From: Acaryochloris marina MBIC11017 | GTDB lineage: Bacteria > Cyanobacteriota > Cyanobacteriia > Thermosynechococcales > Thermosynechococcaceae | Assembly (NCBI RefSeq): GCF_000018105.1 | Contig: NC_009925.1 | Span: 540,001-572,000, forward strand | Direction: 5' to 3' | Length of the DNA: 32,000 nt | In this document: positions 1 to 32,000 of the stretch, one piece after another | Numbering within the stretch: position 1 is the first letter of the stretch | Layout: every line of letters starts with the position of its first letter | The notes under the pieces: generated by a model | Databases searched by the model: none | What the model was told of the DNA's origin: nothing | The model's input: only the letters and a program-made list of their open reading frames with translations | Position numbers and translations under genes: made by a program

Positions 1-255
1 CTGCTGCTTTGGTCAGGATTTAGCTTAATCCTCTTTGTGCTTTATCATCCCCTCAATGCCCGTACCCTCTACAGAGCAGGCGATCCAACCTTCTTTGATC
101 TCAGATTTTTAACTTTAGCCACTGTGTTGGGGATAGTCTGTACTGGCACCTATTTGTTCACAGGTTCAATCTGGCCAGGAACTATTTTGCACTGGCTTGC
201 TGTTGCAATTTGGTTGCTGTATTTAGGCGGGCAAGAACGTCTGAGCAAAGTTTAG
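1..255 (+). CDS. C-terminal part of a polytopic membrane protein, possibly a CPBP (CAAX/Abi) family intramembrane protease. The 5' end lies outside the window.
   Basis: Frame 1 is open from base 1 (LLLWSGFSLILFVLYHPLN...) to TAG at 253-255. The sequence is hydrophobic and helical. FVLYH fits the CPBP FxxxH motif, but the third motif is only partial (HWLAV). Confidence 0.5.
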   Translation: MLLWSGFSLILFVLYHPLNARTLYRAGDPTFFDLRFLTLATVLGIVCTGTYLFTGSIWPGTILHWLAVAIWLLYLGGQERLSKV

Positions 256-273
256 ATCAGATGAAACAGGCCT

Positions 274-1254
274 TTAGTCATAACACCAGGTATCAAAGGA
301 TCGGTTGGGTGGTGCCTGATTTGAACGCACAGGCCGATGGAAGATGGATTTGGTATTCGTTGACTTCTTGCGAGTGGCTAATGCTGAGGACTTTTGCGTT
401 TTTCTAGGAGTTGCAATGGTTTGCTGCTCAGTCAATTCTTTTTGTAACCGGGCATTCTCTTTTGCTAATCGCACTGCATCCTGGGTGGTTTGCTCCAGTT
501 TCCCCTTAATCGCATCGATTTGATTGTTTGATTTCTGCAATGCAGTCAGGGCTGTTTTTTGTTCCGCTAACTGTGCCTCTAATTGAGCCACTTTCTTCTG
601 TAAAGAGGTCTCTTTGGTTTGAGCTGCCTTTAAATCTTTGGTTAGGGCACTCACCTTCACTTCTAAATCAGCGTTGATGGATTGAGTGCTGGCAGTAGGG
701 CTGTTTGTTGAGGCAGTTTTTGCTGCTGCTTTCTTCGCAGTAGAGGTGGCAGGTTTAGCTTTCTTTGCGGTTGATGGGGGCTTTGCAGCTGTTTTCCGAC
801 TAGAGGAGCGGCTAGACGTTGCCTTTTTGGCAGGAGAAGATTTTGCGGTTGATTTTTTAGCAGCGGGCGCAGCAGTTTTGGTCTTGGCAGCTGACTTCTT
901 CGCTGCGGTTGTAGTAGCCTTTGTTGTCGAAGCTGACTTCTTCGCTGCCGGTGCCGCAGTCTTAGTCGTCGAAGCTGAATTAGCCGTTGATTTTTTGGCT
1001 GTAGCCTTAGCAGCGGGTGCAGCAGTTTTAGTCGTCCCGGTCGTCTTCTTTGCCGTAGTTTTTTTCGCAGTTGATTTTGCCGTGCTTTTTTTGGCTGTCG
1101 TCGTCTTTTTAGCCGTAGTTTTTTTAGCTGTTGTGGCTTTCTTTTGGGCCGACGACGCAGCTGGTTTAGCACCTACATCCTCTTTTTGATCAGGGGCTGC
1201 AGTTTTAGTTGCTTCTTCCCGTAATAAATCTGACAAACTCTTCTTCGTAGCCAT
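274..1254 (-). CDS. Lys/Ala/Thr/Ser-rich disordered protein (histone-H1/AlgP-like) with a coiled coil; ParA partner and McdB-like candidate.
   Basis: The ATG at 1254-1252 overlaps the ParA stop (TAATG), and the track's TTG at 1266 is an alternative start. The N-terminus is [14 protein letters not shown]. About 160 residues follow of AKKTT / TKTAAPAAK-type repeats, then a heptad-like segment (LEVKVSALTKDLKAAQTKETSLQKKVAQLEAQLAEQKTALTALQ...RLAKENARLQKEL) and a basic tail ending DTWCYD, with Trp fourth from the end. I see no HTH or ParB motif. Confidence 0.8.
   Translation of the reverse strand: MATKKSLSDLLREEATKTAAPDQKEDVGAKPAASSAQKKATTAKKTTAKKTTTAKKSTAKSTAKKTTAKKTTGTTKTAAPAAKATAKKSTANSASTTKTAAPAAKKSASTTKATTTAAKKSAAKTKTAAPAAKKSTAKSSPAKKATSSRSSSRKTAAKPPSTAKKAKPATSTAKKAAAKTASTNSPTASTQSINADLEVKVSALTKDLKAAQTKETSLQKKVAQLEAQLAEQKTALTALQKSNNQIDAIKGKLEQTTQDAVRLAKENARLQKELTEQQTIATPRKTQKSSALATRKKSTNTKSIFHRPVRSNQAPPNRSFDTWCYD
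840..1140. repeat. Imperfect in-frame tandem repeats inside the KAT-rich CDS.
   Basis: agcagcggg(c/t)gcagcagtttt(g/a)gtc occurs at 859-883 and 1009-1033, with a related copy at 944-967. gctgacttcttcgctgc occurs at 891-907 and 933-949. gccgtagttttttt occurs near 1052 and 1112. Confidence 0.75.
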
Positions 1255-1964
1255 TAACTTTCCCAATCCCGCTTAATTTCATCAACAACGCGGCAATAAT
1301 CTGCTTTTGCCTCTTTACTATATTTCCCTTTCCATTGTGTAATTGGCTGTCCTTCTAAAGCTGCCCGTTCATGGGCCTTATAGCTCCGTACAAAGGCATG
1401 AAAAGCCGGAATGCCTAACTCCATCAATGTGTTTTGAGCATCTAATGCTTCTCGCAAACTTCGAGGGTCGACCCGTGTTAGTAATACCCGATGAGCCACA
1501 CCGGATGGTTTGACCAATGTCCGCACCGTTTCAATGAGAACAGCTATTTCCATTGGGGCAGGCGGCGTAGGAAGCACTAAATAGTCAACCACAGGAATGA
1601 CCATTTTCAAAATCTCAGATTCCAGTCCTGGTGGTGTATCGACGACCACGAGCTCTTGTTTACTGGATCGGCGCAGTGCTTTCAATTCTTTGGCGCTAGT
1701 TCCAGACTGGACTTGAAATTTCAGAGAATTGTTATCACGCTGGGTCCACCAGGTAGCGGATCCTTGTGGATCAGCATCAATCAGGAGAACTTGATGAGCT
1801 TCTGCAAATACGGCTGTGAGATTGACAGCTGTGGTGGTTTTACCGACACCACCTTTGCCATTAAGGACTGCTACAACCTTAGTTTTTGAAGATTTAGAAG
1901 GCAACTTGGGCACCACTAATGATTGCCAATGGTAAGCAGGAGGCTCCGATTTTGCAACTTGCAA
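1254..1964 (-). CDS. ParA/MinD-superfamily partition-type ATPase (small ParA, McdA-like candidate).
   Basis: Deviant Walker [11 protein letters not shown] with the signature Lys, [10 protein letters not shown] (A' motif) and VVVDTPPG (Walker B). The protein is about 236 aa. The start is TTG at 1964, so the exact start is uncertain. Confidence 0.9.
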
Positions 1965-2070
1965 AAGACTCCTGGGATGACTATACAGCTTTATTGACTA
2001 CTAATCCCCTTTTTTGTAGGCGTTTACAGCCCCGATGTGCTCTTGCTCAGAGGACATATTTCTTAGATGA

Positions 2071-2086
2071 ATAGACAATTATCTAT
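2071..2086. promoter_or_regulatory. Candidate LysR-type binding box (imperfect dyad ATAGAcaattaTCTAT).
   Basis: The 5-bp arms ATAGA/TCTAT flank an A/T core. The box lies 57 bp upstream of the LysR ATG, in the 178-bp divergent region shared with ParA. Confidence 0.3.
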
Positions 2087-2142
2087 TACAATGGGACCAG
2101 GCAACGACTAAAGTCTATCCAAAATACCTCTGTGCGATCGCA

Positions 2143-3057
2143 ATGCAGCCTACTCTACATCAACTGAAAGTGTTTGAAACTGCTGCCCGCCACGGCAGCT
2201 TCACCCGCGCCGCTGAAGAACTCTATCTTACCCAACCTACCGTTTCGATTCAGATTAAGCAGCTCTCCAAAACCGTTGGCTTCCCCTTATTCGAGAAGTT
2301 GGGAAAACAGCTCTACTTAACAGAAGTGGGCAATCGGTTATTTACCACCTGCCAATCTATCTTTGAAGAATTAGATCAATTCGAGATGATTGTCAGTGAT
2401 TTGCAAGGAATGACCCAGGGGAAGTTACATCTTGCTACTGTCACCACCTGCAAGTATTTTGTCCCCCGCTTGTTGGGTAACTTTTGTGATCAATATCCCG
2501 GCATTGATATTTCTTTAAAAATTACCAACCATCTCCAGCTGGAAAAGCGGATGATGGAAAACCGAGATGATCTGTACATCCTCAGTCATCCACCCCAACA
2601 TATTGATCTCAAAGTGCAGCCCGTCATTAAAAATCCACTTGTGGTGGTTGCCCCCCCTTCCCATCCCCTCGTGGGTCAAAAGAATATTGATATTTCTGCC
2701 CTTAACAATCAGCGCTTTATTATGCGGGAGCCAGGCTCGGGAACCCGCCACGCCGTTCAGGCCCTCTTCAACAAACATAAAGTCAATGTTGAAATCAAAC
2801 TAGAACTCGGAAGTAATGAGGCGATCAAACAGGCGATTGCAGGGGGACTTGGAATCTCAGTTTTATCGCGCCATTCCCTAAATGGTCGAGAATATACCGA
2901 CCTCGCCATACTAGATGTCGAGCATTTTCCCATTGAGCAGCAATGGTCCGTGGCCTATTTATCCGGTAAACATCTCTCTGTTGTGGCTGAAACCTTTCTG
3001 CATTACCTCGTCTCGGTTACGGATCATGCTGAGATGCCTTGGATGCATTTCAAATAG
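2143..3057 (+). CDS. LysR-family transcriptional regulator, CbbR/RbcR-like.
   Basis: N-terminal wHTH LHQLKVFETAARHGSFTRAAEELYLTQPTVSIQIKQLSKTVGFPLFEK followed by a C-terminal LysR substrate-binding domain. The N-terminus resembles CbbR/RbcR regulators of Calvin-cycle and CCM genes as I remember them. Confidence 0.9.
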   Translation: MQPTLHQLKVFETAARHGSFTRAAEELYLTQPTVSIQIKQLSKTVGFPLFEKLGKQLYLTEVGNRLFTTCQSIFEELDQFEMIVSDLQGMTQGKLHLATVTTCKYFVPRLLGNFCDQYPGIDISLKITNHLQLEKRMMENRDDLYILSHPPQHIDLKVQPVIKNPLVVVAPPSHPLVGQKNIDISALNNQRFIMREPGSGTRHAVQALFNKHKVNVEIKLELGSNEAIKQAIAGGLGISVLSRHSLNGREYTDLAILDVEHFPIEQQWSVAYLSGKHLSVVAETFLHYLVSVTDHAEMPWMHFK

Positions 3058-3199
3058 TTTCCGTCAGTACCTTTGAATCATTTGGAATCACGAATCTAGA
3101 AGTTTGGCACCAGATCTCTAGGATTGGCTACCGCAGAAAAACGTATAGCGGGGACAAAGGCGCTCTTGCCCCCGCTGGCGCTCTAGCAACGGGTTGCCG

Positions 3200-3880
3200 C
3201 TAGTTCACCCCATTAACCTGTTGGCTTAGATCATTAACACTTTGGGACATAATGGCTAAAGCTTGCTGAAGGCTTTCTACATCTGCCCCAGTGCCATTGG
3301 GTAGTGCGGGGGTCGTAGTGGGAGTAGCCGGTAAGGGAATTCCAATCCCCCCAGTAAAGATAGAATCAACCTCCATTAGACTGGCTCCCGTAGAAGTGGG
3401 AACTGCGGTGAAAAGCTGGTCAAATTCAGTTTCGCCAGCATTGGGCAGAAACGTACCGCGATGCTCAGGGGTAAAGAGAAGTTGGCGATTCAGCAATGCC
3501 GGAAATGGGAATCGTTGCCGAACAAAGACTTCGACATAACCTCGAAATTCAACGGTATCGACATTAGGGTTAAGGGTGAGAATATCAGGCTGCAAAATGA
3601 TTAGGCCTGTATCATTGGCTCTGAGGCCAAAGTCATAACAATTATCAGCGTCCAAGGTGCCAAAATCATTAGAACCACCCGTATCTCGAATCACAATTAG
3701 ATTACTGGTATCCAGGGCAGGTGTGGTGGCATTAAATTTCAAACGCAATAACACATCAAAGTTATTGGGATTGGAAACAGTCAGAAAATATCCCTGCAAA
3801 ATTTTTCGGTTTGAGTTGGATATATTCCCTTCTGCAGGTGTAATATCCTTGAGAAGGAGTTCGAAGGTTGAAAGTAGCAT
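3200..3880 (-). CDS. Hypothetical protein; no family recognised.
   Basis: Long ORF. The ATG at 3880 is preceded by AAAGGA 7 nt upstream, and the track's TTG at 3910 is less likely. There is no signal peptide or known motif. The middle looks beta-rich, a Pro/Thr linker (PATPTTTPALP) follows, and the C-terminal tail is short and helical. Confidence 0.7.
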   Translation of the reverse strand: MLLSTFELLLKDITPAEGNISNSNRKILQGYFLTVSNPNNFDVLLRLKFNATTPALDTSNLIVIRDTGGSNDFGTLDADNCYDFGLRANDTGLIILQPDILTLNPNVDTVEFRGYVEVFVRQRFPFPALLNRQLLFTPEHRGTFLPNAGETEFDQLFTAVPTSTGASLMEVDSIFTGGIGIPLPATPTTTPALPNGTGADVESLQQALAIMSQSVNDLSQQVNGVN

Positions 3881-3911
3881 AAGAATGTCCTTTATGTGAT
3901 TGTCGATCAAC

Positions 3912-3928
3912 GATCTTCAGTGAAGATC
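3912..3928. promoter_or_regulatory. Perfect 8-bp inverted repeat GATCTTCA-g-TGAAGATC in the leader of the orphan gene.
   Basis: Read directly from the sequence. It lies 32-48 nt upstream of the ATG at 3880, and three GATC sites fall within 3904-3928. Confidence 0.4.
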
Positions 3929-4660
3929 ATGGAATTGAGTGGTTATTAACGAGAGCTGAAATAAATCGAGAATAATATTCTCTTGAAACTTAAATATCAA
4001 ATTTTTCACTTGTTTTTAACGTCTTTTTAAGGCATTGCTAACAAAGCATTAATCTGGGTGATGCCTCTGAGAACTCCAAGCTTACTGATGTGCATATGTT
4101 TGAAATAAAAACTACAAGCACTTTCAGTATTCACAGTAGATGCCTGGATGGACATTTAGGCGCTACTGTCTCAGCCATCTATTTTAGATAGCTAAAACTC
4201 AATTTAAGAGACTTTTACAAGCTGAGAATATTTCTGTTGATTTAACTCTGCTTTTAGCTCGTTAATCTTAAATCAATATGAATTAAATAATTTAATCTGA
4301 GGGTGATAATTCTCAAGATTTTTGGTGATGTAAATCATTGAATTATTTTTCTGCATTTGAGGTATTTTTATATGCAAAAATAATATCATCTAATTTATTT
4401 TTAGTATTTTAAATTTTATAAAATAAAAATATAGATAATCCTAGGCATTGCTCTAAGTCGGTTAAAGTCAGAGGCTTAGTGACATAGAGCTTCTTTAGGA
4501 ATCATTACTTTTGAAAAGTGAAATATTGAAGGCAATGGCCATTAGTACAGGTAAAAATAATGCATAATCCAGCTTTAGATAAGGGTTTCTGCATCACTTA
4601 AAATCCCTGATCCTCTGATTTAAAGATAGATGCCAATCTATTGCAGAGATTCAAACCACG
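3929..4660. other. Extremely AT-rich non-coding island between divergent genes.
   Basis: No ORF of 60 aa or more on either strand. By hand count, row 4381-4440 has 5 G/C in 60 nt and rows 3961, 4261 and 4321 have 13-14 in 60, whereas the neighbouring coding row 4741-4800 has about 27 in 60. Confidence 0.8.
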
Positions 4661-6322
4661 TTGACCACTGTCCCCAAATCCGCATACAGTTTTGAACAGA
4701 ATCATCCAGGGGCTAAACGAGCCATGCAAACCATTGCTGCTATTGATGTGGGAACCAATTCAATCCACATGGTCGTGGTGAAAGTTAACCCTGAAATTCC
4801 AGCATTTAATATTATTGATACCGAAAAAAGTACCGTTCGCTTAGGGGAAGGAAGCAAAGATACTGGGAAGCTGCATCCCGATGCGATCGCAAGAGCAATT
4901 GCCGCCCTTCGTCGCTGCCAAGAAGTGGCCGCAGCCTGTAAAGTCGAGCAAATTCAGGCGGTTGCCACCAGTGCTGTCCGGGAAGCCCTCAATGGTCGGA
5001 CCTTTATTCGCGCCGTTGAATCTGAACTCGGCCTCAAAATCAATGTCATCTCAGGTCCGGAAGAAGCTCGTCGAATTTATCTTGGGGTTTTATCGGGCAT
5101 CGAATTTAATAAAAAACCCCACGTCATTGTTGATATTGGGGGCGGATCAACCGAGCTTATTTTAGGGGATGGCCAAGATCCTCGCTCCCTTAGTAGTACC
5201 AAAGTAGGTGCGGTTCGGCTAACCGAGGAATATATCACCACCGATCCGGTCAGTACCCGTGAATTTGAACGATTACAGGCTTACGTCAGAGGGATGTTGG
5301 AATGGCCTGTTGAAGAGTTGCGTTCCCATCTTTCCCCTGGTGAGATTCCAACCCTTATTGGGACTTCCGGCACAATTGAAAGTATTCTCAAACTCCATGC
5401 CTGCGAAGTGATGGGAGCCTGCCCCACCTCACTTCATGGCCATGTCCTCACCCTGGATGACCTAAACGAACTGATTCGCAAGTTACGCAAGCTCAATTAC
5501 GAAGAGCGCTGCAAAATGCCTGGCATGACCGAGCGGCGCGCAGAAATTATTTTAGCCGGAGCCGTGATTTTGGCTGAAACAATGACCCTGCTGAAATTAG
5601 ACTCCATTACCACCTGTGAACGAGCCCTACGGGAAGGCATTGTGGTGGACTGGATGATGAAGCAAGGCTTAATCGAAGATCGTCTCCGCTACCAGGGGTC
5701 CGTGCGAGAGCGTAGCGTTATGAATTTGGCCCATCAGTACCATGTGGAACTGGCGACAGCTGAACGAATCGCTGATTTCGCTGTTGCTTTATTTGATCAG
5801 ACCCACGGTGCACTCCATGATTGGGGGATAGACGAACGCCATTCACTGTGGGCAGCCGCTATTTTGCATAATTGTGGGCATTACATCAGCCATTCCGCCC
5901 ACCATAAGCATTCCTATTACTTAATTCGCCATGGTGGTTTGTTGGGCTATACGGATGCCGAAGTAGAAATTATTGCTAACCTAGCTCGGTATCACCGCAA
6001 AGGCCCCCCCAAGAAAAAGCATGAGAATTATCAGAACCTAGTGAATAAAACCCAACGTCGGATAGTCGATCAGCTCAGCGCTATCCTGAAGTTAGCGGTC
6101 GCATTAGATCGACGACAAATCGGTGCCATTGAATCCCTACATTGTGAAATGGAAGAAGATACCATCACCCTCCATCTTCAAGCCAGTCAAGCCGACGATG
6201 ACTGTGCTTTAGAACTATGGAGCTTAGATATGAAAAAGGCTTGTTTTGAAGCCGAATTTGATGTCACCTTGGTCGCTCAACTTGCTGAATCTGCTCCTAG
6301 CCCCGATTTGCAGCCAGCCTGA
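4661..6322 (+). CDS. ppx: Ppx/GppA-family exopolyphosphatase with a C-terminal HD domain.
   Basis: AAIDVGTNSIHMVV and DIGGGSTEL (ASKHA phosphate motifs), and the HD region HNCGHYISHSAHHKHSYYLI. The track start is TTG at 4661; the in-frame ATG at 4724 (MQTIAAIDVG) is an equally plausible start. Confidence 0.9.
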   Translation: MTTVPKSAYSFEQNHPGAKRAMQTIAAIDVGTNSIHMVVVKVNPEIPAFNIIDTEKSTVRLGEGSKDTGKLHPDAIARAIAALRRCQEVAAACKVEQIQAVATSAVREALNGRTFIRAVESELGLKINVISGPEEARRIYLGVLSGIEFNKKPHVIVDIGGGSTELILGDGQDPRSLSSTKVGAVRLTEEYITTDPVSTREFERLQAYVRGMLEWPVEELRSHLSPGEIPTLIGTSGTIESILKLHACEVMGACPTSLHGHVLTLDDLNELIRKLRKLNYEERCKMPGMTERRAEIILAGAVILAETMTLLKLDSITTCERALREGIVVDWMMKQGLIEDRLRYQGSVRERSVMNLAHQYHVELATAERIADFAVALFDQTHGALHDWGIDERHSLWAAAILHNCGHYISHSAHHKHSYYLIRHGGLLGYTDAEVEIIANLARYHRKGPPKKKHENYQNLVNKTQRRIVDQLSAILKLAVALDRRQIGAIESLHCEMEEDTITLHLQASQADDDCALELWSLDMKKACFEAEFDVTLVAQLAESAPSPDLQPA

Positions 6323-6580
6323 TTAATCCTAGTCCTCACTGTTAAACCCAAGGATTTGGACATTCCACCTCATCTAGAGTTAACTTGTTAGCTTAGGAAT
6401 GGAAAGAGAATCATTTAAGGAGATCTTCCTTGATTCTCTAAAGCCATCCAATCCCTTGCACAAAATTTTTTATTTGACTAGGGGTTAAGTCACTACACAC
6501 CTCTAAAAATACTGGTAAGCTGAATTTCGTTTAACTGCTCTCGGTTTATCTATAGCCGTTTACAAAGCAAGGAGCTGTTT

Positions 6581-8644
6581 ATGGCCTCACTACAGGAAGA
6601 CTTAAAAGCTGGAATTGCCGCACACCAAAAAGGACAACAGTCCCAGGCTATCCAGATTTTAGAGCGCGTGTGGCAAGCTGCCACTCCAGGAAGTTCTGTC
6701 CATGTGCAGGCCCAAATGTATCTGATCATGGCTCATCAGAGCTGTGGTCAACTCGAACAAGCTTTGATGCTCTGCCAGCCTCTAGCTGCCAGTCCCATTG
6801 CCCAAGTTCAGGAATGGGCTAATCAGGTCTTGCCTCAGTTACAGCAAGACCAGGAGAATCAAATTCCAACCGCTACGGCATCCGCTACGGCAGAGACTTC
6901 TGCTCCCAGTCCAGAACCTAGTCAACCTAGTCCGGAATTTAGCCAAAAGTCCCGGTCTTTCGGTGGGATGAAACTGGCAATGGTTGGTATTGGTGGCAAT
7001 CTCAGTTTGGCTTCTGGAATTACCATAAGCCTGCTGTTTGGGATGGTACTTGTCCTCGTCTTGGGCGTCTTTTTGATCACGGAAAGTGATAATCCAGGCT
7101 TGGGACTTGGAGCTGCCGTTATTTTTACTCTTGTTATTAATGCAGCGGTTTTCTTCTTTTCACCCTTTCTCATGGATTGGACCCAGCGGTGGCTTTATGG
7201 CACCCATTGGATCACCCTGGGAGAGCTAGAACATCTCAGTCCCGAAACCAGCCAAATTTTGCAGAGAATTTGTACTGAGAAGAATCTGAAGATGCCTCGT
7301 TTAGGCATTATTGAAGATCAAAATCCAACCGCCTTTACCTACGGTTCCCTGCCTAACAGTGCACGGCTCGTCGTAAGTCGAGGATTATTCACCTACCTAG
7401 ATGAAGACGAAGTGGCGACGGTCTATGCCCATGAGTTAGGCCACATCGTCCACTGGGATTTTGCGGTCATGACCTTAGCCTCTACTTTGGTGCAGATTAC
7501 TTATTTGATTTACACCTTTGCCAGCCGAGCAGGACGTAGAGGGGGAAGTAGCAAAGGAAAAGATGCTTTGCAAGCCGCTGCGATCTCAGCCTATATCTTC
7601 TACATCATTGGCACCTACCTGGTCTTATACCTATCCCGAACTCGGGAGTATTTTGCCGATCACTTTGCGGCAGAAGTAACAGGCAACCCCAATGCCTTAT
7701 CCCGAGCTTTAGTCAAAATTGCCTACGGAATTGTCGAAGAAGGTCAACGCTCCAAAGAGCCTAGCCGTTTACTGGAAGGAACCCGAGCTTTGGGGATCTA
7801 CGATGCCAAAGCGGCGACCTCCTCCGGCACGGCCTATCGAGTCGCTTCTGATACCAGCAAAATTGGTCGTGTCTTTTTGTGGGATCTATTCAACCCCTGG
7901 GCGTTTTGGATGGAGCTGCAATCCACCCACCCCCTCACGGGTAAACGTGTTCGGGCCTTGAGTACCTACGCGGAGCAACTAGGTTTGGACATTGAATTTG
8001 ATATGGGCCGAGTCGTGGGAGAAGGTCGCCATTTAAATAAGCAACGCCTCTATAGCCACTTCTTCCTAGATTTGTTGCTCTATGGGGCCGAATTTATTGG
8101 CTTAGGGGTGGGTCTGATTCTAGGACTTGCCGTCGGAACAAATCCCATCTCGTTAATGCTGATCGGTTTAGGGATCGGTATTCTCGCTAAAACCTTCATC
8201 ATGTATCCCAACTTTGGTCAGGCTCCTGAACGGGATATCTTAACCCTGATGTCGGATCCTTATGCCAGTCCCCTGCGTGGGCAACCTGTGCAGCTTGAAG
8301 GTCAACTGATTGGGCGTGGAGATGCGGGCTATAAGTTTGGTTCAGATTTGAAACTGCAAGATAAAAGCGGCATGTTATTTCTCCGCTATTCCTCTCGCTT
8401 TGGGCCGATCGGCAACTTCCTATTTGGTATGTCTCAAGTCAAGGACTTGATTGGAACCCAGGTGGGCACAACGGGATGGTTCCGTCGCAGTATTGCCCCC
8501 TGGATGGATCTTATCCAACTCAGAACAGATGGCGGGCGTGTGATCAATAGTTATCATCGGTTTTGGTCTTTCGGGTTTGGCGGATTTTTCATTGTTCTGG
8601 GGCTGGTCTTCAACTTTTTATTGCTTCCCGGCTTGGTCGGTTAG
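6581..8644 (+). CDS. M48-family zinc metalloprotease (HtpX/Ste24-like) with N-terminal and C-terminal extensions.
   Basis: HELGH at 7430-7444 with a downstream EYFADHFA. AAGGAG lies 6 nt upstream of the ATG. The N-terminus is helical and TPR-like, followed by a Pro/Ser/Glu linker, several TM helices and a C-terminal extension of about 200 aa. Confidence 0.9.
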   Translation: MASLQEDLKAGIAAHQKGQQSQAIQILERVWQAATPGSSVHVQAQMYLIMAHQSCGQLEQALMLCQPLAASPIAQVQEWANQVLPQLQQDQENQIPTATASATAETSAPSPEPSQPSPEFSQKSRSFGGMKLAMVGIGGNLSLASGITISLLFGMVLVLVLGVFLITESDNPGLGLGAAVIFTLVINAAVFFFSPFLMDWTQRWLYGTHWITLGELEHLSPETSQILQRICTEKNLKMPRLGIIEDQNPTAFTYGSLPNSARLVVSRGLFTYLDEDEVATVYAHELGHIVHWDFAVMTLASTLVQITYLIYTFASRAGRRGGSSKGKDALQAAAISAYIFYIIGTYLVLYLSRTREYFADHFAAEVTGNPNALSRALVKIAYGIVEEGQRSKEPSRLLEGTRALGIYDAKAATSSGTAYRVASDTSKIGRVFLWDLFNPWAFWMELQSTHPLTGKRVRALSTYAEQLGLDIEFDMGRVVGEGRHLNKQRLYSHFFLDLLLYGAEFIGLGVGLILGLAVGTNPISLMLIGLGIGILAKTFIMYPNFGQAPERDILTLMSDPYASPLRGQPVQLEGQLIGRGDAGYKFGSDLKLQDKSGMLFLRYSSRFGPIGNFLFGMSQVKDLIGTQVGTTGWFRRSIAPWMDLIQLRTDGGRVINSYHRFWSFGFGGFFIVLGLVFNFLLLPGLVG

Positions 8645-8676
8645 TTCTGAAAAAGATTCCTTGCTTAAATGCCGCT

Positions 8677-8698
8677 TCTAAGGGCTCACACCCTTAGA
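8677..8698 (+). terminator. Hairpin downstream of the M48 protease gene.
   Basis: tCTAAGGG-ctcaca-CCCTTAGa forms an 8-bp stem with a 6-nt loop, 33 nt after the stop codon. There is no clear T-run. Confidence 0.35.
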
Positions 8699-8744
8699 TT
8701 AATGGGGCCTGATCATCTCCTCACTCCTCACTAATTGCTTGAAG

Positions 8745-9410
8745 ATGCTGCCAAAACGATTGCGATTTGGGCTATGGTTCCTTATTGGCCTAGAATTTGG
8801 ACTTGCTTTGGCTTATCTGGTCGCTGTCTGGCGGCAACAGTCCGTCCCTGCATGGTTAGATTGGAACGGTCTGAGATCGTTACCATCCCTGATGCAGGCT
8901 GCCACCTTATTTGCAATCGGGGCGCTAGCGCTACTCTTGCTCATCTGCCGACAACGAACTCAACGCCCTGTCTCCAGACTGCTCCCCTTGGCTTTAGCCA
9001 GCCTTTGCCTGTATGGAGGCATTGATGAGCTGACAAAGCTCCACTTGCACCTGAATCAATACAACTGGAAAGGCATCTATGTGGCTATTTTGATTGCTAT
9101 TCCATTGATGTGTCGGCGGGATCTCGCTCGGCTATGGTGTGAGCATCGGTCAATTGTGTTGTGGGTATTTTTAGGACTCGGTATTTTCTTATTGGGTGGA
9201 TTTGGTGCGGAACTGATCAAGGAGCATCTGTATGCAGGGATCTCTCCTGAAGCCTCCTTCACCTTGGCAGGTCAAAATTTAAATCTGCTGTTTTGGATTG
9301 AACATCTCAGAGTGATGGTTGAAGAGTTTGCTGAGTTGTTAGGCGAAACCATCATTCTGTTTGGGGTGGCTCAATTTGTTCTGAAAAGCTTATCCCCACA
9401 GTTTACTTAA
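8745..9410 (+). CDS. Hypothetical integral membrane protein.
   Basis: ORF with about 6 hydrophobic helices. The ATG at 8745 lies two codons inside the track's TTG at 8739. Confidence 0.7.
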   Translation: MLPKRLRFGLWFLIGLEFGLALAYLVAVWRQQSVPAWLDWNGLRSLPSLMQAATLFAIGALALLLLICRQRTQRPVSRLLPLALASLCLYGGIDELTKLHLHLNQYNWKGIYVAILIAIPLMCRRDLARLWCEHRSIVLWVFLGLGIFLLGGFGAELIKEHLYAGISPEASFTLAGQNLNLLFWIEHLRVMVEEFAELLGETIILFGVAQFVLKSLSPQFT

Positions 9411-9492
9411 GCCATGCGTTGGTGATTGCCTCTCTCCCCTAGAGGTCCATTGACCTAGTAAGATAGGAGAGACCCGCAATTATTAAGAAACT

Positions 9493-10698
9493 GTGAAAGC
9501 AATTACTCTTCTCGGCTCAACAGGATCCATCGGCACCCAAACCCTGGATATTGTCGCTCAGTATCCCGATCAGTTTCGAATTGTGGGGATGGCTGCTGGT
9601 CGCAATATTGAGCTGCTGTCACAACAAATACGGCAGTTCCGGCCTGAGATTGTGGCGATCGCAGATCCGAATCAACTCTCTGATCTCAAAGATGCGATCG
9701 CAGATGTTGATCCTCAACCCCAACTTTTAGCCGGAGAAGCGGGTGTGGTGGAAGTGGCCGCTTACGGTGATGCCGAATCCGTGGTTACCGGGATTGTTGG
9801 CTGTGCAGGTCTATTACCCACTATTGCCGCCATCAAGGCTGGAAAAGATATTGCCCTCGCCAATAAAGAGACCCTAATTGCGGGCGGTCCGGTGGTACTA
9901 CCCCTAGTGGAGAAACATGGGGTCAAGCTATTACCTGCAGACTCAGAGCATTCCGCCATTTTTCAGTGTTTACAAGGTGTGCCAGAAGGGGGACTACGCC
10001 GGATTATCCTGACGGCATCTGGGGGAGCATTCCGAGATTGGCCCGTAGAAAAGTTACCGGAAGTCACCGTTGCTGATGCCCTCAAGCATCCCAATTGGTC
10101 CATGGGCAAAAAAATTACTGTTGACTCCGCCACCTTGATGAACAAAGGGCTGGAAGTGATTGAAGCCCATTACCTATTTGGCGTGGATTACGACCATATT
10201 GATATTGTTATCCATCCCCAAAGCATTATTCACTCTTTGATTGAACTGCAAGATACGTCAGTGCTGGCTCAGCTAGGCTGGCCCGATATGCGGCTTCCTC
10301 TGCTCTATTCCTTGTCCTGGCCCGAGCGCATTGCCACCGATTGGGAACAGTTAGATCTCGTTAAGTCTGGGGATCTAACCTTCCGTGAACCCAACCACCA
10401 GAAATATCCCTGTATGCAGTTGGCCTATGATGTGGGCCGCATGGGGGGAGCCATGCCAGCGGTAATGAATGCCGCCAATGAGCAGGCCGTTGCCTTGTTC
10501 TTAGAAGAAAAAATTAGCTTCTTAGATATTCCCAAGGTGATTGAAACGGCTTGCGATCGCTATCAATCCCAAAACACCTTGCAACCTAGCCTAGAAGACA
10601 TCCTGGCTGCTGATCAGTGGGCAAGACAAGAGATACTCACCATTAGCCAAAGCCAAACCCCAGTGGTTACGGCGAGTCCACAACTGTCGGCGATTTAG
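9493..10698 (+). CDS. dxr: 1-deoxy-D-xylulose-5-phosphate reductoisomerase.
   Basis: [21 protein letters not shown] (NADPH site), LANKE, DSEHSA and HPNWSMG motifs. The start is GTG. Confidence 0.95.
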
Positions 10699-11581
10699 TT
10701 GCGAGTTCTGTAGCCTGACGCCCCAGACTACAGGAGCTAGCAATGGCAAAGGGGACGGTTTGGGTGAACTGAAAAGGTTCTTCGGCACGATGGACCTCTA
10801 CATGGAGATGTGGGCCACTACTCCAGCCAGAGTTACCGCTATAGCCAATAATCTGTCCGGCCTTAACTTGATCCCCAACTTTAAGGTTCACCCGGTGGCG
10901 AAATCCTTGTTGCAGGTGAACATAAGCAGAACGGTACCCACCATCATGTTCCAACCAGACGTGATTAAATCGATGAATTTGTTCTTTGCCGCCCCCACGA
11001 TCAGGGTATTTATCTTGGATACTGATGACTCGCCCTGATCGCATCGCATAGACTGGCGTACCAATCCCAGCTGCATAATCATAGGCATATTCCATCCGAC
11101 CATTGTGGGTGACCCCTCGTATCCCTTGACTTAACCATCCTTGCCCCCAGAGCGGATGGCAAAAACCTTCCAAAGGCGAGTCAACGGTCGGCTGCTCATG
11201 GAGAGCCAAGGTCAATAACCTCAGATTGGCTGTCGGCTTAATTTCCTGTGGAGGCTGGGCAATAGGGGGATCATCCTTAGCAATATCTGCACCTCCCATT
11301 GTGCCGGTCAAGTGAGTTTTAAAAGGGCTATAGGGATGGAAAATCGCTAATAGCACTAATATGAGTCCCAACCCTGAAGTCATCCATAGATAGGGGGACT
11401 GGTGGATCCTGGTGAGAAAAGAGACCAGGGGCCTCTGGTTACCGAAATTACGTTGTGAAATTGAAGGGGGACGTTGCTGAGGAGCTTGATCACTCATTCC
11501 TTGTTGCACGAGGCGTTCACCAATCCAGATGTTCTTTGAAAGAATTGATAGAGAAAGCTGATCTAGAGTGATGCATGGCAT
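10667..11581 (-). CDS. M23-family (LytM-type) peptidase with an N-terminal membrane anchor.
   Basis: HxxxD-type region (YAYDYAAG...), [19 protein letters not shown] and a TM helix [11 protein letters not shown]. The 3' end overlaps dxr by 32 nt. Confidence 0.85.
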
Positions 11582-11987
11582 CTAGATAGCTAAAGGAGAA
11601 ACATCACAGAGGAAAACTGCAGATTAAAAAGTTAAATATCACTTCACAAGTCTACAGATACCAGTACTATTTCCAGACGTAAGAGAAAGTCTTTTGTTCT
11701 TTATATCTAAAAATAATTTGCCCTTGAACGGGACTGAATCAAAACTTTGTAAATGAATTGACACAAAGGTTTTGTCCTACTGAGTCTCACATAAATAAAT
11801 TGTTATCTTGTCAAGAAAAATTAGTGAACTTTCTTGAAGAAATATCTTTGCATCTGTTTAGCTGAAGGGGCTAAATCGAGGATGATCGGTTCAGAGAAAA
11901 CACTCCCACCCTGAAGGTGGAAAATAAGTCTTTACCTATTGGTTTGGAACGTTCTCGAACAAGCAATGTCTTCCACTAGAGCTGGAG

Positions 11988-13100
11988 CTATTGGGATGTA
12001 AACAGTGCTCCAGGTCTCAAACGTAGCTTACCCCGCCGCTTTGCTTTTTGCTGATGGAGGGCTTGCTGTAAACGTCCGACTAATTCCAATGTTCGCCGAG
12101 ACTCCAAAGAAGCACAATCTTTTTGATGAGTCTGGACGCGATCGCGCCCCTGTTGCTTAGCCACATACAAAGCTCGATCGGCCGCTTCAATCAAAATTGA
12201 GGGGGCCACATTCTCATCAGGGACCTGACTGGCAACCCCTAAGCTTGCAGTAACGTTATTTCCTGTCGAAGAGTGTTGGTGAGGAATCGCAAGCTCCTGA
12301 ATCGTACTGCGGATTGCCTCAGCAACTTGGATTGCCCCATCTAAATCGGTATTCGGTAAGATAATGGCAAACTCTTCCCCCCCATAGCGAGCAACACAAT
12401 CGGCAGGTCGTTTGGCTACTTTAGCAATGGCTTGGGCGACTTGCCGCAGACAAACATCTCCAGCCTGGTGACCATAAGTATCGTTAAACGCCTTGAAATG
12501 ATCGACATCGCACATAATCAAGGATAAGGGATGATTCTCTCGACACAATCTATTCCATTCCGATAAAAAGGTCTCATCAAAGCAACGACGATTGTTGACT
12601 TGAGTTAAGCTATCTATCGTTACCAGTTCTTCCAACTGCTGATTGGCAAGTTCAAGCTGTTCAGACAGGGATTGTAAGGTTCGATTTTTTGCATCCAGTT
12701 CCAGTAATAAGCTTTGGCGTTCAACGGCATACTGAATAGAGCGACGTAAATGACTACTTGTAAATCGTCCTTTCACTAAATAGTCTTGGGCACCTTCTTG
12801 CATTGCCTTCAGAGCGACTGCTTCATCTGAATTGCCACTCAATATAATTACGGGAGTTAAAGGAAACGCTCGATTGACTTGGTGGAATAAATCAAGCCCT
12901 ACAGTTCCTGCAATACACAAATCCAATAGAACAAGATCAATCTCAATCTCAGACTCTAATAACTCAAACCCACTCGCTAGATCGGAACAGTGTAAAAGAT
13001 CTACAGGGAAATCATGGCTGATACTCAGCAATTCCCGAACAATTTCTACATCCTGCTCGTCATCATCGATCATTAGAATACTGAGATGAGCAGCTTGCAT
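11988..13100 (-). CDS. Response-regulator receiver plus coiled-coil linker plus GGDEF diguanylate cyclase.
   Basis: REC domain (MIDDDEQD..., LVLLDL, ILSG). GGEEF active site in RYGGEEF, with an RxxD I-site (RPAD) five residues upstream. Confidence 0.9.
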   Translation of the reverse strand: MQAAHLSILMIDDDEQDVEIVRELLSISHDFPVDLLHCSDLASGFELLESEIEIDLVLLDLCIAGTVGLDLFHQVNRAFPLTPVIILSGNSDEAVALKAMQEGAQDYLVKGRFTSSHLRRSIQYAVERQSLLLELDAKNRTLQSLSEQLELANQQLEELVTIDSLTQVNNRRCFDETFLSEWNRLCRENHPLSLIMCDVDHFKAFNDTYGHQAGDVCLRQVAQAIAKVAKRPADCVARYGGEEFAIILPNTDLDGAIQVAEAIRSTIQELAIPHQHSSTGNNVTASLGVASQVPDENVAPSILIEAADRALYVAKQQGRDRVQTHQKDCASLESRRTLELVGRLQQALHQQKAKRRGKLRLRPGALFTSQ

Positions 13101-13615
13101 TTTTTAGGGGCCCCCTTGTCAAAAAAATAGACGTTCTTCTGGGCAAAAAATCACTATCCTTCCGAACTAATACGGAGAAGATAAGTCCTTCGTTATCTCT
13201 CTTATACCGCCCTATGATGCCCAAAATCTTCCGTAATCCTACGTATTTTTAAGGCTTCGAAGAATGAAAATAATTGAAGCAGGTTCAAGGCATCCTAGTA
13301 AATTCGGGCCGTTCCCTATTTCTGTCTAAGGAGCCAGCCCCATTCATCCCTTCTGAAACGTGTTAATACTGTTTAGTGTCACTTTTTTGTAGCTTTAGAT
13401 ACAATCTGCGATCGTTTTCTAGTTAACCAGAGGTAACTGGAAAACACTTGCTAATAACTAGTTATTCACTAATTGCTTAATATGAGTTTTCTTTAATGGC
13501 GATATGTGTTGATTGAATTAACTTAAATGGGTAAAAATATTACATTAATTAGCATTAAGATGACTCGCTTATTGCTGATTTGATAGTCGTAATTCACCTG
13601 GCAAATGCCTCATGC

Positions 13616-14812
13616 TCACTCAGGTAAAACGAGTTCAAGGACTCGCAATAGGTTGAGTCCCATAATTTTACTCATTTCCTCAGTGTTAAATCCCTCTGCC
13701 TGCAATGCCTCAGTAATTAAAGGCAAACCCGTAACATCAAAGGGGGAGCGAACTGCTCCATCAAAGTCAGACCCCAAACCAACATAGTCCACGCCGACTA
13801 GGTCAACAACATAACGTATTGCCTTGGCAATAGATGCAGCATCATTTCCGCAAATTGCGGTTGGCCAATATCCAATTCCAATCACTCCCCCTGTCTTTGC
13901 AATTGCCTTAATCTGTTGATCAGTGAGATTACGCGTGTTATCGCAAGTTCCTTTTACACCTGTGTGGGAAACCACAACAGGCTGGGTGCTCAGGGCAACG
14001 ACTTCATCAATAACTGGTGCAGAAGAATGGGCTAAGTCTATCAGCAGGTGTAGATCTTGGGCTTTTGCAATGACCTGACGTCCAAAACGGGTTAGCCCCC
14101 CTTTTTGCAGGCCATGGGCTGAACCCCCTACTTCAGTATCAAAAAAATGAGCTAGTCCCAACATCCTAAATCCGGCTTCATAAAGGCGATCTACATTCTC
14201 CAAGCGACCTTGTAAGGCATGAGCTCCCTCTAGCCCTAAAAGACTGGCTGTTAATTGGGGCTGCCGTTTCCGAGCTTGGAGAAAAGACTTGAGGTCAGCT
14301 TGATTGTTTATAAGTCGAAACTGGCGTTGAGACTCAGCCAGCTTATGGAGTTTTTCCGCTTGATACAACGCTCTTTGTAATAGGCTGTTCCAGGTCGATA
14401 ACGGCCAACGTTGAATTAGGGCTAGCTTCAAGATGTCATCAGAACGATGATCGTTATTCTCAAGCTTGAGATCAGTGGGCACTTTGGTGACAACGGTCAA
14501 GACTTGCAAGGCCACATTGGCATCCTGCAACCGTGGCAAATCAACATGTCCATACGGATGTTTTTGACTTAAGTCCCGGTTCCACAGCAAAGAATCGGCA
14601 TGAAGATCGGCAATCCATAATTCTTGGTGAATCTGGCTCACTGAGTCTACTACAGGGTAGGGCGGCCGTTGTACCACCGGATTAAATCGCTTATCCATGA
14701 GGATAGGTAATTGGGCAAAGACTAGGGACACTGCGATTATTGCGAGTCCAATCACTCCCAATATGCCCCAACGACGTTTACGCCATCGAGAAGCTCGTTT
14801 GCCTTTAGACAT
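13616..14812 (-). CDS. M19-family membrane dipeptidase.
   Basis: DLHADSLLW, VVSHTG and GLGSDFDG motifs, plus an N-terminal TM anchor. The ATG at 14812 lies two codons inside the track's TTG at 14818. Confidence 0.85.
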   Translation of the reverse strand: MSKGKRASRWRKRRWGILGVIGLAIIAVSLVFAQLPILMDKRFNPVVQRPPYPVVDSVSQIHQELWIADLHADSLLWNRDLSQKHPYGHVDLPRLQDANVALQVLTVVTKVPTDLKLENNDHRSDDILKLALIQRWPLSTWNSLLQRALYQAEKLHKLAESQRQFRLINNQADLKSFLQARKRQPQLTASLLGLEGAHALQGRLENVDRLYEAGFRMLGLAHFFDTEVGGSAHGLQKGGLTRFGRQVIAKAQDLHLLIDLAHSSAPVIDEVVALSTQPVVVSHTGVKGTCDNTRNLTDQQIKAIAKTGGVIGIGYWPTAICGNDAASIAKAIRYVVDLVGVDYVGLGSDFDGAVRSPFDVTGLPLITEALQAEGFNTEEMSKIMGLNLLRVLELVLPE

Positions 14813-14895
14813 TGTCAAAATGTTGATGAATGTTCTTCATGGGACTGGTAAGCACTAGGATCTATGTCATCGATACCATAGGTTGCTTTGAGCGG

Positions 14896-16179
14896 ATGAA
14901 TCGGGGGCGTATTACTGTTTCTATCCTGATCATTAGCCTACTGACTGCTGGAGGGATGGCTGTACAAGTCTTCCGGCAGCATCGTCAAAGCTATGTTCTA
15001 ACCTTAGCAACCGCGAGTAAAACCGGCGAATACTATCAATTTGGCCAAGCATTAGCAACGGTTGTCGCTCGCCATCATCCCCAAATTCAGATTAACGTCA
15101 TTCAGACAGAAGGCTCGTCGCAAAATCTGGAGCTGATCGAATCAGGGGCAGCCCAGTTAGCTCTTATCCAGGGAGATTCATCGATTCAATCATCAGCGCA
15201 AGCTATGGCGTTACTGTTCCCTGAGACAGCCCATGTCCTCGTCAATAGACAAGCGGGTATTGAAACGATGGCAGATTTGCCAGGGAAACAAGTCGCTTTA
15301 CCACCTAAAGGGAGTGGTGCTTATCAATTATTTATGCCGATTGCCCAGCATTATGGCTTCAATACGGATCAGATTCGCTCCTTTTCTTCAGCCTCTACGG
15401 CCTATCAACAGTTAAAGGAAGGAGAGGTGGATGCTTTATTTCAGGTAATACGCCCCGGGAATAAGGCTTTGCGGAAAATATTGCGTTTACCAAATATAGA
15501 TCTCATACCGATTGAGCAAACCGATGCCCTTCGCCTCACTTACCCCTATTTAGAAGATGCGTTTATTCCCCAAGGGACCTACGACGGCAAGATTCCCCTT
15601 CCCTTTCAAGATGTTAAAACAGTCGCCGTTCGAGCCCTAATCATTGCCAATAAGCAAGTTAATGCTGAAGTTATCTATGCCATTACTCGCGTGCTCCATG
15701 AGCGAAAAATGGAGATAGTGACCGCTTATCCACCCGCTTTTACTATTGAGCGGCCAGAATCCCAAGACATTTTAGGCTGGTCTCTCCACGCTGGTGCAGA
15801 ACAGTATTACACCAAGAATCAACCTAATTTTTGGGTGCAGTATGCAGAGCTGTTAGGGTTATTTCTGTCTCTTGCTGTACTGGGTATTTCTGGGATCTGG
15901 CAGCTTCGTCTTTGGTTAATTGGACGACAAAAAAACCGAGCAGATATGTATAATCTCCAATTGCTGGATTTGATCGAAACTATCCAAGAAACCCAAGATC
16001 TGGAAGAACTTAAACAGGTCAGACGGAGATTGTTTTCAATTCTGCAAGCCGTTGTGATTGATCTTGATAAGGACCGCATTTCGGCAGAATCTTTTCAGTC
16101 CTTCACTATGCCATGGGAAGTGGCTATCACCACGCTGCGACATAGAGAAACCATCTTATTAAAGGTGCAATCTCCATAG
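14896..16179 (+). CDS. TAXI-family (TRAP-associated) solute-binding-protein-like protein with a C-terminal TM helix and helical tail.
   Basis: TASKTGEYYQFGQALA and TEGSSQNLELIESGAAQLALIQGD resemble TAXI SBP motifs. There is an N-terminal signal anchor from the ATG at 14896 (MNRGRITVSILIISLL); the track start at 14830 is also possible. A TM helix LLGLFLSLAVLGISGIW lies near the C-terminus. Confidence 0.75.
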   Translation: MNRGRITVSILIISLLTAGGMAVQVFRQHRQSYVLTLATASKTGEYYQFGQALATVVARHHPQIQINVIQTEGSSQNLELIESGAAQLALIQGDSSIQSSAQAMALLFPETAHVLVNRQAGIETMADLPGKQVALPPKGSGAYQLFMPIAQHYGFNTDQIRSFSSASTAYQQLKEGEVDALFQVIRPGNKALRKILRLPNIDLIPIEQTDALRLTYPYLEDAFIPQGTYDGKIPLPFQDVKTVAVRALIIANKQVNAEVIYAITRVLHERKMEIVTAYPPAFTIERPESQDILGWSLHAGAEQYYTKNQPNFWVQYAELLGLFLSLAVLGISGIWQLRLWLIGRQKNRADMYNLQLLDLIETIQETQDLEELKQVRRRLFSILQAVVIDLDKDRISAESFQSFTMPWEVAITTLRHRETILLKVQSP

Positions 16180-16538
16180 TTCTTGATCAATTTGCTCTAA
16201 TGATATTCTTTCTCTTGCTCGACTACACTTTTTACCTATGCTTGAGAACCCGCCTTTAGGGGCTTGGGCTTAAGGAAACAACTGTTGGATTGGAAGGTCT
16301 CAATTCCCAAATGATCCGCCTTAATCCTCTGGTTTGGTTGGAGGAATCGTTAGATTTGACCTTTACCATGGTTATAGCTTCATCTAACAAATTCGGGTGT
16401 TGCCAGTCCCACAAGATTGGGGCTGATTGTCCAACTTAAAGGTGAGACCAGCGTGTTATGAAAAATATGCTACCGTTAACAGCAAAAGTGAGAATTTATG
16501 ATCAACGATTAAAATCCCCTTTAAAGGGTTCATCCTTG

Positions 16539-16557
16539 CCTCCATTGAAAATGGAGG
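16539..16557 (+). terminator. Terminator-like hairpin in the long non-coding region upstream of the rbp gene.
   Basis: CCTCCAT-tgaaa-ATGGAGG followed by tgtttg. It is preceded by the 12-bp palindrome CCCTTTAAAGGG at 16517-16528. Confidence 0.3.
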
Positions 16558-16807
16558 TGTTTGACTGACCAGTTCTAGCACTATTAACTCCTGCATAGGG
16601 TTTTTAGGTGTCAAAAAAGGCCAAAATCACTGTAAAGATTGCTTCTTAACTCAGCATCAAGTTTGGGGATCGGTTACTATAAGCAGCGAGATATAAATAT
16701 CGGTTTCCCGTTAGTTTTCAGAATTGCTTGGTTTTATCCAGCTCAATTTTTAAGACCACGCACCGAAATCTAATTCTCTACACCCTACTGATTTTGGGAT
16801 TTAATTC

Positions 16808-17095
16808 ATGTCGATTTATGTTGGTAACCTCTCTTATGATGTTACAGAGCAAGACCTAAACACTGTTTTCGCAGAATATGGAACTGTAAAGTCCGCCAAA
16901 CTTCCTACTGACCGTGAAACAGGACGGGTGAGAGGATTTGGTTTTGTCGAGATGAGTGATGATGCCGAAGAAACCAAGGCAATTGAAGAACTAGATGGTG
17001 CTGAATGGATGGGACGCACCCTGAAAGTCAATAAAGCAAAACCTCGTGAAAATAGAGGCGGGGGTGGAAACTTTGGTGGCGGACGACGCTACTAA
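16808..17095 (+). CDS. RRM-type RNA-binding protein with a Gly-rich tail (cyanobacterial Rbp family).
   Basis: RNP2 IYVGNL, RNP1 RGFGFVEM and a C-terminal RGGGGNFGGGRRY. Confidence 0.95.
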   Translation: MSIYVGNLSYDVTEQDLNTVFAEYGTVKSAKLPTDRETGRVRGFGFVEMSDDAEETKAIEELDGAEWMGRTLKVNKAKPRENRGGGGNFGGGRRY

Positions 17096-17120
17096 AGCCC
17101 ATTTGGTTTGAGAAGATTTG

Positions 17121-17159
17121 ATCTCATAGCTCTAATATTTTGGGCTATGAGATTTTTTC
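17121..17159 (+). terminator. Rho-independent terminator of the rbp gene.
   Basis: Perfect 10-bp stem ATCTCATAGC / GCTATGAGAT (17121-17130 and 17144-17153) followed by TTTTT. Confidence 0.85.
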
Positions 17160-17342
17160 TTGCAATTTCTCTTATCCTTTAGCAAAGGGCTTGATCAACA
17201 AGACGAACAAGTCCCATTTGGTCTAGCGCTTGAGAGTTTGGACATGGATCTGAAATGGCTTGAGCTTTAAAAACGACTCAGATTAAATGACCCATTTCTT
17301 GTAACTCAACCTGTGGAATATCTCGGTATTTTTGATTGTGCG

Positions 17343-18172
17343 TCAACAAAGTGTGGGATAAGAAGTTAAGTCTCGCCATTGCCAAGGATGCTCCGTCAGC
17401 CCAGCTCGTTGGGCAGCCGTATTCTTGAATCGAGAGTGGTGCCAGATCCAGTTGAAATAAGCCAACACCAGTCTTAACGTTACTGCACTCTGTTGCCAGA
17501 CTTTGCCAAATTTATTCTGTCGTCGATGCCAGCGACTGGTCTGTTGACGTAGTATGCCATTGGTCCGCTCTAACCGTTGGGTCAGGGCTTTACTCACGTG
17601 ATGGATCACCTCATTGGCTAATTGTCTTGAATACCCTTCCCAGCCATCAGTTTGCCAATGGTGACAGGCAGTTTTGCCTTCAGTATTCTCAATTAATTCT
17701 TGAGCGAGTTCGTCGGTATGTTTGCCAATACGGCCACTGAGGACCAAGCCACTGTCTTTGGCTAGGCTTAATGCCACCCAGCAGTCCCCTACGTTCAATT
17801 CTTCTGGTTCACAGTGCTTTTGCTTTTTTTGACAAAGGACCACAACTCATCTGCATTGATGACGTTAGTCGAAACAGCGTGAACGTCTTGATTGTGAATC
17901 ATTTGGGCTTTATGGCTCGCTGAACGAATCACACTCACACAGGTGTTGTAAGCTACACCTGTGATGCGGGATAAGCCTCTGAGGCTACTGCCTTCAGCAT
18001 GAGATTGAAGGATGGTCTGGATGGTTTCAGAAGAGATCTGACGGCGATAATGAAGGGTATCAAAGGTCTCACTGAAGGTTTGGTGACAGTGGGGGCAACG
18101 GTAACGTTGGCTGCCTTTACTGGTTTTACCGTGTTTGTGGGTCTTTGGATGACCACATAAAGGACATTGCAT
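17343..18172 (-). CDS. IS1-family transposase (InsA-InsB fusion made by a programmed -1 frameshift).
   Basis: ORF1 (17795-18172) has a zinc finger CPLCG...CPHC and an HTH region. ORF2 (17343-17843) is in the -1 frame. Slipping on the A7 run gives ...DELWSFVKKKQKHCEPEELNVGDCWVAL..., which is continuous with the DDE region. Confidence 0.85.
17824..17830 (-). promoter_or_regulatory. A7 slippery heptamer (T7 on the + strand) for the -1 ribosomal frameshift.
   Basis: The minus strand reads GTC AAA AAA AGC. The two ORFs overlap at 17795-17843. Confidence 0.7.
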
Positions 18173-18583
18173 CAGAGGATAGGAATACTCTACTCCCTAT
18201 AGGTTTAACAAAACCACACTTCTTTGATGCACGACCCGATAAAGCACGAAATTCTAAATTTATAACCCATAGAATTGCAGGTCTAGCTTTATTAGGCACC
18301 CGTACAAATACCTAATGTATAGAAATAGCCTCTCAGGTCTTGACCCTGGTGGCCTCTGTAAAATTACTGAGACTATCGTATCGAAATATTTTTCAACTGA
18401 CGGGGGAAACCTCTAAATCCATAGATGATATAACGGCTCTAAGTATTTTTACGGATCACTTATTCCTAGATCTCCGTTTAAGTGACGAGTTGAGCAAATC
18501 CGTTGATGCACGTTCTCGCCTTTCATCAAAAACCGGTTCTCTCTTGGAACTGAGAAAACCGGTTGAATGGGATGTAATGAGGT

Positions 18584-18952
18584 TTAGTGGGAATGACTAG
18601 TTGCAGGGACTTCTGAGGGCTGCAATAGGCTCAAAAGATTTCCATCTGGGGTGCGCATGGCAGCAACCTTACCAAAGGCAGGTTCTCTAACACGACCTTC
18701 GAGTTGGGCACCTAGGGATTCAAGGTTTGCGATCGCAGCATGTACATCTTCAACATGAAAACTCAAAATAGGAGAATCACCCCCTGCCGTTTCACCTGCT
18801 GCATGAAGCGCAATCGTAGTCCCGCCCGCATCTAGCTCTGCCCAACCGGGACTTTGCATTTTTACGGTTAATCCCAGCCCTTCTGAGTAAAACTTTACGG
18901 TTGCTGGAATGTCTTTGACCATGAGCATGACATGTTTAAATTCAGCGGCCAT
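18584..18952 (-). CDS. VOC-family (glyoxalase / bleomycin-resistance / dioxygenase fold) protein.
   Basis: FKHVMLMVKDIPATVKFYSEGLGL is a typical N-terminal beta-alpha-beta motif. The ATG at 18952 has AGGA 9 nt upstream; the track start at 18985 is less likely. Confidence 0.8.
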   Translation of the reverse strand: MAAEFKHVMLMVKDIPATVKFYSEGLGLTVKMQSPGWAELDAGGTTIALHAAGETAGGDSPILSFHVEDVHAAIANLESLGAQLEGRVREPAFGKVAAMRTPDGNLLSLLQPSEVPATSHSH

Positions 18953-19202
18953 ATTATTGATTCCTAAACGCCAATCACTGATCATGGTGACATTTTTTCA
19001 ATCGGTCGTGGCCTAGATCTTAGTAAATGCAAACGTTTGATCATGGTTTGTTGATGAGAGGGCTGCGATATTAGTTCTCTATGGGATATCAAAGACGAGT
19101 GCTAGGAAGATGGGAGCAATACTTATTCCAAGGCTTGAAGGGATAACCTTCTAATGTCTGACCTACTTCCATATTCTGTAAAGTGATGGGTTTATTCTTT
19201 CC

Positions 19203-19691
19203 TTACGGCAGCAAAGATAACAAATCAAATTCCTGGCGGATATCTAACAGCGATTGCTCAAGCAACGGCTCGAAATCCAGAAATGGCAGCAGCTTCTGAC
19301 GGTTACGAGTTCTAATCCAAATGGGAATCAGGTCAATCAATACTGAAGGCAGGACGCTCAACACTGCTCCATATAGCCAAAGCGCTCCTTTTTCTCGAAT
19401 CATATCGTCATACATCACATCAACTGCAGGGGAATTTTTCATCTTCAGATACGTCTGAAATGTACATTCACTCGTCCACCAAAAGAGCGGCAGAATTTTT
19501 AGCTCATCGTGCATACCTGTATCGCAGCCATAAATCACATGACCCACATCATGTGCCCGTAAAATCTTGCCAAAGTGAGTGGGTTGAGTCGTTGGATTTG
19601 TGACATGCGGATTGCATGCATAGTACTCAATTAGCCCTTCTCTCAGGGTTTGAGTACTTTTTTTATCCATATACAGGGGTTGTTGACTCAT
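19203..19691 (-). CDS. Hypothetical protein, Coq4-like (HDxxH-x11-E motif).
   Basis: AHDVGHVIYGCDTGMHDELK fits the Coq4-family metal-binding signature. At 162 aa it is shorter than eukaryotic Coq4. Confidence 0.6.
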   Translation of the reverse strand: MSQQPLYMDKKSTQTLREGLIEYYACNPHVTNPTTQPTHFGKILRAHDVGHVIYGCDTGMHDELKILPLFWWTSECTFQTYLKMKNSPAVDVMYDDMIREKGALWLYGAVLSVLPSVLIDLIPIWIRTRNRQKLLPFLDFEPLLEQSLLDIRQEFDLLSLLP

Positions 19692-19693
19692 TT

Positions 19694-19721
19694 AATTACG
19701 ATACGTATCTGTATCGTAATT
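19694..19721. promoter_or_regulatory. Candidate TetR operator: perfect 11-bp inverted repeat.
   Basis: AATTACGATAC-gtatct-GTATCGTAATT fills most of the 43-bp gap between the divergent start codons at 19691 and 19735. Confidence 0.65.
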
Positions 19722-19734
19722 CATAATAGCATCT

Positions 19735-20322
19735 ATGAAAGATGCCTACAAAAAGTCGCCGGGGAGACCGCGCAGTGTTTCGTCTCAACGGGCCATGTTG
19801 AAAGCCACGCTGGAACTACTGGCCGAAGTAGGTTTTGAGAAGATGAGCATGGATGCGATCGCAACACGCGCAGGAATAGGCAAGACAACCATCTATCGGC
19901 GATATGCCAATAAAGATGAACTTGTTGCTGATGCCATCGAAAGTGTGCGGGAAGAAATACGCGTTCCCGATACAGGGAATCTTTGGGGGGATATGGATGC
20001 CTTAATCGAAAATGCAACACAAATAACCCTGACCCCACTCGGGAAGCAAGCTGTTGCCATGATTATTAGTAGTGCATCTAGTAATGCTAAGTTCGCGCGA
20101 GTTTACTGGGAAAAATATCTTCTACCTCGAAAACAAGCTTTCGCCAGCGTTATTGAACGGGCAAAAGTAAGACAGGAAGTTGCAAGTGATGTGGATGCAG
20201 GTTTAGTGTTCGACACGATGAGCGGCATTATGCTCTATGCATTAATCTTTCCACCGGAAGAAGCTTGGACGGACTATATCCGCCGTTCACTCAGCTTGGT
20301 ACTCAGACCTATGCCGAAATAG
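19735..20322 (+). CDS. TetR/AcrR-family transcriptional regulator.
   Basis: N-terminal HTH MSMDAIATRAGIGKTTIYRRYANKDELV followed by a helical C-terminal ligand domain. Confidence 0.9.
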   Translation: MKDAYKKSPGRPRSVSSQRAMLKATLELLAEVGFEKMSMDAIATRAGIGKTTIYRRYANKDELVADAIESVREEIRVPDTGNLWGDMDALIENATQITLTPLGKQAVAMIISSASSNAKFARVYWEKYLLPRKQAFASVIERAKVRQEVASDVDAGLVFDTMSGIMLYALIFPPEEAWTDYIRRSLSLVLRPMPK

Positions 20323-20438
20323 TCCCATTTTTAGAATACTTCTGATTGAAGTGCTCAGGTGTCAGCCTTGGTGAGAGTTAGGAGTTCAGCATCTCTTGAG
20401 CTGAGATGAATGGATGAACCGAGAATTGTATCCACTTC

Positions 20439-20993
20439 TCATTCATTAACCCGAATGACTCTACAAGGGTTCCCAACTGCCACCACATTGGCAGGAATAC
20501 TTTTGGATACCAGACTGCCAGCACCGATCACAGCATTTTCGCCAATATCAACCCCAGGCAAAATAATTGAACCCCCTCCAACCCAGGTATTGGAGCCGAT
20601 GGTGATAGGCTTTGCAAACTCGAACCCTTGCAATCTTTTGGCATTATCCAAAGAATGTCCAGCTGTGTAGACCTGAACATTGGGGCCGAATTTTACAAAA
20701 TCACCGATGATCACCAACGAACAATCGAGAATGACGCAGTTGAAATTCAGATAGACATTCTGCCCCAGGAAGAGGTTATAGCCATAATCAAAGAAAAAGG
20801 GTGGCTCAATATAGCAATCTGTCCCGTGTGAGCCAAAGGATTGCACTAGAATTTCCAGCTTCTCGGGACTGCATCCAGGGGTTGCGTTAAACTCATGGCA
20901 TTTTGTATGAGCTAGCGTCCGTTCCCTCGTTAATTCCGCATCAGAAGCGAGGTAATCTGCCCCTGCGAGCATTTTCTGTTTTTCACTTAGCAT
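20439..20993 (-). CDS. Sugar O-acetyltransferase (maltose/galactoside acetyltransferase-like, left-handed beta-helix).
   Basis: N-terminal Mac domain (EKQKMLAGADYLASDAELTRERTLAHTKCHEFN) and hexapeptide repeats (IGSNTWVGGGSIILPGVDIGENAVIGAGSLV). Confidence 0.85.
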   Translation of the reverse strand: MLSEKQKMLAGADYLASDAELTRERTLAHTKCHEFNATPGCSPEKLEILVQSFGSHGTDCYIEPPFFFDYGYNLFLGQNVYLNFNCVILDCSLVIIGDFVKFGPNVQVYTAGHSLDNAKRLQGFEFAKPITIGSNTWVGGGSIILPGVDIGENAVIGAGSLVSKSIPANVVAVGNPCRVIRVNE

Positions 20994-21041
20994 TTGAAAT
21001 GACAGACTGAGCCCTATTGAGTAGGGGGATATCTGGGAAAA

Positions 21042-22316
21042 TTATCGGCCAGATGTGGTCCCCACTAAAGTGCGTTTAGTTGTTGAAGCCTGATTTTTGC
21101 TGATTGCCTCTTCCCATAGCTCCACCAGGGTTTGAAATGCTCGGTCCCAACTGTAGCTTTCAACGCTGGATGGCGCATAATCTCCCATCCCTCGTCGCAG
21201 GGTCGGACTTTCGATTAGGGCTTGAAGCTTGCTGGCAAAGTCATGGACCGATTGGGGTTCATACAGATAGCCGTTGCAACCATGCTCAATGTTTTCAACG
21301 ACCCCACCCGCTCGGGGAGCGACGACTGGAATCCCTGAAGCAAAGGCTTCTAGGATGGTTAGACCTCGGGCCTCTTTTTCTGAAGTGGTGATATGAATAT
21401 CGCTATTGGCCAGTAGCACAGGAATTTGAGTGGGATCGACCCGACCTAAAAGATGAACATGGGGGGTTAAAGCCCCTAACTCTTCCGCAATTTCTTCCCG
21501 CATCGAGCCATCGCCCGCCACAATCAGCGCCACCTTATCGCGATCAATACGGGGTAAAAATTCTCGCATTGCTTTGAAGGTAAATCCCCAGCCCTTATCC
21601 GGGGTAAGCCGTCCAACAAACACTAGTTTGACTTGCTGATCCACCTCCGGTAGATCGTAATTCTGGGCAAAGTAGTTAGGCTGGCGTAGGTTAGGACTAA
21701 ACTGATCAGTATCAAAGCCTACCAACCCTGCGTACCGGCTGTTTTTAATCCCCAGCTTGATAATTTTTTCTTGCGTAATTGGACTGGTGGTAAAGGTCTG
21801 ATCGTAAGCGTTATACACCCGTCGCAGCAGTAGCTTAAATACATTCTGGAGGCCAGCAATAGCAGCGGCAGGCCAGTCGAAATAGTCCTCTGCATACTCA
21901 ATAAAATTCGTGCGGTAAAAGCAAACACAGGGGATGCCAGCTTGCTTAGCATAGTTGATGCCGGGGGGTTGCAAAAGCCCTACAGACAGTCGTTCGGGTT
22001 CATCTACATGCAGGATATCTGGCTGAAATTCTTCTAAAGATTGCATCAAATAGGGGCGGGCTCGCCAACTGACATTGCGCTCAAAATCCAGCCCCATAAA
22101 AGCATCACTGGGGAGGTTGACGACCTCAATATTAGGGAGAATCTCACCCGTGTAATCCTGCCAGTTCGGATAGACACTCGCTAATGAACTGTAGTCAGGG
22201 CAAAAGACCCGGACTTGATGTCCCCACTGGCTCAGCTTTTTCATCCGGTTGAAGTCAGCAACGGTAACGCCATCGACAACCGGCAAGAAACCAGAGGTAA
22301 TGATTGCAATCTTCAT
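21042..22316 (-). CDS. Family 4 (GT-B fold) glycosyltransferase.
   Basis: MKIAIITSGFLPVVDGV N-terminus, E-x7-E motif (EARGLTILE) and GGVVENIEHGCNGYL. The start overlaps the MFS stop (ATGA at 22313-22316). Confidence 0.85.
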   Translation of the reverse strand: MKIAIITSGFLPVVDGVTVADFNRMKKLSQWGHQVRVFCPDYSSLASVYPNWQDYTGEILPNIEVVNLPSDAFMGLDFERNVSWRARPYLMQSLEEFQPDILHVDEPERLSVGLLQPPGINYAKQAGIPCVCFYRTNFIEYAEDYFDWPAAAIAGLQNVFKLLLRRVYNAYDQTFTTSPITQEKIIKLGIKNSRYAGLVGFDTDQFSPNLRQPNYFAQNYDLPEVDQQVKLVFVGRLTPDKGWGFTFKAMREFLPRIDRDKVALIVAGDGSMREEIAEELGALTPHVHLLGRVDPTQIPVLLANSDIHITTSEKEARGLTILEAFASGIPVVAPRAGGVVENIEHGCNGYLYEPQSVHDFASKLQALIESPTLRRGMGDYAPSSVESYSWDRAFQTLVELWEEAISKNQASTTKRTLVGTTSGR

Positions 22317-23665
22317 GGAGAGGTTGCCTCTTCAAAACTATAAGCATCAGGGATTTCCGATTTGGAGACGGGGCGATCTAGGGTTTTAACGGTTGGAATC
22401 TCTACATCCAAGCGGCGTAAGCGACGACTTCTAAACGCCATAGCAGTGGCTACCAGGTTACCGATTCCCATCATCAGCACCATCAGGGCAATCCCTCTAC
22501 CTTCCCCAATTCCGCCAATGTAGGGACCTACCGTTTCAGCAAACGGCCCACCCGCCATCAGGGGTTCTAGGAAGTTCTCGACTAAAGGACCCACGACAAT
22601 ATAGGCAAAAATTGCCAGAGACTTTTCAATCATTTGTTGCAGTGCAAATACTCGCCCTTGGTAATGCTGGGGGACTTTACTCTGCCAAATAGCCTGGTTG
22701 CAGCTAACAATAATGGGTTGAGCGAATAAGTAGACAAACAGTCCCATGGCCGCCAGCGGAATGGAGGTTTGGAGTGCTGCCATCAGCATAATTCCAGCCT
22801 GTAGGGGGATGAAGTAGAGCAAACCATAGACCCGGCGTTTAGGGCCGCCCCAAGCGGTCATAACAATACTGCCCAGTAGCAACCCACTGCCCCCGATGGA
22901 GAGCACATAGCCAAGCTCTTCCCGAGAACCAAAATCCAAAATCAATGGCCAAAACACAACTTCCAAGATGCCTACGGAAAAGAAGTTAGTGGACATAAAG
23001 AGCAGTAATCGAGATAAACCAGGGCGTTTGGTGATATATCGCCAGGCAAACTGCATTTCTTGAAGGAGCCGCCGGATTTGGGGCGGTTTGGTCGGCCGGG
23101 TGCGAACGATTTTGGGGAAGCGGGCAATTAACAGGGTTGAGAGGGCGATCAAAAAGGTACTGAAGTCGATGATTAAGATGCCGCCAATACCCACAATGCC
23201 GATCAGGAAACCTGCGATCGCAGGTGAGATCACCCGAGCGATACCGCGAGAAATCTGGACCATGCCGTTCATACGGCTATATTGGCTAGCCGGAGTTAGC
23301 TGAGAGATGGCGGCCGTGTAGGCAGGCACTTGGAAGGCATTAAAAATAGAGTTAACACCCACCGCCAGGTAGATATGCCAAATCTCCAGCTGATTCGTCA
23401 GGACTAGGGCACCAATAATCAGCGTGCCAATGCCGGCTGCTGCATCACTGAGAATCATTGCCCAGCGACGGTCCCATCGGTCCACGAGGGACCCCGCAAT
23501 GGGTGAGATCAGGGTATTGGGCAAGTAGGTGAACAAGATCACCAGCGCCAGCTGGCTAATCGACTGATTTTGTTGATAAACCCATACTCCGAGGGCAAAC
23601 TCTGTCAGTTTTGTCCCTAACAGGGAAACGACTTGTCCTAACCAAATCAGCAGAAATGTTTGCAT
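22313..23665 (-). CDS. MFS transporter.
   Basis: About 12 hydrophobic helices and the loop 2-3 signature GSLVDRWDRR. Confidence 0.85.
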   Translation of the reverse strand: MQTFLLIWLGQVVSLLGTKLTEFALGVWVYQQNQSISQLALVILFTYLPNTLISPIAGSLVDRWDRRWAMILSDAAAGIGTLIIGALVLTNQLEIWHIYLAVGVNSIFNAFQVPAYTAAISQLTPASQYSRMNGMVQISRGIARVISPAIAGFLIGIVGIGGILIIDFSTFLIALSTLLIARFPKIVRTRPTKPPQIRRLLQEMQFAWRYITKRPGLSRLLLFMSTNFFSVGILEVVFWPLILDFGSREELGYVLSIGGSGLLLGSIVMTAWGGPKRRVYGLLYFIPLQAGIMLMAALQTSIPLAAMGLFVYLFAQPIIVSCNQAIWQSKVPQHYQGRVFALQQMIEKSLAIFAYIVVGPLVENFLEPLMAGGPFAETVGPYIGGIGEGRGIALMVLMMGIGNLVATAMAFRSRRLRRLDVEIPTVKTLDRPVSKSEIPDAYSFEEATSP

Positions 23666-23932
23666 CTAGCTCCTTGACACCTTTGCGACAAAATCAGCAG
23701 GTTGTTTCCCTGGGAAAAACGGCTTCAGGAGGCCCCTAAACGTCTTGATGGGGCTGGGCAGCAGCAACCCATAGCCAATCCAAGAGGCTAATGTTTGATG
23801 TAGCCAATTCCCTAAAACAGGTTGATGTCCGACTCGCGCATCATTTGGAATGAATATTTCAAACTGCTGGAGTGAATCCCCCATCCAAGAAGTCGAAACG
23901 GCGAATATGGGTTTTCTTGATTTAAAATCCAT
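23666..23932 (-). CDS. Small hypothetical protein at the head of the MFS operon.
   Basis: The TAG stop abuts the MFS ATG (TAGATG). The ATG at 23932 has AGGAAA about 7 nt upstream; the track's longer start at 23983 has no SD sequence. I recognise no family. Confidence 0.45.
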   Translation of the reverse strand: MDFKSRKPIFAVSTSWMGDSLQQFEIFIPNDARVGHQPVLGNWLHQTLASWIGYGLLLPSPIKTFRGLLKPFFPGKQPADFVAKVSRS

Positions 23933-24344
23933 AGAATTTTTCCTAAGCCATGGAGAGGAAGCATGAAGAAAACTTCTGCTCATTCAAAACTTGGATAACG
24001 ACGGTTTGGGGGAATTGTTGAATTAAGTATTGCTACTACAGTAATTAGGTTTAATCTAGACTGGTTTTAACCGTTTGATTTAGCCAGCGAGATGAATCAT
24101 TCTGCAACACACTTTTAACGCTAGCTAGTAGCAATCTAATGACATAAAAGATTCAGATTTTGTTTCCTTGAAGGAATCATGAATGCCTTCAGCTACTGGT
24201 CATTAGGACTTAAATGTCGATAGCTAGAAGGTACGTTAAATGGAGGTTAAGGGTTAAATCTGAAAAGTCATCTATTTAACACGATGCTATTGCGTGAAAT
24301 TAAAGTCAAACCCTAGTGTTTAGATTTCTTAAGTGTCCAGTGTT

Positions 24345-24827
24345 ATGCCTATTTTTTCATTAGAAATCAGAAAAGCAAGCTGTGAGGATTTACCTGCACT
24401 CAACCAGCTAGCCTTTCAGTCAAAAGCCTATTGGGGATATTCTTCTGATTTTATGGCAGCCTGTCGGCCTGAACTAACCTACACCGCAGCACATATTAAT
24501 CAACCCCAATATCATTTTTTTCTAGGTGAAAAAGAAAATTGTTTAATTGGCTTTTATGGACTAGAACACCTGTCTACCCATGAGATGGAGCTGATTGCCC
24601 TGTTTGTATCCCCCAGTTCTATCGGGCAGGGCTATGGCAAATATCTGATCCATCATGCCCAACGCCAAGCTGCTATTTGGGAGACTCAATCGATTCTGAT
24701 TCAGAGCGATCCTAATGCGGAGACCTTTTACCGTAATGTAGGAGCTTACCGGATTGGCCAAACTGAATCTGAGAGCATTCCTGATCGTTTCTTACCGTTG
24801 TTAAAGCTTGACTTACGAGAGGATTGA
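24345..24827 (+). CDS. GNAT-family N-acetyltransferase.
   Basis: Acetyl-CoA motif A (IGQGYGKYLIHHA). The ATG at 24345 lies four codons inside the track's GTG at 24333. Confidence 0.85.
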   Translation: MPIFSLEIRKASCEDLPALNQLAFQSKAYWGYSSDFMAACRPELTYTAAHINQPQYHFFLGEKENCLIGFYGLEHLSTHEMELIALFVSPSSIGQGYGKYLIHHAQRQAAIWETQSILIQSDPNAETFYRNVGAYRIGQTESESIPDRFLPLLKLDLRED

Positions 24828-25137
24828 TGGGCTGCTTCTGAGAACACTTTTTAATAAGAGCGCTAAAAACGTCATCAGATTCGAATTTTCCTGTTAAGAG
24901 TCAGCTGTTTCTGGGGGTACACTAAGGCTGGTGAGGGTTTGGCTACTTTTGGTCCTGTTGTTTGATCATGATGAGTATTACACTCCATAAGCTGTTCTGA
25001 ATAAGGGCCGTTGTACATTCTGATGTTGGCAGAAGGCTGCAACGATAGATATTTCAAACATAGTTTGGGGGAACCGTCTCTTTCGTTAAAGAGATGGGCA
25101 GGGCAATTAAAAATAGGCGGTCGCAGAGTAAACGAGG

Positions 25138-28100
25138 TTGTCAGTAATTCAGCAGTTCTGGAATCAATTAACCATCGTCCCAAGACAACTGTCATTGGGG
25201 CTTAAAACCCTACTTGATCAGTTGGAATCACCCACGTTGGCCTTGCCAGAAGTTGCCCAGTCGCAGGCTACAGGCAATCACTTTCTGCTGGCCTACCAGA
25301 AACTAGCTGATTTGGATTCACAGCATCTGTCCTTATCAGAACGGTTGCAAAAATCAGTGGAAATTCTCAGTGAGACCCTGGGATTTGCTATCGTTGTGCT
25401 TGATTTTTATGACCCGAGTCAGCAAACCCTGCAGTTTCAGGCCGGGACGATTACACATCTCAATCATGAGGATGAGGGTACATTACAACGCCTTAACCAT
25501 CAGGCTAGCCAGGTGCTCGGGGCTTCTAGGCCCCTTGTTCTGGTGGATGATCAAGGGGTGACCAACCAGACCCACTTGGCATCTTACCTCCCTCCCTCGG
25601 CATTACTCAAAACGGTTTTGCAACTGCCTTTGGCGACGAATCATACGGTTTTGGGGATGTTGACATTAGGGAGCCCTGAGCTCCTGCCCGATGCCAATAT
25701 GCTCTGTTTGTGGGGCAAACAGGTCGCCAGCTTTTTGGCTTGGCTCATCCAGGCTGAACGGGCGAATACCTGCTTCAATAACGTTCAAGAACGATTTTCC
25801 CTGGTCGCTAGCAGCTTCAGAGGCTGTTTTTATGACTGGGATATTGCCATCGATTCCATCCTCCAGTTTACAAAAACAAATGAGGAGCAGGCTGCTAAGC
25901 CCCATGCCCCTCGCCAATTCTCTGTGCCAGAATGGCTGGATCAAATTCATCCTGAAGATCGACATCTATTAGAAACTCTGATCGATCAAGACTTTCAGGG
26001 GGAGGATCAGTTTGAGCTGGAGTATCGTTGGCAATCTGACGGGCAACCCTTTATGTGTGATCGGGGTGTGATCCAGCGGGATGCCCAAGGGGTTCCGATC
26101 CGGGTTGTGGGTGTCCTGACCAATATTGCTGACTTTAAGCGGTTAGAAGAGAATGCTCAGCAGCAAATTGATCACTATCAAACGCTGCTAGCTGATATCT
26201 CCATTGTCATCTTTAAAACAGATCTGGCAGGGCATTGGACCTATCTCAATCCTGCATGGTCTAAGTTAACCGGGATTTCTTTAGAAGACAGCCTAGGGAA
26301 ACCCATTTGGGATTTTGTGCATCCCGATGATCGACCGGGTCTCCAAGAGGCGTTTCATAATCTTGTGGAACAGACTTCCGAGAGCTATAACCATGAGCTA
26401 CGGTTTTTTTGTCAGCAGGGTGGGTGCGCCTGGGTAGTGGTCCATAACCATGTCATTCGCGCTGAGGACGGAACCTGTATCGGCACAGCAGGCACCTTGG
26501 AAGATGCCTCAGAACGGAAGCAAACAGAACAGGCCCTGCTCCATGATGCGCTTCATGATGGTTTGACCCAGTTACCCAATCGGGTTCTGTTTATGGATCG
26601 ATTGGAACAGGCCTGTCGTTCCTTTCAACGGCATCCAGATGAAATTTTTGCTGTTCTGTTCTTAGATCTCGATCGGTTTAAGATTATCAACGATACCCTC
26701 GGTCATATGGTTGGGGACCAACTGCTGGTGGCCGTGGCCCATCGGCTACAAACCTGCCTTCGGCCTGAGGATACGGTGGCTCGTCTAGGGGGGGATGAGT
26801 TTACGCTTCTGCTTCCCAATATTGATCAGGCTGAGGATGCGATGCATATTAGCGATCGCATTTTGCAATCCCTGAAGGAGCCCTTTACCCTCGACCATAC
26901 CGAAGTCTTTATTACTGTGAGCATCGGCATTGCCATGAGTGGCAATCCTGAGCAAAAACCAGATGATCTGCTGCGCCATGCGGATATTGCCCTTTATCGG
27001 GCTAAAGCCAATGGCAAGGGCTGCTATGCTGTCTTTTCTCCAGAGATGCCCCTCCAGCCCCTAGCCCAGGTGCAAATCGAAACGGAAGTGCGGCAGGCCC
27101 TGGATGATGAGGAGTTTCGCCTGTACTGTCAGCCCGTCCATTCCTTGGAAAATAACGAGGTTTGGGGCTTTACGCTTCAGATGTATTGGCAGCATCCCCA
27201 CAAAGGCGTGTTACCGTCTTTCGAGTTTCTGCCGTCTGTGACAGATACGGGACTGCAACGATCCTTGGGCTGGTGGGTCTTGCGCAAGGCTTGCGCTCAG
27301 CTCCACCAGTGGCAGCGAATGCCAACCGAACAACCCTTATCAATTTGGGTGGCAGTGTCTGAGGCACAACTGACTTCCTCTAATTTCTTATCCAAATTTG
27401 AGCGACTGCTCGAAAAACATGACATCAACCCCCAGCATTTGGTTCTAGAGTTACCCCCATCCTTGTGGCCACGACCATCCAAGAAGGTCTTAGCCCATCT
27501 CCAGGACGTTCACTCGCGAGGCGTCCAACTAGCTCGGGTGCAAGATAATCAAGATTTTGATTGGTTGTCTGGTGAGGAAAGTTTACCGGTCGATTGGGTT
27601 AAACTGTCATCGACTCTTCTGGGTAACCTAGATCAGCAAGGCTATTTAGAATCGATCCATTCGTTGTTTATCCTTGCAGCCAGTGCGGAAATTAAGATGT
27701 TGGCGGATGGGATTCAAACCCCGAAGCAGCGTCTTTTGATGAGTGCGTTGAAATGCGATTATGGACAAGGTCATAATTTTACAGATCCTATTCCTGCCCA
27801 TGCCGCCGATCCTTGGCTTGAACCGTCATACTCCCAACCCCTTGACAGCATGAACCCCTCATCATCCATGTCCCTATTGATCATCTACAGTCCGATTGGT
27901 CAATCGCAAGTTCCGCTTGTGGGCAAGCAATCCTGGACCATTGGCCGCAGTCCAGATAATTCGATTGTTCTCCCCGATCGTTGGGCATCTCGTAATCATG
28001 CCCAATTGCGGGCCACCGATGCAGGCGAATTTTTCCTCATTGACTTGGGAAGCGGGAATGGATCTGTGGTGAATGGTGAACGGGTGACCATGCCCGTTGC

Positions 28101-28731
28101 TCTCAAGGATGGTGATCTGATTACGATTGGCCATTCTCAACTGGAATTTCATCACCGCACTAGAGAATCTGCCCTAAGTGCCATCGAAACGGCGCCTAAA
28201 AATGTATTAATGATGCAGGCTTCCCATATGCAGGGGCAAGTCTGGAAAGAAGCATTGAGTTCTCAGGGCATCTCCCTGACTTGGCTGAATGAAAATATAG
28301 ATTTGGCTCAATATCTGACCCAGTCTATTAAGTCAGGGCAAGGGGTTCCAGATCTATTGCTGCTGGATATGACGATTCTGAAGCCCAATCCCTACAGTTT
28401 CTGTCGATGGTGCCATAATTTGCATCCTACCCTCAAAATTATTTTGACGAGCGGCACTCGTACGTTTGTCCCAGCGTCTGAACGAAAATGGGCGACCCAT
28501 CAGGGCGCGTCGGAGCTGATTGCGGCGTTTGATGAAGGCAGTATTTTCTCAAATTTGATTGACGTGATGGCCAAAGTTAGGGTTGTCCTGGCGACCATTA
28601 ATTGGCGTCCCATTGAGCAAGGTTCTCTATCCTCTGCGCTCTTAGCGATTAAACCTAGCCTGACGACATCTACCTTTAATAGCCGCCAAACCATTATTGG
28701 TGAGCTACCGGCTGATCTAGAGTCTACCTAA
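25138..28731 (+). CDS. Multidomain c-di-GMP signalling protein: GAF - PAS - PAS - GGDEF - degenerate EAL - FHA - receiver-like domain.
   Basis: GGDEF at 26788-26802 with an RxxD (RPED) I-site. The EAL-like region (about 27060-27790) has lost most catalytic residues. FHA (about 27868-28155) has the motifs TIGRS, SRNHA and GSGNGSVVNG. The C-terminal REC-like fold has LLLLDM and ILTSG. The start codon is uncertain: TTG at 25138 and no nearby ATG. Confidence 0.85.
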   Translation: MSVIQQFWNQLTIVPRQLSLGLKTLLDQLESPTLALPEVAQSQATGNHFLLAYQKLADLDSQHLSLSERLQKSVEILSETLGFAIVVLDFYDPSQQTLQFQAGTITHLNHEDEGTLQRLNHQASQVLGASRPLVLVDDQGVTNQTHLASYLPPSALLKTVLQLPLATNHTVLGMLTLGSPELLPDANMLCLWGKQVASFLAWLIQAERANTCFNNVQERFSLVASSFRGCFYDWDIAIDSILQFTKTNEEQAAKPHAPRQFSVPEWLDQIHPEDRHLLETLIDQDFQGEDQFELEYRWQSDGQPFMCDRGVIQRDAQGVPIRVVGVLTNIADFKRLEENAQQQIDHYQTLLADISIVIFKTDLAGHWTYLNPAWSKLTGISLEDSLGKPIWDFVHPDDRPGLQEAFHNLVEQTSESYNHELRFFCQQGGCAWVVVHNHVIRAEDGTCIGTAGTLEDASERKQTEQALLHDALHDGLTQLPNRVLFMDRLEQACRSFQRHPDEIFAVLFLDLDRFKIINDTLGHMVGDQLLVAVAHRLQTCLRPEDTVARLGGDEFTLLLPNIDQAEDAMHISDRILQSLKEPFTLDHTEVFITVSIGIAMSGNPEQKPDDLLRHADIALYRAKANGKGCYAVFSPEMPLQPLAQVQIETEVRQALDDEEFRLYCQPVHSLENNEVWGFTLQMYWQHPHKGVLPSFEFLPSVTDTGLQRSLGWWVLRKACAQLHQWQRMPTEQPLSIWVAVSEAQLTSSNFLSKFERLLEKHDINPQHLVLELPPSLWPRPSKKVLAHLQDVHSRGVQLARVQDNQDFDWLSGEESLPVDWVKLSSTLLGNLDQQGYLESIHSLFILAASAEIKMLADGIQTPKQRLLMSALKCDYGQGHNFTDPIPAHAADPWLEPSYSQPLDSMNPSSSMSLLIIYSPIGQSQVPLVGKQSWTIGRSPDNSIVLPDRWASRNHAQLRATDAGEFFLIDLGSGNGSVVNGERVTMPVALKDGDLITIGHSQLEFHHRTRESALSAIETAPKNVLMMQASHMQGQVWKEALSSQGISLTWLNENIDLAQYLTQSIKSGQGVPDLLLLDMTILKPNPYSFCRWCHNLHPTLKIILTSGTRTFVPASERKWATHQGASELIAAFDEGSIFSNLIDVMAKVRVVLATINWRPIEQGSLSSALLAIKPSLTTSTFNSRQTIIGELPADLEST

Positions 28732-29899
28732 GGGACTGCTCTAAAACATTTAGGATAGCTTCTGCCGCTCGCTGGAGAACCCCTGGAAGACCAAGGTGAG
28801 ATCGCAACTCCTGATATCCGGCCATCATGGTGTGTCGAGCCTCCCCTTTCTCTAGTAGTGAGTAGGCAAGTTCTGCAATCTTTTCTGGAGTTACCTCCTG
28901 TTGCAGTAGCTCGGGTACAATTTCTCGTCCAACCACAAGATTGACCGGCGAAATAAACTCAACCTCAAAGTGAAGCAGATGCTGATACAGCCAAGCACTA
29001 ATGGCTCCCACCCGATAGACCACCACTTGCGGGACATTGAGAAGGGCTGCTTCCAGGTTAGCGGTTCCGGATTTAGTAATCACCACATCTGCGGCGGCGA
29101 CCACCGTTTGAGAATCTGGAAAGAGCGAAATGGGGAGTCCTGTCCTTTGTAGGGCTTGGGTGACCTCGCCACGATAGGCCGGTAGGGCCAGAGGTATCCA
29201 AAACTGAATGTCTGGCACCTGGCGGCAGATCTGCTGTGCGGCGGTGAGCATCACCGGCAACAGATGAGCCAGCTCTTGATGACGAGAGGCAGGCATCAGC
29301 GCCATCATGGGTTGGTGAGGATGCAGCCCCAACTGCTGACGGGCCTGTTCTCGTGGGGGAAACTGATGGATGTGATCCACCAGAGGATGGCCCACCCAAT
29401 TGATATCTGCCCCCATCTCTTGGTAATACGTGGCTTCCTGGGGAAAAATAGCCAGCATTTTATCGCTGAGGTCCACGACTTGCCGGGTGACCCCTAACCC
29501 TTGGGACCAGACCCATTCGGAGGGCGCAATATAGTAGACCACCGGGTTGGGGCAGGCCTGCTTGAGATGTTGACCTAAACGAAGGTTGGGGCCGATGTAA
29601 TCAATCAAAACCGTGAGATCGGGAGGGACCTGTTTGAACTGATCCATCACCTGCTTGTGTAGCTTCAGGGTGGGCCAGACAAAGGGTAATGCATTGACGG
29701 GACCAATCGCGCCGATCTGGCTGGTATCCCCTAGGAGTCGAGCGCCTACTGCAGCCATTCGTGGACCCCCCAAAGCCCAGATCTCTAGGGCATATCCTCG
29801 GGACTGGGCTTCTGCCATCAAGGCAGGAATCAGTAAACTGCCCTGGAGATCGCCAGAGACCTCGCCGGTACTGATAAAAATTCGGTAGGGCCGATCCAT
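28724..29899 (-). CDS. lpxB: Lipid-A-disaccharide synthase.
   Basis: RIFISTGEVSGDLQGSLLI N-terminus and a GT-B fold of LpxB length, immediately downstream of lpxA (6-nt gap). Confidence 0.9.
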   Translation of the reverse strand: MDRPYRIFISTGEVSGDLQGSLLIPALMAEAQSRGYALEIWALGGPRMAAVGARLLGDTSQIGAIGPVNALPFVWPTLKLHKQVMDQFKQVPPDLTVLIDYIGPNLRLGQHLKQACPNPVVYYIAPSEWVWSQGLGVTRQVVDLSDKMLAIFPQEATYYQEMGADINWVGHPLVDHIHQFPPREQARQQLGLHPHQPMMALMPASRHQELAHLLPVMLTAAQQICRQVPDIQFWIPLALPAYRGEVTQALQRTGLPISLFPDSQTVVAAADVVITKSGTANLEAALLNVPQVVVYRVGAISAWLYQHLLHFEVEFISPVNLVVGREIVPELLQQEVTPEKIAELAYSLLEKGEARHTMMAGYQELRSHLGLPGVLQRAAEAILNVLEQSLR

Positions 29900-29905
29900 C
29901 GTGCC

Positions 29906-30721
29906 TTAGACCGAAGCCCAGCGCTGACGCCCAGGGGTGAGGCCGCGCCTGGTTTGGGCTGCCCGCATAAACTGGCACAAATGTTGAATCAGGGGATGCT
30001 CCGATAAAGATTCGACTTGATCAAGGGCCACTTCTAATTGGAGGTTCGACCGATACAGATACCGAAAGGCTTGCTTAAGGAGGCCTCTCATCTCCCCCTG
30101 CAGGAGGTCGTAGACTCCATGACGCTGCAATCCTACTTGGTTTAAGGCCCGGACATGGGCAGGATTACCCTCTACGAGCATCAAGGGAGGGACATCTCGG
30201 GTAATGCGGCTCATGCCCCCAATCATGGCCAGCTGACCCACATGGACAAACTGATGAATACCGAGTACCCCACTAATGTTGGCTTGGGATTCCACCTGCA
30301 CATGGCCACTTAGGGCGACGGAATTGGCTATCACCACCCGATCGGCAATATGACAGTTATGGCCAATATGCACATTGGCCATCAATAGATTATCGCTGCC
30401 AATGGTGGTGAACTGTTGGTCTCCACTGGCTCGATGGATGGTGACATATTCGCGTATCTGGTTGCGATCGCAAATCTTGACACCGCTCTGTTCCCCGCGA
30501 AAATTGCGATCCTGAGGTTCCATGCCAATCACCACTCCCGGAAATATATGATTGTCGGCCCCAATCTCAGTCCAGCCTTCGATTACAGCGTGATGTCCGA
30601 CCTGGGTTCCGGGGCCTAGTTTGACCTGTTTTCCAATCACCGCATAGGCTCCAATTTGAACCGTTTGATGCAAGGTTGCTTGGGGATGAATCACAGCGGT
30701 GGGGTGAATCAAGTCGGTCAT
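29906..30721 (-). CDS. lpxA: Acyl-ACP--UDP-N-acetylglucosamine O-acyltransferase.
   Basis: IHPTAVIHPQATLHQTVQIGAYAVIG hexapeptide repeats followed by a helical C-terminal domain. Typical LpxA length (271 aa). Confidence 0.9.
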   Translation of the reverse strand: MTDLIHPTAVIHPQATLHQTVQIGAYAVIGKQVKLGPGTQVGHHAVIEGWTEIGADNHIFPGVVIGMEPQDRNFRGEQSGVKICDRNQIREYVTIHRASGDQQFTTIGSDNLLMANVHIGHNCHIADRVVIANSVALSGHVQVESQANISGVLGIHQFVHVGQLAMIGGMSRITRDVPPLMLVEGNPAHVRALNQVGLQRHGVYDLLQGEMRGLLKQAFRYLYRSNLQLEVALDQVESLSEHPLIQHLCQFMRAAQTRRGLTPGRQRWASV

Positions 30722-30816
30722 TCAGGGTCTGCGTTTTACAATGGCTATCTGAGGGTAGCATTTTAGATAAACGGCCAAAACTCCTCGTCTTCCGATTGTA
30801 TTGAGTGTAGAAATTA

Positions 30817-32000
30817 ATGCGGAACAGTTTTTTTGACGATTCCTTAGACAAAGCCTCTATCAAACAACGTATCCGTGAACTCGAGAAAGCCACCGTTGGA
30901 TTCTATAGTATTGGTCTTTATCCGGGTTCTCTGGCTTACAATGCCGTGATGCAAGCTGGGGGTACCCCATTAATTTTGGCGCCTCGACCGGGGCGGGACC
31001 TCATGGGAGCCTTCTCAGAAGAAGCCAAAGGCGGGATGGATCCAGACCATGTTGTCAATTTGCACCGGATGGCTCGACATAATGAAGGCCATGCCAGCGT
31101 CACCAACACCTTAGAGTATTTGATTGAGACCTGTGAATTGGTGGTTCTCAGTGCCAATAGTAATTACATCGAACAGGATTTAGAGGAAGCCTGCGCCCTA
31201 CGCCACAAACTGGGCCGTTCCAATGTCGTTTTAGCCTGCTTGGCAGGGTCTTTTAGCCATGATAAGGCCACCAATGCCGCCTATGTTTTATGTGAGAAAA
31301 ATCCCAATCTGGCCTTTTTCTCCGGATTTCACCGAGATGGCGCTTTAAGAGACCCCGTAGACAGCTTTACGGCTAATTTTTGCCATCCAAATGCCCTAAC
31401 TGCTTTGATCGGTGCCTTTATGCTGGATGGGATATCCCTGAATATCCAGGTCTCCCCCGGGATACATAATGTCGAGGCCCAATATATTAAGGCCGCCAAA
31501 AACATGGCCTCGATCTTTGCTGGGTTTGGCTATGAGTTTCACTGGGACAATACGGGCATCTTACCGACCCTGCTCACTCTCCTCTTAGATCAGTGCTTAG
31601 ATCAGGCAGCGACGGTGTCCATGTCCCGGCGCGATCGACAAAAACTCTACACTCAGCAGCCTATCGATTTGACGGAATTGGGCTATGGCGTGCCCATGAT
31701 TGAAGCGACCCTCAATCAAGGGGGCGATAAGGAAAAGGTGCGCGATCATACATTTTCCCAATTAACGGCTATGGTGGCTGATGTGCGGGGCAGTATGACT
31801 AGCCCCACCACCGGGAAACCGACCCGCAACTTCCGAGCGGGACAAGTGTTGGCAAAATCCATGAAAGAACATGGGCGATGCCCCTTGAATATCGAAGAAT
31901 TTGAACAGTGGTGTGAAGATGCGGGCCTCAAAAAAGGGGGCTTAGAGGGGGTCAAAGCCCTGCGTTATTGGCCCCAAATTACCAACAAATATAAAATTCA
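30817..32000 (+). CDS. Protein related to the NAD-dependent glycerol-3-phosphate dehydrogenase (GpsA) family; the 3' end lies outside the window. It is not in the supplied ORF track.
   Basis: I translated frame 1 by hand from the ATG at 30817 to base 32000 and found 394 sense codons with no stop; in-frame stops lie just upstream at 30802 and 30808. Several segments resemble the GpsA C-terminal domain: NVEAQYIKAAKNMASIFAGFG, ADVRGSMTSPTTGKPTRNFRAGQVL and GGLEGVKAL. The N-terminal Rossmann motif is atypical (FYSIGLYPGS). Confidence 0.75.
   Translation, partial: MRNSFFDDSLDKASIKQRIRELEKATVGFYSIGLYPGSLAYNAVMQAGGTPLILAPRPGRDLMGAFSEEAKGGMDPDHVVNLHRMARHNEGHASVTNTLEYLIETCELVVLSANSNYIEQDLEEACALRHKLGRSNVVLACLAGSFSHDKATNAAYVLCEKNPNLAFFSGFHRDGALRDPVDSFTANFCHPNALTALIGAFMLDGISLNIQVSPGIHNVEAQYIKAAKNMASIFAGFGYEFHWDNTGILPTLLTLLLDQCLDQAATVSMSRRDRQKLYTQQPIDLTELGYGVPMIEATLNQGGDKEKVRDHTFSQLTAMVADVRGSMTSPTTGKPTRNFRAGQVLAKSMKEHGRCPLNIEEFEQWCEDAGLKKGGLEGVKALRYWPQITNKYKI

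Follow-up and report, generated by a model that had tools for sequence, protein, structure and literature searches.

A probable Type 2 McdAB carboxysome-positioning pair of Acaryochloris marina with an extremely long and positively charged disordered region in its adaptor

Cyanobacteria space their CO2-fixing carboxysomes with two proteins, McdA and McdB, and the McdAB family is already so well described that one more pair by itself adds little. Type 2 McdA proteins are characterized by a length of 202-253 aa, a signature lysine (KGGxxGKT), two further threonines, and a double tryptophan by the Walker A' motif, followed by a short insertion and then conserved Phe, Glu, and Pro (PMC7182216). 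Type 2 McdB proteins are encoded by the ORF directly after mcdA, are 132-394 aa long, and contain a charged N-terminus in which positive residues precede negative ones, a central coiled coil with Gln-rich stretches, and a Trp among the four C-terminal residues, the whole protein being polar and largely disordered (PMC7182216). Functionally, Type 2 McdA is expected to bind the nucleoid non-specifically with ATP and to leave carboxysomes mispositioned when deleted, and Type 2 McdB to bind shell proteins, stimulate McdA, and form condensates. The published catalogue also contains pairs unlinked to carboxysome genes (PMC7182216). McdB of S. elongatus does not bind DNA (PMC7182216), and the net charge of its N-terminal disordered region (IDR) tunes the solubility of its condensates, where a difference of a few charges is decisive (PMC10554743).

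In this work, we describe a two-gene operon located in a 32,000-nt stretch of the Acaryochloris marina MBIC11017 chromosome (NC_009925.1, positions 540,001 to 572,000), called here the window, whose numbering is used throughout (Table 1). In our judgment, the operon very probably encodes the Type 2 McdAB carboxysome-positioning pair of this species, and we regard it as a further member of the known family that stands out by its extreme disordered region. The original prediction offered two readings, namely a type-2 McdAB pair whose adaptor has acquired a very long basic repeat domain, or a distinct ParA-driven system. The former is supported by the published criteria, by orthologous pairs, by cases within carboxysome loci, and by the lineage-specific expansion of the repeat domain, while the latter is unsupported; neither ParB/RHH similarity nor parS-like repeats were found.

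Table 1. Features of the mcdAB locus and its divergent neighbour, in window coordinates.
Feature	Position	Strand	Details
mcdB (probable Type 2 McdB adaptor)	274..1254	-	continuous ORF, 326 aa, net charge +50, pI 10.6; stop codon 274-276
Basic disordered McdB tail, aa 282-326	277..411	-	~45-49 aa, net +8; SIFHRPV, terminal SFDTWCYD
Long single helix, predicted coiled coil, McdB aa 186-281	412..699	-	AlphaFold2, 96 residues, pLDDT 93-98
Spurious antisense ORF	686..1189	+	167 aa, A/V/F-rich; called as a gene in the MBIC10699 record (L090 2466..2969)
Polycationic disordered region (IDR), McdB aa 18-187	694..1203	-	170 aa, net +39, 93% K/A/T/S/P
McdB N-terminal peptide, aa 1-17	1204..1254	-	motif M.KK.LSDLL.EE..K, conserved in cyanobacterial downstream ORFs
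TAATG stop/start overlap, mcdA-mcdB	1252..1256	-	mcdA TAA 1254-1256, mcdB ATG 1252-1254; translational coupling
mcdA (probable Type 2 McdA, ParA-family ATPase)	1254..1964	-	236 aa from TTG at 1964; AGGAG 4 nt upstream
Double Trp, SATWW, adjoining Walker A'	1746..1751	-	read from sequence; W72, W73 invariant in alignment A1
Deviant Walker A KGGVGKTTT (signature Lys and two extra Thr)	1830..1856	-	read from sequence; invariant in alignment A1
ATAGACAATTATCTAT, exact NdhR/CcmR consensus box ATAG-N8-CTAT	2071..2086	.	ccmR-mcdA intergenic region
LysR-type regulator, NdhR/CcmR orthologue, divergent	2143..3057	+	Pfam HTH_1 and LysR_substrate; PDB 5Y2V, E 8.8e-127, residues 1-300

Every testable published sequence feature of Type 2 McdA and McdB (PMC7182216) was found in the pair. 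The deviant Walker A motif (KGGVGKT) of the small ParA is intact, as originally read. Depending on whether translation starts at the TTG at 1964 or at an alternative TTG at 1904, the latter giving the length called by RefSeq in relatives, McdA comprises 236 or 216 aa, both inside the Type 2 range of 202-253. F83 is also invariant in A1; the consensus ET.P reads SGTSA in the Acaryochloris clade, where the Glu and Pro reported after the double Trp are apparently replaced by Gly and Ala. Its identity is 51-97% with cyanobacterial ParAs that lie ahead of McdB-like ORFs and does not exceed 41% with non-cyanobacterial matches, and its exact sequence is deposited for A. marina MBIC10699 as BDM80483.1. 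Among profile matches were Pfam CbiA/AAA_31 and, as the top NCBIfam model, ParA_partition, which remained below its cut-off (112 bits vs 180), while the best PDB matches were ParA and ParF. PDB 3CWQ, a ParA-family chromosome partitioning protein, matched at E 3e-26 only and is thus no close relative. Assignment to Type 1 was rejected: the signature Lys is present, there is no extension, and a tail of ~45-49 aa follows the McdB helix.

The overlap between the mcdA stop codon and the mcdB start codon, noticed at the outset, was confirmed with both genes on the minus strand, and the same 1-nt overlap occurs in the related loci L081, L082, L084, L086, and L088. McdB falls inside the published 132-394 aa range and consists of 71% K/A/T/S/P. 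At its N-terminus, KK stands ahead of D/E, and a short helix is predicted at residues 7-17 (AlphaFold2, single sequence); by analogy with other adaptors (PMC12139897, PMC11321042), residues 1-17 would be the peptide that binds McdA and stimulates its ATPase activity. The K/A/T/S/P segment that follows was estimated earlier at about 160 residues and spans 170. It is composed of 28% A, 24% K, 22% T, 13% S, and 6% P, contains three TKTAAPAAK and four TAKKTT units, and is a composition run that cannot have originated by chance. At the DNA level, its repeats are imperfect, with spacings that are multiples of 3, and Tandem Repeats Finder returned one 42-bp array only (2.1 copies), so the repetition in the IDR is compositional and degenerate, with no clean tandem array behind it.

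Structure prediction agreed with the expected combination of disorder and coiled coil, as pLDDT was below 50 over most of residues 19-180 (AlphaFold2, single sequence) and high along the helix, which at 96 residues is longer than the approximately 80 proposed originally. This helix is Gln-containing (13%, 12 Gln in 90 residues), carries the conserved block DAxxLAxENxRLQ (alignment A2), has L/I/V/M/A at 57% of heptad a/d positions in the best register, and gave weak matches to coiled-coil families in profile searches. The basic tail ending in DTWCYD was found as described. Its Trp323 (codon 286-288) is fourth from the C-terminal end, and the W, C, and D of this terminus are invariant in A2; given the role reported for Trp elsewhere (PMC11321042), SFDTWCYD is a candidate carboxysome-shell binding motif. 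Profile searches against Pfam, NCBIfam, and PDB detected no HTH, ParB, or RHH domain in McdB, consistent with the reported lack of HTH, ParB, and CopG-like features.

By analogy with described McdAB systems, ATP-bound McdA dimers would coat the nucleoid, whereas McdB would oligomerise via its coiled-coil helix and bind the beta-carboxysome shell via the C-terminal Trp-acidic motif. Contact between the N-terminal McdB peptide and McdA would stimulate ATP hydrolysis, and local McdA depletion would make carboxysomes travel towards higher McdA along its gradient and become evenly spaced, as in a Brownian ratchet. Specific to this locus is the size of the disordered linker that joins the putative McdA-binding peptide to the coiled coil, which has grown by in-frame repeats to 170 residues with a net charge of +39.

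McdB orthologues were gathered from the neighbourhoods of McdA homologues and by an exhaustive HMMER scan. A word-indexed search with the full protein returned only an unrelated K/A/T-rich protein and was uninformative, its candidate list being swamped by low-complexity sequence; repeated with the C-terminal 141 aa, it yielded three truncated Acaryochloris annotations only. All ORFs recovered downstream of cyanobacterial McdA orthologues carry the motif M.KK.LSDLL.EE. In 27 of the 29 ORFs recovered (from 33 loci), the C-terminus contains W..D; one ends in SWLL, and a truncated Gloeobacteraceae ORF has the N-terminal motif only. Both terminal motifs recur in profile-free HMMER matches. Loss of the C-terminal Trp and coiled coil in orthologues had been named as evidence that would speak against the assignment, and both Trp and helix are kept.

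The comparison of synteny and repeat length in related cyanobacteria, suggested together with the original prediction, likewise favours McdAB: one orthologous pair lies in an rbc/ccm locus and nine lie by ccmK, and the expansion is restricted to one lineage. The L088 pair (McdA 75% identical; McdB ending in SFDTWCYD) is located between rbcLXS/ccmK/ccmP and ccmO-N-M-L-K, and nine Nostocales pairs have a ccmK pair (ccmK paralogues) 2-4 kb downstream. The family also includes a Gloeobacteraceae locus with 59% identity. Within the 32-kb window of A. marina, no shell or Rubisco genes were found, and the only carbon-related neighbour is ccmR/ndhR.

This divergent neighbour had been described as CbbR/RbcR-like. 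It is a real LysR-type gene, yet an orthologue of NdhR/CcmR and not RbcR proper, its match 5Y2V (E 9e-127) being NdhR/CcmR of Synechocystis, which represses the CO2-concentrating mechanism. The adjacency of ccmR/ndhR and mcdA is kept in the Acaryochloris clade. The consensus ATAG-N8-CTAT, quoted for NdhR/CcmR in PMC13249358, occurs twice in the 32 kb (0.32 matches expected), and the intergenic box is conserved in 8/8 Acaryochloris-clade loci. Because mcdAB is divergent from ccmR/ndhR and shares with it a promoter region containing a conserved CcmR box, its expression may respond to inorganic carbon supply. The conserved box also suggests that, in the Acaryochloris lineage, genes for carboxysome positioning may be part of the inorganic-carbon regulon.

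The feature that distinguishes this pair is the size and charge of its adaptor. With 326 aa and a net charge of +50, McdB compares with 225±32 aa and −4±10 in 38 other McdBs, a charge more than 5 SD above them, and within the clade the charge rises stepwise and in one direction (+2, +16, +36, +44, +50). The sequence comparison indicates that the expansion is real and lineage-specific, and no natural variant among the sampled McdBs is as extreme in IDR length and charge. Since the S. elongatus adaptor lacks DNA binding, an IDR of +39 is unprecedented among the studied members of the family and might alter the working of the system. By analogy with the S. elongatus protein, the IDR would most likely be a spacer tuned by its charge that also modulates how condensates form and how soluble they are, and it may add electrostatic affinity for polyanions (DNA, RNA, or polyphosphate). 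The natural series from +2 to +50 in close relatives is a ready test set for the link between IDR charge and condensates, and it also lets a polycationic adaptor be tested in a nucleoid-based ratchet.

The same data could be read as descent from McdAB with an altered working, in which the polycationic segment binds the nucleoid or polyphosphate granules directly, so that McdB tethers carboxysomes to a polyanionic matrix or positions polyphosphate granules, beyond its role as a cargo adaptor. The exceptional charge and its steady increase fit such a change, and a dN/dS of 0.23 (vs L081) indicates that the segment is maintained. However, the flanking elements are conserved under strong constraint (dN/dS of 0 in the N-terminal peptide, 0.09 in the coiled coil, and 0.05 in the tail), from which we conclude that the canonical adaptor role is retained, and the IDR is rich in T and S (35%). 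Tails of H1 or AlgP contain more K and P. The gene ppx lies three genes from mcdAB with a second CcmR box, at 4626-4641, just upstream, but this synteny is found in the closest relatives only. Carboxysomes of S. elongatus associate with polyphosphate, although independently of McdAB, and AlgP affects how polyphosphate granules are spaced in Pseudomonas (PMC9239181). Taken together, we consider a changed function very unlikely. Somewhat better placed, yet still unlikely, is the proposal that the H1/AlgP-like domain of 170 residues (+39) provides direct affinity for the nucleoid or polyphosphate while the operon, and perhaps ppx, is under CcmR control. If true, McdB would be both cargo adaptor and matrix binder, altering how the ratchet works, and CcmR control would connect the positioning of carboxysomes with polyphosphate and with the sensing of inorganic carbon.

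We read mcdB as one translated frame, which is not how public records present it. GenBank entries for MBIC11017 (AM1_0553) and MBIC10699 split the gene into a 126-aa fragment, with a GTG start at 'VSALTKDL', and an antisense ORF, and a collection of 15 billion proteins does not contain the 326-aa sequence in full. If these annotations were correct, there would be a 126-aa protein and a separate antisense gene, and the K/A/T-rich stretch would not be translated as part of an adaptor. The sense frame and the annotated antisense frame share wobble positions, so codon-position analysis cannot separate them and the coding call rests on motif conservation and ORF continuity. Both argue against the split: the mcdB ATG overlaps the mcdA stop, the 17 N-terminal residues fit the motif that McdBs share across cyanobacteria and, compared with L081 and L082, are free of non-synonymous changes (dN 0), and the mcdB frame is the only one open across the full length in all relatives, where gene callers yield full-length products of 266-319 aa. 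One 126-aa call is truncated by a contig end. The open length of the antisense ORF is not conserved and decreases together with the repeat in relatives (167, 158, 113, 45, 55); this 167-aa ORF, like an alternative sense-frame ORF of 169 aa, was rejected as a real gene because its length tracks that of the repeat, and we treat it as a spurious by-product of K/A/T codon composition. The public annotation is therefore extremely unlikely to be right, and mcdB is annotated wrongly in the reference Acaryochloris genomes. Assemblies from short reads are also interrupted within the gene. Through mis-annotation and assembly breaks, catalogues based on annotation will miss or truncate mcdB.

A DNA-partition system of the chromosome or a mobile element, with the lysine-rich partner as a new kind of centromere-binding protein, would agree with the ParA_partition, ParA, and ParF matches and with a basic segment that could putatively bind DNA, but it hardly deserves consideration, given orthologous pairs within carboxysome loci, a setting of chromosomal housekeeping genes (dxr, lpxA/B, ppx) on a 6.4-Mb chromosome, and a partner for which a ParB/RHH-type adaptor was rejected, as profile searches gave no such domain and the repeat scan no parS-like direct or inverted arrays around the operon outside the coding low-complexity region, the two findings that had been named in advance as pointing to partition.

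Compared with ParABS and ParFG systems, the Type 2 McdAB pair of A. marina shares a ParA with deviant Walker A motif, a two-gene operon, and probably a basic N-terminal peptide of the partner that stimulates the ATPase. It differs in that the partner has no ParB, HTH, or RHH domain and no centromere repeat, and the cargo would be a protein organelle. The partner was originally called histone-H1-like, which holds for composition only. Like AlgP of Pseudomonas aeruginosa and histone H1 tails, the IDR has long, K/A-rich, low-complexity repeats with Pro and a very high pI, with AAPAAKK and AKKTT as the resembling units, but no homology to AlgP/H1 was detected, Thr and Ser outweigh Pro (35% vs only 6%), and the segment is embedded between conserved McdB motifs.

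The alpha-McdAB system of Halothiobacillus neapolitanus is alike at both ends of the adaptor, as McdA binding lies in the first ~20 residues, which include key lysines (PMC12139897), and carboxysome binding in a C-terminal Trp motif (PMC11321042). Alpha-McdBs, however, are 51-169 aa long, monomeric, end in R(V/I)WPD, and serve alpha-carboxysomes. Type 1 McdAB of S. elongatus PCC 7942 shares the predicted logic of a nucleoid-bound ParA-type ATPase with a disordered, coiled-coil, Trp-terminal adaptor, in which the charge of the N-terminal IDR controls self-association (PMC10554743). Nevertheless, no sequence similarity between the two pairs was detectable; in Type 1 McdA, the signature Lys is replaced by Ser and the middle of the protein contains an insertion, and in Type 1 McdB the coiled coil is C-terminal, the N-terminal charge order is reversed, and the IDR carries a net charge of only +3.

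The closest counterparts are Type 2 pairs (PMC7182216), such as those of Gloeobacter kilaueensis and Synechocystis PCC 6803. They share KGGVGKT with the two Thr and the double Trp, an mcdB directly after mcdA, an McdB N-terminal peptide with positive before negative residues, a Gln-containing coiled coil, disordered extensions, and a Trp in the last four residues, and orthologues of the A. marina pair lie in ccm loci or beside ccmK3/K4-like genes. In contrast, the A. marina locus adjoins ccmR/ndhR and not shell genes, and the Glu and Pro positions after the double Trp are apparently substituted in its clade. The N-terminal extension measures ~185 aa, against a published 60±23, which places the coiled coil in the C-terminal half instead of the centre, and the net charge stands far above the range of the 38 sampled McdBs.

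The features that the original prediction read from the sequence are present on the minus strand, where mcdA, the gene of a ParA ATPase, is followed by mcdB, which encodes an adaptor of 326 aa with a net charge of +50 and a pI of 10.6. McdB was divided into an N-terminal peptide, a disordered segment (IDR), a long helix, and a basic tail. The IDR has an AlphaFold2 pLDDT below 50 and contains the repeats TKTAAPAAK (three copies) and TAKKTT (four copies), and the 49 residues past the assigned coiled-coil segment (278-326) carry a net charge of +8. Searches of Pfam, NCBIfam, and PDB sequences returned weak coiled-coil matches alone and no HTH, ParB, or RHH domain, in agreement with the earlier description of the partner as lacking HTH and ParB features. 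No parS-like repeat arrays were found flanking the operon either, so that neither sign named in advance as speaking against a McdAB pair, ParB/RHH similarity or parS-like repeats, was detected; the repeats at mcdAB are imperfect, in frame, and confined to the coding low-complexity stretch.

Features of the mcdAB locus and its surroundings (window positions unless marked aa)
Feature	Position	Strand	Remarks
mcdB ORF	274..1254	minus	326 aa
McdB N-terminal peptide	aa 1-17		AlphaFold2 helix at 7-17
McdB disordered segment	aa 18-187		A 28%, K 24%, T 22%, S 13%, P 6%; net +39
McdB long helix	aa 186-281		AlphaFold2 pLDDT 93-98; 13% Gln
McdB basic tail	aa 282-326		disordered; ends SFDTWCYD
GTG-start fragment AM1_0553 / BDM80481.1	274-654	minus	126 aa; annotated in place of mcdB
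Second sense-frame ORF	663..1172	minus	169 aa; likewise a by-product of composition
Antisense ORF	686..1189	plus	167 aa; annotated in MBIC10699 and MBIC11017 records; spurious
TAATG	1252-1256	minus	mcdA TAA stop overlapping mcdB ATG
mcdA (ParA) ORF	1254..1964	minus	236 aa from TTG with AGGAG ahead
SATWW in McdA	1746-1751	minus	read from sequence
Walker A KGGVGKTTT in McdA	1830-1856	minus	read from sequence
CcmR box 1	2071-2086		between ccmR and mcdA; exact consensus
ccmR/ndhR orthologue, LysR-type	2143..3057	divergent from mcdA	PDB 5Y2V, E 8.8e-127 over 300 residues
ORF, 236 aa	3200-3910	minus	between ccmR and ppx
CcmR box 2, ATAGATGCCAATCTAT	4626-4641		just upstream of ppx; exact consensus
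ppx, exopolyphosphatase	4661..6322	plus	
Two adjoining ORFs	17343-18172	minus	166-aa one matches IS1 transposase DDE domain

Over its first 3 kb, the window is identical to the chromosome of A. marina MBIC10699 (AP026075.1), and neither the records of that strain nor those of MBIC11017 annotate mcdB as a single protein; the 326-aa sequence has no entry in a collection of 15 billion proteins. The annotated 126-aa fragment and antisense ORF were rejected as true genes on four lines of evidence. The 326-aa frame alone is open from end to end in all relatives, and the antisense frame shortens with repeat length (167, 158, 113, 45, 55 aa). The first 17 residues form a motif conserved across cyanobacteria. 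The dN/dS calculated against the nearest relative amounts to 0 in this N-terminal peptide, 0.23 in the IDR, 0.09 in the coiled coil, and 0.05 in the tail, and in relatives gene callers yield full-length proteins of 266-319 aa. Short-read contigs stop exactly at the repeat in four relatives' loci, of which L001, L083, and L085 finish right past mcdA and L089 begins within mcdB. Breaks within the K/A/T-rich repeat recur in short-read metagenome and genome assemblies, and many Acaryochloris assemblies consequently lack mcdB or contain it in truncated form.

The McdA protein matches BDM80483.1 exactly. Its start is ambiguous between the TTG at 1964, 4 nt downstream of AGGAG, and the TTG at 1904, which gives 216 aa, coincides with the start in RefSeq relatives, and agrees in length with other McdAs; the 20-aa extension is conserved in part within the clade. 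A conserved block in this start region (1904-1990), ACTCCTGGGA.GACTATAC.GCTTTATTG, could be either coding sequence or a promoter with a Shine-Dalgarno sequence.

Type 2 McdAs are defined by a length of 202-253 aa, the signature Lys of Walker A, two additional Thr, and a Trp pair next to Walker A' (PMC7182216). Type 2 McdB is encoded right after mcdA and is a polar, disordered protein of 132-394 aa, with a charged N-terminus in which positive residues precede negative ones, a coiled coil containing Gln-rich stretches, and Trp among the last four residues (PMC7182216). The pair shows all of these features that can be tested, except the Glu and Pro past WW, which look substituted in the Acaryochloris clade. 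Orthology rests not on motifs alone. McdA is 51-97% identical to cyanobacterial ParAs and at most 41% to anything else. All downstream ORFs recovered start with M.(K/R)(K/R).L(S/A/T)DLL.EE, and 27 of the 29 from 33 loci end in W..D (WLLD, GWVD, GWFD, WCYD), with SWLL in one. The C-terminal 141 aa of McdB, used as query in an exhaustive HMMER scan, gave 23 matches, 21 with Trp in the last four residues. In locus L088 (1-10651), from an uncultured relative, mcdAB lies between rbcLXS-ccmK-ccmK-ccmP and ccmO-N-M-L-K (McdA 75% identical, McdB ending SFDTWCYD), which may be the ancestral location, the Acaryochloris pair having later moved to ccmR. There, the rbcLXS side, with two ccmK genes and a CsoS1D/CcmP-like gene, is divergent, and ccmO-N-M-L-K is convergent. 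A ccmK pair lies 2-4 kb downstream of mcdAB in nine Nostocales loci, reproducing the published ccmK3/K4 association. The original prediction had weighed a Type 2 McdAB pair whose adaptor carries a long basic repeat domain against a distinct ParA-driven system; its first alternative is supported by both criteria and orthology. Judged by sequence, the pair belongs to the known Type 2 McdAB family as a new member that has been mis-annotated, and present evidence does not mark it as a system of a new kind.

The divergent neighbour, described in the original prediction as a CbbR/RbcR-like regulator, is LysR-type. UniProt names it RbcR; its match to 5Y2V, the NdhR/CcmR of Synechocystis, identifies it as an orthologue of this CCM repressor and not as RbcR proper. 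The NdhR box consensus ATAG-N8-CTAT (PMC13249358) occurs exactly twice in the window (0.32 expected), both times in promoter regions. Box 1 is the best-conserved intergenic block (8/8 clade loci) and is predicted to be at least a ccmR autoregulatory site; we infer that CcmR may control mcdAB. Conservation of box 2 is limited to the closest relatives: L081 and L083 have it ahead of ppx, and L001 lacks it. In the Acaryochloris lineage, ppx may be part of the CcmR regulon. Adjacency of ccmR and mcdAB is restricted to the Acaryochloris clade, and this placement is lineage-specific. The window contains none of the structural genes of carboxysomes; the genes around mcdAB are housekeeping ones (ppx, dxr, lpxA/B, peptidases, c-di-GMP enzymes). 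The 236-aa ORF beside ccmR has no Pfam or NCBIfam match and is syntenic (84-86% identical) in the closest Acaryochloris relatives only. The two adjoining ORFs resemble an IS1-family element, possibly frameshifted, amid housekeeping genes.

By extension from the family, McdA-ATP would bind the nucleoid, and the McdB N-terminal peptide would bind and stimulate McdA (by analogy, PMC12139897, PMC11321042). McdB would oligomerise via its coiled coil and bind the carboxysome shell through its Trp-acidic C-terminus, and a Brownian ratchet would move the carboxysomes. The best-supported role of the IDR, by analogy, would be that of a charge-dependent tuner of McdB self-association and solubility, plus a spacer: in S. 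elongatus McdB, a shift of the IDR from a net charge of +3 to -3 causes condensates to dissolve and modifies the association with carboxysomes (PMC10554743). The +39 IDR probably binds polyanions in vitro; S. elongatus McdB shows no DNA binding (PMC7182216). Three things point to a link with polyphosphate: the nearby ppx, the role of AlgP in polyphosphate-granule spacing (PMC9239181), and reported carboxysome-polyphosphate contacts in S. elongatus. This link is weak, given the shallow synteny of ppx and the fact that the S. elongatus contacts are independent of McdAB. The likeness of the IDR to H1/AlgP is compositional only, as Thr and Ser together make up 35% of it and Pro 6%.

Published Type 2 McdBs have an N-terminal extension of 60±23 aa, a coiled coil of 93±25, and a C-terminal extension of 56±16 (PMC7182216); in the window protein, coiled coil and tail are typical, whereas the N-terminal extension reaches about 185 aa. 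The 38 other full-length McdBs sampled measure 225±32 aa (maximum 303) and have a net charge of -4.3±9.6 (maximum +27), and the N-terminal IDR studied here is the most extreme polycationic one in the sample. The expansion is graded with relatedness, from L088 (McdA 75% identical; McdB 214 aa, net +2) through L086 (83%; 266 aa, +16), L084 (90%; 283 aa, +36), and L081/L082 (97%; 318/319 aa, +44) to the window protein, and alignment places all extra residues between the N-terminal peptide and the coiled coil. Two further WC(Y/F)D-type McdBs from the HMMER scan, P0129 (292 aa, net +27) and P0139 (255 aa, net +14), have expanded basic linkers rich in A/T/K/R, which suggests that such linkers grew repeatedly within this subfamily. 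Repetitive, biased McdB extensions have already been noted, and in about 13% of Type 2 McdBs the two extensions are both positive (PMC7182216); the graded series and these linkers place the Acaryochloris protein at the end of a continuum.
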